A stretch of DNA of 64,000 nt from an uncultured Erythrobacter sp. GTDB taxonomy: Bacteria > Pseudomonadota > Alphaproteobacteria > Sphingomonadales > Sphingomonadaceae. The stretch's first letter is position 1; each line of letters starts with the position of its first letter. This document shows positions 1 through 64,000 of this stretch, in pieces. The DNA is taken from positions 1,582,818 to 1,646,817 of the forward strand of contig CANNBH010000001.1 of assembly GCA_947502815.1 (NCBI GenBank), written 5' to 3'. The notes beneath the pieces are model-generated. The model ran no database searches and was not told the DNA's origin. It saw only the letters and a program-made list of their open reading frames with translations. Made by a program: the position numbers and the translations under genes.

Positions 1-2
1 AC

Positions 3-1676
3 ATGGACGAAGACCCGGATCAGCCTCGTTTCTTCGCCTATCTCTCGCTTTTCACTTTCGCGATGTTGATGCTCGTTACGGCAGATAACCTCGTTCAAAT
101 GTTCTTCGGTTGGGAAGGGGTGGGCCTCGCGTCATACCTCCTCATCGGGTTCTGGTTCAGAAAACCGACCGCTGGGGCAGCTGCGATTAAAGCGTTCGTC
201 GTCAACCGGGTTGGCGACCTTGGCTTTATGCTCGGGATTTTCGGCACTTTTGTAGTGTTCCAAACGACCTCGATCCCGGAAATTCTAGAAGCCGCACCGG
301 GAATGAGCGGATCGACCATCACCTTCCTTGGTATGCGCCTCTATACGATGGATATTCTGTGCATCCTGTTGTTCATCGGCGCGATGGGTAAGTCGGCTCA
401 GCTCGGTCTGCACACATGGCTTCCCGATGCGATGGAGGGGCCGACACCTGTGTCCGCTCTGATCCACGCTGCGACCATGGTGACCGCCGGCGTGTTCATG
501 CTCTGCCGTCTGTCGCCCATGTTTGAGACTGCTCCGACGGCGCTGATGATTGTGACGGTGATTGGCGCGGCAACGTGTTTCTTCGCCGCGACGATTGGCA
601 CGACGCAGTGGGATATCAAACGGGTTATTGCCTATTCGACCTGCTCACAGCTCGGCTACATGTTTTTTGCCGCCGGTGTGGGCGCGTATAATGTCGCGAT
701 GTTCCACCTATTCACGCACGCGTTCTTTAAAGCGCTGCTGTTCCTTGGCGCGGGCTCTGTCATCCATGCGATGCATCATGAGCAAGACATGCGGTATTAT
801 GGCGGGCTGCGTAAGAAGATCCCGTTCACCTTCGCCGCAATGATGGCGGGTACGCTCGCGATTACGGGGCTTGGCGTTTATCATCTGGGCGTTGGTTTTG
901 CAGGCTTCTGGTCAAAAGACGCCGTGCTAGAGGTTGCCTTTGCGCGCGGGACCGAGATTTCGGTTATGTCATTCTGGCTTGGTGTCGTCGCGGCGCTGCT
1001 GACGAGCTTCTACAGCTGGCGGCTGATGTTCCTCACGTTCTGGGGCAAACCGCGCTGGATTGAGAGCGAGCATATTCAGCACTCCGTCCACAAAACACCT
1101 GAAGAAGCAGGCGAAGACACAACCGGCGGATACCACCCGCATGAAAGCCCGCTGACGATGCTGATCCCGCTGGGCCTGCTAACGGTGGGCGCGATTTTCG
1201 CGGGCCAAATCTTTGCGCCGAGCTTCCTTGACGATGCCGGTTTCTGGGCGGGCTCGATATTCTACAATGAGAACCTGATGCACGCGATGCACGCGGTTCC
1301 TTATTGGGTGAAGTATTCAGCGTTGGTGGTAATGGTCATCGGGTTTGTCGGTGCCTATGTTGCCTACATTGCAAAGCCTGACATTCCTGCCAAATTCGTC
1401 GCAACCTTTGGTCCGCTGCATAAATTTGTGTTCAACAAATGGTACTTCGATGAGCTGTATGATCGGATCTTCGTAAAGCCAGCGTTCTGGTTTGGTCGCC
1501 AGTTCTGGAAGCTTGGCGATGTTGGAACGATCGACCGCTTTGGTCCAAACGGCATCGCATGGGCGGTGGAGCGCGGCTCCATTGCGGCCAAGTCGATCCA
1601 GTCGGGCTATCTCTACACATACGCGTTGATCATGCTTCTTGGCCTGATCGCCGCTGTCACTTACGTGCTGCTCTAG
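3..1676 (+). CDS. nuoL: NADH-quinone oxidoreductase subunit L (5' part lies outside the window)
   Basis: Hydrophobic ORF with ND5 motifs ([60 protein letters not shown]); directly upstream of nuoM and nuoN. Confidence 0.97.
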
Positions 1677-1690
1677 GGGTTAGCTGAGCC

Positions 1691-3232
1691 ATGGACTTTC
1701 CCATTCTCACCACCATGATGCTGGTGCCGCTTGCAGGCGCGATCCTGTGTTTGATCACCGGAGGCGGCGCGGCTCGCGTCATCGCGCTTGCTTCGACTTT
1801 GGCGACATTTGCGCTCGGCGTTGTGCTTTGGGTGAATTACGAAATCGGCGGCCCGCAATGGCAATTCCAGGAAAGCCTCGATCTGTTCGATGGCTTTACC
1901 TACGCGCTGGGCATCGATGGCATTTCCTTGCTGCTGATCATGTTGAGCGTATTCCTCATGCCGATCTGCATCTTGGCCAGTTGGGACGCGATCCAAAAAC
2001 GCGTTGGCGAATACATGAGCGCGTTTTTGTTCATGGAAGTGCTGATGATCGGCACATTCGCGGCTCAGGATCTGTTCCTGTTCTACATCTTTTTTGAAGC
2101 GGGCCTGATCCCGATGTATTTGATCATCGGTGTGTGGGGCGGCGATAACCGCATTTATGCGAGTTACAAATTCTTCCTCTACACGCTGATCGGATCGGTT
2201 TTGATGCTGATTGCGATGTTCTGGATGGTGGCCACTGCGGGCACTTCCGACATCCCAACATTGATGCAGTACGAATTTGATACCGGGGCGCAGACGTGGC
2301 TGTGGCTGGCGTTCTTTGCCAGCTTTGCGGTGAAAGTGCCGATGTGGCCGTTCCACACTTGGTTGCCCGATGCGCACGTTCAGGCGCCGACGGCGGGTTC
2401 AGTGATCCTTGCAGGGGTGCTGCTGAAACTGGGCGGTTACGGATTTATCCGTTTCAGCCTCCCGATGTTCCCGGATGCCAGCGCCGATTTCGCGTGGTTC
2501 GTTTTTGCCCTCTCGATGGTGGCGGTGATTTACACCTCGCTGGTCGCCTTGGTGCAAGAGGATATGAAAAAACTGATCGCCTATTCCTCGGTCGCTCACA
2601 TGGCGATTGTGACGGTCGGCCTGTTCTCCTTTAATGTGCAAGGCCTCGAAGGCGCGATGCTCATCATGCTTAGCCACGGTCTCGTTTCCGGCGCGCTCTT
2701 CCTGTGTGTCGGCGTGATCTATGACCGGCTGCATACGCGTGAAATTGCACGTTATGGCGGCTTGTCGATCAATATGCCGTATTACGCATTGTTCTTTCTG
2801 CTGTTCACCATGGCCTCTATTGGCCTTCCGGGGACGAGCGGATTTGTTGGCGAGTTTCTATCGCTGGCGGGCATTTATCAAACCTCAAGCCTCGTGGCGC
2901 TGATTTGCACCACCGGGATTATTCTTGGCGCTGCATATATGCTTTACCTTTATCGCCGCGTTGCCTTTGGTGATCAGAAAAATGCAGACGCTGCGGCCAT
3001 GGGCGACATTCGGCCGCGTGAATGGGCCATGATGGTGCCAATAGCAGCGGTGGTGCTGTGGATGGGCGTTTATCCCGAAAGTTTCCTGGCCCCAATGCGC
3101 GCAGATATTGCGGTGCTGGATGCGCAAATCAGCGCGGCGGCCCCGGCCAGCGACGCAGAATTGGCGCCCGGCACGCCGCGTGATGCGGCGGCGAACGCCA
3201 TCGAATTTGACTCAAGTGAGGGAGAACACTGA
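1691..3232 (+). CDS. nuoM: NADH-quinone oxidoreductase subunit M
   Basis: ND4 motifs (FYIFFEAGLIPMY, VKVPMWPFHTWLPDAHVQAP, LIAYSSVAHM); between nuoL and nuoN. Confidence 0.97.
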   Translation: MDFPILTTMMLVPLAGAILCLITGGGAARVIALASTLATFALGVVLWVNYEIGGPQWQFQESLDLFDGFTYALGIDGISLLLIMLSVFLMPICILASWDAIQKRVGEYMSAFLFMEVLMIGTFAAQDLFLFYIFFEAGLIPMYLIIGVWGGDNRIYASYKFFLYTLIGSVLMLIAMFWMVATAGTSDIPTLMQYEFDTGAQTWLWLAFFASFAVKVPMWPFHTWLPDAHVQAPTAGSVILAGVLLKLGGYGFIRFSLPMFPDASADFAWFVFALSMVAVIYTSLVALVQEDMKKLIAYSSVAHMAIVTVGLFSFNVQGLEGAMLIMLSHGLVSGALFLCVGVIYDRLHTREIARYGGLSINMPYYALFFLLFTMASIGLPGTSGFVGEFLSLAGIYQTSSLVALICTTGIILGAAYMLYLYRRVAFGDQKNADAAAMGDIRPREWAMMVPIAAVVLWMGVYPESFLAPMRADIAVLDAQISAAAPASDAELAPGTPRDAAANAIEFDSSEGEH

Positions 3233-4710
3233 TGGACTTCTCAGCGTCTTTCTTGCTTGTCATGCCAGAATTGGTGCTCACGGCTGCAGGGTTAATCCTG
3301 TTGCTCGCCGCTGCATGGGGCGGAGACAAAGCTGCTCGCGGCATTTCGATTGTCGCCTCGTTGGTCTTCTTTGCGGTTGGTTTGATGCTTGTGCCGTCGC
3401 TCCACACGGGAGTAGATGGACCGGATACGCTAGCGTTTGGCGGACTGCTTAAAATCGATACATTTGCGCTGTTTGCAAAGGCATTGATCTACCTCGCAGC
3501 AATTGCCTGCCTTGTGGTCGCTCCGGCGTTTTTCAACGGCCCTGCTGCTGGTGAAGAGCGTGGGATGCGCGCTGAATATCCAGTGCTGATCCTGTTTGCC
3601 GCGCTTGGCATGAGCATCATGGTTTCGGCCAATGACTTCATGACGCTCTACCTCGGTCTCGAATTGAACAGCCTTGCCTCTTATGTGCTCGCATCGATCC
3701 TGAGAAAGGATCAGCGTTCAGCGGAGGCGGGCCTGAAGTATTTCGTGCTCGGCGCGCTTGCCTCGGGCATCCTGCTTTACGGTATGAGCCTGCTTTACGG
3801 CTTCACCGGCGGAACCGATTTCGCCAGCGTTCGCGCAGGGCTCGACGGGGAATTGAGCATTGGGCAATTGTTTGGCTTGATCTTTGTGCTGTCGGGTCTG
3901 GCGTTCAAAATCGCCGCTGTGCCGTTCCACATGTGGACCCCGGATGTGTACGAAGGTGCGCCGACACCGGTCACGATGTTCTTCTCAACCGCACCCAAAG
4001 TCGCCGCCGTCGCCTTGACCGCGCGCGTGGTGTTTGAAGTGTTCGGCGGCCAAGTCGCCGCGTGGCAACAAATCGTAATGTTCACGGCTCTGGCGTCGAT
4101 TGTGTTCGGCGCATTGGGAGCGATTGGTCAGGACAATCTCAAACGGTTGCTGGCCTATTCCTCGATCAACAACATCGGTTTCATCCTGCTCGGTTTGGCC
4201 GTCGCAAATGCGGCCGGGGCAAGCGCGATGCTGGTCTATCTGTTCATCTATGTTGTGATGAGCCTCGGCAGCTTTACCGCTCTGCTGATGCTGCGCGATG
4301 AAGATGGCGACCTTTATGAAACCTTCGCAGACATTCGCGGCCTTGCGGTGACGCGTCCGGTGATCGCATGGATGCTGCTGGTCCAGATGTTCAGCCTCGC
4401 TGGCATTCCGCCTCTCCTAGGCTTCTACAGCAAGTTTGTGATCTTTCAGGCGACGGTCGAAGCGGGACTTGTTGCATTTGCGGCCATCGCCATCGCAGCC
4501 AGTGTCATCGGTGCGTTTTATTACATCAAATTCATCAAGGTGATGTTCTTTGATGATGCAGTTGATCTGGTGAAAGGCAAAAGCGGCTCGGGGCATTGGG
4601 TGTTGTTGATCCTCACCGGCGTCATCGTATCGCCATTGGGGTATCTGATTACCGGTTCGCTGAAAGATTTGACCGACAAGGCGGCAGCCGCGCTGTTCGT
4701 CGCGGTTTGA
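3232..4710 (+). CDS. nuoN: NADH-quinone oxidoreductase subunit N
   Basis: ND2 motifs (EAGLKYFVLGALASG, FKIAAVPFHMWTPDVYEGAPTPV, KRLLAYSSI); TGATG overlap with nuoM. Confidence 0.97.
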   Translation: MDFSASFLLVMPELVLTAAGLILLLAAAWGGDKAARGISIVASLVFFAVGLMLVPSLHTGVDGPDTLAFGGLLKIDTFALFAKALIYLAAIACLVVAPAFFNGPAAGEERGMRAEYPVLILFAALGMSIMVSANDFMTLYLGLELNSLASYVLASILRKDQRSAEAGLKYFVLGALASGILLYGMSLLYGFTGGTDFASVRAGLDGELSIGQLFGLIFVLSGLAFKIAAVPFHMWTPDVYEGAPTPVTMFFSTAPKVAAVALTARVVFEVFGGQVAAWQQIVMFTALASIVFGALGAIGQDNLKRLLAYSSINNIGFILLGLAVANAAGASAMLVYLFIYVVMSLGSFTALLMLRDEDGDLYETFADIRGLAVTRPVIAWMLLVQMFSLAGIPPLLGFYSKFVIFQATVEAGLVAFAAIAIAASVIGAFYYIKFIKVMFFDDAVDLVKGKSGSGHWVLLILTGVIVSPLGYLITGSLKDLTDKAAAALFVAV

Positions 4711-5432
4711 GCGGCAAAGCCTCTTTCACCTTCGTAGAGGAAACGGGCTCTACCAACGCCGATTTGGCCACTGCCATTCGCAGCGGCGATGCGCCCAGAG
4801 AAGGCCACTGGCTCGTCGCTCTGCGGCAAAACGCAGGCCGGGGCCGTCAGGGCCGCGAATGGTTCGATGGCCACGGCAATTTTATGGGATCGAGCGTGGT
4901 TCAACTGAGCGGCGGCGATCCGCCACCAGCAACGTTAGCGTTTGCAACCGCGCTAGCGGTGGAGCAGGCGATCCTCGCGCTCGTAGGCGATTTTGCGGAC
5001 GTAAAGTTGAAATGGCCCAATGATGTTTTGCTAAACGGCGGCAAAGTGTCGGGGATCTTGCTTGAATTGGTTGGGAAGCGTGTGATCATCGGAGTGGGGG
5101 TCAACCTTGCCAAGGCACCGGAGCTAGCCGATCGCAAGACCTCTGCCTTAAGCGATGTCGTCCCTGCTCCAAGTCCAGAAAGTTTTGCGCAAAGCATTGC
5201 TGCACATTTGCAGAATTCGATTAAGTCGTGGCGCACTCAGACTTTGGAAAGCTTCTTGGATGCCTTCCTCGAGAGGTCAATTCACCGCATTGGCGCCCCG
5301 ATAAAGGTCCATGACAACGGCGGCGAAGTCGCGGAAGGCACCTTTGCAGGGCTTGAACCGTCGGACGGCGCATTGCGTCTACGCTTGGCGGATGGGTCGG
5401 AACGTGTCATTCGCGCAGGTGATATCAGTTAA
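4707..5432 (+). CDS. birA: Biotin-[acetyl-CoA-carboxylase] ligase (group I, no HTH domain)
   Basis: [35 protein letters not shown] motifs. Likely TTG start at 4707 overlapping the nuoN stop (TTGA); the ORF-track start at 4596 lies inside nuoN. Confidence 0.93.
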
Positions 5433-5443
5433 GGAGTGATCGG

Positions 5444-6235
5444 ATGCTGTTGGCCGCCGATGTCGGAAACACCAATGTTGTCTTTGCTCTGTTCGATTCA
5501 GACGGAACAGGAGGCTTTACCTCTCGTGCGCGCTGGCGGATTGCGACCGATCCGCGGCGGACTGGCGATGAATATGCGGTTTGGTTGCTGCAATTGCTGA
5601 CGATTGAGGGGGTTGCGCGCGAGGATATCAAGCAGATCATTTATGCATCTGTGGTGCCGCGCGCTGATCACAACCTAACCGTGCTGTCGCAGAAATATTT
5701 CGGGCTGACGCCAATCAAAGCGGGCGAGGGCAAAGCGGCATGGAAGTTTGAAATTGATGTTGATCAGCCCAGCTCTTTGGGTGCGGACCGCGCTCTGAAT
5801 ATTTTGGCCGCGCATAAGAAATATGGCGGCGATTTGATCGTCATCGATTTTGGCACAGCGACCAAGTTCGAAGCGATTGATTTTAACGGGACATACAAAG
5901 GCGGCTCAATTGCCCCCGGGATCAACCTTTCGCTTGATGCTTTGGTTGGCAAAACGGCAAAACTGCCCCGGATCGCGATCCGCGCGCCGGAAAGCGCCAG
6001 CGTGATTGGACGCAACACCGAAGATCAAATGCTGATCGGTGTGTTTTGGGGCTATGTTGCGATGATGGAGGGGGTCGTCGCCAAGATGAAGTCGGAGATT
6101 GGCCGACCTGCAAAAGTGGTTGCGACCGGCGGTCTGGCCATCCTTTTTGATGATGCTACCGATATCTTTGATGAAGTGGATTCTGAATTGACAATCGACG
6201 GGCTGGCGATCCTCGCTCAGCAAGCGGCGGGCTGA
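5444..6235 (+). CDS. coaX: Type III pantothenate kinase
   Basis: [30 protein letters not shown] motifs. Confidence 0.95.
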
Positions 6236-6267
6236 CCTCTCCATACATTTTGAACGCATGAGTATTT

Positions 6268-7944
6268 GTGAAAAAGAACTATAAACCTGAAGATGAATTG
6301 CTGTTCCTCGCATTGGGAGGGTCAGGCGAAATTGGCATGAACGTCAATCTTTATGGCTGTGACGGCAAATGGATGATGGTCGATCTGGGCATGACCTTTT
6401 CCGGCGGCGAATATCCCGGCGTTGACCTGGTTTTTGCCGACCTTGAGTTTATCGAGGATCGCACAAAGGATCTGCTGGGTATTGTTCTAACTCACGCGCA
6501 TGAGGATCACATCGGTGCGGTGCCATACTTCGCCGGAGAGCTCGGCGTTCCGCTCTATGCCACGCCGTTTACTGCGGATTTGGTCGCGCGAAAGCTCGAA
6601 GAAGCTGGGCTGCTTGGCAAGGTAGAGCTCAACATTATTGAGGAAGACCACGGACAAATCCATCTGGGACCGTTTTCCGTAACCTATCTGCCACTGGCGC
6701 ATTCGATTGCAGAGGGTAACGCGCTGCTGATTGAAACGCCTTATGGCCGTGTCTTCCACACTGGTGATTGGAAACTCGACGAGGACCCAATTATCGGAGA
6801 ACCCACCACCGAAGAAGAACTGCGATCCATTGGCGATGACGGTGTGCTTGCGCTGGTTTGCGATTCTACCAATGTGTTCAATCCCAACCCGTCAGGGTCT
6901 GAGGGGGCCGTACACAAGGGATTGATGGAGGAGGTCGCGCGGCACACGGGCAAACGGGTGCTTGTCACCACATTTGCCAGCAATGTGGCCCGGTTGCAGA
7001 CGTTGGGCGAAGTAGCGCGCGAGACTGGGCGCCAATTGTGCGTTGCGGGCCGTTCGCTCGACCGGATTATCGAAGTGGCGCAGGACAATGGCTATCTTGA
7101 AGATTTTCCAACACCAGTGGATTTCAACACCGCAATGGGGCTGCCGTGCGGTGAAGTGATGATCATCGCCACCGGCGGGCAGGGGGAGCCGCGCGCTGCC
7201 CTTTCGCGGATCGCCGATGAAAACCATCAACTGAAATTGGTGAGCGGCGATGTCGTTTTGTTTTCGTCCCGTCAGATACCGGGCAATGAAATCTCAATCG
7301 GTAAGATGCAGAACCAGCTTTCCCGGCGCGGGATTGAGATGGTGACCGACCGACAGAGCCTGATCCACGTTTCTGGCCACCCAGGGCGCCCTGAATTGGA
7401 AGCCCTGTACAGCTGGTTAAAGCCTGAAATACTGGTCCCGGTGCATGGCGAAATGCGGCATATGCGGGAACAAGCGCGGCTCGGCAAAGAATGCCAGATA
7501 CCTTCCAATGTCGTGCAGTCGAACGGTGATATCGTGCGGCTTGCACCCGGTGATCCGGGCAAGATTGCGGAAGTGCGGCATGGCCGCTTTGTGTTGGATG
7601 GAGACATCATCGCGCCAGCCGACGGGGAATCCATTGCGATGCGCCGGCGAATGGCGGGCGAGGGCGTGATCGTTGTCGTTCTGGCGCGCGGGGAAAAGCC
7701 CGCTTTGGAAGTGCTCGGCCTGCCTTTGGATGAAGATATGCCGGAGTTTATTCAGGAAGCGCAGGACGACATCCTCAAAGCCATTGGGAAATTGAAAGGG
7801 CATCAGGCCAACGATCCCGCTGCTGTGCATGAGGCCGCGCGTTTGGCCGCTCGCCGTGCTGCGCGCCGCTGGGCCGGCAAGAGCCCTCAGGTTCGCGTTG
7901 TCATGCCGGGGCAGGGGAACGCACAGAGTAACGAGGCGTCATAA
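6268..7944 (+). CDS. rnj: Ribonuclease J (metallo-beta-lactamase/beta-CASP)
   Basis: LGGSGEIGMN, THAHEDHIG, HTGDWK, HVSGH motifs; GTG start. Confidence 0.95.
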   Translation: MKKNYKPEDELLFLALGGSGEIGMNVNLYGCDGKWMMVDLGMTFSGGEYPGVDLVFADLEFIEDRTKDLLGIVLTHAHEDHIGAVPYFAGELGVPLYATPFTADLVARKLEEAGLLGKVELNIIEEDHGQIHLGPFSVTYLPLAHSIAEGNALLIETPYGRVFHTGDWKLDEDPIIGEPTTEEELRSIGDDGVLALVCDSTNVFNPNPSGSEGAVHKGLMEEVARHTGKRVLVTTFASNVARLQTLGEVARETGRQLCVAGRSLDRIIEVAQDNGYLEDFPTPVDFNTAMGLPCGEVMIIATGGQGEPRAALSRIADENHQLKLVSGDVVLFSSRQIPGNEISIGKMQNQLSRRGIEMVTDRQSLIHVSGHPGRPELEALYSWLKPEILVPVHGEMRHMREQARLGKECQIPSNVVQSNGDIVRLAPGDPGKIAEVRHGRFVLDGDIIAPADGESIAMRRRMAGEGVIVVVLARGEKPALEVLGLPLDEDMPEFIQEAQDDILKAIGKLKGHQANDPAAVHEAARLAARRAARRWAGKSPQVRVVMPGQGNAQSNEAS

Positions 7945-7946
7945 CC

Positions 7947-8237
7947 ATGCAGATCACGTCGATCCTTGCGGTGTATTTCCTATTTTGGGTGATGACCGCA
8001 TTTGTCATGCTGCCCTTTGGTGTCCGAACGGCGGATGAAGCCGGGGTTGCAAAGGTGCCCGGTCAAGCAGACAGCGCGCCGGTCAACTTTCAGCCTAAGA
8101 AAATTCTGGTCCGTGCTACGCTGATCGCGACGGTGCTGACGACGTTGTTCGTGCTCAATTTTGAATATGGCTGGGTTGGTGTCGATGACATCAATTTCTT
8201 TCCAGAACGACCAACTATCGCCGAACAAGTGAACTAG
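7947..8237 (+). CDS. Small membrane protein, DUF1467-like
   Basis: Two hydrophobic segments and a LPFGVRT...VPGQADSAP motif, in the usual position after rnj in alphaproteobacteria. Confidence 0.7.
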   Translation: MQITSILAVYFLFWVMTAFVMLPFGVRTADEAGVAKVPGQADSAPVNFQPKKILVRATLIATVLTTLFVLNFEYGWVGVDDINFFPERPTIAEQVN

Positions 8238-8273
8238 CGTCCTATCGCACACCGCGCTGCGGATTGCGCATCC

Positions 8274-10853
8274 TTACTGGCGGAACCGTTCAATCGATTG
8301 GGCCAGGATGACGTAGAGCTTACCCATGTCCGATCCTAAGATCGTTACGCCCAAGGCATTGCCATCGCGGGTGGAAAGCATGGATCGCAGCATTGCTTCG
8401 AAATCGTGGATGTAACGGCTGACATTGGATTTGAACGTCTCGTCGCTCTGATACAACTCAGCGATTTCCTTTGCCTCTCCAGTATCAAGCAGGCGGACCG
8501 CACGTCTGGTAAAGATGCCGCGATCACCCTTTAGATAGGCATCCCATGCCGTGTCTGTCACATCGGTTGAAATCGCCGCAGCAAGGTCGATGGCGTTTGA
8601 ATTGAGGCTGTCGGTGATCAGCGCCATGCGCCGGGCAAAATCGTTGCCGACTGTTTCTTCAGACAATTCGCGCGCACGGGCGATGCGCTGTTCCAGATTG
8701 AGTGTGAGTTCGTTGACCTTGGACAGTTGGTCGCGCAATTGCACGGTCGCTTCGCGCCCGACCCCGGATGCATGCGCCGCTGCTTGTTCCAATTTCCCGA
8801 CTGTTTCCGCCGTTTCGGTGCGCAGAGATCGCTCCAATTCTGCGACGGCATCTTTGGACATCGTAGCCGCCAAAACGCCAACCTTTTCACGCGTTCCGTC
8901 TTCCAAGGCATTGAACGCGCTCGTTGTTGCCTCTTCGAGTGCTCCCAATGCCTCACGCAGTTTATCTTGGGTTTCACCGGCAAAGGTGCCGCTTTGCTCG
9001 GTCAATTGCGTAAAGCCGCCGCGCAGGCCTTGCAGTTTGGCGAGGGTGTCTTCCGATTGTTCGGAAAGGCGTGTTTGGAGGGCATGGATCGATGTGTCGG
9101 CTTCTTCGATCTTGCTTTGCGTGTCGATCAAATAGGTGCCCAGCTCTTCGGCCTTGCCAGACGTCGCAAACATCATACCGGACAATGCGGCCGCGCGCTG
9201 TTCAACCGAACCGAGCGCATGTGCGGCCCCGCCAATGGCTTCGGGTAAGTCTTCGCGGCTGTGTTTGGCGCCCGATTGAATGATCTCCAGCAAACGGACG
9301 CCGGCTTCGGTAAGGGCTCCGAGCTGTTTCTCCGTCTCGCCCAAAGCCTCGCGTTTCGCCGCTAGTTTTTCGCCCAAAGCATCCATGCTGGTTTCCAGCC
9401 CCTGCTGTGCGGTTTCGCCTTGGGCGCTGATTTCTGCGATTAGATCGGTGAGCTTCTCAAGCTGCGCACTCATTTCAGTTGAATGCGCCACCAGTTTCTC
9501 GGTCTCACGCGATTGCGCATCACGCCGTTCGGCAATTGCATCGTCAAGGTCTGACAGACGCTGCGCCAACACTTCGCTCGCTTGCGCTTCTCGCGTTGCG
9601 AATTCTTCTTGGCGTTGGTTGACGTCTTCTTGGAATTTCCGATCGCGAGCGGCCAGCGCTTGTTCGACGCGTTCTGCCTCCGCTTGCAATTCTTGAATGC
9701 GCGTTTGGGAGGAGCTGATGGCGTCTTGGTCCAATTTGTCGACCATTTCGGCGGCGGTTACTATGTCAGCTTCGAAGCGTTCCCGCGTTGCGTTCAATTG
9801 ATCGACCGCGCCAGCCTCTGTCTCGCACAGCTTAGTTGAGATGGCCTTGGCTTCTGTTTGCAGCATCAGCATCCGCTCATTCAAAGCTGTCAGTGCCTGC
9901 GTTTCGGCTTCCTCCACCTCACCGCGATATTCGCTCGTTTGGGTCTTTACGACGTCAAGGCGCGATCCAACCACTTCTTCGATCCGCGACAATTGGGCCT
10001 CTAGGCCGCCCATTGTTTCACCGACACGGCTTTCAAAAGCTGTCACTTGAGTTTCGCTGGCTTTGCCAAACTGGTTGAGCCGTTCAAACCCGGTCACCAT
10101 TTTATCAAGCTGATCCTGCGCAGTCCGTCCGGCGTTCCCAACTTGGTTGGAAACATCGCGCGCCGAATTGGCAACAACCGGCAGATCATCCCGCAGCCGG
10201 GTCATATTGCCCAGCGCGGTCTCGCTTGCGCTGCCAATTGCGTCAACCTGATCGCCATTGGTCTTAATCAGGGTTTGCAATTCGCCTGCGTGTTGGGAAA
10301 TTCGCTCACTCGCAACCCGGCCGAGCGATTCCAGTTCGAGCGATTGAGCAGCCAAAAATTCGCGCGCGAGGCTCAATTCACGATTGACCACGGTTAGGCG
10401 TGTTTCAAGCTCGCTGCTCTCTCGGGACAGCAAAGCAGCGGTTTCGGCAAAGCGCCTCGCTTCGGCCCGTGAATGGCGCATCGTGAGCAGCCAACCAACT
10501 CCGACAAGCAAGACTGGAACCGACCAATCAATGATCCAGCGGGTCCATTGTGCCGGTTCTGCAGCCGCCGCATTCAGAAACTGGTCCTGCATCGCCCAGC
10601 CATAAAGAGCCGTCCAACCCATGATCAGGGTTATCGCAAGAGCAGGGGCAATCCAGCCAAATCTCTGCTCGGACACATCATAAGTGTCTTCGGTGTCAAA
10701 GTCTGAAAGATCCAATTCATCTTCCATTTCAACAGCATCTGCCAAAGACTGCGCCTCTTCACCGGGTGCGATTTCACCCTCAGCATGCGTGCTAGATTGC
10801 GCTTTTTGCGCGGCGTCTGGGCCCACGGCCCTGATATGTTGTCCACCCGACAT
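8274..10853 (-). CDS. Large coiled-coil membrane protein (two N-terminal TM helices), TipN/GPR-like polar landmark candidate
   Basis: 859 aa from ATG at 10853 (MSGGQHIRAV). Acidic N-terminus, two TM segments, about 650 aa of A/E/L/Q-rich heptads, and a C-terminal FKSNVSRYIHDFEAML...SDMGKLYVILA motif. Confidence 0.6.
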   Translation of the reverse strand: MSGGQHIRAVGPDAAQKAQSSTHAEGEIAPGEEAQSLADAVEMEDELDLSDFDTEDTYDVSEQRFGWIAPALAITLIMGWTALYGWAMQDQFLNAAAAEPAQWTRWIIDWSVPVLLVGVGWLLTMRHSRAEARRFAETAALLSRESSELETRLTVVNRELSLAREFLAAQSLELESLGRVASERISQHAGELQTLIKTNGDQVDAIGSASETALGNMTRLRDDLPVVANSARDVSNQVGNAGRTAQDQLDKMVTGFERLNQFGKASETQVTAFESRVGETMGGLEAQLSRIEEVVGSRLDVVKTQTSEYRGEVEEAETQALTALNERMLMLQTEAKAISTKLCETEAGAVDQLNATRERFEADIVTAAEMVDKLDQDAISSSQTRIQELQAEAERVEQALAARDRKFQEDVNQRQEEFATREAQASEVLAQRLSDLDDAIAERRDAQSRETEKLVAHSTEMSAQLEKLTDLIAEISAQGETAQQGLETSMDALGEKLAAKREALGETEKQLGALTEAGVRLLEIIQSGAKHSREDLPEAIGGAAHALGSVEQRAAALSGMMFATSGKAEELGTYLIDTQSKIEEADTSIHALQTRLSEQSEDTLAKLQGLRGGFTQLTEQSGTFAGETQDKLREALGALEEATTSAFNALEDGTREKVGVLAATMSKDAVAELERSLRTETAETVGKLEQAAAHASGVGREATVQLRDQLSKVNELTLNLEQRIARARELSEETVGNDFARRMALITDSLNSNAIDLAAAISTDVTDTAWDAYLKGDRGIFTRRAVRLLDTGEAKEIAELYQSDETFKSNVSRYIHDFEAMLRSMLSTRDGNALGVTILGSDMGKLYVILAQSIERFRQ

Positions 10854-10883
10854 GCTCGCTAGATACCACAGCTTGCGTGTGGA

Positions 10884-10899
10884 TAAACCCCGCATTAAC
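10884..10899. promoter_or_regulatory. CtrA-like box TAAA-N7-TTAAC in the divergent promoter region
   Basis: taaa ccccgca ttaac, compared with the CtrA consensus TTAA-N7-TTAAC; overlaps the inverted repeat ccgcatt-N7-aatgcgg (10890-10910). Confidence 0.45.
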
Positions 10900-10923
10900 T
10901 CTCAATGCGGTATTGCCCTTCAA

Positions 10924-11247
10924 ATGGCTTATGAAAGCGGAGACCTTGATGCGACCCTCGCGGCTGCTGCTGGAGACGATCCAGCGCTGCTGGGAGAGCT
11001 GCGCGGTGCCTTTGTCGAAAGCGCTGAAAAGCAGCTGGATTTGCTCAAGCGTTCGCGCTGCGACGGCAATTGGACCGTAGCGGCCATGCGGTTAAAGGGG
11101 CTGGCAGCCAGCTTTCATGCCGAGGAATTGTTGCTCGCAGCAGAAAACGCGCTGGAGGCGGCACCGGGTGAACCGGCCGCCATTCGCAACATTGAACACG
11201 TTTTGGCGCGTTTTTCGGGTAAGGTTTCCTCGCCGTTTGGCGTCTAA
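10924..11247 (+). CDS. Stand-alone Hpt-like domain protein lacking the phospho-accepting His
   Basis: 107-aa helical protein MAYESGDLDATL...; AAMRLKGLAASF aligns with the Hpt motif aHxLKGss, with Met55 in place of His. Confidence 0.7.
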   Translation: MAYESGDLDATLAAAAGDDPALLGELRGAFVESAEKQLDLLKRSRCDGNWTVAAMRLKGLAASFHAEELLLAAENALEAAPGEPAAIRNIEHVLARFSGKVSSPFGV

Positions 11248-11326
11248 ACCTCCCTCACATCGTAAAAATTTCATGGGGTTTGCTGTCGCTTGGTGCTTGA
11301 TGCGGGGCATAAGGCAGGCGTAGCGC

Positions 11327-12592
11327 ATGCAAAGCGCGGTCCGTTTTGGCCGCCTTTTGCTGATGGAATGTCAATTGCGCACCGCTCTGATCGCTGCAAT
11401 CAAACGCACAGACAGCGGAGCTTTGCGCGCGGAGATGATGCTTGCCGGGCGCAGCGTCGCTGGATGGCAAGTGGATCTCGCGCACGCCCTTTTGTGCGAA
11501 CGGGTTATCTGCCTATGCGAAGGGCCAAACGACACGCTCACCACCCTTCAACGCGAGGTCGAGGAGCGCGGGGGCGAATTTCACGCGATACGAAGCAATT
11601 TGCAATTGGTCAGTCTGGTCCGGGCCGATGACGAGTTGATAATGATGGCCGATGGGGTGTTGGCCGATCGCGATGCGGTGATGCAATTCGCTGCTGGAAC
11701 CAATGGCGATGCCAAAAGCGCGTTGCATAGGGGAATTGCGGTTCTCCCGGCCGGCCATTCCCTTGCCGCCAGTCACCCAGAGGATTTTGAGCGGATTGCC
11801 GGCGACAGCCATTGGGCTGGGTTTGCCGTCATAAGGGCAGGGCAGGTGCACAAACTGGCCGATTTACCGCCTGACGGCGATGCAATGTCCTTGCTTCTCC
11901 GTTTGGCCCTTCAAGCAAGCGTGGAATGCCGTCAACTAGCGGATGGATCGGCCGATAGCGGCGACGGGACGGCCCGCTGGATGATCGCACACAGTGGTTC
12001 GGCCATTGCGGAGCGTGAAGCGGCGTTGCTCGATAGCAGTGTTTCGGAGCCGTCATGGACTGGCCCCGGCCTTGCCATTGCCGCAATTGCAACCCGCGCA
12101 ATCGCGCCGCGTTGGATTGAAAAAGGGCCGGAAATCAGCGCTCTGTCTGCGGTATTTCTTACGCTTTCAGGGGTGGGGCTCACCGGCTATGGATTGCCCT
12201 TGGTTGGCCTGTCGCTCGCCGCATTCGGAGCCTTTGGAGGTGCAATGAGCGCGGAGTGGAGCGCATTGCGATCCCGGCTCTGGTCGCAAGACACCAGCGC
12301 ACGGCGCGCTACAATGTTGACCATCGCACTCGATTGCAGCGCCGCAATTGTACTGATTTTGGCGTTGGGAGTTCCGATCAGCTTGGTTGCGAATGCTGCT
12401 CTGCCGATTTTGGCCATTGGGCTCGCCCATCTGGCCGGACGCGATGACCGTGCATCGGTCAACGCGTTTTGGCGGGATCGCGGCCTCCATCTGATCGGTT
12501 TCGCGATTGCCAGCGGGGCTGGGTATTTGAATGAGGCACTGTCCATCTTTGCCATCGCTGCTCTTTTGCAATTGCTGCTGCGCCGCAAATAA
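11327..12592 (+). CDS. Hypothetical membrane protein: N-terminal nucleotidyltransferase-like region plus C-terminal TM bundle
   Basis: Long ORF with host-like coding pattern. The N-terminus (LAGRSVAGWQ...ERVICL...DDELIMMADG) resembles the GT-A/NTP-transferase fold; there are 5-6 C-terminal hydrophobic helices. Exact start uncertain. Confidence 0.55.
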   Translation: MQSAVRFGRLLLMECQLRTALIAAIKRTDSGALRAEMMLAGRSVAGWQVDLAHALLCERVICLCEGPNDTLTTLQREVEERGGEFHAIRSNLQLVSLVRADDELIMMADGVLADRDAVMQFAAGTNGDAKSALHRGIAVLPAGHSLAASHPEDFERIAGDSHWAGFAVIRAGQVHKLADLPPDGDAMSLLLRLALQASVECRQLADGSADSGDGTARWMIAHSGSAIAEREAALLDSSVSEPSWTGPGLAIAAIATRAIAPRWIEKGPEISALSAVFLTLSGVGLTGYGLPLVGLSLAAFGAFGGAMSAEWSALRSRLWSQDTSARRATMLTIALDCSAAIVLILALGVPISLVANAALPILAIGLAHLAGRDDRASVNAFWRDRGLHLIGFAIASGAGYLNEALSIFAIAALLQLLLRRK

Positions 12593-12635
12593 CTCTGCGG
12601 ACCGCTAAGCGCTTCAATATTCAAAGGGCATTGCG

Positions 12636-12654
12636 CTAACGGGGGCTTAACCAT
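12636..12654 (+). promoter_or_regulatory. CtrA-like box CTAA-N7-TTAACCAT
   Basis: ctaa cgggggc ttaaccat, 21 nt before the ATG at 12676; includes the TTAACCAT CtrA motif. Confidence 0.6.
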
Positions 12655-12675
12655 AGCCCGTGTAAAGGCTACGAA

Positions 12676-13656
12676 ATGGGCGACATGTCTATAGACCGGA
12701 CCGACACCACCTCTGTCGAGGCTATCCTGCGGGATGAACTCGCGCGCGGAAATCGCGCGTTGAGCGGAGTTGCGCCTGTCATTTCCCATATGCTCGCCAG
12801 CTCTGGTCATGCATTGGTAAGCGACGCGATTGTCGCGCGTTTGCGCGGAATGTTGATGGATCTGGCCTGCCAATTGATTGCCGCGTCGATGAGCAAGGCC
12901 GATGGGCAAACTGGCGACATCGACGAAGCCGTAATCGATCAAGTTGCCGATCATCTTGCAGGCGATAGCGACGTTCTGGGACACCTCTACGCTCTCGCCA
13001 TGGAAGGGCATTTGACCGAGCGATTGGAGCAGCGATCTTCGGTCGATCCGGTGCTCAGCCCCCTTTTGCAGGAATTGATCGCGTCGGATCAGGCCGCTAT
13101 TGCGGAATTGGCCATGACCACGCTCGCGGCGCAATCGCGCTTTACCCAAAGCCAAAGGCGAATGGAATTGCCGCTGGGTGAATTGCCTTCGGATCTGTTC
13201 GTTGCGGTTGTTAAACGGTTTAAGAAAGCCGCGCATGCCGACGATCGTGATCGCGTTTCTCAGGCGATGAAGGACCTGAAAAACCAATATGATGAAGGCA
13301 CGGGACGTCTGGGTTTGCTGGCCCGGCTTGTGTCTTCGATGCGCGGAGGTGCGGTGGCTGCGCTGGAGCTTGATCACGCGGGCCTTGCGCTCTTTGTCAG
13401 CGGAATTTCGGCATTGACGCGGCAACCGCGCGACCTTGCGGTGCTTGCGTGTCACGAACGCCAAGCAGCGCGGCTCGCGCTGAGTTTAAGAGCTGGCGGT
13501 CTAAACCCCGAAGCGATTGAGCGACAATTCCTGCTGATTGAGCCCAGCGAAATGCTGCCCAGCGGTATTGCGGCGATGTCGCCAGAGCGCGCGCGCGATT
13601 TGCTGGGCGGTTCGGCGCTGCCATATGCCAACGGCTTTGGCCTTGGTGCCGGGTGA
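12676..13656 (+). CDS. Hypothetical all-alpha protein, DUF2336-like
   Basis: 326-aa soluble helical protein. Size and the C-terminal LAVLAC...ARLALSLRAGGL pattern recall DUF2336 proteins; the family call is by eye only. Confidence 0.45.
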   Translation: MGDMSIDRTDTTSVEAILRDELARGNRALSGVAPVISHMLASSGHALVSDAIVARLRGMLMDLACQLIAASMSKADGQTGDIDEAVIDQVADHLAGDSDVLGHLYALAMEGHLTERLEQRSSVDPVLSPLLQELIASDQAAIAELAMTTLAAQSRFTQSQRRMELPLGELPSDLFVAVVKRFKKAAHADDRDRVSQAMKDLKNQYDEGTGRLGLLARLVSSMRGGAVAALELDHAGLALFVSGISALTRQPRDLAVLACHERQAARLALSLRAGGLNPEAIERQFLLIEPSEMLPSGIAAMSPERARDLLGGSALPYANGFGLGAG

Positions 13657-13666
13657 GGGGCGCAGG

Positions 13667-15070
13667 ATGAACCGGCAACAATCCCTTCTCGCCGCGCGCG
13701 GGGTCACCGATCAAAGGGACCGGTTGCTGACCGCGGACGATCCCTTGGCGGAGCTGCATGAAAGCTGCGGCGGATCGCTGCCCGGCACATTGGCGGTGCC
13801 AGAGTTGCTCGACCTTGTCAGGCAAAGCCGCGAGATGGGCCTGCGTATCGCGCGCGAATTCACGGCGTTTGACGGTTCAGAAATGGTGAGCGGGTTTGTG
13901 CGTATTCATCCTCTTTCGGATGAAAATGGCGGCGGCTGCGAAGTGCTGGTTGAAAATTGGCAGCGCGCGCCGCAGCCAGAGATGAGCACCCATGATTTGG
14001 CCGACCGAATTGATGCGATCGACCGTGCTGCTGCTGAAGTCACTGCACGGCTTGATCCGCGCCAACAGGTTCAGTTTTTGACGTCCAGCGCAGTGGATGT
14101 TGGCGCGTTGCAGGATGCAATTGCCTCAAGCCCGCGCAAAGTTTGGACCGACTATGTAACGCTCAAAGGCGTTGCCCACCATCAACCGCTTCATTGGCGT
14201 TTGCTCGACGGAGCATATTGCACATTCGAAGGGTCAGCCCGGCATTGGCGGGTGCGGATCATCCCGCTTGGCCCGATCAGCGGCGCACCGCGCGGATTTG
14301 AACTCTTGATGGTCGCGGATGAGCCGCCTGGCGCGGCCGCGGATACGACCGAGATTGAGACACAAAGCGCGCAGTCACAATTGATCGGGAGCGCCCTCAC
14401 ACCCGTTTTGCGGCAACCCATTGCGCGCATCATCGCCAATGCAGAAACGATCCGCACCCGATTGGCCGGGCCGCTGCGCGAAGAATACAGCGATTATGCC
14501 GGCAACATCGCCGCCGCAGGTCAGCATTTGTCGGGCATGCTCGATGATCTTGCTGACTTGGAAGTGGTCGAGGCTCCGGGCTTTTCGGCGGCAAAGGAAA
14601 AGGTCGATTTGGTTGATGCCGCCGCGCGGGCTGCGGGGATATTGGGCGTGCGCGCGCAAGATCGGCGAATTACTCTGACCCATGTAAAGGGCGATGGACC
14701 AATTGTGGCGATGGCGGAGTTTCGCCGGGTGCTGCAAATTCTCATCAATCTCATTGGCAATGCGATTGCCTATTCCCCGGAAGGCAGCACAGTCACAATC
14801 GCTGTCGATAACGCAGGCGAGGGATCGATTGCGCTGAGCGTGGTCGACGAGGGGCCCGGCGTTACGGCGGATCAAGCGACACGAATATTTGAGAAGTTTG
14901 AGCGCCTTGGCAGGGATCAAGACGGCGGGAATGACAGCGGATCTGGTCTTGGTCTGTACATCTCGCGCCGCCTTGCGTTGGCAATGGATGGTGATCTCAT
15001 CGTCATGAAGCCAGAAGCGGATGCGCCGCTGAAAGGCGCTGAATTCCGGCTAACACTGCCGCGCGCCTGA
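13667..15070 (+). CDS. PleC/DivJ-family histidine kinase-like protein lacking the H-box His (pseudokinase)
   Basis: ATG at 13667, 10 nt after the upstream stop. DHp segment TPVLRQPIARIIANAE...GPLREEYSDYAGNIAAAGQHL; intact HATPase N (INLIGNAIAYS), G1 (DEGPG), F (IFEKF) and G2 (GSGLGL) boxes; PAS-like N-terminal region. Confidence 0.8.
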   Translation: MNRQQSLLAARGVTDQRDRLLTADDPLAELHESCGGSLPGTLAVPELLDLVRQSREMGLRIAREFTAFDGSEMVSGFVRIHPLSDENGGGCEVLVENWQRAPQPEMSTHDLADRIDAIDRAAAEVTARLDPRQQVQFLTSSAVDVGALQDAIASSPRKVWTDYVTLKGVAHHQPLHWRLLDGAYCTFEGSARHWRVRIIPLGPISGAPRGFELLMVADEPPGAAADTTEIETQSAQSQLIGSALTPVLRQPIARIIANAETIRTRLAGPLREEYSDYAGNIAAAGQHLSGMLDDLADLEVVEAPGFSAAKEKVDLVDAAARAAGILGVRAQDRRITLTHVKGDGPIVAMAEFRRVLQILINLIGNAIAYSPEGSTVTIAVDNAGEGSIALSVVDEGPGVTADQATRIFEKFERLGRDQDGGNDSGSGLGLYISRRLALAMDGDLIVMKPEADAPLKGAEFRLTLPRA

Positions 15071-15111
15071 ACTAAGCCTCAGTCGCTGGCTGCAAATTTG
15101 TTCTCTATACC

Positions 15112-15148
15112 AAAAGAGCGACCCCAAGGTTGTCCTTAGGATCGCTCT
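15112..15148 (-). terminator. Intrinsic terminator downstream of gltA
   Basis: Minus-strand hairpin agagcgatcctaagg-acaa-ccttggggtcgctct followed by a short U-tract, between convergent genes. Confidence 0.7.
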
Positions 15149-15178
15149 GAAGATGTGTTTCGCCCTGAGGCGCGGCAA

Positions 15179-16465
15179 TTAACGGTTGGCGACGGGCACG
15201 TAATCGCGCTGTGTCGGGCCAGTATAGAGCTGACGTGGACGACCGATAACCTGGCCTGGATCGGAGATCATTTCGTTCCATTGCGCAACCCAGCCCACGG
15301 TGCGGGCGAGGGCGAAGAGCGCGGTGAACATCGTGGTCGGGAAACCGATCGACGACAGGATAATGCCGGAATAGAAGTCCACGTTCGGGAACAGTTTCTT
15401 TTCCTTGAAGTAATCATCGTTGAGCGCGAGCTCTTCAAGCCGCAGTGCGGTTTCGAACACGGGATCATCAACTTTCAACGCTTCAAACACTTCTTTGAGC
15501 GTTTGCTGCATCACGGTCGCGCGCGGATCGTAGTTTTTGTAAACGCGGTGGCCAAAGCCCATCAGACGGAACGGGTCGTTCTTGTCCTTCGCGCGTTCGA
15601 TGTAATGCGGGATTTTGTCTGGCGAGCCGATTTCCTGCAACATGTTGAGAGCAGCTTCGTTTGCGCCGCCGTGTGCGGGGCCCCACAAACAGGCAATACC
15701 TGCTGCGATACACGCAAACGGGTTCGCGCCCGATGAACCGGCGAGACGCACGGTCGATGTCGATGCGTTCTGTTCGTGGTCAGCATGCAAGATGAAGATA
15801 CGGTCCATCGCCTTTTCAATGGCGGGATGCACTTCATATTCTTCGGCCGGAACACCAAACGTCATCCGCAGGAAGTTACCCGTGTAGCTCAGCGAGTTAT
15901 CCGGCTGCATCATGGGCTGACCAATGGAGTATTTATACGCCATCGCAGCAATCGTTGGCATTTTTGCGATCAAGCGGTGCGAACTGATCTTGCGGTGCTC
16001 TGGATCAGAAATATCGGTGCTGTCATGGTAAAACGCCGACAAAGCGCCAACCACGCCGCACATGATTGCCATAGGGTGCGCGTCGCGGCGGAAACCCTGA
16101 TAAAACTGGCGCAATTGATCGTGCAGCATCGTGTGCCGCGTGATCGTGTGGTTAAAGTCAGACAGTTCATCACTGCTGGGCAATTCGCCGTTCAGCAAGA
16201 GGTAGGACGTTTCCATAAAGCTGGAATGTTCCGCCAGCTGGCCGATTGGATACCCGCGATGCAGCAAGATGCCTTCGTTGCCGTCGATATAGGTCAGCGC
16301 GCTTTCGCAGCTGGCCGTTGACTTATAGCCCGGGTCAAATGTGAATTTGCCGGTTGCGCCGTACAGCTTACGAATATCGACCACGTCAGGGCCGGTGCTG
16401 CCTTCAAGAACGGGAAACTCGTGTGTTTGTCCGTCAATTTCGAGCTTGGCTTGCTTGTCTGCCAA
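15179..16465 (-). CDS. gltA: Citrate synthase (type II)
   Basis: [46 protein letters not shown] motifs. Confidence 0.98.
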
Positions 16466-16504
16466 AATGTGTCTCCTGCCCAGTTATGCTTCTGGCGTCC
16501 GTCT

Positions 16505-17920
16505 TTACGCAGCTTGCGCGTTGAGCCGTGCCAGGGATTCTTCCCGTCCCAAAAGGACCAGAACATCGAAAATTCCCGGTGACGTTGTCGTTCCGGTGAG
16601 CGCAGCGCGCATTGGCTGTGCCAGCTTGCTGAAACCCAATTCAAGGTCCTCCGCAAGCGCTTTGGTAGTGGCTTCGAGAGCGTCAATTGTCCAGTTATTT
16701 TCCGCCTTAAGTGCCTCTGAAATGGCGTTAAGGCGTGATCGGCCATCATCATCGAGGAATTTGGCTGCCTTTTCCGTCATAGACATTGGCTGCGTCGCAA
16801 ACAAAAAGCCTGCACCATCAGCAAGTTCATCAAGATTCTTCGCACGCGTTTTTAGCACAGGCATTGCTCGGCTAAGCAGATCAATATCCGGTGACCCGTC
16901 CATACGTGCTGCTACGAGAGGCGCGAGCACGGCGTCATCCGTTTCGCGAATATAATGCCCGTTGAAGTTTTCGAGCTTTTTGAGGTCGAACCGAGACGGG
17001 CTTTTGCCCACTCCTGAAAGGTCGAACAATTCGATCGCTTCGCTGCGCGTGATTTCTTCGCGGTCGCCGTGCCCCCAACCCAGACGCAGCAGGTAGTTGA
17101 AAAGCGCATCGGACAAAATGCCCATATCATCCCGGTACGCCTCCACTCCCAGCGCGCCGTGCCGCTTAGACAATTTCGCGCCGTCCGAACCGTGGATCAA
17201 CGGGATGTGGGCATAGGTCGGCTCAGGCCACCCGCCTTCGCTTGCCTCCATCGCGTGATAGATCGGCAATTGGCGAAAGGCGTTGTTCAAATGATCATCG
17301 CCGCGCACGACATGCGTGACGCCCATATCGTGATCATCCACCACCGCCGCGAGCATATAGGTTGGCGTGCCGTCGGCGCGCAGAATAATATAGTCGTCAA
17401 GTTCAGCATTCTTGACCGATACCGAGCCTTGGACTTCATCTTGAATGGTCACTTCGCCATCCAGCGGTGTCTTAATCCGCACAGTGTAGGCTGCGCCAGC
17501 GGGTGCTTCGGATGGGTCTCGATCCCGCCAGCGGCTATCATAGCGCATGGGCTGTTTGTTGGCGCGCTGTTCGGCGCGCATCGTTTCCAGCTCTTCGGCG
17601 GTCGCAAAACACTTGTAAGCATGGCCGCCTGCAAGCAAAGCATTCGCAACTTCGGCGTGCCGATCCGCGCGCTGAGATTGAAAAGTGGGCGCTTCGTCAT
17701 AGTCCAGACCGAGCCAATCCAGCCCGTCTAGGATCGCATCTATCGCCTCTTGCGTTGAACGCTGTTTGTCGGTGTCTTCGATGCGCAAAAGCGCTTTTCC
17801 GCCATGATGACGGGCGTAGAGCCAGTTGAATAAGGCCGTGCGCGCGCCGCCAATATGCAGAAAACCGGTGGGCGATGGCGCAAACCGGGTAACAATGGGT
17901 TGTGCAGCTGGGCTTGCCAT
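16505..17920 (-). CDS. gltX: Glutamate-tRNA ligase
   Basis: [14 protein letters not shown] (HIGH) and KLSKR (KMSKS) motifs. Confidence 0.97.
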
Positions 17921-17982
17921 AAGCTGTTATTTCCTATTCACTTAGCAAACCGAACCTGGCCTTATCCGAAGGGGAACGGCCT

Positions 17983-20238
17983 ATGGCTGATACGCCGTTT
18001 ATTCCGATTGCGGGTGATCCTGACAGCGGCACTGCTGCTGAAGGGACCGATCCGTCTAAGCCTCAAAAGGCCGCAGCGCGCGTGTGGCAAAGGGGCGGCA
18101 GATTGTCCAGCGTATCGGATGCGATTGGCAGCGGTCTTGAGCGGTTTTTGTCCAATGCTGGGTTTGACCGGGCCCCTTGGCTCGCGGTTGTCTTCGCCGC
18201 CGGAATACTAACATGGTTTGGGCTGCGCACGCCTTGGCAGTGGATGAGCGTCATCGGCCTTGGCTTGATATTGGCTCTTTTTGCTTTGGCGGCATGGCGG
18301 GGTGATCCTGACCGCGATCAATTACGCCAGGCGGTGATCGCCTGTGCATTGGTGTTTGTCGCCGGGGTTAGCGTCATTTGGATCCGATCAGAAATGGTCG
18401 GAGCGGCGGCTATGGATAGACCCGTGATCGAGCGTGTGCAGGGTTATGTGCTGGAGCGCACCGATCAACCGGCACAGGATCGTATTCGCCTAACCATGGC
18501 GGTGCGTGACGCCGACACCGGGGTAGGGCGCAAGATCCGCGTGAATGTTCCGATGGAGACCGTCGCGGAAGCGGTTGAGAACCATTCCAACGGCGCATTG
18601 GCCGAAGGGGCCGTGGTCCGCATGCGCGTGCGGCTGATGCCGCCAGCTAGCCCGATGCTGCCGGGGGCATACGACTTTGCCCGGGCGGCTTGGTTTAAGG
18701 GCTTGTCTGCCACCGGTAGTGCCATGGGGGCGGTCGACATTATCGAACCGGCCCCTGAAGCAAGCGGCATTGCCACCGTTCAGCGCGCTCTATCTGCCCA
18801 TGTGCGAAGCCGCGTGGACGGTTCGGCCGGAACCATCGCAGCCGCCTTTGCGAGCGGAGATCGCGGGGCCATTTTGGAGGGTGATGAAGACGCAATGCGC
18901 GATGCAGGGCTGACCCATTTGCTTGCCATCAGCGGGCTGCATGTGAGCGCGGTGATCGCCGCGACGTATTTTGTTGCGATAAAGCTGTTGGCGCTGTTTC
19001 CCGCATTGGCTTTGAGAGTTCGGCTGCCGATCATGGCCGCCGCAGCAGGGGCCATTGCGGGTATCAGCTACACGTTGTTGACCGGGGCGCAGGTGCCGAC
19101 GGTGCGCAGCTGCGTTGCTGCGATGTTGGTGCTTATCGCCCTTGCCATGGGGCGCGACGCTCTCTCGCTTAGGATGGTCGCCGTGGCCGCCATTTTTGTG
19201 CTGCTGCTGTGGCCAGAAAGTGTGGTGGGCCCAAGTTTCCAAATGAGTTTTTCCGCTGTGCTTGCCATTGTGGCCTTGCACACGAGCCCGGCGGTCAAAG
19301 CGTTCCTTGCTCCGCGCGAGGAACCCTGGTTTGCGCGCACTGGCCGCAATATCATGATGCTGTTCATAACGGGGCTCGTCATTGAAATTGCTCTTATGCC
19401 TATCGTGCTGTTCCATTTTCACCGGGCAGGCCTTTACGGGGCATTGGCCAATGTGATCGCAATCCCGCTGGTTACGTTCATTTCGATGCCCTTGATCGCG
19501 GTCGCGCTGGTGTTTGATTTGGTCGGATTGGGCGCCCCATTTTGGTGGGTGGTGGAGGCTTCGCTTAATCTCCTGCTTGGCATTGCCCATTTCACTGCGG
19601 GCCAACCCGGCGCTGTAAAACTTATGCCTCAGATGAGCGGCCTTGCGATCGCCTTGTTTGTCCTTGGAGGATTATGGCTCGCGCTTTGGCATGGCAAAGC
19701 GCGATTGCTGGGCTTCATTCCTGCTGCTGCGGCGACAATCTTGCTGTTGATGACCCCGATCCCTGATGTCTTGATTGGCCGCGAGGGTCGCCATGTCGGG
19801 ATTACGATTGCCGCTGAGGATGGGAGCAAACGCCTGCTTTCCTTGCGGGATAGCCGGTCATCATATTCGCGCGACAATTTGCTCGAACTGTCCAGCGTGA
19901 CGACCGACCCCATTCCCCTAGCCGATTGGGAAGGTGCGCAATGTTCGGCTGAGTTCTGCGTCATCACGCTTGATCGGGGAGGGCGTCAGTGGTCGCTCTT
20001 GCTCGCCAGAAACCGTGAATTGGTTGAAGAGAGAGCCTTGGCCGCTGCGTGTGAGCGCGCCGATATTGTAGTGGCGGACCGTTACCTGCCCTATTCTTGC
20101 AACCCCCGCTGGTTAAAGGCCGATAGGGGATTGCTTGAGACGAGCGGCGGTCTGTCAATCGATCTCGCCAATGAACGCATCATGGCGGTGGGGGACAGCC
20201 AAGGCGAACATGGATGGTGGCGCGGGGAGGGCGACTAA
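17983..20238 (+). CDS. comEC: ComEC/Rec2 family competence membrane protein
   Basis: GLTHLLAISGLHV, GFQLSF-like SFQMSFSAV and HFH motifs; OB-like periplasmic region; gltX-comEC-lexA synteny. Confidence 0.9.
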   Translation: MADTPFIPIAGDPDSGTAAEGTDPSKPQKAAARVWQRGGRLSSVSDAIGSGLERFLSNAGFDRAPWLAVVFAAGILTWFGLRTPWQWMSVIGLGLILALFALAAWRGDPDRDQLRQAVIACALVFVAGVSVIWIRSEMVGAAAMDRPVIERVQGYVLERTDQPAQDRIRLTMAVRDADTGVGRKIRVNVPMETVAEAVENHSNGALAEGAVVRMRVRLMPPASPMLPGAYDFARAAWFKGLSATGSAMGAVDIIEPAPEASGIATVQRALSAHVRSRVDGSAGTIAAAFASGDRGAILEGDEDAMRDAGLTHLLAISGLHVSAVIAATYFVAIKLLALFPALALRVRLPIMAAAAGAIAGISYTLLTGAQVPTVRSCVAAMLVLIALAMGRDALSLRMVAVAAIFVLLLWPESVVGPSFQMSFSAVLAIVALHTSPAVKAFLAPREEPWFARTGRNIMMLFITGLVIEIALMPIVLFHFHRAGLYGALANVIAIPLVTFISMPLIAVALVFDLVGLGAPFWWVVEASLNLLLGIAHFTAGQPGAVKLMPQMSGLAIALFVLGGLWLALWHGKARLLGFIPAAAATILLLMTPIPDVLIGREGRHVGITIAAEDGSKRLLSLRDSRSSYSRDNLLELSSVTTDPIPLADWEGAQCSAEFCVITLDRGGRQWSLLLARNRELVEERALAAACERADIVVADRYLPYSCNPRWLKADRGLLETSGGLSIDLANERIMAVGDSQGEHGWWRGEGD

Positions 20239-20264
20239 ACTGGCATCCCCGCGCACCCAATCAA

Positions 20265-20954
20265 TCAGTGGTAGCGCCGCAAAAGCCCTGCAAGTTTGCC
20301 TTGGACCTGCACCTCTTCCGCACCATAGACCTGCGGGTCATAGGCCGAATTGGCAGGGTCAAGCCGGACCATGCCGCTATCCTTGTGGAGATATTTGAGC
20401 GTGGCTTCTTCTCCGCGGACAAGCGCAACAACGATTTCGCCATCACGCGCGCTATCTGTCCGGCGGACAAGCGCGAAATCACCATCAAAGATACCCGCCT
20501 CAACCATAGAATCGCCTGACACTTCTAGTGCGTAATGCTCACCCGGCCCAAGCAAGGCAGCCGGAACTGGAAGCGAGGTTTGCCCCTCCAACGCCTCTAT
20601 CGGCGCGCCCGCAGCAATGCGGCCATGGAGCGGTATCTCAATCACGTCATTGGCCGGTTCCGGTGCCGCCATTGCCGGTTTAGCCATCGCACCAACTGCA
20701 TCATTCGCAGCCCTAGTCGCGCGCGGCGCAGGGGTCGCGTCTTCTGGCATTTTGATGACTTCCAAAGCGCGCGCCCGATTGGGCAGACGCCGGATAAAGC
20801 CGCGTTCTTCCAGTGCAGAGATCAAGCGATGAACGCCCGATTTGCTCTTGAGGTCGAGCGCTTCCTTCATCTCTTCGAAACTTGGCGAGATGCCGGTTTC
20901 TTCAAGCCGCTCTTGAATGAAGCGGATCAATTCGTGTTGCTTTGCCGTTAACAT
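20265..20954 (-). CDS. lexA: LexA repressor
   Basis: [17 protein letters not shown] start, IAAG cleavage site, GDSM catalytic Ser, ATLK catalytic Lys. Start taken at 20954 rather than the ORF-track 21116. Confidence 0.96.
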
Positions 20955-21099
20955 GGGCAAACTCCCTAAGGCGCACCGCCCCGCGCATCTCCAAGTGCAG
21001 AAACACACGCAGTGCCAAACTGTATGACCCGCAGAGGCACCGCCCAATGCATGATTGGCGGGTGGTGCATTCCAAGCCGTGTTCGCGCACCGATATGGT

Positions 21100-21125
21100 G
21101 AACGAATACAGAACAAGTAGGCAAC
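21100..21125 (-). promoter_or_regulatory. Alphaproteobacterial SOS box(es) upstream of lexA
   Basis: gaac gaataca gaac aagtagg caac = GAAC-N7-GAAC plus an overlapping GAAC-N7-CAAC (consensus GTTC-N7-GTTC on the other strand). Confidence 0.85.
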
Positions 21126-21179
21126 CTAGAATTTCAAGTCAAGCGCGTACAATCCACAAACCCGCACGATTCAGCCATT

Positions 21180-22349
21180 TTACAGAATATAGACCGGAAC
21201 ATCGTCTCCGATTGATACCGCACCTGATCCAGCGGGCCGGTCTATCAAGCAATTGGCCGATGCCAATGCCAGCAGCGCGCTGGAATCTTGAGAGGCTGCG
21301 CGTCCCACGCCGCTGCCATCGCTGATCCCGCGCACGAATTCCCTGCGTGCTCCGATGGCGGGCAGGGCCTCTCTTGCTTGCAAGTGAGAGACTTTGGGTA
21401 GCGGGGCCGGGTGCCCTATCGCAGCGCGCAGCAACGGGAGGGCAAAGAGGAATGCAGTAACAAAGCTCGATACCGGATTACCCGGCAGGCCCAAGATCAC
21501 CTGTGAGCCTTTGGTCGCAACCATCAACGGCTTACCCGGCTTGATCGCGACCTTCCAAAAGGCAAGCTGCGCACCCCATTCGCGCAGCGCCTGTTGGATG
21601 AGATCGTGATCCCCCACCGACGCGCCGCCAGACGTGATGAGGATGTCTGCGTCTTCCGACCGCTGGAGCGCGGCGGCTAGGGCGGTCAGATCATCACCAA
21701 CCGGGCCCAGACGAACGACTTCTCCCACCAATGGCCCCGCCATTGCAGCGATCATGGCTCCGTTGCTAGCGGGGATTTGATCGGGCCCGCATTGGGTTGG
21801 ATCCCGCGCCAATTCGTCACCGCTGTCGAGGATCGCGACTTTTGGGATGCGCTTTGTTTGCACGCATTTGTGGCCAGAGGACAGCGCCAGCGCGATTTGC
21901 GCAGGACCCATTTGAGTACCAGCGCCAAGCACCGTATCGCCAACCGCGAAGTCAAAGCCTTGCTTACGCACATGGCGGCCGAGCTCTGGTGTGTCCTGCG
22001 CGCTCACAGTCCCGTTAGAGACAACCGCATTTTCCTGAATCAGCACGCTTTCGCCGCCATCCGGCATATGCGCCCCGGTGGAGATGCGGATTGCCTGACC
22101 CGATGTCAGCGCAGCCCCGAACGCAGCGCCTGCGCGGCTCTCCCCGATGAGGCTCCATGGGCCGTTGCCTGCAATCGCGTATCCATCCATCGCAGAGAGG
22201 TCTGACGGGGGCTGAGTGCGGTTTGCGATTAGGTCATGCGCCAAGAACCGGCCAAGCGATGCCTCAACATCCACCTCTTCAGCGCCCAAATCGGGCACAA
22301 GGGCCAGCAGACGTTCCTGCGCTTCTTCAAGGGTGAGCATACCGCTCAT
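21180..22349 (-). CDS. moeA: Molybdopterin molybdotransferase
   Basis: [33 protein letters not shown] motifs; ATG at 22349 overlaps the moaC stop. Confidence 0.93.
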
Positions 22350-22822
22350 ACGGCAGGGCCCCTCCAAGTGCCTGACTTGCCTCCGCGTTTCTCGATCAGG
22401 CGGACCTCACCGATCACCATCGCTTTGTCGATGGCTTTTGCCATGTCGTATATCGTGAGCAGGGCCGTCGATACGGCCACCATAGCCTCCATCTCAACGC
22501 CGGTTTTGCCAGTTAGCGATGCGGAGGCGGTGGCGCGGATGCCCCCCTCTTCAAACGCAAAGTCGACGGTGACCGATTCCAGCCCAAGAGGGTGGCACAG
22601 CGGGATCAGTTCGCCCGTCCGTTTGGCTGCCATGATGCCGGCGATGCGCGCGGTGCCCAGCACGTCGCCTTTGGGGGCATCGCCTTCGCGGATTGCGGCG
22701 AGCGATTGCGGGGACATCGTGATGCAGCCCGAAGCGATGGCGATACGGTGCGTTTCGGCCTTTGCACTGACATCGACCATGCGCGCCGCGCCATCTTCAC
22801 CCAAATGCGTCAAACCATTCAT
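22346..22822 (-). CDS. moaC: Cyclic pyranopterin monophosphate synthase
   Basis: THL...ARMVDVS, LIPLCHP, TGVEMEA, IYDMAKA motifs. Confidence 0.96.
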
Positions 22823-23001
22823 TTTCAGACCTTTAACACTGACATCTCAAGAGACATGGACCGCATGTTACACGGTCCAAGGGGCAAAATCACCCACCCC
22901 CAATGGGAGCGATTGTGGGTGCTGGATTCGATCGTATGCAAGGGCATAGCGTCCGTCATGCCACGCCCCGTCGATGTAGGACAGTGCGGCTTTTGATGAG
23001 A

Positions 23002-23790
23002 CTACTTGCCCAAAAGAGCGCGCGTGGCGGCGGCAACATCGTCCGCGCGCATCAGGCTTTCCCCGACTAGGAACGTGTTCACCCCGCTTTTGGAAAGCCG
23101 AACACAATCGTCATTCGTGGCAATACCGCTTTCCCCCACGATCAGGGCGCTCTTCGGCACCATTGGCGCGAGCCGCTCCGTCGTTTCAAGCGATGTTGTG
23201 AATGTCTTGAGATCGCGGTTGTTCACCCCGATCAATTGCGAGGACAAATGCGTCAGCGCGCGTTCCATCTCCGCCTCATCATGCACTTCGATCAGGATAT
23301 CCATGCTGACCTCGCGCGCGGCGGCTTCAATCTCGCGCATTTGGCCGTCGTCTAAGGCAGCGACGATGATCAGGATCGCATCCGCTCCCATCGCCCGCGC
23401 TTCTAGGCACTGCCATGGATCAACCATAAAGTCCTTGCGCAGCACCGGCAGATCGCAGGCCGCGCGCGCCGCAATCAGATAATCTTCGTGACCTTGGAAA
23501 TAGGGAGCGTCGGTCAGCACAGACAAACACGCCGCGCCGCCCGATTGATAGGCGGCCGCGTGGTCCGCCGGGCGAAAATCTTCGCGGATAAGCCCTTTGG
23601 AAGGGCTGGCTTTCTTGATCTCTGCGATCAGACCAAAGCCTGCTTCACTGGCAGCGCGCAGGGCATTTTCAAACCCGCGCACCGGGCTTTGTTCGCTCGC
23701 CCGGCGTTCCAATTCAGGAATCGAAATTGCGGCCTTTCGCGCGGCCACTTCGGTCACCTTGTGCGCGCAGATTTCTTCCAGCTTGTTCAT
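23002..23790 (-). CDS. trpC: Indole-3-glycerol phosphate synthase
   Basis: [30 protein letters not shown] motifs. Confidence 0.97.
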
Positions 23791-24779
23791 ATCGCCAGCG
23801 CAATCCAGTCTTCCAGCAGTTTCTTAGCCCGTCCGCTGTCAATCGCCTCTGCGGCCAAGGCCACACGGTCCTCCCAATCGCTGCCTTTGTGCGCGACTTG
23901 CAGCGCGCCTGCGGCGTTGAACAAGACTGCGTCGCGGTAAGGGCCGGGTGCGCCCATGAACAAAGCGCGCAGCGCGGCGGCGTTGTGAACCGCATCATCG
24001 CCTCTGATCGCCTCAATCGGGGCGGTCGGCACGCCAGCATCATCGGGGTGAACGCGCTGCATTTCAAACGCATTGCCGGTAACGACAGCAACCTCATTGC
24101 CGCCGGCCAAGCTCAATTCATCAAGCCCTTCATCACCCGATACGATCAGCGAACGGCCTGTGCCCAATTTGGCCAAAGCGCCCGCATAGATCGGCACATA
24201 GGCCGGCCGGGCAATCCCGATAAGCTGGCTTTCCACCGCTGCGGGGTTGGAAAGCGGGCCCATCAGGTTGAAGATCGTGCGCTTACCAATCTTTGTGCGG
24301 ATCGGTTGAATGCGGCCCATCGCGGGATGATGGTTTTTGGCAAAGAGGAAACAAATGCCCAGCTCATTCAGCGTTTTTTCTGCGGTGTGGCCTGCTGCAT
24401 CCATATCAAGACCCAACGCCTCCAGCGTGTCCGCCGCGCCTGCTTTGGAAGAGGCCGCACGGTTGCCATGTTTCGCCACCGGCACACCGCAGGCTGCAAC
24501 CACCAAACTGACGGCGGTGGACACATTCAAAGTATGATGGCCATCGCCGCCGGTGCCGCAGACATCAATCGCGCCTTTGGGGGCATCAATCGGGATCAGC
24601 CGCGCGCGCAAAGCCCGCGCTGCTCCGGCGATTTCATTCGAGGTTTCGCCGCGCGCGGAAAGGTCGATCAGGAATTGCTCAATCTCCTCCTCGCTGGGCG
24701 CGCCATCGAGCAGCGTTCCAAAGGCGGTTTCCGCCTCAGTTTCCGTCAGGGGATTTGTAACGTCGGGCAGAACGCTCAT
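23787..24779 (-). CDS. trpD: Anthranilate phosphoribosyltransferase
   Basis: [23 protein letters not shown] motifs. Confidence 0.97.
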
Positions 24780-25399
24780 GCAGAAACTCTTTCGGGCAGG
24801 CGCGCATCGACGCCGCAGATTTTCAAGAAGTTGGCGAGCAGCGCGTGACCGTGATCGGTCGCGATGCTTTCAGGATGGAACTGCACCCCGTGAATGGGCA
24901 GGGTTTCGTGGCGAAAGCCCATGACACTCGCGGCTGCGATGCCGGGCGTATCAGCATGGGCGTTGGCAATCAGGCAGGGCGGAATATCGACCACTTCCAA
25001 ACTGTGATACCGGGTCGCGGTGTAGGGTGAGGGCAGCCCTTCAAAAACGCCCGTTCCGTCATGCGTCACTGGCGAGGTTTTGCCATGCATCAAACCGCCG
25101 CGCGTGACGGTGCCGCCAAAATGCTGACCGATGGATTGATGCCCCAAACACACACCCAGCAATGGCGTTTCGCTATCCGCACAGGCCGCCACCAGATCGA
25201 GGCTGATCCCGGCTTCGTTAGGAGTGCAGGGGCCGGGAGAAATCAGCAGGCCTTTTGCTCCGCTCGCAATCGCATCGCTGGCGGTCATGGCATCGTTCCG
25301 CTCAACCCGCACATTCGCGCCCAATTCCATTAGGTAATGGACAAGGTTGAAGGTGAAGCTGTCGTAATTGTCGATGACGAGGATGTCGGCTGCGCTCAT
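24776..25399 (-). CDS. trpG: Anthranilate synthase component II (glutamine amidotransferase)
   Basis: [26 protein letters not shown] motifs. Confidence 0.96.
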
Positions 25400-26370
25400 G
25401 TCTTGCCCGCCAGTTTATCCGTTGCGCGCACCAAGCCATCGATTATGCCGGGTTCGCTGGCGCTGTGCCCTGCGTCATGCACCATCCACAATTCTGCATT
25501 GGGCAGGGCCTTCTTCATTTCCCACGCTGCGCCGGGCGGGGTGCAGATGTCGTGGCGGCCTTGAACAATGATGGTTGGAATATGCGCGATCTTGTGCGCA
25601 TCGCGGACCAATTGCGCCTCTTCCAAGAAGAAGTCCTCAAGGAAGAACCGCGCGCAAATCCGCGCGAACGGCACCGCCTTGGATGGATCTTCGAATTCGG
25701 CCAGCAGGTCTTCGTTCGGCAGCAAAGTCGCGACTGTGCCTTCCCACAAGGACCACTCCTTGGCCGCGGCAAGCTGCGTCGCTTCATCGTCGCTGGTCAA
25801 ACGGGCGTAATAGGCCGTCACTAGGTCGCCGCGCTCATCCTCTGGGATAAGAGCGGTGAATTGATCCCATTGCTCGGCCATAATCTCGCTCGCGCCATAG
25901 CGGTATAGCCAGCCTTTTTCGCGTTGCCGCGCCAGAAATACGCCGCGCAAGACAATCTCTGTCGTGCGATCGGGATGTTTTTGGGAATAGGCGAGCGCGA
26001 GCGTCGCGCCCCAGCTTCCGCCGAACACTTGCCATGCTTCGTGCCCGCACATTTCGCGCAGGCGCTCAATATCCGCCACGATGCGCCATGTGTCGTTGTT
26101 TTCGATCTCCGCAAAGGGAAGCGATTGGCCGCATCCGCGTTGGTCAAACAACAGCACATCGTAAAGTTCTGGGTCCCACTGGCGGCGGTGGCTTGGTGAC
26201 ATGCCGCCGCCGGGCCCGCCATGCAGAAACACGGCGGGTTTTGCGCCGGGCGTGCCGCAGCGCTCGTAATACAGCTGATGTCCGTCTCCGACATCGAGCA
26301 TACCGGTCTCATAGGGCTCAATCTCAGGATACAGCGTCCGGCCATAGGAAAGCATGTTTGAGTTGCCCAT
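25396..26370 (-). CDS. pip: Proline iminopeptidase
   Basis: [30 protein letters not shown] nucleophile, GRHD, DAGHS. Start taken at 26370, coupled to the upstream stop. Confidence 0.93.
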
Positions 26371-27260
26371 CACTTCACCTTTACGACCAACAGCGGGCCG
26401 ACCCGGCGCGAATCCATCCGGCCGGTGGCAGGATCCCACAAAGAGGAGATGTTGCCATCAAGAAACAGCGCGTTGGGAACCTTCACCTCGTCGCGGAAAA
26501 AGCGCGCCAACTGGCCAAAAGACAGCGGCGCATCGGAGATTACAAAATGCGCCTTGCCCGATGCATCAATACCGACCCCGTTGCGCAAGGCTTTGGACGG
26601 GCCATTGTCCTGAATCTCAGGATGCAATTCACCGTTCAAGACCAGCATCGGGCCTGATTGCGTGCCAAATTGCGGCCTGTCGCCAATTGTGCGCAGAAAG
26701 GCTTCGCTATCCAAAATGCGCCAGCGGCCATTGCTGCCAAAAAACACGCCGTTGGGCTTTAGGTAGAAATTGCCGCTGCCGTCGCCCCGGTTCAATTCCA
26801 CCAAGCGATCAGAATCTTGGACGAAATAGCCAACCGCCTTTAGATCATCGCCGTACATCCCGGCGTTCATCACAAAGGCAATATCGCTTTCATTGCGTCC
26901 TGCGGCCCATCCTTCGATTGTGCCAAAATTGCTGCCGCTGGTTGGGGCAAGGGCGGCGCTGATACTGTGTTGGGCCGGATCGGCGATGCAATGGGTAAGG
27001 GCAACGCCTTCAAATTCGGTTGCGGTGCAGGGCCCAGTTGATGCGGCGGCGGCGAGTTCTTCGTCGCTAGCGCCCTCTTCGGCAGAAAGATCGGGTGTGG
27101 CCGGAACCGGATCGCCCAATTCGGCTCTCACAACGGGCTCCCCTTCCGGCTGCGCATCACAGGCGGACAGGGACAGAATGGCTGACAGAGCGGCAATTGC
27201 GCACATGATCGGCGTGTTGGCGGTGTTCATCAAAGGACCCTTGGTTTGATTAGGTGTCAT
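26370..27260 (-). CDS. Putative lipoprotein, phosphodiester glycosidase (NAGPA/YigE-like) family
   Basis: Lipobox-like LSLSAC; MNAGMY, FYLKPNGVF, QSGPML, RNGVG, ALFLDGNIS motifs. ATG at 27260 overlaps the trpE stop. Confidence 0.8.
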   Translation of the reverse strand: MTPNQTKGPLMNTANTPIMCAIAALSAILSLSACDAQPEGEPVVRAELGDPVPATPDLSAEEGASDEELAAAASTGPCTATEFEGVALTHCIADPAQHSISAALAPTSGSNFGTIEGWAAGRNESDIAFVMNAGMYGDDLKAVGYFVQDSDRLVELNRGDGSGNFYLKPNGVFFGSNGRWRILDSEAFLRTIGDRPQFGTQSGPMLVLNGELHPEIQDNGPSKALRNGVGIDASGKAHFVISDAPLSFGQLARFFRDEVKVPNALFLDGNISSLWDPATGRMDSRRVGPLLVVKVK

Positions 27261-28822
27261 TGGCCGAAACCCGGCTCGCTCGCAACGCGAACCGCTTCGC
27301 GTGCAGCTGCGATCAAAGCGCCAGCCTTTGCCCGGCATTCGGCCAGTTCATAATCGGGATCGCTGTCGGCCACAATTCCCGCGCCAGCCTGCACATGCAT
27401 CGTGCCTTCCTTGACCACGGCTGTGCGCAAAACAATGCACGAATCCACCGAGCCGTCAGGCGCAAAATACCCGACGCCGCCAGCATAGGCCCCGCGTGTT
27501 TCCGGCTCCAACTCAGCGATAATTTCGCACGCTCGGATTTTTGGTGCCCCAGACACGGTTCCTGCAGGGAACCCTGCGAACAAGGCGTCGATCGCGTCTT
27601 TGTCTGGCGCCAATTCGCCGATCACATTGCTGACGATGTGCATCACATGGCTGTATCGTTCGACGGTGAAGCTGTCGGTGACTTCGACGCTTCCTCGACC
27701 CGCCACTCTGCCCACATCATTGCGCCCCAGATCGAGCAGCATCAGATGCTCTGCCCGTTCTTTTGCATCGGCGAGCAGGCTGGCTTCATTGGCGTCGTCT
27801 TCTGCCCGGCTTGCCCCTCTAGGGCGGGTGCCTGCGATGGGCCGGATTGTCACTTCGCCGTCTCTTACGCGGACCAGAATTTCTGGGCTTGATCCAACGA
27901 TGGCAAATCCGGGTAGGTCGAGGAAATAGAGAAAAGGCGACGGGTTTACACGGCGCAAACTGCGATAAAGCTCAATCGGGGGCAGCTCGAATGGGCACGT
28001 GAAGCGTTGGGCCAAGACGACCTGAAAGATGTCTCCGGCAAGGATGTAATCCTTGGCTTTTAATGCCAGCGCCTTGTAATCCTCTGCCGCCATGACCGGG
28101 GTCAATTCTGGCATGGCAAGATCGGCGGAGGCGCGCGGTGCTGCGGGGCTGGGCTGGGTTAAGGCGCGCAGGGTTTCATCAATCCGCTCTGATGCCAGAT
28201 CAATGCTGGCAGCCGGGTCGGCCGCTTCCCAAATCGGAGCGATGCAAAACAGCTCATCCGACAGGCCATCAAACACAAGGATGACGGTTGGGCGCACAAA
28301 CAACATATCGGGCAGCGCCAATTCACTGGGCGCAGCGCGCGGCAGTTTTTCGACCAGCCCTATTGTTTCATAGCCGAAATAGCCGACCAAACAGGCGAGC
28401 GCCGGGGGCAATGCGTCTGGCACATCAATCCGGCAGCTATCGGCCAAGGCGCGCAATTGAGCCATGGCGTTGCCCTCTCCGCCATTCCCACCGCCGCAAG
28501 GTTCAAACGCGTCGCGGTCAATCTTCCAATTGCGGTTGATGGCCGCGCTGGTGTCGCTGGCCCGAAACACCAAATCTGGATCAAGGCCAAGCAGGCTATA
28601 ACGCCCGCGAACTTCGCCCCCTTCGACAGATTCGAGCAGGAAATCGCCCCGGCCCGGCTCAATCAATCGGCGTGCCGCCCCAACTGGTGTGTCGCTGTCG
28701 GCAACAATTTTGCGCCACACCAACGCAGGCTGACCCAACGCCAACGCCTCAGCGGCAATTGCGGCATTTTCTAACCCAATGGGCAACGAACCGTTTGGCG
28801 AAGGGGCGGCGGTGTCTGTCAC
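27257..28822 (-). CDS. trpE: Anthranilate synthase component I
   Basis: FLLESVEGG, GDIFQVV, NPSPF, RPIAGTRPRG, KERAEHLMLLDLGRND, GTVSGAPK motifs. Confidence 0.97.
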   Translation of the reverse strand: MTDTAAPSPNGSLPIGLENAAIAAEALALGQPALVWRKIVADSDTPVGAARRLIEPGRGDFLLESVEGGEVRGRYSLLGLDPDLVFRASDTSAAINRNWKIDRDAFEPCGGGNGGEGNAMAQLRALADSCRIDVPDALPPALACLVGYFGYETIGLVEKLPRAAPSELALPDMLFVRPTVILVFDGLSDELFCIAPIWEAADPAASIDLASERIDETLRALTQPSPAAPRASADLAMPELTPVMAAEDYKALALKAKDYILAGDIFQVVLAQRFTCPFELPPIELYRSLRRVNPSPFLYFLDLPGFAIVGSSPEILVRVRDGEVTIRPIAGTRPRGASRAEDDANEASLLADAKERAEHLMLLDLGRNDVGRVAGRGSVEVTDSFTVERYSHVMHIVSNVIGELAPDKDAIDALFAGFPAGTVSGAPKIRACEIIAELEPETRGAYAGGVGYFAPDGSVDSCIVLRTAVVKEGTMHVQAGAGIVADSDPDYELAECRAKAGALIAAAREAVRVASEPGFGQ

Positions 28823-28852
28823 GCTACGATCAAATACATCAAACGTGCGCGC

Positions 28853-30790
28853 TCAGCTTTCGCCGGAGAGTGTTTTGCGCATTGTCTCAATCGCTTCTTC
28901 GTTGCGTTCCACGCCGACTTCGGCCCGGATCGCGCGCGACAACTGGTTGTTGTATTCAGATGCCAAAACTTCGGCGAAGCGTGCCTGAGTGTTTGCAATC
29001 AAATCGCTGTCTTCGTCGATTGGGTCGACTTCGATCCGGTCCAGATCGACGACGAACCAGCCCAGATTGTTTGCCTCTTCCAGCACCTTTGTCGAATTGC
29101 TGGCCATAGAAAACAGCAGCACAAGAGGCGCAGGTACGCGCTGGCTTTGATCGGCCAACAGGTCGCTGCGGGTCAGGTTGATGTTTTCGATCTGAGTCAG
29201 CGCGGAGTTTTCCGTGCGCATCGCCTCGCTCAGACTTGTTCCGCCGCGCACCGCTTCAAGGATGCGGTTGGCGGCTTCACCGGCGAGTTTGTTCCCTTCA
29301 GCGCGGGTCCAAGCAAAGCTAACCTGATCGCGCACTTCGTCCAAAGGTGGAGCGCTGCTTTCGGTGATGTCGGAAACGTCAAAGATAAGGAACTGCACAC
29401 CCGGCACCAATTCAGCGAGCTGCGGGCTGCTTTCATCCATCTGAAACGCCGTATCGACGATTGGGCGCAATTGCGGGGCAATGCCTTGTTCGAACGATCC
29501 AAACTGCCGCCCGTCGGACAGGACATTCTCGATCACATTGACCTCTAGGCCGAATTGCGTGGCAACATCGGTTAGCGACGTTCCGCTTTCGACCATGTCT
29601 TCAATCTGATCGCTCATATCGATCATCGCTTGTTCGCGAGCTTCGTTTTGCAGTTGAACGGAGATTTCGTCGCTGACATCGCCAATGGTGCGCGCGGGGA
29701 TGTTTTCAACGTTATCCACCCGGGCGATCACAAACCCAACCGCGCCGCGCGCAGGATCGGCCACGCTGCCTTCTTCGCTGGCAAACACGTTTTGTGCCAA
29801 GGCAGGTGTGTTTTCGGCGGCCATGGCCGCGCGGTCAATCGCTTCGCTGGAAGAGACTTGAAATCCTGCTTCGGCCGCGGCTGCTTCCATCGAAACCCCG
29901 CCGCGAATACGCGCAACAAGAGCATCGGCAGAGGCCTGTGTCGGTGCGACAAAAGAGCTGATTGCGCGCAGTTCGGTCGCGGCATATTGGGCCGCGTTTT
30001 CCTCAAAACGCTCAGCAATTTGAGCAGGCGTGGGGGTTATTTCAGCGTCAACATTCGCTGGGCTGAAACCTGTGAAGCGGATCGTCCGCCGTTCTGGCAC
30101 AACATAATCTTCGGTGTTTTCGGCGTAATAGGCTGCCAAGGCTTCGTCGCTGGGGCCATTTTCCGGGGCAAAGGCGACGCTGGGGATAAGGCCGACATCG
30201 CCAATACGGCGCTCCAACGCCAACGCTGAATATTGCCGCGCCATCGCCTCTGGCATCCGGGCCGAACCGAGGGCAGGGCGCAACACCTGCTGCGCCAGCA
30301 AGCCATCACCAATATCGCGGCGCAAAATAGCATCGGTCAGGTTCTGATCGCGCAACGCACGTTCATAGGCGGTTTGATCGAAATTCCCGTTAAAATCGAG
30401 GAAGGCCCCGATTTGGAGGAGTTCGCTGTTCACCAGATTTTCGCCCGCGCGCAGGCCATGATCCTGTGCAAACATGCCCAAGGCATACCGGTCGATAAAC
30501 AGTTCCAATTCGCCTTCGAGCCCGCCGCCTGCAACAAATTCCGGCATTGTCAGCGTGGGATTGTCAGCGCGCGCACGCCGCAACGCGTTGTTCGCAGCCG
30601 CTTCAATTTCTGCAGCCGACAGTGTTTCATCACCAACAGAGGCGATTTTTTCATCACCGGCCAATCCGCCAAAAGTCGACGATCCGGATATGTCACTGGC
30701 GGCAAAGGCCAAGGCGACAACCACCAAAAACAGGATGAAGATGGGCAGGCCGATTTTCGATTGAAAAAAGTTGCGAAACATCGAAATCAT
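28853..30790 (-). CDS. ppiD: PpiD/SurA-like membrane-anchored periplasmic chaperone (peptidyl-prolyl isomerase family)
   Basis: N-terminal anchor (MISMFRN...IFILFLVVVALAF) followed by SurA-N-like and parvulin-like regions; tpiA-ppiD-trpE synteny. Confidence 0.8.
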   Translation of the reverse strand: MISMFRNFFQSKIGLPIFILFLVVVALAFAASDISGSSTFGGLAGDEKIASVGDETLSAAEIEAAANNALRRARADNPTLTMPEFVAGGGLEGELELFIDRYALGMFAQDHGLRAGENLVNSELLQIGAFLDFNGNFDQTAYERALRDQNLTDAILRRDIGDGLLAQQVLRPALGSARMPEAMARQYSALALERRIGDVGLIPSVAFAPENGPSDEALAAYYAENTEDYVVPERRTIRFTGFSPANVDAEITPTPAQIAERFEENAAQYAATELRAISSFVAPTQASADALVARIRGGVSMEAAAAEAGFQVSSSEAIDRAAMAAENTPALAQNVFASEEGSVADPARGAVGFVIARVDNVENIPARTIGDVSDEISVQLQNEAREQAMIDMSDQIEDMVESGTSLTDVATQFGLEVNVIENVLSDGRQFGSFEQGIAPQLRPIVDTAFQMDESSPQLAELVPGVQFLIFDVSDITESSAPPLDEVRDQVSFAWTRAEGNKLAGEAANRILEAVRGGTSLSEAMRTENSALTQIENINLTRSDLLADQSQRVPAPLVLLFSMASNSTKVLEEANNLGWFVVDLDRIEVDPIDEDSDLIANTQARFAEVLASEYNNQLSRAIRAEVGVERNEEAIETMRKTLSGES

Positions 30791-31078
30791 GGTGAAGTTC
30801 TTTCCGGTATTCGTAATCGTGGTATACCCATGCACAGCAAATATATGTGCCAGCAAAGGTGTTTTAAATGCTGCAACCTGCTTATGCCGGGCGACGCCTG
30901 CACAAGATGATCAAAAGCTTCGCACGCGCTTTATCCCGCCTGCGACCTCGCGGCAACAGGTTGGCGAAGCTTTTGACTAAACTATTTGTGTCAGCTAGCG
31001 GACGCCGCCGCACGACCCTACATGGGCTCAAGAATCAGAATTTGTGTTAGACGTTCCCCCTCTTGTATTCAGGATTAG

Positions 31079-31846
31079 ATGATGCCCCTGCGGCCCTATA
31101 TCGTTGGTAACTGGAAGATGCATGGCACACGCGCCATGCTATCCGAGGCGCGCGCAATCGACCGCGCGGCCCAGCGCCACATGAAAGTGGAGGTGGCGAT
31201 TGCGCCGCCTTACACCCTTATCCACCCTGTTCATCGCGAAGCTGAACAGATTGTCGTTGGCGCTCAAGATTGCCACGATCAAGAAAGCGGAGCGCACACG
31301 GGCGAGATTTCAGCCCCAATGTTGGCCGATGCTGGCGCGAAATTCGTCATTTTGGGTCACAGCGAACGGCGTCAGGCCCAGTCAGAAAACGACGCGTTGG
31401 TCCGTGCAAAGGCCGAAGCCGCGCTTTCCGCTGGCTTGCGGGTCATCATGTGCTGCGGCGAGTCTGAAAAATCCCGCGATGCGGGCAAAGCGCTCAGTTT
31501 TGTGAAAAAGCAGCTCAAAGCATCCTTGCCAGAGACGATTGAGGACGCAGCGGAAAAGCTGACTGTCGCGTATGAGCCAATCTGGGCGATCGGCACCGGC
31601 AAGACCGCAACGCCGGAAGACATCGGCGAAATGCACGGTGAAATCCGCAAATTGCTCGTTTCGTTGTTTGGCGAAGAAGACGGTTCAGAAATCCGCATCC
31701 TGTACGGCGGCTCTGTAAAGCCCGAAAATGCTGCGGAAATTTTGGGCGTGGCCGATGTGGGCGGCGCTTTGGTTGGCGGGGCCAGCCTGACCGCCGATAG
31801 CTTTATGGGTATCGCATTGGCTGCGGGTGAAGCCGAAGAGGGCTAA
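31079..31846 (+). CDS. tpiA: Triosephosphate isomerase
   Basis: GNWKM, GHSERR, AYEPIWAIGTG, LYGGSV, LVGGASL motifs. Confidence 0.98.
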   Translation: MMPLRPYIVGNWKMHGTRAMLSEARAIDRAAQRHMKVEVAIAPPYTLIHPVHREAEQIVVGAQDCHDQESGAHTGEISAPMLADAGAKFVILGHSERRQAQSENDALVRAKAEAALSAGLRVIMCCGESEKSRDAGKALSFVKKQLKASLPETIEDAAEKLTVAYEPIWAIGTGKTATPEDIGEMHGEIRKLLVSLFGEEDGSEIRILYGGSVKPENAAEILGVADVGGALVGGASLTADSFMGIALAAGEAEEG

Positions 31847-31940
31847 TGCCTTTTGTGCAACCGATTGATCGGTTCCCTTGCCTCTAAGCCCTTCGATGCC
31901 TAAGTGCGCCTCTCCCAATATGTTCGATTAGAAGAAGTCC

Positions 31941-32339
31941 ATGTCGCTGTTCATTATCCTTACCGTGATCCAGGCCATTGTGGCTGCGGCGCTTGTCGGC
32001 GTTGTTTTGATGCAACGTTCAGAGGGCGGCGGCCTTGGTATTGGCGGCAATCCGTCGGGCGCTTTGGGCGCGCGCGGAGCGGCAGATTTTCTAACGAGGG
32101 CGACAAAATGGCTGGCTGTGGCGTTTGTAGCGCTGTCGATCACCCTTGCGGCGGTCGCGGTGAGCCAATCGAGCGTATCGGAAGTGACGACGGATCTGAA
32201 CCGTGATGTCGAAGCCCCTGTGCCCGGCGATTTACTCAACGCACCAATCAGCGGCGATCTGCTCGACACACCTTCAGATGGCGAGGCGGCACCCGCAACG
32301 GACGCGGCGCCTGCTTCTGACGACGCTCCAAGCGAGTAA
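31941..32339 (+). CDS. secG: Preprotein translocase subunit SecG
   Basis: Two TM helices with VLMQRSEGGGLG and FLTRATK; located between tpiA and pyrG. Confidence 0.93.
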   Translation: MSLFIILTVIQAIVAAALVGVVLMQRSEGGGLGIGGNPSGALGARGAADFLTRATKWLAVAFVALSITLAAVAVSQSSVSEVTTDLNRDVEAPVPGDLLNAPISGDLLDTPSDGEAAPATDAAPASDDAPSE

Positions 32340-32490
32340 TATCCCGCATTTCCATCCACTTGGGTGGCGCATTTGCCGCTCATCTGGGTGATGCGAATTT
32401 TCGAATTTTAAACATGCTTGTGGATTGCGGGTGTTTGCCCGCGCAATTTGCTTGCTCCGAATCCACTCACACCCTTAAGGCTTGGCTCCC

Positions 32491-34125
32491 ATGGCGCGGT
32501 ACATATTTATAACCGGCGGCGTGGTCTCCTCGCTCGGCAAAGGTCTCATGGCAGCAAGTCTCGCTGCGCTCCTACAGGCGCGCGGGTACAAGGTGCGTAT
32601 TCGCAAGTTTGACCCCTACTTGAATGTCGATCCGGGCACGATGAGCCCGTATCAGCATGGTGAGGTCTATGTGACGGATGATGGGGCGGAAACCGACCTC
32701 GATCTGGGCCATTACGAACGTTTCACGGGCGTTTCTGCTCGCCAAAGCGACAACATCACCTCTGGCCGCGTCTATCGCGATATTATCGCGAAAGAACGCC
32801 GGGGCGATTATCTGGGCGCGACCGTTCAGGTAATTCCGCATGTAACCGACGCAATCAAACAGTTTGCGCTGGACGATCAAGAGGACCTCGATTTCATCCT
32901 GTGCGAAATTGGCGGGACTGTGGGCGATATCGAATCGCTGCCGTTTATGGAGGCGATCCGACAGCTTCGGAACGATCTGGAGCCGATGCAAACTCTCAGC
33001 GTGCATGTCACGCTGGTCCCCTACATCGCCGCAGCCGGTGAGCTTAAGACCAAGCCAACGCAGCATTCTGTGCGGGAACTCGCCAGCCTAGGGATCAAGC
33101 CCGATGTGCTGCTGTGCCGCGCAGAGCACCCCATTCCCGATGGCGAACGCCAAAAGATCGCCAATTTCTGCAATGTTCGCAAGGAATCGGTGATCCCCGC
33201 TCTGGATGCGCCATCGATTTATTCTGTGCCGCTGCAATATCACCAAGAGGGCCTCGACGCTGAGGTTTTGCGCGGTTTTGGTATCACCGATGCGCCCGAA
33301 CCTGATTTGAGCGGTTGGGCCGATGTCACCGACCGATACTTTAACCCCGAGGGCGAAGTGACAATCGGTGTTGTCGGCAAATATGTCGGCCTGCCCGATG
33401 CCTATAAGAGCCTGAATGAGGCGTTGGTCCATGGCGGCATGGCCAACCGGGTGAAGGTCAACATCAAATGGATCGACGCCGAAGTCTTTGAAGGCAGCGA
33501 CAGCGACATCGCATCAGCGTTGGAGCCTATGCACGGCATCCTTGTGCCCGGCGGCTTTGGTGAGCGCGGCAGCGAAGGCAAAATTGCCAGTGTTCGTTTC
33601 GCCAGAACGCGCAATGTGCCGTTCTTTGGCATCTGCCTTGGTATGCAAATGGCCTGTGTCGAAAGCGCGCGAGAGGCCGGTTTTGACAAGGCATCGTCCA
33701 CTGAATTTGGCGAAACCGGCGAACCGGTGGTTGGCATTATCAGCGAATGGATGAGCGAAGAGGGCATTCAACAACGCGAAGAGGGCGGTGATCTTGGCGG
33801 GACCATGCGTCTGGGCGCCTATGAAGCGAAACTGTCTGCCAACAGCCACACATCGCGCATCTACGACGGCGCGACCACCATCTCTGAACGCCATCGCCAC
33901 CGCTATGAAGTGAACGCGGCCTATATTGAACCGTTGGAGCGTCAGGGCTTGGTCTTTTCGGGTATGTCACCCGATGGCCTGTTGCCGGAGATTGTGGAGC
34001 GGCCCGATCACCCGTGGTTTGTGGGTGTGCAATTCCATCCAGAATTGAAATCACGGCCCTTTGATCCGCACCCGTTGTTTGCCGGGTTTATATCGGCCGC
34101 GCTCGAACAATCGCGACTGGTTTAA
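32491..34125 (+). CDS. pyrG: CTP synthase
   Basis: [43 protein letters not shown] motifs. Confidence 0.98.
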
Positions 34126-34271
34126 CCAATCTGAAAATCGGTGCTTTTTGCGTGATGGCCGGTTGGGCGATCGCGCTGCGCTTGCGTATTCTATCGGATG
34201 CGTGGCTTTATCAAACCGTATATGTCGTATTCCTACAACTGCGCCAGATACCTCTTGCGTAGATTGGCAAA

Positions 34272-34300
34272 TTGCGGCTTACGAAGGACTGGCCTATAGG
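34272..34300 (+). promoter_or_regulatory. Sigma70-like promoter TTGCGG-N17-TATAGG
   Basis: ttgcgg cttacgaaggactggcc tatagg; it points into a region with no credible ORF that ends in a terminator. Confidence 0.5.
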
Positions 34301-34306
34301 GTTAGG

Positions 34307-34544
34307 TAAGGGTGCCTCTCGCACGACGCGGAGGGACACGGATCGGGGGATCCGCTCTTATGCTGGCCAATGGTGGGGGTGAGAGAGTTCCAAAGTTTCG
34401 CAGCACGTCCCCGTTTTACCGACGGACGATGATCTGCATATGAGCTCGCGCTGGAATTGACCGTCTTCTGCGACCCGGACGGTCAGAACCAGACGAGGCG
34501 GCGAAAGTCGCGGGGGCAGGTCCGCAAGGACCGCCCCCACTTTT
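34307..34544 (+). ncRNA. Candidate structured non-coding RNA (about 240 nt), family unassigned
   Basis: Upstream promoter, at least five hairpins including two GNRA tetraloops (gcggc-GAAA-gtcgc, ggtcc-GCAA-ggacc), and a 3' terminator. No credible CDS. Confidence 0.55.
34512..34544 (+). terminator. Intrinsic terminator
   Basis: gggggc-a-ggtcc-gcaa-ggacc-gccccc followed by actttt. Confidence 0.75.
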
Positions 34545-34567
34545 AATCGATCAATTGTTTTGAATGG

Positions 34568-35083
34568 TTACGCAGCGTTTGCGGATGGATCATCCGATGC
34601 AGCGCCTTCATCGCCAGCGCCGCTATCCGGAACGGCCGTCAAAGTGGCTGATCCTGCAGAACCTGCGTTGACCGCGATCTTTTTGGGCTTCATCGCATCG
34701 GGCACTTCGCGCACCAGATCGACGACCAACAAGCCATCGGCCAAATCGGCATTTGCAACACGGACATAATCCGCCAGTTCAAAGCGGCGCTCAAAGCCGC
34801 GATTGGCGATGCCGACATGCAGCAATTCTGAACCATCATCGATATCTTCGCGCTTTTTGCCTTGCACAGTCAGCAGGTTCGCTTGCGCCGTGATATCAAT
34901 ATCCTGCGGGCGAAAACCAGCAACGGCCAGCACGATACGGTAATTGTCTTCACCGCTTTTGGAAATGTTGAAAGGGGGGTAATTGTCACCCGAATTCGCG
35001 CGCGCCTGACTTTCGAGCATGTCGAAAAGACGGTCAAAACCAACGGTGCTGCGGCGATAGGGTGTAAAATCAAGACGTGACAT
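34568..35083 (-). CDS. ibpA: Small heat-shock protein (Hsp20, IbpA class)
   Basis: VGFDRLFD, NYPPFNI, LAVAGF, GIANRGFERRFELAD, GLL motifs. Confidence 0.94.
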   Translation of the reverse strand: MSRLDFTPYRRSTVGFDRLFDMLESQARANSGDNYPPFNISKSGEDNYRIVLAVAGFRPQDIDITAQANLLTVQGKKREDIDDGSELLHVGIANRGFERRFELADYVRVANADLADGLLVVDLVREVPDAMKPKKIAVNAGSAGSATLTAVPDSGAGDEGAASDDPSANAA

Positions 35084-35198
35084 AGTTTCAAATCCTCTTG
35101 TGTGAGCAATCTGTGTTCATTTGCCGGACCTGCCTCATGCAGCGTCCAGCGGTGTTGCCGAGTATGTGTTCCCCAAGACTGGCGGAACGGGCCGGCAC
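35084..35198 (-). promoter_or_regulatory. ROSE-like RNA thermometer in the ibpA 5' UTR
   Basis: Three-hairpin UTR. The last hairpin AUU[G]CUC-acacaa-GAGGAU pairs the U(U/C)GCU motif, with its bulged G, against the Shine-Dalgarno sequence. Confidence 0.8.
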
Positions 35199-35203
35199 AC
35201 ATT

Positions 35204-35231
35204 AGTTAGGGTTGGCAATTTGGCTTTCAAG
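35204..35231 (-). promoter_or_regulatory. RpoH (sigma32)-type promoter
   Basis: Minus strand CTTGAA-N14-CCCTAACT, matching the CTTGAA-N13/14-CCCCATNT consensus, upstream of an sHSP gene. Confidence 0.75.
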
Positions 35232-35291
35232 AGGTTCGGTCGTGCAGAATGCGTGCTGTGACAGGGCCAAGATGAGGAATAAGGGACAACC

Positions 35292-35549
35292 ATGCCTACG
35301 ATCGATATCTACACCAAATTCACCTGCCCGTTTTGTGTTCGGGCAAAGCGGCTTTTGTCCGCAAAGGGCGCGGAATTTAACGAGTTCGACATCTCGATGG
35401 GCGGACCAAAGCGAGATGAAATGGTCGCCCGTGCACCGCAGGCGCGCACCGTGCCGCAGATATTCATTGGTGATATCCATGTGGGCGGTTCGGATGAATT
35501 GGCCGCGCTAGACGCTTCGGGCCAGCTTGACGCACTGCTGGCAGGTTAA
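35292..35549 (+). CDS. grxC: Glutaredoxin 3
   Basis: CPFC active site, TVPQIF and GGSD motifs. Confidence 0.95.
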   Translation: MPTIDIYTKFTCPFCVRAKRLLSAKGAEFNEFDISMGGPKRDEMVARAPQARTVPQIFIGDIHVGGSDELAALDASGQLDALLAG

Positions 35550-35558
35550 GGCTTTCTG

Positions 35559-36386
35559 ATGCCCAAGATCGCTGTTCTTCAGATGAATTCGGGCATCGAT
35601 CCTGAGGAAAACCTCGCTGCGATCCAATCCGCGGTCAAGGATGCGGCCGAGGCTGGCGCAAAGATCCTGTTCACTCCTGAGATGGCTGCCTTGCTCGACC
35701 GCGACCGGAAACGCGCGAACGCGCATCTGAGTGCCGGATATTACGGCGGGGTGCTCAGGTCGCTCGCTTTGCTAGCAGAGAGCTACAAGATCGATATCGC
35801 GCTTGGCTCCTTGCCCATGCCCGTAACAGATACGCTGAATGCCAATCGAGCCTACTATTTCTCGCGTGCGAATTTAGGGCAAGTGCCCCCTGTCACCTAC
35901 GACAAGATGCATATGTTCGACGTCGAGCTTTCATCCGGTGAGAAATGGCGTGAGAGCAGCGCCTATCAAGCGGGCGAGGACGTCGTCACCGTCGACGACA
36001 CGCCACTCGGCCGCCTTGGTCTGGCGATTTGTTACGATATGCGCTTCCCCGCTTTGTTTGAGGAATTGGGCAGGCGGAAATGCGATGCGATTTCCATTCC
36101 CGCCGCATTCACCGTTCCCACCGGCAAAGCGCATTGGCATGTCTTGCTTCGCGCCCGCGCAATCGAAGCGAGCGCGTTTGTGATCGCGGCGGCGCAAGTC
36201 GGCAAACACGCAGATGGCCGCACCACATACGGCCATTCACTGGTGGTGGACCCATGGGGTGACGTGCTGCTGGACATGGGCGGCGAATCGCCGGGCATCG
36301 GATATTGCGACATTGACCTGGCACGCATCGCCGAGGTGCGATCTCAGGTGCCCAGCCTTGCCAACCGGCGCGAAATCGCCAATTAG
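35559..36386 (+). CDS. Carbon-nitrogen hydrolase (Nit1/deaminated glutathione amidase-like)
   Basis: Catalytic triad motifs FTPE, YDKMHMFDV, ICYDMRFP; HWHVLLRARAIE; TYGHS. Confidence 0.9.
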   Translation: MPKIAVLQMNSGIDPEENLAAIQSAVKDAAEAGAKILFTPEMAALLDRDRKRANAHLSAGYYGGVLRSLALLAESYKIDIALGSLPMPVTDTLNANRAYYFSRANLGQVPPVTYDKMHMFDVELSSGEKWRESSAYQAGEDVVTVDDTPLGRLGLAICYDMRFPALFEELGRRKCDAISIPAAFTVPTGKAHWHVLLRARAIEASAFVIAAAQVGKHADGRTTYGHSLVVDPWGDVLLDMGGESPGIGYCDIDLARIAEVRSQVPSLANRREIAN

Positions 36387-36392
36387 CGCAGC

Positions 36393-36926
36393 ATGATAGT
36401 TTTTGACCTCCAATGTGATGTTGGCCACCGCTTTGAAGGGTGGTTTGGTTCCTCGTCCGATTACGAAGGCCAATCAGCGCGCGGCCTTGTGACGTGCCCT
36501 GAATGCGGTTCGGAAAAGGTGAGCAAAGCGGTGATGGCTCCTGCGGTAGGCGCAAAGGGGAACACGCGGTCCGAAACCGCGCCCGTTGCCCAACAGGCCA
36601 ATGATCCGGCGTCGGGTAGCGCGGTCGCCGCGCAGGAACCCTTTACACCGCCCGCCGATGCAAAGCCGGTTTCCAACACGCCTATGCCAGCAGAGGTGCA
36701 AAAGGCTCTAAAGGCGCTGGCCACGGCTCAACAAAAAGCTTTGGAAAAAAGCACATGGGTGGGCAAAGATTTCGCCGCCCAATCGCGCGCCATGCATTAC
36801 GGCGAAAGCGACGAAAAACCGATCCACGGTCAAGCAAGTTTGGAAGAGGCGCAATCGCTGGCCGAAGAAGGCGTGCAAGTGGCCGCTTTGCCATTTCCCG
36901 TTGCGCCGCCTGACAAACTGAATTGA
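36393..36926 (+). CDS. DUF1178 family protein (N-terminal zinc-ribbon-like)
   Basis: MIVFDLQCDVGHRFEGWFGSS...CPECGS...KAVMAP and VGKDFA...MHYGE pattern. Confidence 0.85.
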   Translation: MIVFDLQCDVGHRFEGWFGSSSDYEGQSARGLVTCPECGSEKVSKAVMAPAVGAKGNTRSETAPVAQQANDPASGSAVAAQEPFTPPADAKPVSNTPMPAEVQKALKALATAQQKALEKSTWVGKDFAAQSRAMHYGESDEKPIHGQASLEEAQSLAEEGVQVAALPFPVAPPDKLN

Positions 36927-36959
36927 TTGGTTCGCCTGCGGTGCTATTGGGACTGTGTC

Positions 36960-37033
36960 GTCCTCGTAGCTCAGGTGGATAGAGCATCGGATTCCTAATC
37001 CGGAGGCCACAGGTTCGAATCCTGTCGAGGACA
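36960..37033 (+). tRNA. tRNA-Arg (anticodon CCT); CCA end not encoded
   Basis: Cloverleaf: acceptor gtcctcg/cgaggac, D-arm gctc/gagc, anticodon stem tcgga/tccgg with loop ttCCTaa, T-arm acagg-ttcgaat-cctgt. Confidence 0.97.
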
Positions 37034-37095
37034 CGTTTTGCGCCTATCTAGTGCAGAGCGTTGAGGCCGCTAAGCGAGCGCAATCACACAAACAC

Positions 37096-37163
37096 AAAAA
37101 AGACGCTCGGCAAATCCGTAGCGGGGAAGGGTGCCCGTTCGGAAGAAGCCGCAGCGTCTTTTT
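37096..37163. terminator. Long bidirectional terminator-like hairpin
   Basis: aaaaaagacgct...agcgtcttttt closing stem with nested cggc/gccg, tccg/cgga and gcggg/cccgt stems; U-tracts in both directions. Confidence 0.75.
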
Positions 37164-37281
37164 CAATCAGCCCCAAAGAGCCGGTGAACGATGAAGGCAT
37201 TCGGTCAAACCGGAGTGACCAAGGTCTTAGCCCGGTCATTCGGTAAAGTTCGTAGCGCCTTCGAAACCTGTCTAGGTCGGT

Positions 37282-37300
37282 ATGGTTAACAAGATGCTAA
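37282..37300. promoter_or_regulatory. CtrA-like box (minus strand TTAG-N7-TTAACCAT)
   Basis: Plus strand atggttaa caagatg ctaa. Confidence 0.5.
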
Positions 37301-37324
37301 GAACCTGTGATTATTCCTTAAGGC

Positions 37325-38554
37325 TTACAACGGGGCAGCATCGACGCGAGCATCCCATTTGCGCTGTGCCCAAAGGGACAAGGACAGCACACTGAGCGAA
37401 ATCGCCATCAGCATTGCGCAGGTCGCTGCCCATCCGCCCAGATCATAGATTGCCGTGCCCAAAATGCTCCCCAAAGCGCCGCCTAGGAACATGATTACGA
37501 TATAGCTTGTGGTAAGCCTTGTGCGGATTGCTGGCTCCAGCGAGAGGAACGTCATCCGGCCAGCCACGTCAATCGACGGCCCAACGATATTGACCAGCAC
37601 CATCGGCACGCACACCGCCCAGATGTTCCAGCCCAGCGGATACATGAGTGCAATGCCGAATGTCTGAACAATCGCAGCGATAACGCGCGCGCGGCGAGGC
37701 CCCACTTTATCGGCCCAGCGGCCTAGGCGCGGGGTGGAAAAAATGCTGATCGCTGCAATCCCAGCAAGATACCCGACGCTGTCCACTCCGTATCCCATGG
37801 GTTCACTGGTCAAATGGAGCGCCAAGGCCAGCCATGTGGCGGTGAATGATGCGAAGTTGAATGCCTGAATAATGGCAGAAACCATCATATCGCGGTGTGA
37901 TCGGGCAAGTGTAAACACTGACACAATGAGTTCGAAATACGGAACTTGCAGGGTTTTGCGGGCCGGTGCGTCCCCACCCGTTCGCAGCGTGATCGGCAAT
38001 AGAGCAGTGACAGCCACCATCAAAGCGGAAGCGCTCCAATACACCGCGCGCCAGCCAAAATGCTCCGCCACAATCCCCGCACCAACCCGTGCGACCAATA
38101 TCCCGAATATTACGCCTGCCGTCAAAAGTGCGGTGACCTGACCCAGCCTTTGGGGATCGACCCGCTTTGATGCAAAGGCTGGGATCAAATAGGGCGCGAT
38201 GGTGACAAAGCCGAGCGCGGTCGATGCGAGTGTAAAACCGATAATGCCCGGCGCCAGCGCCATGGCGAACATGAACAGGCATTGCGCGGTGACAAAGGCG
38301 ATGCACATCGCCCGGTTTGAATAGCGATCACCCAGTGGCAGCAACAGCAAGATACCAATCGCCAGAGCCATCTGGTTAAGCGCCGGGACGATACCGATCT
38401 GTGCGTCGCTGACGCCAAAACTGCGCGCAACTTCGCCGATGATCGGGTGGATGTAATAGGCGTTGGCGGTGACAATCGCGACTGTCACCGCCAACGCGTA
38501 TTCTTGCCCCCTGCTGAGCAAGGCAGGGGCGGCAGCGGCGCTGGCGTTTGTCAG
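37325..38554 (-). CDS. Major facilitator superfamily transporter
   Basis: About 12 TM helices; LLPLGDRYS and GRWADKVGPRR MFS motif-A variants. Start is either TTG at 38521 or an in-frame CTG at 38554 overlapping the upstream stop. Confidence 0.88.
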   Translation of the reverse strand: MTNASAAAAPALLSRGQEYALAVTVAIVTANAYYIHPIIGEVARSFGVSDAQIGIVPALNQMALAIGILLLLPLGDRYSNRAMCIAFVTAQCLFMFAMALAPGIIGFTLASTALGFVTIAPYLIPAFASKRVDPQRLGQVTALLTAGVIFGILVARVGAGIVAEHFGWRAVYWSASALMVAVTALLPITLRTGGDAPARKTLQVPYFELIVSVFTLARSHRDMMVSAIIQAFNFASFTATWLALALHLTSEPMGYGVDSVGYLAGIAAISIFSTPRLGRWADKVGPRRARVIAAIVQTFGIALMYPLGWNIWAVCVPMVLVNIVGPSIDVAGRMTFLSLEPAIRTRLTTSYIVIMFLGGALGSILGTAIYDLGGWAATCAMLMAISLSVLSLSLWAQRKWDARVDAAPL

Positions 38555-39477
38555 AGTATACCAGCCTTTTGGGCGGTGTCGATCACCCCTTGGGCAAGTT
38601 CGACCGGACGATCTTCCTGACAGAAATGACCGCAGGTTGAGAGAGAGAAATGCGGCAATCCCTTAGCGCCCGCGACCCGGTCTGCCATTACGGCGGTCGT
38701 CTTGCCCAGAACGGCATCGTCTTCGCCGACGATAGTCAGAAACGGTTTTTCAAACGCCGCCAATGCTTTCCACGCTGCCTTGTTTTCCGCCACGCCCGGC
38801 TTCTCGTCCTCGATTGGGACAAGTTGTGGGAATGCTCGGGCACCCGCTTTGCTGGGTTCATCGGGGAAGGGCGCATCGTAGGCTGCGACTTCTTCGGCGG
38901 AGAGTTCAGTTGCGGATGCTCCTTGCAAAATGCCGCCAATCTTGAAGTCAGGCGATGCCTTTGCAAATTCTCGCCATGCGAGGAACGCTGGCGATGCGGT
39001 TCCGCCGCCTTCGGGAAGGAACGTGTTGCTGGCGACGACAAAATTGAAAAGATCCGGATTTTCGCCAACCATTCTTAGGCCGAGCAATCCGCCCCAATCC
39101 TGACAGAAGAGACCGGCGGGCTGCGGCAAAACGGCAGTGCGCCATTGTGATAGCCAATCGATGTGACGGTTATAGGTGTAAAAGGCGATGTCGTCTGGCT
39201 TGTCGCTTTTGCCAAATCCAATCAAATCCGGTGCAAGGCAGCGAAACCCAGCATCCAGCAGCACAGGGATCATTTTGCGATAGAGAAAACTCCAGCTCGG
39301 CTCCCCATGAAACAACAGCACCGCTGGGGCATCTTTGGGGCCTTCATCAATATAGTGCATTCGGCCGGAATGGGATTTGCCCTCATAGGTTCCCAGATCA
39401 ATATCAGCCCAATTTTCCGAGAATGGATAATCCGGGATTGAGGCAAATCGCGATAGGTCTGTTTTCAGAATTTCCAT
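38551..39477 (-). CDS. Haloalkane dehalogenase (alpha/beta hydrolase, HLD-I-like)
   Basis: LLFHGEPSWSFLYRKMI, APDLIGFGKSDKP, QDWGG nucleophile, ARAFPQLVP, GHFCQED; ATG at 39477 with an AGGAGA SD. Confidence 0.88.
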   Translation of the reverse strand: MEILKTDLSRFASIPDYPFSENWADIDLGTYEGKSHSGRMHYIDEGPKDAPAVLLFHGEPSWSFLYRKMIPVLLDAGFRCLAPDLIGFGKSDKPDDIAFYTYNRHIDWLSQWRTAVLPQPAGLFCQDWGGLLGLRMVGENPDLFNFVVASNTFLPEGGGTASPAFLAWREFAKASPDFKIGGILQGASATELSAEEVAAYDAPFPDEPSKAGARAFPQLVPIEDEKPGVAENKAAWKALAAFEKPFLTIVGEDDAVLGKTTAVMADRVAGAKGLPHFSLSTCGHFCQEDRPVELAQGVIDTAQKAGIL

Positions 39478-39673
39478 GCGCTTATCTCCTTTGGCCAATA
39501 TCAGTAGCATGGAAAAACTGATTGGCCACACACACGCTTTCAAATTCAAATTGCGACGTCTGAGGGCCATTTTGCATCGATTGACCGCAAATAATCACCT
39601 AATTTGCCGCCCAGCGCGCATTTTCCTTGATGCGGCGGGTTAACTATGATTCTGTGGATAAAGGATCAGGACC

Positions 39674-39979
39674 GTGAATATGCACAAACCACCAAGAGAG
39701 CACACCAAGCAAGCGTTCGCGCTCGTGCTTTTGGTTGCGCTGACGGTCGCGGCTATTGCCGGGCCAACGGGTTTGTTGGAGTGGGCAGAGAACGGTGAGG
39801 CCTTGGAACAGCGTAAGGCTCGCATTGCTATCCTATCCGAAGAACGTGATGCGCTCCGCAACAGGGTGCAGCTGCTCGATCCTATGGGCGCCGATCCAGA
39901 TCTGGTGAGCGAATTGGTTCGTGAAGATCTTGGGGTGATTCATCCTGATGAGATTGTGATCACGTTGGACGGCGAATGA
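39674..39979 (+). CDS. ftsB: Septum formation initiator (FtsB/DivIC)
   Basis: TM helix, GPTGLLEW, coiled coil and DPDLVSELVREDLGVIHPDE; located upstream of pdhA. Confidence 0.85.
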   Translation: MNMHKPPREHTKQAFALVLLVALTVAAIAGPTGLLEWAENGEALEQRKARIAILSEERDALRNRVQLLDPMGADPDLVSELVREDLGVIHPDEIVITLDGE

Positions 39980-40157
39980 TCGCTTAAACCGGATTTCCGG
40001 TTCGACAAAACCTCTATTCTAACCCCATTGGTTATTACGAACGGATTGCGCGCCTTTCCGTTGCGTAACCCATAATATCGCGCTTATAGGGTCCCTAACA
40101 CGGCCTGCGCACTTCGTCCCCGGCTCGCGCAGACCCGCCTAGAGAAGGGATCACACA

Positions 40158-41285
40158 TTGGCGAAAAAACCCGCAGCCAGAAAGGCGCCTGCAAAGCGTG
40201 CCGTTTCTAAAACCGCAGCTACAAATACGGCGAGCGCGCAGCCAGCAGCGCCATCAGAAGATCCGGACTTCATTCTTCATTCCCTTCAAGAAGAATTCGA
40301 AGCCGCGAAAAGCTTCAATGCCTCCGATGAGCAGATGCTCGAATTTTATCGTCAGATGCTGCTCATCCGCCGATTCGAAGAGAAGGCAGGTCAATTGTAC
40401 GGGCTCGGCCTGATCGGTGGTTTTTGCCACCTCTATATCGGGCAAGAAGCCGTCGCCATTGGTCTGCAATCGGCCTTGGACAATGACAAAGACAGCGTGA
40501 TCACCGGTTACCGCGATCACGGCCACATGCTTGCTTATGGCATTGATCCCAAGGTGATCATGGCCGAATTGACCGGCCGCGAAGCCGGCATTTCAAAGGG
40601 CAAGGGCGGCTCGATGCATATGTTCAGCACAGAGCATAAGTTTTACGGCGGCCACGGCATTGTCGGCGCGCAGGTTGCACTGGGCGGGGGCCTCGCGCTC
40701 GCCCACCAATACAATGAAGACGGCGGGTTGTGCCTTGCCTATTTCGGTGATGGCGCGGCCAACCAGGGCCAGGTCTACGAAACCTTCAACATGGCGGCGC
40801 TTTGGAACCTGCCGATCGTGTTTGTCGTCGAAGACAACCAATATGCGATGGGCACATCAAGCACGCGGTCATCGGCGGAAACCCGTTTCCACCGCCGCGG
40901 TACGGCATTCCGCATCCCCGGCATTGATGTGGACGGCATGAATGTGCTGGAAGTGCGCGCCGCCGCAGAAGTGGCGTTTAAACACGTGCGCGAAGGTAAG
41001 GGCCCCGTTTTGATGGAGCTCAACACCTACCGTTATCGCGGCCACTCCATGTCTGATCCTGCGAAATACCGCACACGCGACGAGGTGCAGGAACAGCGCG
41101 AGAATTTTGACCCGATTGAACGGCTCAAAAAGACATTGGTCGAAGCCGGCCATGATGAGGCAGACTTGAAAGTTATCGATAAAGACATCCGAAAGGTCGT
41201 CACAGAAGCTGCAGACTTTGCTGAAAGTTCGCCGGAACCGGAGCCATCTGAGCTCTACACCGAAGTTCTGGTGGAGAAATACTGA
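40158..41285 (+). CDS. pdhA: Pyruvate dehydrogenase E1 alpha subunit
   Basis: [21 protein letters not shown] motif GDGAANQG...[11 protein letters not shown]; TTG start. Confidence 0.97.
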
Positions 41286-42622
41286 TGGCTATCGAACTTA
41301 AAATGCCCGCGCTTTCGCCCACAATGGAAGAAGGCACGCTCGCCAAATGGCTCAAAGCTGAAGGCGACACGATTGAACCCGGTGATATCATTGCCGAGAT
41401 CGAAACAGACAAAGCGACGATGGAATTTGAAGCCATTGATGACGGGGTTCTGACCAAGATCCTCGTTGCCGAAGGGACAGAGAATGTCGCCGTGGGCGCA
41501 GTGATTGCGGAAATGTCTGGGGAAGGGGAGGAGGCTTCCGCTCCGGCTGAAACGCCTGCTCCAACACCGGCACCAACACCGGCTCCGGTGGCGGCGGCAC
41601 CTGTCGTTGCAGCTGATCCAAGCATCCCTGCAGGAACCAGCTTTACCAGCACCCAAGTGCGCGAAGCCTTGCGTGATGCCATGGCCGAAGAAATGCGAGC
41701 CGACCGACGTGTGTTTGTTATGGGCGAAGAGGTCGCCGAATATCAGGGCGCGTATAAGGTCACACAAGGCCTGCTCGATGAATTCGGGCCAAAGCGCGTT
41801 ATCGACACGCCGATCACCGAATACGGCTTTGCCGGCATCGGCAGCGGAGCGGCGATGGGCGGGCTGAAGCCGATCGTTGAATTTATGACCTTCAACTTTG
41901 CGATGCAGGCGATTGACCACATCGTGAACTCAGCGGCGAAGACGAACTATATGAGCGGCGGCCAGATGCGCTGTCCCATCGTGTTTCGCGGGCCCAATGG
42001 CGCGGCCAGCCGCGTTGGTGCCCAGCACAGCCAAAACTACGGCCCATGGTATGCCAGCGTGCCCGGCCTGATCGTGATCGCGCCATATGATGCGGCCGAT
42101 GCAAAGGGATTGATGAAGGCGGCGATCCGTTCCGATGATCCGGTGGTCTTCTTGGAGAATGAGCTGGTTTACGGGCGCAGCTTTGATGTGCCTGATATGG
42201 AAGATTACGTTCTGCCTATCGGCAAGGCGCGGATCATGCGCGAAGGGGCCGATGTAACGATCGTTTCCTATTCGATTGGCGTTGGCATGGCTTTGGAAGC
42301 GGCAGAGACGCTTGCTGCCGAAGGGATCGATGCCGAGGTTATCGATTTGCGCACCCTGCGTCCTCTCGACAAAGGCGCTGTGCTCGACAGTCTGAAAAAG
42401 ACCAACCGCTTGGTTGTCGCCGAAGAAGGCTGGCCAACTTGCTCCATCGCAAGCGAGATCATTTCAGTTTGCATGGAAGAGGGTTTCGACGATCTTGACG
42501 CCCCGGTTATGCGGGTCTGCAACGAAGACGTTCCGCTGCCCTATGCCGCCAACCTTGAAAAGCTTGCTCTTATCGATCCACCACGGATTGTCGAAGCGGT
42601 GAAAAAGGTCTGCTACGTTTGA
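41285..42622 (+). CDS. pdhB: Pyruvate dehydrogenase E1 beta subunit with N-terminal lipoyl domain
   Basis: Lipoyl motif ETDKATME, Ala/Pro linker, DTPITE, EFMTFNF, HSQ motifs. Confidence 0.97.
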
Positions 42623-42623
42623 T

Positions 42624-42663
42624 AAAAAACAGGGGCCCAGCAATACGCTGGCGCCCCTGTTTT
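42624..42663. terminator. Bidirectional intrinsic terminator between pdhB and the tad trio
   Basis: aaaacagggg-cccagc-aatac-gctggc-gcccctgtttt. Confidence 0.85.
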
Positions 42664-42700
42664 CCTCTACCCGTAGGCTCTTGTTTTTGGATTTCGCGGC

Positions 42701-43396
42701 TTAGGCTGGGCGATCTGCAGAGAAGGTGTTGCAGCTGGCCACAGGCGATGCGGGAGTGGTTTGATACAGCTGCGTCAAATCGCGGCTGTCGCGCACGTTA
42801 AAGGCGGCCGTGTAGGTGATCTCAGTGTTCCCGTAAAACTCAAACGGGGTGATCGGTTCATAGGTGTAGGCCACCTCTACAAACATCACCGCTGTGCCGG
42901 GGCTGGCGGTGATGCGGTTGGCCGCTTCGCCCATGCCGGGGAAGCTGGTGCCGCTCGATCCATCGCCTTCAGAGCCATAAGTCGATGTGTAGTTCTTCAA
43001 CCCGCGACACCGCTGCCACGCGATCCATTGTCCGCCATCGCTGTTTTGTTGGAGGCTGGACAGGATGACCCGACCCTGTTGGAAAATGTCATAATTGTCG
43101 CCAAGCTTTTCCGCGCCAACAAAGGTGCTGTTGACGTCGTCTTCGAACACCCTGCGAGAGACGAGAATGTCATTCTCACCCACGCGTGAGGCGTTGTCGG
43201 CGACCTGCATCGCAATCTGGCTCACCTGCATGTGAGTGATCGTGAAATAGGCGGTTTCCGTGCCGAGCAGGCCCAGTCCCAAGACGATGGGCGCGCTGAA
43301 CGCAAATTCGACCATCGCCACGGCTGAATTGTCCCGGCCAAGCGTTCGCAGACGCGCCAGCTTGCTCTTTGCGGATTGGATTATTTTGGTGGTCAT
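42701..43396 (-). CDS. TadE/TadF-like pseudopilin
   Basis: DNSAVAMVEFAFSAP prepilin-like motif followed by a hydrophobic helix; ATG at 43396 coupled to the upstream stop. Confidence 0.85.
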   Translation of the reverse strand: MTTKIIQSAKSKLARLRTLGRDNSAVAMVEFAFSAPIVLGLGLLGTETAYFTITHMQVSQIAMQVADNASRVGENDILVSRRVFEDDVNSTFVGAEKLGDNYDIFQQGRVILSSLQQNSDGGQWIAWQRCRGLKNYTSTYGSEGDGSSGTSFPGMGEAANRITASPGTAVMFVEVAYTYEPITPFEFYGNTEITYTAAFNVRDSRDLTQLYQTTPASPVASCNTFSADRPA

Positions 43397-43998
43397 CAGA
43401 CGCAATTCCCGGTTGTAACCGTCTCATCTTGTTGGTCGTAAGGTTGGTTGCGAAGCACGGTCGATGCACGCAATTCCACGTCTTGAGGCAGACCCGCGAG
43501 ACCATACATCGGAAACAGGCGAGGGTAGGTGACAACGGCCGTGTAAAGCACCGCGTCACGCGCGCCGCCTATGCCCACTTCGCCGCGATCTTCATCCCAT
43601 TGACCGTTGTTGTTTGCATCAACAAATGGTTCGCCATTGTTGCAAATGCCATCGAGAACACCGCTGTCAGTGAATTCTTCCGCTTCGCCGATGTCCTCGA
43701 AATCAAAGTGCGAAAGCTTTTCCAACGTGACGGTTGCGTTGTTTGGCACAACGGAACTGACGCTGTTGACGACGCGAGCATCGATTGTCGCTTCATTGCT
43801 GCCAGCGCTTTCGAGGGTCAGATCACGGCCTGCCTTTTGCATCGCGCCGTTCATCAAGGCGGATGTGTATTGTGTGTGCGCGAGGTCGAAAATACCCATC
43901 ACCATCAGGATCAGGACCGGCGCGACGAAACCAAATTCGGTCAACGTCGCGCCATCCTTGTCACGGATGAGCCTGCGCATGGTCTTGAACGGGATCAT
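43396..43998 (-). CDS. tadE: TadE-like pseudopilin
   Basis: DKDGATLTEFGFVAPVLILMVMGIFD prepilin motif (G-x-x-x-x-EF). Confidence 0.88.
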   Translation of the reverse strand: MIPFKTMRRLIRDKDGATLTEFGFVAPVLILMVMGIFDLAHTQYTSALMNGAMQKAGRDLTLESAGSNEATIDARVVNSVSSVVPNNATVTLEKLSHFDFEDIGEAEEFTDSGVLDGICNNGEPFVDANNNGQWDEDRGEVGIGGARDAVLYTAVVTYPRLFPMYGLAGLPQDVELRASTVLRNQPYDQQDETVTTGNCV

Positions 43999-45956
43999 GC
44001 TGTTAGCCTCAATGCTGCGATTTTCTCGGCGATTTCACGGAACGCTGAATCGAGCGAAGTAGAGTCTGTCGCCGAATAGGCGCGGCCCGGTGTGGCGCAG
44101 TCAATCAGGTTTTGTGAAAGGCTGGTACCAAAGGCGACAACCCAAACAGAGATGTTTTTGTTGCGCGCTGCTCGGCAAGCCGCTTGGAAACGTTCCGCGT
44201 GGCGATCCTGACGCTGGGTATAGCCTGCATCGGAGGTAACGCGGCGATCCCACCATTCCAACCCGTATAGAGTATAAAGCCGGTTGTGAGTAACCAGTTC
44301 ACCATCGGTCATAAACACGATGTGACGTGAAATCGCGTCACCATTTGGAGCGGTTGCGTTCTCCGAAGCGAAAATGCCGTCGGGAGAGATAAAGCGCGCA
44401 CCCCAGATCATGCCAAAGTCATGATATGTGTTGCCGCCTGCACGGAAGCCTTCTGCCTCAGAAACCCAAGCTTCAAGGTCACTGCGGCTGTCAAATTCAG
44501 CAAGTTTACGAGCTGCTTTCGGGCAGGTGGTCGACGCGTTGACTTTGTCCTCGGTTGAACCGGTGATATCCGATTGCACCCATTCGTCGCTGTCCGACCA
44601 ACTCTCACCGTCATTGTAACGCAGGAAGGTCAGCGATGGCAGCATTGGTCTCCAACGTTCGGAGTTGTTGCTGGGCACCAGGTCAATATCCAGATCATAG
44701 GCACCTGTAGGCACCGGATTCCAGGTTGCGGATGCAACGGTGTCGGCTTCTTCAATGCAGCCATTCCAAGTGTGGGTTTCGTTCGTCTCTTCCCAACCGG
44801 TTGGCGTCGTGAGCGTCCCGGTGCTGTAAAGACTGGTGAGGTCGAATTCGACAGGACGATAGGCCCAGAAGAATTCCCGAGTTTCAGTGCGCCCTTCGGT
44901 CACTGTGATTTCGGATTCAGCGTAGTAGTATTCTTCGTCAAAATTCAAACGGCAACGATCGTTTGAACCGTAGTATGTGCCGCCAGTAAAGGTCTGTCGG
45001 TTGTAGCGAACAGGCCCGGTGTATTGCGAGATCCGCGGGTCTGTCCCGGACGATGAAACCAGCGTAAATCCGGCTTCATCGGCCGAAACAAAGATTTCCG
45101 AACGGTCTTGGTTGAACGCGATATCTACGCATTCATTGTAGGTTACCCCGTAGTCGTTGGTTTCAATGTTCCCTTGATATTGATAACTATAGCCGTTGCC
45201 TGTTCTCACGTAGGTGTAGGTTTCTGGCTCATAAGTGACCGTAATATCCCAATCGGCCTCGCGCGATTGGTATGTGTGACTTGTCGCCATCCAATTGGTG
45301 TTAAGCGAACCCCCGACATTGACTTGGTTGGAATAGGGAACGATCCCGTAACGGATCTGGGCCGAGCTTGAAGTGGCGGAGTCCACGGTATCGTAAAACG
45401 TCAAAACCGAATTGCGCAGGCTGTTGATCCGCGAATTTGGTCCGTTCGAACAATTGGATCCGTTTGAATCGCAGCTCATCGATCCGGTTACGTCCAGCAC
45501 AAACATAATGTCTGTGTTTGAGATGTTGATTTCAGCGGAGCAATCCACCTCCAGATCAAATTCGTTGTAACCGAACGCGCCCATTATGCTGGTTGGCAAT
45601 GTGCCCGTTGCCGTCCCGTTTACAGTGCCCTCTGATGTGGCAGTGTAGTCGCGCTGAAGACCGTCCAACCCAAACGTGCCGTCCGGATAGTTTTGGTCAA
45701 AGAAGTTGAGGCCAACCTGCTTGTGCTCGTTGGAAAAATCATCCGCATCCATCGCACGGCGCGCGGCGAGGGCACCGGCATCGCATGCGGCCTGAAGACG
45801 GGTTTCCGTCATGTAATAACGGCTAGCATCAACGCCGCCGCCAACCATGGCCATCAACGGAACTAGGCTGGCCGCGGAGATCGCCAGCGTATTTGCCGTT
45901 GGGTCTTTTGCGATTCTTCGTAAAATCGAAAAGCGATTGTCTATTTTCTGGCCCAT
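43995..45956 (-). CDS. tadG: TadG-like pilus-associated protein with vWA domain and a large insertion
   Basis: N-terminal hydrophobic helix, DASR...LQAACDAGALA, MIDAS-like DVTGSM and FMTDG, with a Tyr/Thr/Asn-rich insert. Confidence 0.85.
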   Translation of the reverse strand: MGQKIDNRFSILRRIAKDPTANTLAISAASLVPLMAMVGGGVDASRYYMTETRLQAACDAGALAARRAMDADDFSNEHKQVGLNFFDQNYPDGTFGLDGLQRDYTATSEGTVNGTATGTLPTSIMGAFGYNEFDLEVDCSAEINISNTDIMFVLDVTGSMSCDSNGSNCSNGPNSRINSLRNSVLTFYDTVDSATSSSAQIRYGIVPYSNQVNVGGSLNTNWMATSHTYQSREADWDITVTYEPETYTYVRTGNGYSYQYQGNIETNDYGVTYNECVDIAFNQDRSEIFVSADEAGFTLVSSSGTDPRISQYTGPVRYNRQTFTGGTYYGSNDRCRLNFDEEYYYAESEITVTEGRTETREFFWAYRPVEFDLTSLYSTGTLTTPTGWEETNETHTWNGCIEEADTVASATWNPVPTGAYDLDIDLVPSNNSERWRPMLPSLTFLRYNDGESWSDSDEWVQSDITGSTEDKVNASTTCPKAARKLAEFDSRSDLEAWVSEAEGFRAGGNTYHDFGMIWGARFISPDGIFASENATAPNGDAISRHIVFMTDGELVTHNRLYTLYGLEWWDRRVTSDAGYTQRQDRHAERFQAACRAARNKNISVWVVAFGTSLSQNLIDCATPGRAYSATDSTSLDSAFREIAEKIAALRLTA

Positions 45957-46056
45957 GGGTGCACATCCTTAGGTCGAATCCAACACACGATTGTGCGGAT
46001 TCTCAATTACATCGCAGGGTGATAGCCCAAGGTAAGTAAGGAGATTCCCAAGTAGT

Positions 46057-46075
46057 GTGGTAAACAAGACCTTAC
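46057..46075 (-). promoter_or_regulatory. Degenerate CtrA-like box upstream of tadG
   Basis: Minus strand GTAA-N7-TTTACCAC; a further TTAAC half-site at 46091-46095. Confidence 0.35.
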
Positions 46076-46191
46076 CCCTGTGTGATTGCTTTAACCGCTC
46101 TTGTGCAGAACGTGGGCGCGGCGATCATATCGCTCTCATCCTCACTGTGTGCTTGACAATTGGCCCCATTCTACGGCTTTGAGCGGCCCTG

Positions 46192-46845
46192 ATGGCTGAT
46201 CCTGAGAGCGAAACTTTACCCACCGAAGTGCAAATCGCTTTGGCCCATTCACGGCCAAAGATGCGCGATGCGTTAAGGATATTCTTTGAACTCGATATGC
46301 GTTTGGCGCGCATAATCGCTGCAACGACGGAGCCAATGCTGGGTCAAATGCGGCTAGCGTGGTGGCGGGACATGTTGGGCACGCCGCAAGGTGACCGGCC
46401 CACGGGTGACGCCGTACTGGATGGGATCACTTTTCATTGGAGCGGGCAAGAGGCAGCTTTGATCGCGTTGGTGGATGGGTGGGAGCATATGCTCACCCCT
46501 GCGCCGATGGGTGAAGCGGATGCGATAGGCTTTGCCCGAGGGCGGATTGCGGCATTCTTGGGCGCCTATGATGAAGCAAGGCAGGGCCCCGCATTTGAGG
46601 CGGCGGCATGGACATGGGCCTTTGCCGATATGGCGGCAAAGGTCTCTTTGGACGAAGAGCGTGCACTTATGATTGAGCTTGGCCATTCAAAGCGTGATGC
46701 GCGCGCGCGGTTGCCGCGAAGCGCGAGGGGGCTGGCGGTGCTTGGCGCCTTGGGCGCACGCGCGCTTGCCAATGGAGGGCGACCGCTGATGGAAGGGCGC
46801 GGTGCATCCCTACTCGCAACAAGAGCCGCTATCTTCGGCGTGTAA
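46192..46845 (+). CDS. Degenerate squalene/phytoene synthase-fold protein (NDUFAF6-like)
   Basis: ELDMRLARI...TTEPMLGQMRLAWWRD motif; no DDxxD catalytic motif seen. Confidence 0.65.
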   Translation: MADPESETLPTEVQIALAHSRPKMRDALRIFFELDMRLARIIAATTEPMLGQMRLAWWRDMLGTPQGDRPTGDAVLDGITFHWSGQEAALIALVDGWEHMLTPAPMGEADAIGFARGRIAAFLGAYDEARQGPAFEAAAWTWAFADMAAKVSLDEERALMIELGHSKRDARARLPRSARGLAVLGALGARALANGGRPLMEGRGASLLATRAAIFGV

Positions 46846-46887
46846 TTGCGTGTATTCCTTTGCGCGATCTTGGTCGTGAGGAACAAA

Positions 46888-47352
46888 ATGCGTCAAACAA
46901 TACTGGGTGTGTTCGTCGGTCTAATTTTGGCGGGAGTGGGTGTATTCTGGTGGCAAGGCCGCGCTCAGGTCGAAACCAATGCCCCGCCTCCGCCCGAACC
47001 CGAAGAATTGGCCGAGGCGGATGACGTCCTACCCGAAGTTGATCCCGGTGATTTAACAGGACCCGCTCCGCCCGAAGCAAGCGAACTGAGCCGCGAAGAG
47101 CGACGGTTCTTTCGCTATGATCGGAACCGCGACCGGATCATCACCCGCAATGAAATGCTCTCCAGCCGGTCCAACGCATTCCGGAAACTGGATGTTGATG
47201 GCAACAATCTGCTGACGTTTGAGGAATGGGCGGTGAACACATCGGAGCGGTTTTCCGGAATGGACGCCGATGGCAATGCCGAGTTGACGCAGTCCGAATT
47301 TGCCACCTCTGCCCCGCGTCCGCGCGCCTCGCGTCCGGCCTGTAGCTGTTGA
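46888..47352 (+). CDS. EF-hand domain protein with N-terminal membrane anchor
   Basis: TM segment plus three EF-hand-like loops (DRNRDRIITRNE, DVDGNNLLTFEE, DADGNAELTQSE). Confidence 0.85.
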   Translation: MRQTILGVFVGLILAGVGVFWWQGRAQVETNAPPPPEPEELAEADDVLPEVDPGDLTGPAPPEASELSREERRFFRYDRNRDRIITRNEMLSSRSNAFRKLDVDGNNLLTFEEWAVNTSERFSGMDADGNAELTQSEFATSAPRPRASRPACSC

Positions 47353-47376
47353 TCGTGCCCACGGTTCGCGATTGAG

Positions 47377-48762
47377 TTAAGCGGGCACGCGTTCGCCTGT
47401 TTGCGATAGCCATTCCTGCAAATCGGCCTTCCCGCGTGAAGTGTAAGCTTCTTTGCGCTGCTTCTTTTTCACCTCGTGCAAGGGCGGGAACAGGCCAAAA
47501 TTGACATTCATCGGTTGGAAGGTCGCCGCCTCTGCATCGCCGGTAATATGGCTGAGCAAGGCGCCAAGGGCTGTCGATGGGGGCAGGGGGCTCCAATTCT
47601 CACCGGCCAGTTGAGCCGCGGTCATCATCCCGGCGACAAGGCCAATCGCCGAACTTTCAACATAGCCTTCGCAACCGGTGACCTGCCCGGCAAAGCGCAC
47701 ATGCGGCGCCGCTTTCAATCGCAATTGCCGGTCAAGAACTTCGGGAGAGTTTAGGAAGGTGTTGCGGTGCAACCCGCCCAACCGCGCAAACTCGGCATTT
47801 TCCAGACCCGGAATGGTACGGAACAATTCAACCTGCGCGCCATATTTCATCTTGGTCTGAAACCCGACCATATTCCATAACGTGCCCAGCTTATTGTCCT
47901 GCCGCAATTGAACAACCGCATACGGCCAGCTTCCCTCGGGAAATTCCTCATTGGTGTCGTAAGGATTGTCCAGGCCAACGCCCTTCATTGGGCCATAGCG
48001 CAAGGTTTCGACCCCGCGCGATGCCATCACTTCGATAGGCATACAGCCATCAAAATACGGCGTGTCTTTCTCCCATTCCTTAAACTCGGTCTTCTCGCCT
48101 TCGATCAGGCCGGCATGAAAGGCGAGATATTGTTCTTTCGTCATCGGACAATTGATGTAGTCGCCGTCTTCGTTTGAAGCCTCTGTCCGCTTGTTCCAGC
48201 GTGACTGGATCCAGCATTTCGACATGTCGATGCTGTCGCGGTGAATGATCGGTGCAATCGCATCAAAGAAGGCAAGCCGTTCCTCGCCAGTTGCCGCCAC
48301 GATGCTGCGTGCCAAAGCCTCTGCTGTCAGCGGGCCGGTTGCGACAATGGTCAAACCCTCTGCGGGGAGAGTGTCCACGCGTTCGCGCACAACATTCACA
48401 TTGGGATGCTGGGTCAGCGCCTTTTCAACCTCAGCGGAAAAGACATCACGGTCGACCGCCATTGCGCTTCCGGCGGGCACGCGTGCGACTTCGCCAGCGC
48501 GCATGACGATGCTGTCAAGCTCACGCATTTCGTGATGGAGCAGGCCCACCGCATTTTTGGTGTCATCGTCAGAACGAAAGGAATTGGAACACACCAGTTC
48601 GGCCAATCCATCGGTCTGGTGCGCAGGCGTTTGTTCGCCGCTGCCCCGCATTTCGGACAGCCGCACTTTCACCCCGCGCTGCGCCAGCTGCCAGGCGGCT
48701 TCAGAGCCTGCAAGCCCTCCGCCGATAATGTGGACATCGTGATCGTGATTGGTGTTGGTCAT
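47377..48762 (-). CDS. trmFO: Methylenetetrahydrofolate-tRNA-(uracil-5-)-methyltransferase
   Basis: [46 protein letters not shown] motifs. Confidence 0.96.
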
Positions 48763-48826
48763 GGTGGGCGCGTTAATTGCGTGCTAGCCGAACGGCAAGA
48801 CTTATACCTGATGAGGGGTGAGAGAA

Positions 48827-49477
48827 ATGGTTAAACCTGCGCTGATCGAACATCGCCCTTGGCTGCTCGCTAGTGTGGTTGCAGGGATCGCATTTTACTT
48901 CCTGCGTGACAATCCTATCGGGGGCATCTGGCTGATGCTGTTGAAAGGGGCAGGCGTAGGCCTTTTGGCGATGTATGCTTGGCGCAGGACCAGCGGGACG
49001 GACGGCACCATTCTGGTAGGCGCATTGGCTTTGTCGGCTCTGGCTGACATGGTGTTGGAGATCGACTTTGAAATTGGCGGGGCCATTTTCGCCGCCGCTC
49101 ACGCCGTGGCAATCGCGCTGTATTGGCGCAACCGCAGGGATCACCCCGCGCCCAGCCAGCGATTGTTGGCGATTGGTCTTGCGATTGGCGTACCGGCCAT
49201 CGCCTATTTCTTAAGCGGCCGTGTTGAGATTGGGATCTATTCCGCAATTCTGGGCCTAATGGCGGCGGCGGCTTGGATGAGCCGTTTTCCCCGATACCGC
49301 GTCGGCATTGGTGCTGTTCTGTTTGTCGTGAGCGATTGGCTTATATTCAGCCGGATCGGCCCTGTGAATTTGGGCGATTTGCCTGATCTGTTGATCTGGC
49401 CGCTGTATTATGCGGGGCAGCTGATGATCGCGACCGGGGTGGTTCAGACTTTGCGCGGGGAAACGCCCGTGCGCTAG
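48827..49477 (+). CDS. YhhN/lysoplasmalogenase family membrane protein
   Basis: Multi-TM protein with SALADMVL, FAAAH, GAVLFVVSD and LYYAGQ motifs. Confidence 0.85.
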   Translation: MVKPALIEHRPWLLASVVAGIAFYFLRDNPIGGIWLMLLKGAGVGLLAMYAWRRTSGTDGTILVGALALSALADMVLEIDFEIGGAIFAAAHAVAIALYWRNRRDHPAPSQRLLAIGLAIGVPAIAYFLSGRVEIGIYSAILGLMAAAAWMSRFPRYRVGIGAVLFVVSDWLIFSRIGPVNLGDLPDLLIWPLYYAGQLMIATGVVQTLRGETPVR

Positions 49478-49483
49478 GCCGCG

Positions 49484-50311
49484 CTAGGCCGCGATGGTTG
49501 TCCGGTGCAATTCGCGCCGGTGGCCTTCGTATCCTCCGGTTGCTTTGTGGTTAAGGCACCGGTTGTCCCACATGACCAGCATGCCGGGCTCCCATTTGTG
49601 ACGGTAATGAAAGCGTTCTTCGTCGCACCATTGGTGTAGCTCCATAGTCAAAGCCATCGCCTGTTCGTCTGAGTACCCTTCGAAACCAATTGTGTAACTA
49701 ATCGAGAAGAACAGCACCTCTTCGCCCGTTTCAGGATGCGGTTTGATCAGCGGATGGCTGTATGTCGCCATCGCCGCCTCGCCGGGGCGGATCGCCATGC
49801 TCCGGCCATTGTCACTGTCGCCGTATAGACCATCGGGAGCATAGCCACGTCTTGCGGAGTGGATCGCCTTGATCTTGCGCAGTTCATCCTTGCGGGCATC
49901 GGGCAGGGCGGCAAAAGCGGCCGCCTGATCGCAGAACATCGTGTCGCCGCCCACGGGAGGGATTTCGATCGCCATAAGGCACGTCGCCTTGGGAGGCTGC
50001 GCCATAAAGCTCCAGTCAGAGTGCCATTGCTCGGCGAAAAGCGGGCTGGTTTCATCGGCTTCGCGCTGAATGGCCGCGATATTCTTGCGGCCCTCAATAG
50101 GGTCAAAGAAGGGATCATCGCCAAATTCCCCCATCGCCATGCTAAAGCGCTCCAGCGCGTCATCGTCCATCTGCTGATCCGCAAAGGCGAGGACTTTGTG
50201 CTTCATGAATGCGGAGTGGATTTCATTCATCAGGGCGGGCGTTAACTCGCCTGCCAAATCAACGCCGCGAATGGTCGCACCGCATGCCGCACCCGATGGT
50301 TCTACGATCAT
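49484..50311 (-). CDS. TauD/TfdA family 2-oxoglutarate/Fe(II) dioxygenase
   Basis: WHSD, GGDTMF, WDNRCLNH...R facial-triad motifs. Confidence 0.92.
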   Translation of the reverse strand: MIVEPSGAACGATIRGVDLAGELTPALMNEIHSAFMKHKVLAFADQQMDDDALERFSMAMGEFGDDPFFDPIEGRKNIAAIQREADETSPLFAEQWHSDWSFMAQPPKATCLMAIEIPPVGGDTMFCDQAAAFAALPDARKDELRKIKAIHSARRGYAPDGLYGDSDNGRSMAIRPGEAAMATYSHPLIKPHPETGEEVLFFSISYTIGFEGYSDEQAMALTMELHQWCDEERFHYRHKWEPGMLVMWDNRCLNHKATGGYEGHRRELHRTTIAA

Positions 50312-50362
50312 GTCCCTCTCCCTTGACCGTTAGGCTAAGGGGAGGGGGGATTTAGCGCAAGA

Positions 50363-53146
50363 TCACTCGGTTTCGCTTGGGCCTTCGGGAGATGTTTCAT
50401 CGCCTCCGCCGCGCCGCTCGACCATTTCCTCGACGATAGCCTCTTCGACCTCGTTTTCGGGTTCTTCGGTCTCATCGATCTTTACCGCGCTGACGATGGT
50501 TTCTTTCTTGCCCACGTCAAACAGGCGAACGCCGGCCGAATTGCGCCCGATAATCCGCAAGGATTCCAGACCCATTCGGATGAGTTTCGCCTGATCGGTG
50601 ACCAGCATCAATTGCTGACCGCGTTCCACAGGGAAGCTGGCGACAACCGGGCCGTTGCGGGCGATGTTGTCGATATTGGTGATCCCCATGCCGCCGCGGC
50701 CTGCTCGCCTGTATTCATAGGCGCTGGACACTTTGCCATAGCCATTGGCGCATACAGTGAGGATGAATTGCTCTTCCTGAGCCATTGCGGCGTGATCTTC
50801 AGAGAGCGCCGGAGCATTCTCATCCGCTTTCCAAGGAGCGACTTTGAGATAGGCGTCGCGTTCCTCTGGCGTGGCAGATCCACCAGCTAGGATGGAAAGC
50901 GACACAACTTCGTCGCCGGCTTCTTTGAATTTCATTCCGCGCACACCGGTGGAAGTGCGGGAGGTGAACTCGCGCACATCTTCGCCTGCGAAACGGATCG
51001 CCTTACCCAGGCGGCTTGCCAGCAGGACATCATCGCCCAATGAAAGCAGCGCAACTCCGATCAGCTTGTCTTCGCTGGCCTCATCAAACTTCATCGCAAA
51101 CTTGCCGTTTGACGGGATGTTGGTGAAGGCATCCATCGCGTTGCGGCGGACATTGCCCTTTGCTGTGGCGAACACCACCGACAGCGCGCCCCATTCCGAT
51201 TCGTCTTCGGGAAGCGGCAGAACGGTGCGGATGGTTTCCCCTTCGTCCAGCGACGGCAGCAGATTGACGATAGGCCGTCCGCGCGTTGTTGGGCCGCCTT
51301 CTGGCAGTTTCCAAACTTTCAGGCGGTAAACCTTGCCCGCAGTGGAGAAGAACAGCACCGGATTGTGCGTCGAAGTGACGAACATTTCGGCAATGGCATC
51401 CTCGTCCTTAGTCGACATGCCGGCGCGCCCTTTTCCGCCGCGGTTTTGCGCGCGGAATGTGGAAAGCGGGGTGCGCTTAATATAGCCGTCCAACGTGACT
51501 GTGACGACCATATCGTCGCGCTCGATCAGGTCTTCGTCTTCCAGACCATCCCACGCTGGCGCGATTTCTGACATACGCGGGGTGGCATAGGTGGCGCGAA
51601 TGTCTTCGAGCTCTTCGCGCATCACCGCATAGAGTTTCACGCGGTCACCCAGAATGGCGAGGAATTCTTCGATCTTGGTGGCAAGCTCTGAAAGCTCATC
51701 GCCAATCTCATCTCGGCCCAGTGCGGTTAGGCGGTGGAGGCGCAGGTCGAGGATCGCCTTAACTTGCCGTTCGGACAGCTGATAAGTGCCGCCTTCTTGA
51801 TCCGCGCTCGGTTCGATGGCTTCGACCAGACGGATATATTGGGCGATATCGCCAATCGGCCATTCTTTCGCGAGCAACCGTTCGCGCGCAGTCGCCGGGT
51901 TGGGCGCACCGCGAATGATCGCGACCACTTCATCCAAGTTGGAGACCGCAACAACCAGACCGAGCAAAATGTGCGCCCGATCGCGCGCCTTGGCGAGTTC
52001 GAATTTGGTTCGGCGGGTGATGACCTCTTCACGGAACGAAATGAACGCCTGAATGAAGTCACGCAGCATCAACGTTTCTGGACGTCCGCCCCGGATTGCC
52101 AACATATTGGCCGGGAAAGAGGATTGCGCAGGTGTGTGACGCCAAATCTGGTTCAGAACCACTTCGGCGGTGGCATCACGCTTAAGATCGATAACCACGC
52201 GAACACCAATGCGCGAACTTTCATCGCGAATATCGGAAATGCCTTCGATCCGCTTTTCTTTGGCGGCGTCGGCAATTTTTTCAACAAGGCCCGCTTTACC
52301 CACTTGATAGGGGATCGAGGTGAAGACGATGCTTTCCCTATCGCCGCGCCGTGTCTCAATTTCATGGCGGCACCGCATCAAGATTGATCCGCGACCGGTT
52401 GTGTAAGCCGATTTGGCTCCGCTGGTGCCAAGGATCAACGGCGAGGTCGGGAAATCTGGACCGGGAATATACTCGATCAATTCCTCAGACGTGATCGCCG
52501 GGTTTTCCATATAGGCAAGACAGCCGTCGAGCACTTCGCCCAGATTGTGCGGCGGCACGTTGGTCGCCATACCAACCGCAATTCCGCCTGCGCCATTGAC
52601 CAGCAGGTTGGGGAAACGGGCGGGCAGAACCGATGGCTCTTGTTTCCGGCCATCGTAGTTTTCGACGAAATCGACCGTATCTTTATCAAGGTCATCCAGC
52701 AGCGTGTCAGCAACGCGCGCAAGCCGGGCCTCAGTATACCGCATGGATGCCGGCGGATCCGGGTCCATAGAGCCAAAATTGCCCTGACCATCAATGAGCG
52801 GCACCCGCATAGACCACGGCTGTGTGAGCCGGGCGAGGGCATCGTAAATCGCACTGTCGCCGTGTGGGTGGAAATCACCCATCACATCGCCAACGATTTT
52901 GGCGCTTTTCACAAACGGGCGGCCAGCAACAAAATTGCCGACTTTGCTCGAATACAGAATTCGCCGATGAACCGGTTTCAATCCATCACGCACATCAGGA
53001 AGAGCGCGGCTCACAATCACGCTCATCGCGTAATCGAGATAACTCGTCTTCATTTCATCGACGATGTCGATGCGTTCGTACTCCCCTCCCGGTGGGGATT
53101 GGGGTGCTGGCGGAGTTGGTTCGAGAATGTCGCTGTCGTCGCTCAC
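50363..53146 (-). CDS. gyrA: DNA gyrase subunit A
   Basis: [32 protein letters not shown] catalytic Tyr, and the GyrA-box QNRGGKG, which distinguishes it from ParC; GTG start. Confidence 0.97.
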
Positions 53147-53491
53147 AGGGGCGGCCGTTTCTGTTGTTGATATAGGTGCTTTTCGATTGCACCCAATCTA
53201 GGCGTTCGGGGGTGTAAGCGCCACTCATTGTGGGTAACAAAAGGGCTGCAAACACTTCTTTTTCCACACCTGCCGTTTTGTTCCGAGTCTGCTCGGCCGA
53301 ACGAAGGCTGCACTTTCCAAATGTTGCGCACGCGCGAAGCAATGAAACAGCCATTCAATCCTTGTTCAGCCCGGTTGGTCTAGAACGAATTGCAAATGAG
53401 GCTCTGCTGGTCCAAATGGCCGCGCAGCAAAATATTCCGTTTCCGAGATTGCTCATGCATTCGGCAACACGACACTTAGGAGGTTCACCGA

Positions 53492-54835
53492 ATGATTTCC
53501 CTTTTTACGCATAAGCGCGCTTCGTCGTTTGCTCTTGCATTCGCCTTGGCAACAGGAACCGCCGTTGTTGCAACTGCTGTCATTCCTCCTGAGGCCAGTG
53601 CCCAACGCAACCGAGACCGTGACAGCGATTCGTCTGAAGAGGATGATGGCGGCGGTTACAGCAACGAATTTCGCGAAATTTATGTCCCACTGGATGAAGC
53701 GTTGAAGGCAGAAGGTGCCAGTGTTGATGCGCAGCGTGCGCAAATTTCCGCTCTCGCTGGCGTATTGAACACCAATGACGAAAAGATCGCTGGCGGCGGT
53801 TTGATGTACAATGCCGGGATCAGCGCGTCTGACCCAGCTCTGCAATTGCAGGGTATGGAATTCATGCTGGCGAGCGGCAAGGTCCCGGTTGAACAAACGG
53901 GCCGTTACAATTTCATCGCATATCAGCTTGCCAATGGACAAAGCGATTCAACCAAGGCTCGCCAGTATCTCCAGTCGGCGATCCAATACAATTTCTCGAC
54001 AGGTTCATTCACCGTGGATGACCTGAAAATGACCATGGCAGAAAGCTATTTTGAAGCGGAAGAATTCCAACCAGGCTTTGCCTATCTGCGCCAAATCATC
54101 GCAGAGAAGAAATCTGCGGGACAGGTCGTTCCGGAGCAATGGTATCGCCGCGGCGTTGCGGTTTCGTATTTGAACGAAATTTCCCCAGATGTTTATGATT
54201 TCGCCACAATGTGGGTGGGGGCATACCCTTCATCCGACAATTGGCGTGAAGCGATCAATGTGACGCGTAATCTCAACACCTATGAGCGCACAGAAATGCT
54301 CGACCTGTTTCGTTTGAGCCGCCGTGTCGGCGCTCTGCAGGAAGAAGCAGATTACGACTACTTTGTTGAAGCCGCCGATGCGCGCCAACTGCCTCGTGAA
54401 GTAACGGACATCATCAACGAAGGCCGTGCAACCGGTGTGATCAGTGCTGACAATCTGTACATCACCGAAGCTCTTGAGATCGCTAATGGCCGGCTCGCCA
54501 GCGACCGCGCTGACCTGCCTGCGTTGGAGCGGGATGCGATGGCGAGTTCAGCGGGCATTCGCACCGTTGCTGCGGCAGGCTCGGTGTTCCTGAGCTACGG
54601 TGAATATGGCAAAGCAGCGACCTTCTACCAACGCGCTTTGGGTATGCCCGGAGTTGACACACCTTTGGCGTTGACCCGTTTGGGCATCGCGCAAGTTGGA
54701 ATGGGTGATTATGCCGCTGCGCGCCAAACATTTGGCCAAATCACGGGCAACCGTGTGACCATCGCCAAACTTTGGACTGCCTATGCGAATGAGCTGGAAG
54801 CGGCATCCGCACCTGCGGCACCTGCAACGATGTAA
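53492..54835 (+). CDS. Exported TPR-like helical-repeat protein
   Basis: Signal peptide (...PPEASA/QRN) and repeated helical TPR-like units (YGEYGKAATFYQRAL, MGDYAAARQTF). Confidence 0.65.
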   Translation: MISLFTHKRASSFALAFALATGTAVVATAVIPPEASAQRNRDRDSDSSEEDDGGGYSNEFREIYVPLDEALKAEGASVDAQRAQISALAGVLNTNDEKIAGGGLMYNAGISASDPALQLQGMEFMLASGKVPVEQTGRYNFIAYQLANGQSDSTKARQYLQSAIQYNFSTGSFTVDDLKMTMAESYFEAEEFQPGFAYLRQIIAEKKSAGQVVPEQWYRRGVAVSYLNEISPDVYDFATMWVGAYPSSDNWREAINVTRNLNTYERTEMLDLFRLSRRVGALQEEADYDYFVEAADARQLPREVTDIINEGRATGVISADNLYITEALEIANGRLASDRADLPALERDAMASSAGIRTVAAAGSVFLSYGEYGKAATFYQRALGMPGVDTPLALTRLGIAQVGMGDYAAARQTFGQITGNRVTIAKLWTAYANELEAASAPAAPATM

Positions 54836-54886
54836 AATGGCAGTTTTGCCGGCCGCTCAGTTGAGCGGCCGCAATTGATCAGAATT

Positions 54887-54924
54887 GAAAGGGGCATTGG
54901 GAGGCAATCCCGGTGCCCCTTTTC
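54887..54924. terminator. Terminator-like hairpin between convergent genes
   Basis: gaaaggggcat...gtgccccttttc stem; a second perfect palindrome ggccgctca-gt-tgagcggcc at 54851-54870. Confidence 0.65.
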
Positions 54925-54934
54925 ATTGCGCAGA

Positions 54935-55576
54935 TCAATCTTCTGGCAGGAACTCGCCGGTTTCCTCATCGAGAGAATAGAGCACGCCTTCGCTAATTGA
55001 GAAATGCGCGCCGCGCAGTTTCAGCTGACCTGTGCGCTCTTTTTCCTCAACCCATGGGAAAGTGCGCAGGTTGGTTAGGCTAAGGTGGATCGCGGCAAAT
55101 TCCATCGCCAATTCAGCCTTGCGGCCGCTGGTGCCGTGTTTGCGGGCCACAGGTTCGCGCGCTTCGGAAAGCAAGTTGATCCAATTGGCGACAAAACCGC
55201 CTTCACCCAGTGGCTTTGAATCGAAACTTTGGGTCAAAGCCGCCGCGCAGCCGCCGCACCGGCCATGGCCCATGACCACGACCTGTTTCACTTTGAGCAT
55301 TTGAACCGCAAATTCCACCGCCGCCGATACTCCGTGCAAGCCGGGAGAGGTTTCAAATGGAGGGACAAGCGCGGCCACATTGCGCACAACGAATATTTCG
55401 CCCGGATCAACATCAAAGATTTGCGCAGGATCCACGCGGCTGTCGCTGCAACCGATCACCAGCAATTTGGGGTGCTGTCCCTCAACAACGGTTTGGTTGA
55501 ACCGTTCCTGTTGGCGCGGATACACCCCTTTGCGGAAACGGCGATAGCCTTCCAGCAGTTCGGCATATTCTGGCAT
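54935..55576 (-). CDS. Beta-class carbonic anhydrase
   Basis: Zn ligands in IGCSDSRV and MGHGRCGG; FVVRNVAALVPP. Confidence 0.95.
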   Translation of the reverse strand: MPEYAELLEGYRRFRKGVYPRQQERFNQTVVEGQHPKLLVIGCSDSRVDPAQIFDVDPGEIFVVRNVAALVPPFETSPGLHGVSAAVEFAVQMLKVKQVVVMGHGRCGGCAAALTQSFDSKPLGEGGFVANWINLLSEAREPVARKHGTSGRKAELAMEFAAIHLSLTNLRTFPWVEEKERTGQLKLRGAHFSISEGVLYSLDEETGEFLPED

Positions 55577-55631
55577 CTCACTCCCTTTCCGTGCCCAATC
55601 GGGCTTTCACTGCGCCGGGGAGCGATAGCAG

Positions 55632-55940
55632 TTAGAATCGCTCTCCTCGGATCACTTGCACATCCCACATGCTCAAGATGAATCCCAAATTCGTAAGCAT
55701 AGGGGCAAGCGCTTCGGCAAGCGCCAATGCCTTATCTTCCGCAGCTATTGTCAAAACAAAGGCTTTATCGGTTCCTGTGACGCTTTCTTCGCGCCATACA
55801 CCCTCGCGGCCTTTGCCGCTGGTGACAGGGACAATCGTCCAACCGGTGATGCCCGCTTTATCAATCGCGTCGGTTACATGCTTAGTCAGCGCCTTATCAG
55901 CGAGAATCTCAATCCTTTTGCGGGTCACGGTTTCGATCAT
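55632..55940 (-). CDS. PII-like protein (SbtB-like)
   Basis: 102 aa with KRIEIL, GITGWT...SGKG and a C-terminal VIRGERF; ATGA overlap with the SbtA-like gene. Confidence 0.8.
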   Translation of the reverse strand: MIETVTRKRIEILADKALTKHVTDAIDKAGITGWTIVPVTSGKGREGVWREESVTGTDKAFVLTIAAEDKALALAEALAPMLTNLGFILSMWDVQVIRGERF

Positions 55941-56923
55941 GGCATCACTCCAACATACTCGGCGAGATAGGCGGAAAACGCGCTTATCAGGCCGATATTG
56001 ATGAGAACATTGAACGGGAAGGTAATACTAAGGGACATTGTCAGATAAATGCCTGGGTCGGCCTCCGGCAGGGCAAGGCGCATGGCCGCGGGCACGGCGA
56101 TGTAACTGGCGCTGGCGCACAGCACGCCCAAAACCGCGGCCGATCCCGCATCAAGCCCGATGAGAATGCCCAAAGCTGTTCCGGCCGCTCCGTTCACAAT
56201 CGGCAAGAAAATGGCAATCGCCACCAAGCGCATGGTTATCGCGCGCGAATCCATCATTCTGCGCGCTGCGATCAAACCCATGTCGAGCAGGAACAGGCAC
56301 AAAACGCCCTTAAACCCAGTCTCGAAAAAGGGGCTTACTGGATCAAAACCTGCCGGTCCGCCGATCATGCCAATGGCAAACGCTCCCAACAGCAGCACGA
56401 TAGAGGAATTTGTGAAAACCTCATGCAGCATCTCTCCGGTGGATTGGGTTCCGCCTGCGCTGCCCATGCCGCGAGCCAGCATCAGACCGCTTAAGATAGC
56501 GGGCGCCTCCATCGCAGCCATAACGGCCACCATATACCCACCCGGTTCGCGCGATTGACCGGTTAAAATCTCCACCGCGGTAACAAAAGTCACCACGCTG
56601 ATCGAACCATAATGGGCGGCAACCGCGCCGGAGTTGATCCGGTCCAATTTGCCAAAAGTTTTGAGCACACCATAGGCAAAGAAAGGCAGGATAAAGCCCG
56701 CCGCGATCCCTGCGCCCAGCGCCGAAATCACGGTTGCATCAATCCCTGATTTGGAAACGGCGACGCCGCCTTTGATCCCGATTGCCGCCATAAGATACAG
56801 CGACATTGCCTTTGCAATCGGTTCTGGGATGCTGAGATCCGACCGGACAAAGGCCGCGATCAACCCTAGGACAAAAAACAGCACAACCGGGGATGAGAAC
56901 GTCTGAATTGCCGTGTCGAACAT
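55937..56923 (-). CDS. sbtA: Sodium-dependent bicarbonate transporter family permease (SbtA-like)
   Basis: [52 protein letters not shown] motifs. Confidence 0.88.
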
Positions 56924-57053
56924 CGTTTATCCCGAAATCAGATTTGAGTTGCAATCAAAGCAACACTGCGTGCAGCCTTTATGTTCCCGGCCAAGGCAAT
57001 TGTCAGTCGCTTACGCTTGCGGCGGACGCAGGGGAAGCCTAGATGGATTTTCT

Positions 57054-58010
57054 ATGAACGATCTCACCAATGCTCCAAAGGCGGCACCAGAGGAAAACCG
57101 CCCCCCGCGTCAGCGCAAGCCCGATTGGATTCGTGTCCGCGCGCCTGTGAGCAAGGGATACAACGACACCCGCAAGTTGATGCGCGAGCTCAACCTCAAC
57201 ACTGTTTGTGAAGAAGCGGCGTGCCCAAATATTGGTGAATGTTGGGACAAAAAACACGCCACAGTCATGATTCTGGGTGATGTGTGCACGCGCGCCTGTG
57301 CGTTTTGCAATGTGAAGACGGGGATGCCCAAAGCGGTTGACCCAATGGAGCCTGAAAACACCGCGGTTGCGGCGGCGAAAATGGGTCTCAATCACATTGT
57401 GATCACCAGCGTGGACCGCGATGATCTGCCCGATGGCGGCGCGTCGCAATTTGTGAAAGTGATTAAGGCGCTGCGCCGCAACACGCCCGACACAACGATT
57501 GAAATTCTCACCCCTGATTTCCGCGGCAAAATGCGCCCAGCGATTGAGGCAATCTGTGAAGCTGGACCGGACGTGTTCAACCACAATTTGGAAACCGTAC
57601 CCCGGCTTTACCCCACAATCCGGCCCGGTGCGCGCTATTATGCCTCGCTGCGGTTGCTCGAAGAGGTGAAGGCGCACAATCCGCTGATCTTCACGAAGTC
57701 AGGGATCATGCTGGGGCTGGGTGAACAGCGTCTCGAAGTGCATCAGGTGATGGATGACATGCGCTGCGCTGAGGTCGATTTTATGACGATGGGCCAATAT
57801 CTTCAGCCCACTCCGAAACACGCAAAGGTCGAGGAGTTCGTGCCGCCCAAGGGTTTCGACGCTTATGGCTCGATCGCCCGGGCAAAGGGCTTCTTGCAAG
57901 TCGCCTCCAGCCCGCTCACCCGGTCAAGTTACCACGCTGGCGATGATTTTGCGGTGATGAAAGCAGCGCGCGAGGAAAAGCTTCGCAAGCGTGACCGCAT
58001 CCAAGCATAA
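57054..58010 (+). CDS. lipA: Lipoyl synthase
   Basis: [26 protein letters not shown] and RSSY motifs; ATG at 57054. Confidence 0.97.
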
Positions 58011-58471
58011 TGCCCGGCATCCGCGAGACCCGCAGGCTGCCCTATAGCGCCGAACAGATGTTCGACTTGGTCGCGGATGTTAAGCGGTATAACCAATTTC
58101 TGCCTTGGGTTGTCGCTACGCGGGTGCGGTCAAACAGCGACACCGAAATGGTCGCTGACATGGTCGTCGGATTTAAGTCTTTGCGCGAAAGCTTTACGTC
58201 ACGGGTGACAAAAGACCGGGCGCGGGAAATTGCGGTGCATTACATCGATGGGCCGCTGTCGGACCTCGACAATGTTTGGACTTTTAGGCCGCTTGACGAC
58301 AGCAGTTGCGAGATCGATTTTGCGGTCGATTTCCAGTTTAAGAACCGCGTTTTTCAATCGCTTGCGGGGCAATATTTCGACCGGGCCTTTCGCAAAATGG
58401 TTGAGGCGTTTGAGCGCCGTGCCGATGAACTTTACGGCAGCAACAATTCCAGCGCGCAAAGCGTGGCCTGA
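58010..58471 (+). CDS. START-domain Coq10/RatA(PasT)-family protein
   Basis: [31 protein letters not shown] and FERRA motifs; coupled to lipA. Confidence 0.88.
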
Positions 58472-58944
58472 CGCCGGATTGATGCACGGCCATCTGGCCC
58501 ATCACCCCCATCAAACACTTTCAATTCGCCTTCTGGTTCCCCATCGGAATTGCGCGTGACACGGGCAAATACCACGGTTCCAACAGGCTTTAATTGGGTG
58601 CCGCCCCCGGGCCCAGCAACGCCGCTTACCGCGACGGCGACATCCGCATTTGAACGGTCCAACGCGCCCTGCGCCATGGCCCAGACACAGGCAATCGACA
58701 CTGCACCAAAGGTTTCGATTATATCCTGCGCCACGCCCAGCGCCTCCATCTTTGCCTCGTTGGAATAGGTCACAAACCCGCGATCGAGCACGGATGATGA
58801 TCCTGCAATTTCGGTGATCGCACCGGCCACCAATCCGCCTGTGCAGCTTTCTGCGGTGACGACTTTTCGATCAACAGCAGCGTTTTCGGCCACAACGCGG
58901 GCGGCCAATTCGGTGATGTCACTGGGGAGCAAGAAATTGCTCAC
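58432..58944 (-). CDS. cinA: CinA C-terminal domain / NMN amidohydrolase (PncC-like)
   Basis: [22 protein letters not shown] and SGVAGPGGG motifs. Confidence 0.92.
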
Positions 58945-59477
58945 TGCGCGTCATTTCCGTCTGCGGCTTCTGGCTCGGCATCTGCGCGCATCCCCATTTC
59001 AAACAAAAATCCAGCCAACGCTGCAACATTATCGGCCGGCATCGGGTCCAGAATTTCCAGGGCGCGTTCCACGGTGCCGCATTCCTCCACCTTCATCTCT
59101 TGCGCAACGATCCCTTGGATCATGCCATCAACGAAGGGGCGTAAACTTTCATCATCCAACATATCAAAGATTGCCGTCATTTCGCCGGCTTCCTCACGGG
59201 CGATATTCATCATCAAAACCTTTGCCGCAGGCCAAGATTCGCCTGCGCCGTCAGAGAATTTTGCGGATAAATTGTCGGTATTGGATGCGACATAACCCGA
59301 TGGATCAAGTTCAGCCGAGCAGCGTGTAACATACCCATCAAATGCTAAGGGCAGGGCATAGCGCGCGGCGGCCTGTACGGCTTCCGGATCGAGCTCACGG
59401 TCCTGAGCGGCAGCCGGTGTCACAGCGGACAGCAAAGCCAGAGGGGCCGCGAGCGCAGCAAATGGGATGCGTTTCAT
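58941..59477 (-). CDS. Hypothetical exported protein
   Basis: Signal peptide (MKRIPF...TPAAA/Q), two Cys residues, acidic composition; stop overlaps the cinA start. Confidence 0.7.
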
Positions 59478-59520
59478 GTTGAATGCTCCTTTAGACGAAA
59501 AAATGATTCGACCAGCGATG

Positions 59521-60720
59521 TCATGCGGCCGCGTGTAATCCGACTATCGCCTGCGCTGCTATACCTTCGCCGCGTCCGGTAAAGCCGAGCCTTTCAGTGG
59601 TGGTTGCCTTAATACTAACGGCATCGTCGGCAAGGCCGGTCATTTTGGCGACTTCGGCGCGCATGGCGGGACGGTGGGGACCAATCTTGGGCGCTTCGCA
59701 GATGATGGTGAGGTCGATATTGCCGATCGCATAGCCGGCCTGATGCGCCAATTTCACCGCGTGTTCTAGGAACTGCGCAGACCGCGCGCCTGCCCATTGC
59801 GGATCGCTGGGCGGAAAGTGGGTGCCGATATCGCCATCCCCTATCGCTCCCAAAACAGCATCGGTGATCGCATGGAGCGCAACATCGGCATCGGAATGCC
59901 CAGCAAGCCCCTTGTCATAGTCAAGCTTCACCCCGCACAGCCACAATTCCTCGCCCGCGACCAAACGGTGCACGTCGTACCCCTGACCCACGCGAAAGGG
60001 TGTGCGTGATGGTGTGTTCATCAAATCCTCCGCAAAGGTGATCTTTTTCAGTCGTTCATGACCCTGCACCAGCGCAACTGAACGGGTGCTGGCCACTGCG
60101 CCGTTAGAGACTGCCTGCGGCCCGGCCCCTTCGGTTAGAACTTGGGCATCGTCTCCGGCGTTGGTTGGTCCGGTCCAAGCGCGATGCGCAGCCAGAATAT
60201 CGGCAAATCGGAACGCTTGCGGGGTTTGCACGCGGCGCAAGGATTCCCGATCGGCTTTTCCTGCCATCACATCGTCAGCCCCGGCGACCGCGATGCTGTC
60301 TACTACGGGTAAGGTGGGTATAGCGCCGCAATGATTCTGCAGAGCAGCCAGTAACCGGTCTATCACAGCAGAGGGTAGATCAGGCCGGGCCGCATCGTGG
60401 ATCAGGACGTGATCCGGTGCCGTATTCGCCATCGCCTCCAATCCTGCGCGGACCGAATCTTGACGGGTTTCGCCCCCATTAACCAAGGAATAGCCATCTA
60501 TCCCATTCAGAGCCGAGCTTGCATCATCTTCAGCGCCCGGGGAGATGACGACAATCACCGGCTCTGCGCCCGCTGCAATCAGCGTCTCGACTGAGTGGGA
60601 AAGAAGCGAGCGACCGCGCCATTGCCGGAATTGCTTTGCCACATCCCCGCCAACGCGCAGGCCCTTGCCAGCGGCAACGACGATCGCAGCAAACGGGGGA
60701 AGGGGGCGGTGACCGTCCAT
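59521..60720 (-). CDS. ispDF: Bifunctional IspD/IspF
   Basis: VAAGKGLR, GGETRQDSV, IHDAARP, QTPQ.F (IspD); GQGYDVHRL, GHSDADVALHAITDA, KATTTE (IspF). Confidence 0.96.
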   Translation of the reverse strand: MDGHRPLPPFAAIVVAAGKGLRVGGDVAKQFRQWRGRSLLSHSVETLIAAGAEPVIVVISPGAEDDASSALNGIDGYSLVNGGETRQDSVRAGLEAMANTAPDHVLIHDAARPDLPSAVIDRLLAALQNHCGAIPTLPVVDSIAVAGADDVMAGKADRESLRRVQTPQAFRFADILAAHRAWTGPTNAGDDAQVLTEGAGPQAVSNGAVASTRSVALVQGHERLKKITFAEDLMNTPSRTPFRVGQGYDVHRLVAGEELWLCGVKLDYDKGLAGHSDADVALHAITDAVLGAIGDGDIGTHFPPSDPQWAGARSAQFLEHAVKLAHQAGYAIGNIDLTIICEAPKIGPHRPAMRAEVAKMTGLADDAVSIKATTTERLGFTGRGEGIAAQAIVGLHAAA

Positions 60721-60771
60721 AACTAGGTGCGCTTAAGGTCTGGACGGGCTTTTCGCAATCCACTATGCGCC

Positions 60772-60788
60772 TGCCCAATATTTAGGCA
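60772..60788. promoter_or_regulatory. Palindromic candidate NtrC operator TGCC-N9-GGCA
   Basis: tgcccaatatttaggca, a near-perfect palindrome with an AT-rich core, 8 nt before the dusB ATG. Confidence 0.45.
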
Positions 60789-60796
60789 ATTCTCTC

Positions 60797-61861
60797 ATGA
60801 CAGACATCCCAACCCCTCCACCGCTTAGGCCCATCCAGATTGGGCCCGAAACGATTGCAGACCCGGTCGTGCTCGCACCGATGACGGGGGTCACCGATAT
60901 GCCGTTCCGCACTTTGGTGCGGCGTTATGGGTCTGGCCTCAACGTGACAGAGATGGTTGCGAGCGAAGCGGCGATCCGGGAAACGCGCCAATCACTGCAA
61001 AAAACGGCATGGGATCAGACCGAAGAACCGGTGTCGATGCAGCTGGTCGGATGCGATCCTGAAAGCATGGGGGAGGCCGCCAAGCTTCAAGAAGGCAACG
61101 GCGCCGCGATCATCGACATCAATTTTGGCTGTCCTGTTCGCAAAGTGGTGGGCCAGCTCGCGGGGTCTGCTCTGATGCGCGAAGTGCCGCTCGCGACAAA
61201 ATTGATGGAAGCCACCGTCAATGCGGTTGATGTTCCCGTTACGGTGAAAATGCGGATGGGCTGGGATCATCAAAGCCTGAACGCGCCTGAGCTTGCGCGC
61301 ATTGCCGAAGATCTTGGCGTTAAAATGATCACTGTCCACGGCCGCACTCGCAATCAGATGTACAAGGGCGAGGCGGACTGGTCTTTCATCGCGAAGGTCA
61401 AAGAGGCCGTATCCATTCCCGTTATCGTCAATGGCGATATCTGCACGATTGGTGATGCGGCCAAGGCGTTGGAGCAATCTGGCGCAGATGGCCTGATGAT
61501 TGGACGGGGGGCCTATGGGAAACCGTGGCTGCTGGGTCAGGTGATGCATTGGTGGCGCACCGGCGAGAGCATTCCGACACCCGATTTTGACGAACAATAT
61601 GCGGTTCTTGTCGAGCATTATAACCGGATGTTGGACCATTATGGTCGGGACGTCGGTTCAAAGATCGCGCGCAAACATATCGGATGGTATACAAAGGGAA
61701 TGCACGGATCAGCAGATTTCCGGAATATGGCCAATTCGATCGATGATCCTGATCAGGTTTTGGGCGAGATAGAACGGTTCTATGCCCCATTTTTGGGCCG
61801 CCGATCCGAGGCTCAACCGCGCAGGGATGCGCCTGCCAACCTCGCCGCGAAAGCCGCCTGA
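60797..61861 (+). CDS. dusB: tRNA-dihydrouridine synthase B (NifR3)
   Basis: [33 protein letters not shown] and MIGR motifs. Confidence 0.96.
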
Positions 61862-61863
61862 AC

Positions 61864-63003
61864 ATGGGCAGCAAAGGGAATGCGGGTCGCCCTGTGCTCA
61901 GGATACCAGAGAGCAACGGCAACGACATTTCCAGTTTTGACCCGTCGCGTCCCAACCCAGAGGCACAGATTGCTGGTCTGGTTTTCGCGCTCTTGCTGGT
62001 CGATCAAAACACTCTGATCGCAGAGGCTAATCACGCAGCGGAAAATATGCTGGGTGTCAGCGCCAAACGACTAGTCGGAAAACCTCTGCTGGAAGTGATT
62101 GGCCCGCTTGATCCGCGGGTAGAGGCGCGGTTGAGCGTGATTGATGCTGCCCTTGTTGCGCGCGATATCTTGGTCAGGGCAAGCGCGAATGAAACGCGCG
62201 TCAACCTCACCGTATCGCCGCTGGGCAGTTTTCCCGGTTGGCGGGTGATCACCCTGTCGCAGGTCGGACATGACGAAACCGGCGGCGAGGATGAACTGAC
62301 TTCGACGCACGGTGCCCCATCGATCCTAGCGCATGAGATCAAAAACCCTCTCGCGGCGATCCGCGGTGCTGGGCAATTGGCAGCGCGCAAATTGCCGTTG
62401 AAAGACAAGAAACTTGCCCGGATGATCACCGATGAAGTGGACCGGATTGCGCGGCTTATTGATCGGATGCAATTGCTGGGGGCGAAGAACACCGAAATTG
62501 CCTCACCTTGCAATCCGCATGAATCTGTTCGTGCGGCCATCGCAACGGTGCGCGCCGGCAGCCCCAAAGCGGTCGATATTCGGGAAGAATTTGATCCATC
62601 CTTGCCGCCTGTGCTGGCCAATCGGGATGCATTGGAGCAAATCCTCATCAACCTGATCTCCAACGCCCGCGACGCCGCGGGCGCCGGGGACACCGGGCAA
62701 ATTGTGGTCAAGACCCGGTTCGTCAGCGGCCTCGCGTTCAGCGCGATCCGATTGGGGCGCGCGGTGCGCTTGCCCATAGAAATAACGGTCAGCGACAATG
62801 GTCCTGGCATCGACCCGTCGATGCGCGACCATGTGTTTGAACCTTTTGTTTCATCGAAACAATCCGGCCAAGGGTTGGGCCTGGCACTGGTGCGAAAACT
62901 GGTCCGCGACATGAATGGCAGCATCAGCCATGAACGAGACGCGCGCGCGGGGATTACCCATTTTCGGTTGCATTTGCCGATGGCAAAGCCGGGTCAGGAA
63001 TAG
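61864..63003 (+). CDS. ntrB: Nitrogen regulation sensor kinase NtrB
   Basis: PAS region, intact H-box LAHEIKNPL, N/G1/F/G2 boxes; located between dusB and ntrC. Confidence 0.93.
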   Translation: MGSKGNAGRPVLRIPESNGNDISSFDPSRPNPEAQIAGLVFALLLVDQNTLIAEANHAAENMLGVSAKRLVGKPLLEVIGPLDPRVEARLSVIDAALVARDILVRASANETRVNLTVSPLGSFPGWRVITLSQVGHDETGGEDELTSTHGAPSILAHEIKNPLAAIRGAGQLAARKLPLKDKKLARMITDEVDRIARLIDRMQLLGAKNTEIASPCNPHESVRAAIATVRAGSPKAVDIREEFDPSLPPVLANRDALEQILINLISNARDAAGAGDTGQIVVKTRFVSGLAFSAIRLGRAVRLPIEITVSDNGPGIDPSMRDHVFEPFVSSKQSGQGLGLALVRKLVRDMNGSISHERDARAGITHFRLHLPMAKPGQE

Positions 63004-63012
63004 GACACAGCA

Positions 63013-64000
63013 ATGCCGGGCAACATTCTATTGGTCGAAGACGACTTCGCCATCGCGACCGTCATAATCGCCGCGTTGGAGGACGAAAATTTTGCCATTG
63101 TGCATTGCACCTCGATCAAAGAGCGTGATGAAAAATTGGCCGCTGCTGCGGCCAAAAATGACGATTTTGACGTGATGCTTACCGATGTCATGTTGGAAGA
63201 TGGCGACGGTCTGGAAAGCCTTGGAGAAGTGCGCGAAGCTGCTCCGGATATGCCAATCATCGTCCTGTCAGCGCAAAACACATTGGATACGGCCGTCCGC
63301 GCCAGCGACAGCGAGGCTTTCGAATACTTCCCAAAGCCTTTTGACCTCGATGAATTGGTCCGGGCCGTTTGCCAAGCAGCCGACAATCGCGAAGCGCAAT
63401 TGGACAGCGTGCCACAAGGTTCAAATGAGAGCGGCGACGGGATGCCCTTGGTCGGGCGAAGCCCGGCGATGCAGGGCGTCTACCGGATGATCACCCGCGT
63501 GCTGCGCAATGATCTGACGGTTTTGGTCACAGGTGAAAGCGGAACTGGCAAGGAACTGGTCGCAGAGGCAATCCACCAATTGGGCAGCCGCCGCACTGGC
63601 CCCTTTGTCGCGGTCAACACGGCAGCGATCCCGCATGACCTGGTTGAAAGCGAATTGTTCGGCCATGAAAAAGGTGCCTTCACCGGAGCCGTAGCGCAGG
63701 CGATTGGTAAGTTTGAACAAGCCAATGGCGGCACGCTTTTCCTCGATGAAATCGGCGATATGCCCGCAGAGGCGCAAACCCGTTTGCTGCGTGCGTTGCA
63801 ATCGGGCCGCATCCGCAGGGTCGGCGGGCGTCAGGAGATTGCGGTGAATGTCCGTATTATCGCCGCCACCAACCGTGATCTTGCACCAATGATCGCCGCT
63901 GGCAAATTCCGCGAAGACCTATTTTACAGGCTCAATGTGGTGCCTATTCCCTTGCCGCCACTGCGTGATCGTCGCGAAGATATTGACGTTTTGGCACAAC
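63013..64000 (+). CDS. ntrC: Sigma54 activator NtrC (3' end runs out of the window)
   Basis: Translated by hand from ATG 63013: receiver (LLVEDD, LTDV, FPKPF), Walker A GESGTGKE, GAFTGA, Walker B FLDEIG, RLNV. Absent from the ORF track because it is truncated. Confidence 0.95.
   Translation, partial: MPGNILLVEDDFAIATVIIAALEDENFAIVHCTSIKERDEKLAAAAAKNDDFDVMLTDVMLEDGDGLESLGEVREAAPDMPIIVLSAQNTLDTAVRASDSEAFEYFPKPFDLDELVRAVCQAADNREAQLDSVPQGSNESGDGMPLVGRSPAMQGVYRMITRVLRNDLTVLVTGESGTGKELVAEAIHQLGSRRTGPFVAVNTAAIPHDLVESELFGHEKGAFTGAVAQAIGKFEQANGGTLFLDEIGDMPAEAQTRLLRALQSGRIRRVGGRQEIAVNVRIIAATNRDLAPMIAAGKFREDLFYRLNVVPIPLPPLRDRREDIDVLAQ

Follow-up and report, generated by a model that had tools for sequence, protein, structure and literature searches.

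What might a signalling locus do if both its kinase and its phosphotransfer protein lack the histidine on which a phosphorelay depends? The question is raised by an Erythrobacter locus within the window (the whole 64,000-nucleotide stretch of DNA that was analyzed), where an earlier note had described five adjacent genes at 8274-15070. All five are at the positions given there, with refined start sites, and are flanked by rnj/DUF1467 and gltA/gltX. The features of the locus are as follows.

8274..10853, minus strand: p1, coiled-coil membrane protein of 859 aa; open reading frame starting at the second ATG, matching the 859-aa gene called in locus L001
10884..10899: box 1, CtrA-type direct repeat TAAACCCCGCATTAAC in the 70 bp separating the divergent p1 and p2
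10924..11247, plus strand: p2, pseudo-HPt protein of 107 aa (AlphaFold model and Foldseek)
11336..11353, plus strand: hairpin followed by a T-run, candidate partial terminator or attenuator separating p2 from the probable start of p3 (consensus scan)
11363..12592, plus strand: p3, degenerate transferase-like membrane protein; probable extent, start inferred from alignment A3
12636..12654: box 2, CtrA-type CTAACGGGGGCTTAACCAT with half-site TTAACCAT, 40 nt before the ATG of p4
12676..13656, plus strand: p4, DUF2336 protein of 326 aa (hhalign, reciprocal HMM matches)
13667..15070, plus strand: p5, cytoplasmic pseudo-histidine kinase of 467 aa, PAS-PAS-DHp-CA (Pfam HisKA and HATPase_c); 13667 is the real start
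15115..15148: hairpin with a 15-bp stem between the convergent p5 and gltA (consensus scan)

The description of p2 as an Hpt-like protein with a His-to-Met change is borne out by its predicted structure. The AlphaFold (AF2) model (pLDDT 85) finds its best Foldseek matches among HPt proteins (YojN-HPt, ShpA 2ooc, rice AHP and HptB; probabilities 0.98-1.0), homologues are annotated at NCBI as 'Hpt domain-containing protein', and two homologues weakly match PF01627. The segment MRLKGLAAS occupies the HxxKG site of HPt proteins, placing Met55 at the phospho-His position, and the motif RLKGLAASF is retained, including the xxKG docking motif. None of the 55 p2 orthologues across Sphingomonadales has the phospho-His, the site being held instead by Met, Trp, Leu, Ala or Glu.

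In p5, the H-box 'TPVLRQPI' aligns to 'SHELRTPL' of HK853, such that the His is replaced by Pro246 and the acidic residue following it by Val. The H-box His is absent from all 82 p5 orthologues and from approximately 140 cluster representatives at 50% identity; among 120 close homologues the H-box could be read in 117 (115 with Pro, 2 with Asn), and 10 residue types occupy the former His position across the 82 sequences. The paired loss of His that had been claimed is therefore found in every orthologue of both proteins, and, as judged from these alignments, the His was already absent in the ancestor of the family and is absent throughout it. Hydropathy reveals no transmembrane segment in p5, and a model of its tandem PAS domains (pLDDT 91.8) matches DosP, FixL, MmoS and LOV-PAS in Foldseek. 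We found the p5 family in Sphingomonadales only. Although the His-to-Pro change was correctly called, the label 'PleC/DivJ-like' does not stand: p5 scores 85 bits against the DivJ model, where the cut-off is 1000, and matches DivL (4q20, E 2e-10) more weakly than it does generic kinases. Orthology to PleC/DivJ or DivL is ruled out by score, leaving generic HisKA similarity.

The locus had also been called phosphotransfer-dead, which is correct for the canonical His of p2 and p5, but true only of that relay, because the ATP-pocket residues of p5 are invariant. All 82 sequences carry identical residues in the N, G1, F and G2 boxes of the pocket (Q357, N361, N365, D394, G396, G398, F408, R413, G427, G429 and L430). 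Given that these boxes are fixed while the former His position drifts, ATP binding or catalysis is under selection in p5. This would suit a rival explanation that we consider possible but on the unlikely side, namely that p5 is an active non-canonical kinase or ATPase, whose intact CA domain phosphorylates something other than the H-box His along a route that is not His-Asp. Candidate targets would be His287 on DHp helix 2 or a Ser/Thr/Tyr residue of a cluster partner such as p2 (Ser33, Ser63) or p4, in the manner of the HK-like Ser kinases SpoIIAB/RsbW or of BCKDH kinase. Of the 82 sequences, 78 carry H287, some p5 homologues also match the SpoIIAB-like HATPase family PF13581, conservation of Ser33 in p2 reaches at least 95%, and Ser63 is conserved too; strict conservation of the pocket and of H287 would fit better with an active enzyme than with a passive scaffold. 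However, the general-base Glu/Asp beside the His has been lost as well (Val or Ala in the family), H287 may be structural because HK853 has a His at the aligned position, and helix geometry suggests that H287 probably sits well above the canonical site. Nor does the cluster encode STAS or any similar partner fold for a Ser/Thr kinase. We prefer the explanation that the module has retained signalling folds and docking surfaces and lost canonical catalysis, and that it probably works by binding and not by phosphate transfer.

We compared 81 related loci, 80 of them obtained by a genome scan across Sphingomonadales genera, and found that gene order is maintained among them. The order rnj-DUF1467 / p1 <-> p2-p3-p4-p5 / gltA-gltX is common to Erythrobacter, Novosphingobium, Sphingobium, Sphingomonas, Sphingorhabdus, Blastomonas and Sphingosinicella. 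Co-conservation extends across the order: of the 65 loci with sufficient flanking sequence, 45 have all five genes detected, and no compared locus has p2 without p1. Sphingopyxis and some Sphingomonas loci lack p1 and p2 jointly, and thus the genes do not have to occur as a complete set of five. The base composition of the locus is unremarkable, which argues that it is not an island, and conservation of p2 in locus L002 (87%) compares with 86% for RNase J and 84% for gltX. The best explanation for p1-p5 is a module of the Sphingomonadales core genome that has been passed on vertically. Within 10 kb of the cluster there is no gene for a response regulator and none for CckA or ChpT.

The arrangement is best explained by three transcription units: p1, p2 with probably p3, and p4-p5. 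A search for RNA runs yielded none. The p4 gene ends 10 nt upstream of p5, and in locus L020 the p4 stop and p5 start overlap as TGATG. Terminator-like sites in the region do not exceed shuffle expectation in total; the hairpin at 15115..15148, which has its T-run on the minus strand and was called as a terminator for the gltA strand, has a position which suggests that it could also terminate the p4-p5 transcript.

CtrA-like boxes had been noted at 10884 (TAAACCCCGCATTAA) and 12636 (CTAACGGGGGCTTAA); both are present, each with one mismatch to TTAA-N7-TTAA, and they hold fixed positions across the 81 orthologous loci. Measured from its center, box 1 is about 33 nt 5' of the ATG of p2 and about 37 nt 5' of that of p1. 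Counted in the window by itself, the motif does not exceed chance (4 matches versus 6.7 expected), but across the loci roughly 100 of the 143 matches in 1.47 Mb fall at the p2 or p4 promoter positions, far beyond chance. In these loci each box precedes its start codon (p2 or p4) by about 40 nt, and the half-sites are conserved while the spacers vary. Upstream of p2 the sequence is TAAAC-N6-TTAAC in 36-37 of 55 loci (38-40 nt from the start) and GAAAC-N6-TTAAC in Sphingomonas-type loci, among those listed; upstream of p4 it is [C/A]TAAC-N6-TTAACCA in 44/47 loci, mostly at 38-42 nt, and TTA[G/A]-N7-TTAAC in front of most Sphingomonas-type DUF2336 genes, among those listed. In three loci with no detected DUF2336 gene, the box is directly 5' of the kinase.

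A rival explanation, which we regard as very improbable, is that the genes are simply conserved neighbors with no common function and that the motif belongs to the -35/UP region of ordinary promoters or is bound by some unrelated regulator. Regional core synteny is indeed high regardless, with rnj, DUF1467, gltA and gltX all in place, the window alone shows no motif enrichment, and the left half-site departs from the strict CtrA consensus TTAA (TAAA/GAAA at p2, CTAA/ATAA/TTAG at p4). Mere adjacency, however, sits poorly with an 11-bp-spaced repeat that two promoters share, equally far from the ATG throughout the order and with variable spacers, with a box that moves to the kinase where DUF2336 is absent, with the loss of the same chemistry side by side in two proteins of one pathway type, and with p2 never being found apart from p1. 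The best explanation is a module driven from two conserved CtrA-type boxes (TTAA-N7-TTAAC-like) over the -35 regions, and we infer that CtrA is the factor bound at both, although with their departing left halves the boxes could instead be sites of another OmpR-type regulator.

The two membrane proteins match their earlier descriptions. p1, noted as a 2-TM coiled-coil protein, has two TM helices by hydropathy (residues 79-97 and 121-139 of the 873-aa ORF) and only sub-threshold Pfam/SMC coiled-coil matches (Apolipoprotein PF01442, SMC). A profile of 58 orthologues shows a short acidic N-terminus, then the two TM helices with a conserved stretch next to the membrane, a middle part that is helical and variable, and at the C-terminus a conserved domain (about 160 aa) that matches no Pfam family. 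Erythrobacter p3 itself has no Pfam match; orthologues weakly match NTP_transf_3 (PF12804, E 4e-4 to 0.06 in three), and the family profile A3 matches IPCT/DIPPS in the PDB (4mnd, E 2e-4; 5d92, E 5e-3) and sugar-1-P nucleotidylyltransferases (E about 0.03). p3 therefore joins a cytoplasmic NTP-transferase-like domain to a multi-pass domain related to CDP-alcohol phosphatidyltransferases, the same domain order as in IPCT/DIPPS (Archaeoglobus AF0263, PDB 4mnd) and AF2299-type enzymes. Unlike those enzymes, p3 lacks both the G-x-G-x-R nucleotide loop and the DxxDGxxAR...GxxxDxxxD transferase motif, so that 'degenerate', as it had been called, is apt. Its invariant residues (Q37, E144, R145, R181, Q185) are all in the cytoplasmic domain, where conservation centers on the FERID and LLRxALQ motifs, and the TM part has no invariant residue. 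The best explanation is descent from an IPCT/DIPPS-type enzyme.

The homology of p3 to IPCT/DIPPS and phosphatidylinositol-synthase-type proteins could point to an organizer of membrane or envelope lipids, in which p1 and p3 set a membrane domain or growth zone, p2, p4 and p5 are sensor or adaptor subunits, and CtrA merely times expression instead of being regulated. The p1 architecture and PF01442 matches would agree, since Agrobacterium GPR, which is essential to polar growth, likewise combines a pair of N-terminal TM helices with apolipoprotein-like helices (PMC8262873). Nevertheless, we judge this improbable: p3 has neither the transferase motif nor invariant TM residues, the likeness of p1 to GPR and TipN is one of architecture with no sequence homology demonstrated, and some lineages that retain p3-p5 dispense with p1 and p2.

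Erythrobacter p4, flagged earlier as DUF2336-like, has no Pfam match itself and proves to be a very divergent member: hhalign aligns it to DUF2336-positive positional orthologues (Prob 98.6, E 1e-15), which reach up to 99.9 bits on PF10098, and the family gives reciprocal HMM matches.

Our preferred explanation takes in the pathway context. Sphingomonadales retain CckA-ChpT-CtrA, CpdR and RcdA, while DivJ-PleC-DivK is reported to be lost or degenerated (PMC2877005), and DivK, named in the earlier note as a partner, is therefore unlikely to be one. On the opposing side, many Erythrobacteraceae are non-motile and CtrA is dispensable in S. melonis (as cited in PMC7200025). By analogy of architecture or family, three of the proteins resemble polarity or cell-cycle factors (p1, GPR/TipN; p4, DUF2336; p5, DivL), and we read the locus as a previously undescribed, probably CtrA-regulated pseudo-two-component module, kin in theme to DivL and plant AHP6. 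We tentatively favor, with a little less than even confidence, a CtrA-driven module that binds the CckA-ChpT-CtrA/CpdR relay and feeds back on CtrA. CtrA~P would turn the module on; p1 and p3 would bring its proteins together at the inner membrane, as a putative complex, perhaps at the pole; and nucleotide and the PAS domains would gate p5. Together with p2, p5 would then stoichiometrically bind receiver or DHp domains of the relay, its putative CckA/ChpT-type target, in the manner of Caulobacter DivL and the plant pseudo-HPt AHP6. The outcome would be feedback on CtrA activity in an order without the DivJ-PleC-DivK circuit.

Each component has a counterpart among known systems. Similar to GPR and Caulobacter TipN, p1 has two N-terminal TM helices and is mostly cytoplasmic and alpha-helical, and it shares the apolipoprotein-like similarity of GPR, although GPR is longer (2115 versus 859 aa) and matches PF01442 significantly. 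p4 and its orthologues (326-378 aa) are similar in size to Caulobacter SpbR, which the earlier note calls a DUF2336 protein, whereas p4 is very divergent within that family. SpbR (CC2323; 377 aa) is alphaproteobacteria-specific, with no Novosphingobium homologue listed in a 2005 BLAST survey (PMC1182365). It is a substrate of RcdA/ClpXP and influences both the development of the pole and centromere translocation (bioRxiv 10.1101/2020.06.12.148478).

DivL, which controls CckA in Caulobacter crescentus, is like p5 in its HK fold, replaced phospho-His, N-terminal PAS, alphaproteobacterial CtrA-pathway context and expected contact-based action. DivL, however, has Tyr in an otherwise intact H-box, is membrane-anchored, longer and widespread in Alphaproteobacteria, and has a ligand, DivK, that is largely absent from Sphingomonadales (PMC2877005); p5 has Pro or variable residues, has lost the acidic residue too, is soluble with two PAS domains, was found only in Sphingomonadales, and keeps a strictly conserved ATP pocket. 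ShpA, of the Caulobacter ShkA-ShpA-TacA relay, is a stand-alone HPt of about 110 aa like p2 and among its best structural matches (22-23% identity, TM 0.54-0.59), but carries an active His and passes phosphate. A full-text literature search on 'pseudo-HPt' and related terms returned plant studies only, among the matches listed. Plant pseudo-HPts (Arabidopsis AHP6, rice PHPs), thought to act by phosphorelay competition, likewise retain the HPt fold with a substituted phospho-His. They are eukaryotic and of separate origin, whereas p2 shares its locus with a His-less kinase; if our explanation is correct, this pair would act as part of a binding-based signalling module.

Open reading frame analysis of the window places five genes between rnj-DUF1467 and gltA-gltX. 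The features referred to below are as follows.

6268-8237: rnj-DUF1467, flanking the five-gene cluster on one side
8274-15070: the five-gene cluster, comprising p1 (2-TM coiled-coil protein), p2 (HPt-like protein), p3 (membrane protein related to NTP transferases and CDP-alcohol transferases), p4 (DUF2336-type protein, 326 aa) and p5
10884: box 1, a CtrA-type repeat between the divergent p1 and p2
12636: box 2, a repeat of the same type 5' of p4
13667-15070, plus strand: p5, a PAS-PAS kinase-like protein of 467 aa
15179-17920: gltA-gltX, flanking the cluster on the other side

The base composition of the five genes is the same as that of the remainder of the window and the flanks are core genes, which together rule out a mobile island. 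For p1, the second ATG (10853) gives a protein of 859 aa, in agreement with the gene call in an orthologous locus, L001. Judging from the family alignment, p3 probably starts at ATG 11363. The start of p5 is ATG 13667, 10 nt past the p4 stop, rather than an upstream TTG. In the orthologous locus of Qipengyuania sp. MTN3-11 (L020:9990-10010), the p4 stop overlaps the p5 start (TGATG), an arrangement that fits translational coupling; an apparent 785-aa DUF2336-kinase fusion in this locus was dismissed as an open alternative reading frame.

A scan restricted to one genome per species yielded 80 loci, all from Sphingomonadales, which with L001 gave a sample of 81 covering Erythrobacter, Qipengyuania, Altererythrobacter, Novosphingobium, Sphingobium, Sphingopyxis, Sphingomonas, Sphingorhabdus, Blastomonas, Sphingosinicella and Parasphingopyxis. 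Across these loci, the order rnj-DUF1467, p1 (minus strand), p2-p3-p4-p5, gltA-gltX is preserved. All five genes were detected in 45 of the 65 loci with enough upstream sequence. Within these 65, p2 never occurs without p1, and the two are jointly absent from nine, mainly in Sphingopyxis and some Sphingomonas. The loci in which both went undetected (L052, L055, L063-L066 and L068 in Sphingopyxis; L075, L076, L078 and L080 in Sphingomonas) retain the kinase and usually p3 or the DUF2336-type gene too; the upstream sequence of L078 is too short for certainty. In Sphingopyxis, the N-terminal half of the kinase has diverged beyond the reach of tblastn, and the box, TTTAG-N6-ATTAA, is found some 1.7 kb 5' of the kinase. 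Separately, gltX in L001 is followed by a comEC-like gene (DUF4131 and Competence domains) and lexA (L001:14406-17427), a stretch in which no CtrA-type box was noticed; its counterpart in the window is past the end of gltX at 17920. In Rhodobacter, LexA and the competence genes both have ties to CtrA and to gene-transfer-agent biology.

The kinase-like protein p5 has a HATPase_c domain (79 bits, Pfam), and its HisKA match starts only at profile position 13, past the His. When it is aligned with the reference histidine kinase HK853, 'ISHELRTPL' corresponds to 'LTPVLRQPI' in p5, placing Pro246-Val247 at the His-Glu pair, with the phospho-accepting His changed to Pro and the catalytic Glu to Val. 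Consequently p5 lacks the acceptor His and acidic residue that a canonical HisKA domain has in the DHp H-box; the N, G1, F and G2 boxes of a CA domain are all present. We found no TM segment in p5. Residues 1-238 model as two PAS domains (pLDDT 91.8), and the best structural matches of this N-terminus are tandem-PAS sensors (DosP, FixL, MmoS, PpsR and Brucella LOV-PAS; probability 1.0, E down to 1e-6); its profile had no significant match among PDB sequences.

Among the 120 close homologues listed, the H-box His position is occupied by Pro in 115 and Asn in two, with three unread by the pattern. None of about 140 family representatives (50% clustering) has His there, and SHELRTP in that list is confined to unrelated hybrid kinases of about 880 aa. 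Order-wide, the residue at this site in 82 sequences is Pro (50), Arg (7), Gly (7), Gln (6), Ser (3), Asn, Leu, Thr or Lys (two each) or Ala (1); it is never His, bearing out the loss of the His claimed by the earlier note, and never Tyr, the residue found in DivL. In the same 82 sequences, Q357, N361, N365, D394, G396, G398, F408, R413, G427, G429 and L430, which make up the N, G1, F and G2 boxes, are invariant. In this family the canonical acceptor has been lost and its site is unconstrained, and strong purifying selection acts on the nucleotide pocket. It is because the ATP pocket is invariant that the main rival explanation stands, namely that p5 might be an active but non-canonical kinase or ATPase. 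His287 on DHp helix 2 (codon at 14525-14527) is kept in 78 of 82 family members and could be a structural residue or an alternative acceptor; HK853 also has His at the aligned position. No receiver-domain gene that might encode a cognate response regulator was found in L001 within 10 kb on either side.

The description of p5 as 'PleC/DivJ-like' reflects generic similarity. The protein scores 85 bits against the DivJ model, for which the cut-off is 1000, and DivJ/PleC orthology was rejected on score. Its closest homologues are in Erythrobacter and Qipengyuania, and the distant family members with NCBI names are all from Sphingomonadales, labelled just 'sensor histidine kinase' or 'ATP-binding protein'.

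The window p2 has no Pfam match, being below the PF01627 gathering score, and no PDB sequence match; two of its homologues weakly match PF01627 (E 0.05-0.07), and NCBI names the homologues 'Hpt domain-containing protein'. Its AlphaFold model (pLDDT 85, pTM 0.75) predicts the four-helix-bundle HPt fold. The top 12 Foldseek matches are all HPt proteins (probabilities 0.84-1.0, mostly at least 0.9), including YojN, Caulobacter ShpA (22-23% identity), rice AHP and P. aeruginosa HptB (TM 0.68, the maximum), with the modest E-values (0.2-1) expected of a short helical bundle. The sequence has M55-R-L-K-G in place of HxxKG and otherwise reads as a textbook HPt protein. Site 55 is Met in 101 of the 120 close homologues listed, Leu in nine and His in one, with nine unmatched by the pattern; across 55 order-wide orthologues it is M, W, L, A, E, S, Q, T or F, never His, and RLKGLAASF is retained. 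The suggestion that p2 is an HPt-like protein with Met for His thus agrees with both model and alignment. The sole His carrier among the 120, P0220 (AAHRLKG), comes from a short Logan contig, and its His may reflect either a sequencing error or a single-step change from the Leu variant. In the orthologous locus L002, p2 (87% identity) is as conserved as RNase J (86%) and GltX (84%). A split CheA-like system, with a CA domain that phosphorylates an HPt partner on another polypeptide, was rejected, as none of the 55 order-wide HPt orthologues keeps the His.

The window p4 likewise has no Pfam match, and NCBIfam gave none for either p2 or p4. Genes at the same position in Sphingomonas, Sphingosinicella, Sphingorhabdus, Parasphingopyxis and Sphingobium match DUF2336 (PF10098) at 25.7-99.9 bits, three of them exceeding the cut-off of 34.6 bits. 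The Erythrobacter/Novosphingobium-type p4 profile matches these positional orthologues in profile-profile comparison (Prob 98.6, E 1e-15), and the HMMs of the two types cross-match in both directions; because of these matches we assign p4, by transitive homology, as a divergent DUF2336 protein, as the label 'DUF2336-like' had implied.

For the window p3, neither Pfam nor NCBIfam gave a match, and three orthologues weakly match the MobA-like NTP-transferase family (E 4e-4 to 0.06). The best PDB match of a p3 profile built from 50 sequences is the bifunctional IPCT/DIPPS enzyme 4mnd (E 2e-4), over the TM domain, followed by the AF2299/phosphatidylinositol-synthase chimera 5d92 (E 5e-3); the N-terminus matches sugar-1-phosphate nucleotidylyltransferases at E about 0.03. 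These matches give a weak but specific indication that the TM domain is homologous to CDP-alcohol transferases. Reading the alignments by eye, we found neither the GxGxR nucleotide loop nor DxxDGxxAR...GxxxDxxxD in the p3 consensus, so the nucleotidyltransferase-like domain had been correctly called degenerate. The only invariant residues (Q37, E144, R145, R181 and Q185) are in the cytoplasmic domain, in the FERID and LLRxALQ motifs, and the TM domain has none. The membrane domain thus appears to be a second dead enzyme remnant. As described earlier, p1 is a 2-TM coiled-coil protein: two hydrophobic helices near the N-terminus accompany a long helical region whose apolipoprotein and SMC matches are all sub-threshold. 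Over 58 orthologues, two parts of p1 are conserved, the juxtamembrane region and some 160 aa that form a C-terminal domain; the middle is variable.

The earlier note also placed CtrA-like boxes at two promoters, and this claim fared differently at the two scales. In the window alone, TTAA-N7-TTAA with at most one mismatch occurs four times against 6.7 expected, with no enrichment, but position and half-sites are conserved order-wide. Boxes 1 and 2 are each one mismatch from this pattern, and box 2 in the window includes the classical half-site TTAACCAT. The remaining two matches, at 37286-37300 (a gap 3' of two convergent ORFs) and 16707-16721 (inside gltX), are outside promoter positions and look like chance. 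Box 1 appears as TAAAC-N6-TTAAC 38-40 nt upstream of the p2 ATG in 36-37 of 55 loci, and as GAAAC-N6-TTAAC in the Sphingomonas-type loci among those listed. Box 2, [C/A]TAAC-N6-TTAACCA, precedes the p4 ATG in 44 of 47 loci, mostly by 38-42 nt; TTA[G/A]-N7-TTAAC is found 5' of most Sphingomonas-type DUF2336 genes among those listed, and in three loci with no detectable DUF2336 gene a box lies 93-136 nt upstream of the kinase. Half-sites are preserved across loci and spacers vary, and about 100 of the 143 motif matches in 1.47 Mb of locus DNA fall at the two promoter positions.

In the window, about 12 nt after each box is a TAT-containing element resembling a -10 hexamer, with the ATG within about 10 nt of it. 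From this we infer that activation is of class II and that the mRNAs are leaderless or nearly so. A search for sequencing runs yielded DNA and metagenome runs exclusively. With just 70 bp between p1 and p2, box 1 would serve both divergent genes. Beside the p1 start, about 30 nt left of box 1, the window carries (A)TACCAC (10860-10872), whose Sphingomonas-type equivalent is GTTTACCAT (L056, L061, L069, L071, L073, L074, L077 and L081); the motif resembles a p1 -10 region and also the CtrA/SciP half-site TTAACCAT. A GC-rich hairpin and T-run directly 5' of the probable p3 start (11336-11353) may act as a terminator or attenuator that partly insulates p2 from p3. The proposed identification of CtrA as the factor at the boxes rests on the motif and on the order's retention of CckA-ChpT-CtrA, CpdR and RcdA (PMC2877005, PMC8116508).

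We regard the descriptive result as solid: across the order, the locus is a co-regulated module whose kinase, HPt protein and lipid-enzyme homologue have kept their folds without canonical catalysis. The most economical mechanism would be regulation by binding. The pseudo-HPt p2 would contribute its retained receiver-docking helix; the pseudo-kinase p5 its DHp with the LRxP kink, its PAS inputs and its nucleotide pocket; and p1 and p3 would provide membrane anchorage, with expression from CtrA-type boxes closing a feedback loop. Because DivJ-PleC-DivK is lost or degenerate in Sphingomonadales (PMC2877005), the role of a substitute regulator of CckA-ChpT-CtrA is attractive. A more detailed proposal, which we think improbable and offer tentatively, is that the cluster replaces the missing DivJ-PleC-DivK/DivL layer: a CtrA-induced, ATP- and PAS-gated pseudo-kinase and what would be the first bacterial pseudo-HPt would stoichiometrically clamp CckA-ChpT-CtrA/CpdR receivers, held at a defined membrane site by p3 as a dead-enzyme anchor and p1 as a GPR/TipN-like coiled-coil. 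Polar localisation of the cluster proteins would be pure analogy.

The searchable literature yielded no account of the five-gene cluster, of the p5 pseudo-kinase family or of any pseudo-HPt family in bacteria, and public databases label the kinase and HPt homologues in generic terms. The superfamily of each part is known, and signalling by pseudokinases is an established principle. What stands out is that a kinase and an HPt protein that both lack the His adjoin a lipid-enzyme homologue inactivated twice over; the order has retained this arrangement throughout its history, in association with conserved CtrA-type boxes. Should the module feed back on CckA-ChpT-CtrA, this would account for CtrA control without DivK in Sphingomonadales, and species such as Sphingomonas melonis or a Novosphingobium would provide a tractable model of how dead signalling proteins are put to new use. 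The strictly conserved ATP pocket of p5 poses a sharp biochemical question, namely the role of ATP in a kinase without an acceptor His.

As DivL and other pseudokinases demonstrate, signalling by two-component proteins need not involve phosphotransfer, and to our knowledge few bacterial examples of this kind have been described. With DivL, p5 shares the histidine kinase fold, a non-phosphorylatable residue at the His site and PAS domains, but it fails as an orthologue: DivL has Tyr where p5 has Pro or a variable residue, and the DivL structure 4q20 ranks 15th among p5 matches (E 2e-10), behind generic kinases. DivK is reported to be largely absent from Sphingomonadales, in which DivJ-PleC-DivK is lost or degenerated (PMC2877005). 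Precedents for regulation by binding are DivL (PMC7200025) and the plant pseudo-HPt proteins. The likeness of p1 to TipN/GPR-type landmarks is one of architecture, a pair of N-terminal TM helices accompanied by a long cytoplasmic helical region. The growth-pole-ring protein GPR of Agrobacterium is described as having apolipoprotein-like helices in addition to its N-terminal TM pair (PMC8262873), an architecture that p1 matches.

What the first reader, a model, noticed from the sequence alone, without database searches (positions are those of the whole stretch)
13667..15070. PleC/DivJ-family pseudokinase with His->Pro in the H-box but an intact ATP-binding domain
Seen: LTPVLRQPIARIIANAE aligns with (M)SHELRTPLNAIIGFSE, with Pro246 (codon 14402-14404) at the His position. 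The downstream GPL..EY.DYA..I...GQHL...DDL.DL matches the PleC/DivJ DHp signature. N, G1, F and G2 boxes are intact. NtrB in the same window keeps its H-box. Known: DivL replaces His with Tyr. Inference: a His->Pro variant with no TM helix would be a distinct DivL-like adaptor.
Basis: partly seen in the sequence, partly recalled or inferred. Interest (0 to 1): 0.75.

Follow-up and report, generated by a model that had tools for sequence, protein, structure and literature searches.

The report
Histidine-less PleC/DivJ-like pseudokinase family, Sphingomonadales
This gene encodes a soluble protein that looks like a bacterial sensor histidine kinase but lacks the histidine it would phosphorylate; the loss is shared by a whole uncharacterised family across the Sphingomonadales, so the protein probably signals by binding partners, not by passing phosphate.

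Summary
ORF 13667-15070 (+) encodes a 467-aa cytoplasmic protein with two PAS-like domains, a DHp domain and a CA domain. Pro246 (CCC, 14402-14404) sits exactly where HK853 and PleC carry the phospho-acceptor His.

It is neither a sequencing error nor strain-specific. All 120 closest homologues have Pro. All four Pro codons occur among 69 genomes. None of 44 divergent full-length family representatives, all Sphingomonadales where named, has His there. The partner acid (H+1) and the phosphatase Thr (H+4) are also gone. The N, G1, F and G2 residues are kept in 42-44 of 44. dN/dS is about 0.1, and the DHp is the most constrained part.

The DHp is of the DivJ/PdhS/PleC type: these are the best NCBIfam matches, and it scores 102 bits against real PleC versus 65 bits or less against any solved kinase.

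It is not the DivL orthologue, because Sphingomonadales carry a separate DivL of about 784 aa. It also lacks the DivK-docking code of PleC and DivL.

Best reading: a conserved, unnamed pseudokinase that signals through its own invariant DHp surface. Its partner is unknown. It is a new variant of a known kind, and the function is inferred.

The parts
13667..15070 (+). CDS of the His-less histidine-kinase-like protein (467 aa)
   Evidence: ORF list. Pfam HATPase_c 2.6e-22 and a sub-threshold HisKA match. Full-length homologues.
13655..13660 (+). GAGGGG ribosome-binding site, 7 nt before the ATG, overlapping the stop codon (13654-13656) of the upstream ORF
   Evidence: Read directly from the sequence. 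Function is inferred.
13688..13972 (+). PAS-like domain A (aa 8-102): beta-beta-alpha-alpha-beta-beta-beta
   Evidence: AF2 model with pLDDT about 95. No Pfam match even at E=10. Foldseek hits to PAS-containing kinases.
14039..14317 (+). PAS-like domain B (aa 125-217), containing the conserved HQPLHWRLLDG motif
   Evidence: AF2 model. Foldseek alignments of about 400 columns to YF1 and other LOV-kinase chimeras. Motif seen.
14351..14572 (+). DHp helical hairpin (aa 229-302), DivJ/PdhS/PleC type, the most constrained part of the gene
   Evidence: AF2 helices 229-263 and 272-302. NCBIfam DivJ 40 bits and PdhS 26 bits. Lowest dN.
14402..14404 (+). CCC codon for Pro246, at the position of the phospho-acceptor histidine
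   Evidence: Conserved through all four Pro codons.
14597..15061 (+). CA (HATPase_c) domain, aa 311-465
   Evidence: Pfam. AF2 model.
14735..14779 (+). N box (Q357, N361, N365-A366, Y369, P371). The usual basic residue at 368 is Ala.
14846..14860 (+). G1 box D394-E-G396-P-G398
   Evidence: D 42/44, G396 42/44 and G398 39/44.
14888..14899 (+). F box F408-E-K-F411
14939..14956 (+). G2 box G425-S-G-L-G-L, preceded by a clade-specific 4-residue lid insertion (GNDS, aa 421-424)
12676..13656 (+). Upstream all-helical 326-aa protein, probably co-transcribed. Adjacent in all 75 related loci (Erythrobacter, Porphyrobacter, Qipengyuania, Aurantiacibacter and Novosphingobium) and absent in Sphingomicrobium.
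11327..12592 (+). Upstream 421-aa protein with a hydrophobic C-terminal part and no family match. Syntenic as far as Sphingomicrobium.
8274..10895 (-). Divergent 873-aa protein: acidic N-terminus, two TM-like segments and about 700 aa of coiled coil. Syntenic across the order.
15115..15148 (.). 15-bp-stem hairpin between the convergent kinase-like gene and gltA, likely a terminator

Best explanation
The gene encodes a soluble PAS-PAS-DHp-CA protein. It descends from the PleC/DivJ/PdhS branch of alphaproteobacterial HisKA kinases. Before the Sphingomonadales diversified, it lost the phospho-acceptor His, the adjacent catalytic acid and the phosphatase Thr.

It therefore most likely neither autophosphorylates on the DHp nor acts as a canonical phosphatase, which makes it a pseudokinase. 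It would work by protein-protein contact. Its dimeric DHp presents a family-specific, nearly invariant docking face (R254-I-I-A-N-A-E-T-I262) to a conserved partner, either a response regulator or another kinase. The two PAS-like domains and the nucleotide-binding CA domain would modulate that contact.

Shown: loss of the catalytic residues, conservation, fold and kinship. Inferred: lack of activity, binding through the DHp, and any link to the CtrA/cell-polarity circuitry.
For: - Pro246 aligns to the His of HK853 and PleC.
- No His occurs at that column in 120 close and 44 divergent homologues.
- H+1 is A/V instead of E, and H+4 is Q or variable instead of T. PleC keeps H, E and T in 117 of 117 sequences.
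- All four Pro codons are used.
- dN/dS is 0.07-0.14. The DHp has the lowest dN (0.07-0.15), against 0.25-0.35 for the CA domain.
- The docking positions are conserved within the family: H+8 R 38/44, H+11 A 33/44, H+12 N 30/44.
- N/G1/F/G2 residues are kept in 42-44 of 44.
- The AF2 model is confident (pLDDT 88.7) and shows two PAS-like domains, a DHp and a CA domain. Foldseek matches PAS-kinases and NifL.
- The DHp best matches the DivJ and PdhS models in 32 and 25 of 35 members.
- The protein scores 102 bits against PleC, versus 65 bits or less against any PDB kinase.
- The family is restricted to Sphingomonadales wherever a source names the organism.
Against: - No experiment exists, and no partner has been identified.
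- Strict conservation of the ATP-binding motifs is not needed for a pure scaffold. It could mean real catalysis on another acceptor.
- DivL shows that motif retention does not prove ATP binding (PMC4211667).
- The gene sits in a block of housekeeping genes with order-wide synteny, so the neighbours give little functional information.
- No receiver-domain gene lies nearby.
Confidence: 0.55

Rival explanations
1. DivL-like sensor. The protein would bind phosphorylated DivK through the DHp and thereby switch CckA between kinase and phosphatase modes.
For: - It shares with DivL a missing His alongside retained N/G1/F/G2 boxes and PAS domains (PMC4211667).
- Its DHp belongs to the DivK-partner kinase group DivJ/PdhS/PleC.
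- Sphingomonadales keep CckA, ChpT, CtrA and DivL.
Against: - The PleC docking code N-A-G-F-I is replaced by x-R-A-N-T.
- The DivL residues T557 and Y562, needed for DivK binding, correspond to variable or Ala and to Asn.
- The residue replacing His is not fixed across the family, unlike the Tyr of DivL.
- A separate DivL of about 784 aa exists in the order.
- DivJ-PleC-DivK is reported as degenerate or lost there.
- The match to DivL 4q20 is weaker than to generic kinases.
Confidence: 0.12
2. Catalytically active CA domain with a different acceptor. The protein would either heterodimerise with a true kinase and phosphorylate that partner's His in trans, or phosphorylate another protein or residue.
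For: - Near-invariance of N361, N365, D394, G396, F408 and G427-L-G-L across about 45-100 % identity.
- Some homologues also touch the HATPase_c_2 (Ser-kinase type) model in precomputed Pfam hits.
Against: - The N-box basic residue is Ala in 115 of 120 members of this clade.
- The catalytic acid next to the His position is lost.
- DivL keeps the same boxes yet binds TNP-ATP weakly and is inactive.
- The CA domain evolves faster than the DHp.
- The adjacent 326-aa protein has no HPt-like or receiver-like fold.
Confidence: 0.15
3. NifL-like nucleotide and redox sensor. The PAS domains and an ADP/ATP-binding GHKL domain would set the affinity of a non-phosphorylated helical domain for a regulatory partner.
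For: - Same domain order as NifL. Foldseek hit to the NifL-NifA complex 9qq6 (rank 8, E 3e-16).
- Conserved nucleotide-binding motifs without an acceptor His.
- Conserved His/Trp-rich motif HQPLHWRLLDG in PAS-like domain B.
Against: - No NifA-type or other partner gene is adjacent.
- No PAS cofactor motif is recognised by Pfam.
- The Foldseek hit is one of many PAS-kinase hits with low TM-scores.
Confidence: 0.1
4. Sequencing error, strain-specific mutation or decaying pseudogene.
For: None, beyond the missing His itself.
Against: - Pro is present in 120 of 120 homologues, through four synonymous codons.
- The reading frame is intact across the order, with dN/dS about 0.1.
- Synteny is kept in 75 loci.
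Confidence: 0.01

Closest known systems
PleC / DivJ / PdhS cell-cycle histidine kinases of Alphaproteobacteria
   Same: - The DHp sequence signature (LR.P...GPL..Y..YA.DI..(S/A)G.HLL.L..D.LD) and the CA domain.
- Best NCBIfam matches for the DHp alone are DivJ and PdhS.
- It scores 102 bits against real PleC.
- It is cytoplasmic with PAS-type sensors, like PdhS (own knowledge for PdhS).
   Different: - No His, no H+1 Glu and no H+4 Thr.
- Different regulator-docking residues.
- No PAS_7 domain or TM segments.
- Scores are far below the curated equivalog cut-offs (40 vs 1000 bits).
- The N-terminal 235 aa match no Pfam family.
DivL (Caulobacter pseudokinase, PDB 4q20/4ew8)
   Same: A HisKA-type kinase fold with the acceptor His replaced and the N/G1/F/G2 motifs retained. 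PAS domains lie upstream, and the presumed mode of action is non-catalytic (PMC4211667).
   Different: - DivL has a conserved Tyr, is about 770 aa with several PAS domains, and docks DivK~P via R553, T557 and Y562.
- This protein has a Pro or variable residue, is 467 aa, and keeps only the Arg.
- Sphingomonadales encode a separate DivL.
- Sequence similarity to DivL is lower than to HK853 or GacS.
RetS and other kinase-like modulators that act by DHp heterodimerisation
   Same: RetS appears among both sequence and fold matches. The concept is similar: a kinase fold used to bind another kinase.
   Different: RetS is a membrane hybrid protein with receiver domains. No evidence of heterodimerisation exists here.
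NifL
   Same: A PAS-PAS-helical-GHKL arrangement acting without phosphotransfer (Foldseek hit 9qq6).
   Different: No sequence kinship beyond the kinase superfamily, and no NifA partner gene.

Membership tests
Functional HisKA-type sensor histidine kinase | Phospho-acceptor His in the H-box of DHp helix 1, followed by an acidic residue | tested here: not met
   Pro246-Val247 in the window. No His in 164 homologues examined.
Functional HisKA-type sensor histidine kinase | Pfam HisKA match above the gathering score | tested here: not met
   26.6 bits against a cut-off of 26.9. The match begins at profile position 13, after the His.
Functional HisKA-type sensor histidine kinase | CA domain with N, G1, F and G2 boxes | tested here: met
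   HATPase_c 2.6e-22. Key residues kept in 42-44 of 44. Caveat: the N-box Lys/Arg is Ala in this clade.
Functional HisKA-type sensor histidine kinase | Autophosphorylation with ATP | not testable with these tools
   Needs a biochemical assay.
PleC/DivJ/PdhS family | DHp sequence closest to this group | tested here: met
   DivJ and PdhS are the top NCBIfam hits for the DHp alone, in 32 and 25 of 35 members. 102 bits against PleC.
PleC/DivJ/PdhS family | H-E-x-x-T kinase/phosphatase motif | tested here: not met
   PleC has H/E/T in 117 of 117. This family has P(R,A..)/A,V/Q(var).
PleC/DivJ/PdhS family | DivK/PleD docking residues (N-A..G-F..I after the His) | tested here: not met
   x-R..A-N..T in this family.
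PleC/DivJ/PdhS family | Score above the curated equivalog cut-off | tested here: not met
   85.6 bits (whole protein) against 1000 for DivJ. 26 bits (DHp alone) against 2000 for PdhS.
PleC/DivJ/PdhS family | Placement inside the clade in a tree with DivJ, PleC, PdhS, DivL, CckA and outgroups | not tested
   Only PleC reference sequences could be retrieved. No DivJ, PdhS or CckA sequences were in hand.
DivL | Conserved Tyr at the His position | tested here: not met
   Pro here. The column is variable across the family. Tyr is conserved in DivL (PMC4211667).
DivL | Orthology: the single DivL-type gene of the genome, about 770 aa and multi-PAS | tested here: not met
   This protein is 467 aa. Novosphingobium pentaromativorans DivL is a separate 2355-bp gene (PMC8116508 Table S2).
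DivL | Binds DivK~P | not testable with these tools
   Docking residues are not conserved, but binding needs an assay.
Bacterial histidine pseudokinase (functional class) | Kinase fold retained under selection with catalytic residues lost | tested here: met
NifL-like regulators | Adjacent or partner NifA-type activator | tested here: not met
   Neighbours are unrelated genes.

The most novel reading that the evidence does not exclude
This family is what became of the PleC/DivJ-type polarity kinase in Sphingomonadales. After the DivJ-PleC-DivK phospho-switch was lost, a His-less descendant was kept as a soluble, ATP/ADP- and PAS-signal-sensitive adaptor. It would dock on a different partner (DivL, CckA, or an order-specific regulator) and so control the CckA-ChpT-CtrA relay without phosphotransfer. 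It may act at a site organised by the neighbouring two-TM coiled-coil protein, whose architecture resembles the TipN/GPR polarity proteins.
Probability: 0.15. Interest if true: 0.8.

Novelty: new variant of a known kind. Interest (0 to 1): 0.55.

Why it matters
Bacterial histidine pseudokinases are few, and DivL is the paradigm. This is a second pseudokinase family, independent of DivL, that arose in the same kinase lineage. It is conserved across a whole order in which the CtrA pathway is known but its upstream control is not (DivJ-PleC-DivK is lost or degenerate).

It offers three things:
- A natural test of what a DHp-CA core does once phosphotransfer is removed.
- A concrete candidate regulator to delete or pull down in Sphingomonas, Novosphingobium or Erythrobacter models.
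- A correction to database annotation, where members are uniformly called 'sensor histidine kinase' or 'HAMP domain-containing histidine kinase'.

Tried and rejected
- Pfam and NCBIfam on the N-terminal 235 aa and on the three upstream genes gave no family.
- The upstream 326-aa protein was tested as a possible HPt-like or receiver-like phospho-acceptor. Its AF2 model is confident (pLDDT 88, pTM 0.86), but Foldseek found no PDB match with E < 0.1. Some UniRef entries call it DUF2336, which has no useful literature. It is also absent in Sphingomicrobium, so it was rejected as an obligatory partner.
- H287 (GQHL) as an alternative acceptor was rejected, because PleC and HK853 carry the same His.
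- The His upstream in 'HSRLIG' of many homologues is not conserved; it is Gln in the window.
- The longer TTG start at 13538 was rejected. It overlaps the upstream ORF, and homologues begin at the ATG.
- DivL orthology was rejected.
- The search for RNA-seq runs found only DNA or metagenome contigs, so there is no expression evidence.
- Literature searches for any description of the family found nothing.
All comparisons used the database proteins it returned.
- A full phylogeny was not possible, because DivJ, PdhS and CckA reference sequences could not be fetched.

Full report
**The object.** The window is a housekeeping stretch of an Erythrobacter-type genome (Sphingomonadales). It carries nuoLMN, coaX, RNase J, gltA, gltX, comEC, lexA, trp genes, PDH E1, gyrA and dusB-ntrB. 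The best homologues of the protein all come from Erythrobacter, Porphyrobacter or Qipengyuania. The ORF from ATG 13667 to the stop at 15068-15070 encodes 467 aa. A GAGGGG Shine-Dalgarno sequence at 13655-13660 overlaps the stop codon of the upstream ORF, and homologues align from residue 1. The longer TTG start at 13538 is not needed.

**Checking the observation.**
- Pfam finds HATPase_c (aa 353-466, 2.6e-22). It also finds a HisKA match that begins only at profile position 13 and scores 26.6 bits, just under the 26.9 cut-off.
- Residues 244-260 are LTPVLRQPIARIIANAE, and codon 14402-14404 is CCC.
- phmmer aligns this stretch to ISHELRTPLTAIKAYAE of HK853, placing Pro246 on H260.
- It also aligns to MSHELRTPLNAINGFSE of real PleC proteins from the database.
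- The downstream GPL..EY.DYA..I..AGQHL...DDL.DL lines up with PleC GPL..RYKDYAQDI..SGQHLLALINDILD.
- The N, G1, F and G2 boxes are present, and there is no TM-like segment.
- NtrB (61864-63003) keeps LAHEIKNPL.

**It is not an error or a strain peculiarity.**
- All 120 best homologues (63-100 % identity) have Pro at this column.
- In 69 species-level genomes the Pro is encoded by CCG (46), CCT (12), CCC (6) and CCA (5).
- Orthologues at 45-50 % identity in Novosphingobium, Aurantiacibacter and Qipengyuania also have Pro.
- A search of 1.84 billion representative proteins with only the N-terminal 235 aa found just 152 hits. Wherever a source names the organism, it belongs to the Sphingomonadales: Erythrobacteraceae, Novosphingobium, Croceicoccus, Blastomonas, Rhizorhabdus and Sphingomicrobium.
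- Among the 44 full-length representatives the column holds P (25), R (6), A (4), S (3), D (2), Q, T or I, and never His.
- dN/dS against relatives is 0.07-0.14, although dS is saturated so the values are rough. The DHp has the lowest dN.

The loss of His is therefore ancestral to an order-wide family that is under purifying selection.

**What else was lost and what was kept.** In 117 PleC-type sequences, H, E (+1), R (+3), T (+4) and P (+5) are invariant, and so are the regulator-docking positions N (+7), A (+8), G (+11) and F (+12), with I or M at +15. In this family the same positions are P/R/A.., A/V, R, Q or variable, P, variable, R, A, N and T.
- The catalytic acid and the phosphatase Thr are gone together with the His.
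- The helix-1 face R254-I-I-A-N-A-E-T-I262 is itself strongly conserved.
- In the CA domain, Q357, N361, N365, D394, G396, F408 and G427-L-G-L are invariant or nearly so.

Two details qualify the phrase 'intact ATP-binding domain'. The basic N-box residue (Lys in 116 of 117 PleC sequences, Arg in 27 of 44 family representatives) is Ala in 115 of 120 members of the window's clade. That clade also has a 4-residue insertion (GNDS) in the ATP lid.

**Architecture.** An AlphaFold2 model built on 49 family sequences is confident (pLDDT 88.7). It shows two beta2-alpha-beta3 PAS-like domains (aa 8-102 and 125-217), a DHp hairpin (229-263 and 272-302) and a CA domain. Foldseek against the PDB returns PAS-linked kinases and relatives over 400-550 columns: a WalK model, YF1 and other LOV-FixL chimeras, VicK, NifL-NifA and phytochromes. 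It returns DHp-CA cores such as HK853, CpxA, ZraS, RetS and DivL over about 240 columns. At the sequence level the N-terminal half matches no Pfam family even at E = 10.

**Kinship.**
- The DHp alone (109 aa) matches the NCBIfam DivJ model best (40 bits, 1e-10), then PdhS (26 bits), ahead of CreC, HrmK and TorS.
- Across 35 family members, 32 hit DivJ and 25 hit PdhS.
- The whole protein scores up to 102 bits against real PleC proteins. It scores 65 bits against the best solved kinase and 60 bits against HK853.
- DivL (4q20) does not reach E 1e-10 with the single sequence. With the family profile, DivL ranks below HK853 and GacS.

It is a derived relative and not a member of that family.

**Not DivL, and probably not a DivK sensor.** Sphingomonadales genomes analysed by Tomasch et al. 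each have a DivL orthologue. In Novosphingobium pentaromativorans it is a 2355-bp gene (PMC8116508 Table S2), so this 467-aa protein is an additional pseudokinase. [quoted passage not shown] In DivL, the mutations R553A, T557N and Y562A break DivK binding, and the Tyr replacing His is conserved (PMC4211667). Here only the generic Arg is kept, and the residue at the His position drifts across the family.

**Context.** The order rnj, an 873-aa gene (minus strand), a 421-aa gene, a 326-aa gene, the kinase-like gene, gltA (minus), gltX (minus), comEC is found in 75 related loci. It is also found, without the 326-aa gene, in Sphingomicrobium. Because the whole block is housekeeping and syntenic, this says little about function.
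- The 326-aa protein is all-helical with a confident model but no structural neighbour in the PDB.
- The 873-aa protein has two TM-like segments and about 700 aa of coiled coil. That architecture recalls the polarity proteins TipN and GPR (own knowledge), but homology was not shown.
- A 15-bp-stem hairpin (15115-15148) separates the convergent gene from gltA.

**Mechanism.** The best-supported reading (about 0.55) is a non-phosphorylatable pseudokinase that signals through its conserved DHp face to an as yet unknown partner, with the PAS-like and CA domains as modulators.
- Shown: the loss of the catalytic residues, the selection, the fold and the kinship.
- Inferred: inactivity and the mode of action.

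The rivals are:
- A CA domain that still uses ATP on another acceptor or on a heterodimer partner (0.15). The invariant ATP motifs favour it. The Ala in the N box, the faster-evolving CA domain and the DivL precedent weaken it.
- A NifL-like nucleotide sensor (0.10).
- An artefact or pseudogene (0.01, refuted).

**Novelty and score.** No paper in the library describes the family, and databases name its members as ordinary sensor kinases. It is a new variant of a known kind, the bacterial histidine pseudokinase. It is interesting because it arose in the PleC/DivJ lineage of an order that lost that module. All functional statements remain inference, so interest is set at 0.55.

Noticed in passing
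window 8274-10895 (-): An 873-aa protein with an acidic N-terminus, two TM-like segments (about aa 79-100 and 118-140) and about 700 aa of coiled coil. It has only a weak Apolipoprotein-repeat Pfam hit and no NCBIfam match. It keeps the same position next to RNase J in 70+ loci and in Sphingomicrobium (26 % identity over 789 aa). The architecture resembles the polarity proteins TipN and GPR, but homology was not tested.
   Followed up: partly
window 12676-13656 (+): A 326-aa all-helical protein whose stop codon overlaps the ribosome-binding site of the kinase-like gene. Its AF2 model is confident (pLDDT 88, pTM 0.86), yet it has no PDB structural neighbour (best E 0.24). A few UniRef entries call it DUF2336, but Pfam does not match it. 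It has 47 invariant residues in 31 sequences, including H38 and H260. It is absent from the Sphingomicrobium locus.
   Followed up: yes
window 11327-12592 (+): A 421-aa protein with a soluble N-terminal half, a hydrophobic C-terminal part and no family match. It is weakly conserved (30-55 % identity), has a 24 %-identical counterpart in Sphingomicrobium, and gave no match in five otherwise syntenic loci (L017, L023, L028, L050, L073).
   Followed up: partly
window 14768-14770 (Ala368) and 14927-14938 (aa 421-424): Two clade-specific changes occur in the CA domain. The N-box basic residue (Lys in PleC, Arg in most of the family) is Ala in 115 of 120 close homologues. Among those close homologues, the ATP lid was measured in 110; it is four residues longer (GNDS in the window) in 98 of them.
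   Followed up: partly
window 15115-15148: A hairpin with a 15-bp stem (8 G-C pairs) and a T-run lies in the 108-bp gap between the convergent kinase-like gene and gltA. It is likely a shared terminator.
   Followed up: no
window 14192-14224 (aa 176-186): The motif HQPLHWRLLDG in the second PAS-like domain is highly conserved down to 45 % identity orthologues. It is a possible ligand or cofactor site.
   Followed up: no
window 60797-63003 (+): dusB is followed by ntrB (PAS-HisKA-HATPase_c) with a normal H-box, LAHEIKNPL. This is the usual alphaproteobacterial dusB-ntrBC arrangement.
   Followed up: yes
window 53492-54835 (+) and 43995-45956 (-): A 447-aa ORF has no Pfam or NCBIfam match. A 652-aa ORF has only an N-terminal TadE/G-like (Flp pilus) match.
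   Followed up: no

Follow-up and report, generated by a model that had tools for sequence, protein, structure and literature searches.

What occupies the gap between pyrG and hsp20 in the genome of an uncultured Erythrobacter-like bacterium? The window, a 64,000-nucleotide (64 kb) stretch of DNA assigned to an uncultured Erythrobacter sp., carries the CTP synthase gene pyrG followed, after 442 nt, by an Hsp20-family gene on the opposite strand. The window CTP synthase shares 92% identity with the enzyme of Erythrobacter sp. MTPC3, and the window Hsp20 shares 89% with its counterpart in Erythrobacter sp. Alg231-14; the source is an Erythrobacter-like member of the Sphingomonadales. This order includes the abundant marine Erythrobacteraceae and also pollutant degraders, and to our knowledge almost none of its sRNAs have been characterised. 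Our search of the literature found no description of an sRNA at the pyrG-hsp20 locus in the Sphingomonadales. An earlier note, made from the sequence alone, had proposed that a novel structured non-coding RNA of about 240 nt, with its own promoter and a possible conformational switch, sits within this gap. We find here that the candidate is a real small non-coding RNA gene that is described in no database, encoded on the plus strand between pyrG and the convergent hsp20 gene (Table 1). On direct reading of the sequence the hairpins and promoter hexamers named in the note were all found in place, and the 3' end of the RNA converges, as had been described, on the small heat shock protein gene, ending 24 nt before the hsp20 stop codon.

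Table 1. Positions of the genes, RNA elements and candidate signals discussed in the text, counted from the first nucleotide of the window.
Feature	Position	Strand	Basis
pyrG (CTP synthase)	32482-34125	+	matches CTP_synth_N and GATase
Further CTTGCG..CTTTATC pair	34181-34212		
Upstream motif TGTCG-N6-TACAA(G/C)	34223-34239	no strand	fixed 14 nt before CTTGC box
Alternative promoter candidate CTTGCG-N18-CTTACG	34254-34283	+	conserved CTTGC -35-like box
Promoter candidate of the earlier note, TTGCGG (34272-34277)-N17-TATAGG (34295-34300)	34272-34300	+	predicted start ~34306
Lineage-variable 5' domain: GUAAGGG, hairpins Ha, Hb, Hd	34306-34444	+	close-relative alignment
Hairpin Ha	34315-34334	+	
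Hairpin Hb	34339-34354	+	
Hairpin Hd	~34400-34437	+	
Conserved core (3' module): hairpins P0+P1, P2, P3 and U-tail	34445-34544	+	R1 matches, covariation
Long irregular hairpin P0+P1	34445-34497	+	compensatory changes in P1; P0 in 21/21 folds
P1 apical loop, proposed seed or recognition element	34467-34478	+	9 positions identical in 21/21
P2 hairpin GCGGC-GAAA-GUCGC	34498-34511	+	96% of cells paired
P3 GC-rich terminator hairpin (34512-34538, GCAA cap) and tail ACUUUU	34512-34544	+	covariation
hsp20 (Hsp20-family gene), convergent with the RNA	34568-35083	-	
Candidate target site in hsp20 coding sequence, codons V107-A110, GUCCGUGUUGCA	34754-34765	-	complementary to loop UGCGACCCGGAC

A novel RNA must first be distinguished from the known ones. 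At the gathering score Rfam 15 returned a single match in the window, a tRNA-Arg at 36960, and when the region 34100-34620 was searched at E up to 10 the best sub-threshold scores were 11-15 bits, compared with cut-offs of 35-137. Fourteen related loci yielded only tRNAs in Rfam, and ARAGORN, with the two-piece alphaproteobacterial form of tmRNA included, reported the tRNA-Arg of the window and no tmRNA. Both programs agree with the earlier note that hallmarks of tmRNA, RNase P and SRP are missing; those of 6S RNA are missing as well, and the Rfam check that it had proposed, 6S included, gave no strong match in the window or in the 14 related loci. With no match at the gathering score, 6S, tmRNA, RNase P, SRP, the alpha-r sRNAs and ROSE were ruled out as the identity of this RNA. 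It resembles the alphaproteobacterial sRNAs of Rfam (AbcR/alpha-r15, alpha-r7/9/14), as well as 6S, tmRNA, RNase P and SRP, in being an intergenic series of hairpins with a terminator in the size range of 100-250 nt, but differs from all of them in giving no match even at E up to 10. We also rejected a small protein or type I toxin: the open reading frames of 43 and 60 amino acids encode Arg- and Gly-rich products that match nothing in Pfam, and indels in relatives disrupt both frames. The indels in the 5' domain are not multiples of three, which marks this part as non-coding.

Comparison of 80 alphaproteobacterial pyrG loci revealed a stretch of ~105 nt on the 3' side of pyrG that is common to the 12 closest Sphingomonadales loci, from Erythrobacter, Parerythrobacter, Qipengyuania, Croceibacterium, Parablastomonas, Novosphingobium and metagenome-assembled genomes (MAGs). 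In the window this stretch corresponds to the core of Table 1, and the 5' part of the candidate was undetected in these 12 loci. A covariance model built from 13 sequences (R1) scored the window at 90 bits and gave one match of 65-100 bits per related locus; matches were obtained in the window, in L001-L012, in at least ten metagenome loci among the 120 pattern-scan stretches listed, and in L201-L204. The last belong to a set of loci obtained through close Hsp20 homologues (L201-L208), all of which carry the RNA, as shown with R1 for L201-L204 and by alignment for L205-L208. Some 30 Sphingomonadales loci, mostly from the Erythrobacteraceae with additional members in Novosphingobium, Parablastomonas and MAGs, carry a single copy of the RNA, and the order pyrG, RNA, convergent hsp20 is kept wherever the flanks suffice to see it. 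R1 found no second copy in the 64-kb window, and there was none on plasmids. At this position the RNA was absent from Sphingomonas, Sphingobium, Sphingomicrobium and other alphaproteobacterial loci, and in L022 pyrG and hsp20 are adjacent without the RNA, with a plain terminator between them. As judged from these alignments and searches, only the 3' 100 nt are conserved across the order. The proposal of a novel structured RNA thus stands in its novelty and its structure, and its length of ~240 nt does not hold for the family; the pyrG-to-core distance is just 78-116 nt in L012, L094 and L003, so that ~240 nt could apply to this clade at most. Conservation and covariation in relatives, whose absence the note had named beforehand as one of three findings that would overturn its claim, are both strong.

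The hairpins of the core follow each other end to end, with spacers of zero or nearly zero. The first is a long irregular hairpin whose outer helix, P0, pairs CUCG/CUGG (34445-34454) with CCAG/CGAG (34489-34497). This outer helix varies between 4 and 13 bp across the family and starts with CUYG in most members. P0 forms in all 21 individual folds from unrelated sequences, for example CUCGCUGG/CCAGCGAG, CUUGUCCGG/CCGGACAAG and GCCGGUCCUCGU/AUGAGGACCGGC, and was left out of the covariation count, being uncountable on the MAFFT alignment. Within it, P1 pairs 34457-34466 with 34477-34486 through ~9 bp and contains the hairpin tgaccgtc..gacggtca of the earlier note (34458-34485); compensatory changes were found in five of its nine pairs, with 92% of cells paired. 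P2 is 5-7 bp long across the family, and its columns 63/81 hold G-C in 17 sequences and U-A in the other 4. The GC-rich stem of P3 consists of 11-12 bp, with compensatory changes in 9 of 11 pairs and 97.8% of cells paired. Together with its tail P3 has the make-up of an intrinsic terminator and is predicted to end the RNA; the U-tract contains 4 U in the window, is poor in L008 and L011 and is short or broken in several species.

The covariation count was made on a MAFFT alignment of 21 sequences that was not fitted to the structure. Standard pairs occupied 95.4% of cells, versus 85.4% in column shuffles and 38-52% with the partners slid, and changes on both sides were seen in 16 of the 26 pairs, a number equalled by 0/500 shuffles. 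The shared 3' hairpins P1, P2 and P3 of the earlier proposal are thus backed by covariation in relatives. Folding of the plus strand of 34300-34548 gave a minimum free energy of -115 kcal/mol (z = -4.09), with 0/200 dinucleotide shuffles as stable; for the minus strand of the same region the folding z was -2.1. The alignment also fixes the strand. Over the 21 sequences there are 60 cells with G.U and 7 with A.C, which assigns the structure to the plus strand, and P2 alone has a G.U pair in 17 of the 21 that the opposite strand would read as a C.A mismatch. Folding of the consensus yields -46.2 kcal/mol forward versus -31.6 kcal/mol in reverse, with 19 of 21 sequences more stable in the forward direction, and the U-rich tail 3' of P3 is found on the plus strand only, in most relatives.

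The element of the core that does not vary is the apical loop of P1. The nine nucleotides GCGACCCGG (34470-34478) are invariant in all 21 aligned sequences, and the stems that flank them covary. The last two G of GCGACCCGG sit in the closing pairs of P1, and the loop region UCUGCGACCCGG, in which this sequence is contained, is the sole long unpaired segment of the core. We considered a pseudoknot between GCGAC of the loop and GUCGC, the 3' strand of P2, which is possible in the window. It is lost in L007, L008 and L012, where compensatory changes keep P2 and not the pairing with the loop, and the pseudoknot was rejected with P2 as the conserved alternative.

Upstream of the core the RNA changes rapidly. 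The whole intergenic region can be aligned in six close relatives (L201, L202, L205, L206, L207 and L208), where the 5' domain begins with a conserved (R)UAAGGG (34306-34312). The hairpins Ha, Hb and Hd are retained with differing sequences, through compensatory changes, in most of these relatives (L201, L202, L205, L206 and L207). Ha, which lies within the imperfect hairpin gtgcctctc..gagggacac of the earlier note (34313-34339), keeps a CGC/GCG core with varying outer pairs. Hb, the hairpin cggatc-gggg-gatccg, changes from GGAUC/GAUCC to GGGUU/AACCU. In Hd the arms GCAGC...GCUGC enclose an inner hairpin that has a different sequence in each species, its helix appearing as CGUCC/GGACG, CCGCC/GGUGG, CAGGGU/ACCCUG or AGCCGC/GCGGCU. 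The folding z of the 5' domain alone is mixed, ranging from -3.75 to +0.4, and outside the closest relatives its sequence is replaced altogether and is not detectable. A multi-hairpin RNA of ~240 nt is a reasonable description for this clade. The conformational switch, in which the 5' segment UGCCUCUCGC was to pair with the left arm of the terminator, did not withstand the comparison: the terminator arm is invariant, but already in the closest relatives the 5' segment differs, reading UACCUACGC and UUCAUUCGC, and the switch is therefore unsupported.

The start of this clade's RNA may be set by the promoter of the earlier note, and here the evidence is divided. Its -10 element, CTATAG (34294-34299), is kept in close relatives, and CTAYAG together with the downstream (R)UAAGGG is conserved in L201-L208 and recognisable in L001. 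The -35 element fared less well, being ATGCGG in those relatives, and the promoter falls below threshold in a sigma-70 scan. Simple sigma-70 and terminator scans in fact report nothing at the candidate RNA, a result explained by hexamers that agree with the consensus at only 7 of 12 positions and by a U-tail of 4 U. The better conserved candidate, CTTGCG-N18-CTTACG, lies 18 nt upstream of the first and does not pass the sigma-70 scan either. Its CTTGC box is conserved in the window, L001, L002, L004, L005, L112 and L201-L208, and recurs at varying distances in most intergenic regions of the family, where k-mer counts recover only a loose box. The motif TGTCG-N6-TACAA(G/C), identified upstream of it by sequence conservation, is possibly the binding site of a regulator. 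Across the whole family no consensus promoter could be defined with scans, motif patterns or k-mer counts.

Two stress regulons could be set aside at this point. The sigma-EcfG motif GGAAC-N16-17-CGTT is absent from all 22 intergenic regions, and none of the genes around the RNA (secG, pyrG, hsp20, a glutaredoxin gene and a CN-hydrolase gene) belongs to a phyR/nepR/ecfG locus; with both the promoter motif and this proximity lacking, a GsrN-like, sigma-EcfG-dependent sRNA was rejected. Membership of the heat-shock regulon was rejected likewise, as no canonical RpoH pattern occurs upstream of the RNA in the 22 intergenic regions. The RpoH-type promoter CTTGAA-N14-18-CC(C/T)ATAT is present at hsp20 in all species, and the RNA's own elements are only partially alike (CTTGCG..CTTACGA compared with CTTGAA..CTAACTA).

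Is the RNA made? A look-up of sequencing runs returned no RNA run with the sequence of the window organism, and none for E. ani (L002). The intergenic region of Qipengyuania citrea (L006), by contrast, was recovered in at least 14 marine metatranscriptomes, which come from several studies. We compared 16 runs with this locus, 14 of them labelled RNA (one with a query) and two of unknown type, in the form of assembled, unstranded contigs. The core was covered by contigs in all 16. By the earlier note the lack of a transcript would count against its claim; in one relative, Q. citrea, the orthologous region is found as RNA in the unstranded contigs of many metatranscriptomes, and these marine runs are evidence that the family is expressed in the ocean. 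In Q. citrea coordinates the core starts at 4835 and the stem of P3 spans 4906-4930. The starts of the contigs fall into two classes, 4681-4714 or 4765-4800; contigs on the RNA side often stop at 4880-4948 and those on the hsp20 side start at 4923-4938, and one contig (4777-4935) ends 5 nt past the P3 stem. This pattern agrees with two convergent transcripts meeting at P3 and with an RNA of two forms, one longer than the other. The contigs give no strand, and an assembly can break at a GC-rich hairpin; the assignment to the plus strand therefore rests on the structure and not on the reads.

The same contigs raise the question of whether the core is instead a 3'UTR-derived sRNA of pyrG, arising from a read-through transcript that an endonuclease cuts immediately 5' of P0. 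Its position next to the 3' end of pyrG, on the same strand, never varies, the distance being as short as noted above in L012, L094 and L003, and the window has no convincing terminator directly 3' of pyrG. In X18, X20 and X24 contigs run from the 3' end of pyrG into the core, as they also do in X31 and X32, the runs of unknown type; with contigs running on from pyrG in 3-4 runs, part of the RNA may arise by read-through. Contig starts of the second class fall 35-70 nt ahead of the core, where a processed form would begin too. Against this origin, in at least 8 of the 16 runs the core is covered by contigs separate from the 3' end of pyrG, which is itself uncovered, and the coverage of the core is deeper, in X26 reaching a depth of 22 versus 2.5 over pyrG. 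Terminator-like hairpins directly follow pyrG in L002 (E. ani), L004 and L005, the intergenic region itself retains a conserved CTTGC box and the motif that precedes it, and in L022 the two genes adjoin without the RNA. Overall, we regard an origin from the pyrG transcript as unlikely, though one to be taken seriously. It concerns biogenesis and would be compatible with a seed mechanism; an RNA formed in this way would either act in trans or determine how stable the pyrG mRNA is.

Small RNAs that derive from a 3'UTR and share the terminator of the upstream mRNA include CpxQ and DapZ in enterobacteria and SorX in Rhodobacter. The RNA described here is like them in directly following a coding gene of the same strand, in the conservation of its 3' end with the terminator, and in some run-on transcripts. 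It differs in the promoter-like elements conserved within the intergenic region, in coverage that is independent of pyrG in at least half of the 16 runs, and in a long and variable spacer of up to 375 nt. The RNA would work like an ordinary sRNA ending in a terminator, and its position resembles that of the 3'UTR-derived sRNAs.

What might such an RNA do? An invariant, exposed loop on a covarying scaffold, present in one copy and followed by a terminator, is the pattern of a trans-acting base-pairing sRNA such as GsrN, and on balance we think it probable that this RNA acts in trans by base pairing with the P1 loop as its seed. The loop would make the first contact with one mRNA or several, either as a kissing loop or by pairing with a single strand. 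In this clade, the 5' domain would probably modulate stability or processing, and its removal may release the core. GsrN is a general-stress sRNA of Caulobacter crescentus in which a conserved exposed loop is the established site of target recognition, and which is cut by an endonuclease into isoforms (PMC5869019). The likeness is that of two alphaproteobacterial sRNAs whose best-conserved element is an exposed hairpin loop, for which we propose a recognition role here, and the two classes of 5' ends hint at a comparable cleavage. There is no relationship in sequence or in Rfam, however; this RNA lacks a sigma-EcfG promoter in the 22 intergenic regions and does not lie beside a general-stress locus, and its loop is GCGACCCGG whereas that of GsrN is C-rich. 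No gsrN-like gene was reported in Erythrobacter litoralis (PMC5869019).

A search for the partner of the loop in the region from nt -200 to +60 of hsp20 and pyrG in 15-20 species gave z values scattered around 0, and in the 64-kb window, allowing up to 3 mismatches, we found four matches to the loop complement compared with 7.6 expected, one of them the locus itself. Within the RNA's own 5' domain a complement occurs only in L010 (11 bp) and in L114 and L122 (8 bp each) and is not general; a role of the 5' domain as a self-masking site for the loop was rejected. One property of the core speaks against base pairing in trans as the best reading: it is almost devoid of single-stranded A/U-rich stretches, which together with the short or broken U-tail is atypical for an Hfq-dependent sRNA.

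A scan of all the loci collected did return one recurrent site, in the coding sequence of hsp20, and this site underlies a second alternative, in which the RNA regulates hsp20. It would do so either in trans, with the loop at codons 107-110 bringing about decay or protection of the mRNA, or in cis as a convergent transcript. In the window UGCGACCCGGAC of the loop and GUCCGUGUUGCA of the coding sequence pair at 11 of 12 positions, with one G.U and one mismatch. Among 27 loci only L012, with 7, falls outside the range of 8-12 of 12, and a CGG codon for Arg gives 10-12 contiguous pairs. Averaged over 22 species the score is 9.86 of 12, which shuffled loops, placed anywhere in hsp20, reach in 21 of 1000 cases; the resulting p of ~0.02 carries no correction for the further genes that were looked at. 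The RNA and hsp20 are convergent throughout, and beyond P3 hsp20 lacks a U-tract of its own. Several observations argue against this reading. The third position of the Arg codon must be G, and is G in about a third of the species although the loop is invariant. The hsp20 genes of loci without the RNA already reach 7-9 of 12, a level that the conserved VRV motif and the GC-rich codons explain. The canonical RpoH promoter, clear at hsp20, is absent upstream of the RNA. Regulation of hsp20 by this RNA therefore seems quite unlikely to us, and the site in the coding sequence, a product of sequence complementarity, is a weak lead to a target. It is similarly doubtful that the RNA and hsp20 form a fixed regulatory pair, in which the loop would dock at codons 107-110 and the two genes would share a two-way terminator. 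Were this true, a lineage-specific sRNA would tune the output of a small heat shock protein post-transcriptionally, through a kissing loop that contacts the coding sequence and not the ribosome binding site. In the cis version the shared two-way terminator would be accompanied by an RNA that is antisense to hsp20 read-through.

The loop could also be read by a protein. On this reading, a loop on a long stem would form a sequence-specific binding site, through which the RNA sequesters, scaffolds or delivers its protein. Nine invariant nucleotides in a freely covarying, almost fully paired and rigid scaffold would suit such a role, as would the small amount of single-stranded sequence for chaperone-assisted pairing and the finding of no conserved RNA complement in the 5' regions of hsp20 and pyrG, in the RNA's own 5' domain or in the window. 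Each RNA carries one copy of the motif, however, unlike the sponge RNAs that repeat theirs, and no candidate protein gene is linked to the locus, where the neighbours are housekeeping genes. We consider a protein-binding role distinctly improbable. That the structure belongs to the minus strand, as an element of the hsp20 3'UTR, is extremely improbable and was rejected on the consensus energies and the G.U and A.C counts given above: unstranded contigs do run from hsp20 through the terminator into the module in X17, X19, X22, X23 and X26, but R1 scores 80-100 bits on the plus strand versus at most 23 bits on the minus strand, the U-rich tail is confined to the plus strand, and in at least four runs (X18, X20, X28 and X29) the contigs break at P3 with a depth that differs across the break.

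If base pairing through the P1 loop is the mode of action, the conserved 3' module would hold the seed. The RNA would be a well-defined new sRNA family for the Sphingomonadales, with a structure backed by covariation and a clear candidate seed. Its genomic address is fixed, so that it can be annotated in genomes at once, and an Rfam entry for the family could probably be submitted already; lacking both target and phenotype, it is one more orphan family and adds no new principle. A layout comparable to that of the present RNA has been described in Vibrio cholerae, where a modular sRNA is described as combining a variable 5' module, located inside an open reading frame, with a conserved 3' region (PMC13376802). 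The two are alike in joining a fast-changing 5' module to a conserved 3' region; they differ in that organism and sequence are unrelated, and in that the candidate seed here falls in the conserved 3' module and not in the variable part. The combination of a conserved 3' core with a fast-evolving, structured 5' domain makes the family useful for studies of sRNA evolution. Such change is visible even among strains: runs X1-X16, which contain the sequence of the window organism and look like DNA assemblies, some with contigs of up to 350 kb, include a relative in which the 5' part has been replaced and the core kept.

The RNA gene sits in a conserved gene order, which in the window spans 31079-37034 and is shared by the loci of the close relatives (L201-L208). 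This order runs tpiA, secG, pyrG, the RNA, the convergent hsp20, a glutaredoxin gene, CN-hydrolase, DUF1178 and tRNA-Arg(CCT). Upstream of the RNA, a TGTCG-N6-TACAAG motif lies at a fixed distance from the -35-like CTTGC box, an arrangement also found in L201-L208 and in five related Sphingomonadales loci (L001, L002, L004, L005 and L112). In L002 and L004 an inverted repeat spans TACAAG to CTTGC. The motif is a candidate transcription-factor site that may control the RNA. A second promoter-like pair lies further upstream, its -35 octamer identical to that of the box at 34254, and may point to tandem promoters or to a separate short transcript.

Positions of features at the RNA locus and in related loci
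Feature	Position	Locus	Remark
TGTCG-N6-TACAAG motif and CTTGC box	34223-34259	window	fixed spacing, motif 14 nt upstream of box
Promoter-like pair CTTGCGTA..CTTTATC	34181-34212	window	kept in close relatives
Purine-rich stretch GGGGGUGAGAGAG	34375-34388	window	conserved, middle of otherwise variable 5' domain
tRNA-Arg(CCT)	36960-37034	window	
Loop complement GCCGGGUCGCAAC	4798-4810	L010	
Loop complement	about 4458-4467	L114	RNA strand
Loop complement	about 3185	L122	

In three family members (L010, L114 and L122) a stretch of 8-11 nt in the 5' domain of the RNA itself is perfectly complementary to the invariant loop of hairpin P1, the proposed seed. This complement could mask the seed intramolecularly in these three; most family members lack it. 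The purine-rich stretch, which reads GGGGYAANAGAG in relatives, is apparently unpaired in several predicted folds, and no start codon follows downstream.

The region upstream of hsp20 (35084-35230, - strand) holds a promoter of the RpoH type, CTCTTGAAAGC-N-CCCTAACTAAT, which has the textbook alphaproteobacterial form and is kept in all relatives. The 5'UTR within the same region is also conserved, and at its end the Shine-Dalgarno sequence GAGGAU is base-paired with AUUGCUC in a hairpin. This hairpin looks like a ROSE-type RNA thermometer, although it matched no Rfam ROSE model at E up to 10.

Inside hsp20, the + strand at 34754-34765 (TGCAACACGGAC) is identical to the RNA loop at 34469-34480 (TGCGACCCGGAC) at 10 of 12 positions. 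The likeness stops at the flanks, and could reflect chance or a trace of the loop's origin.
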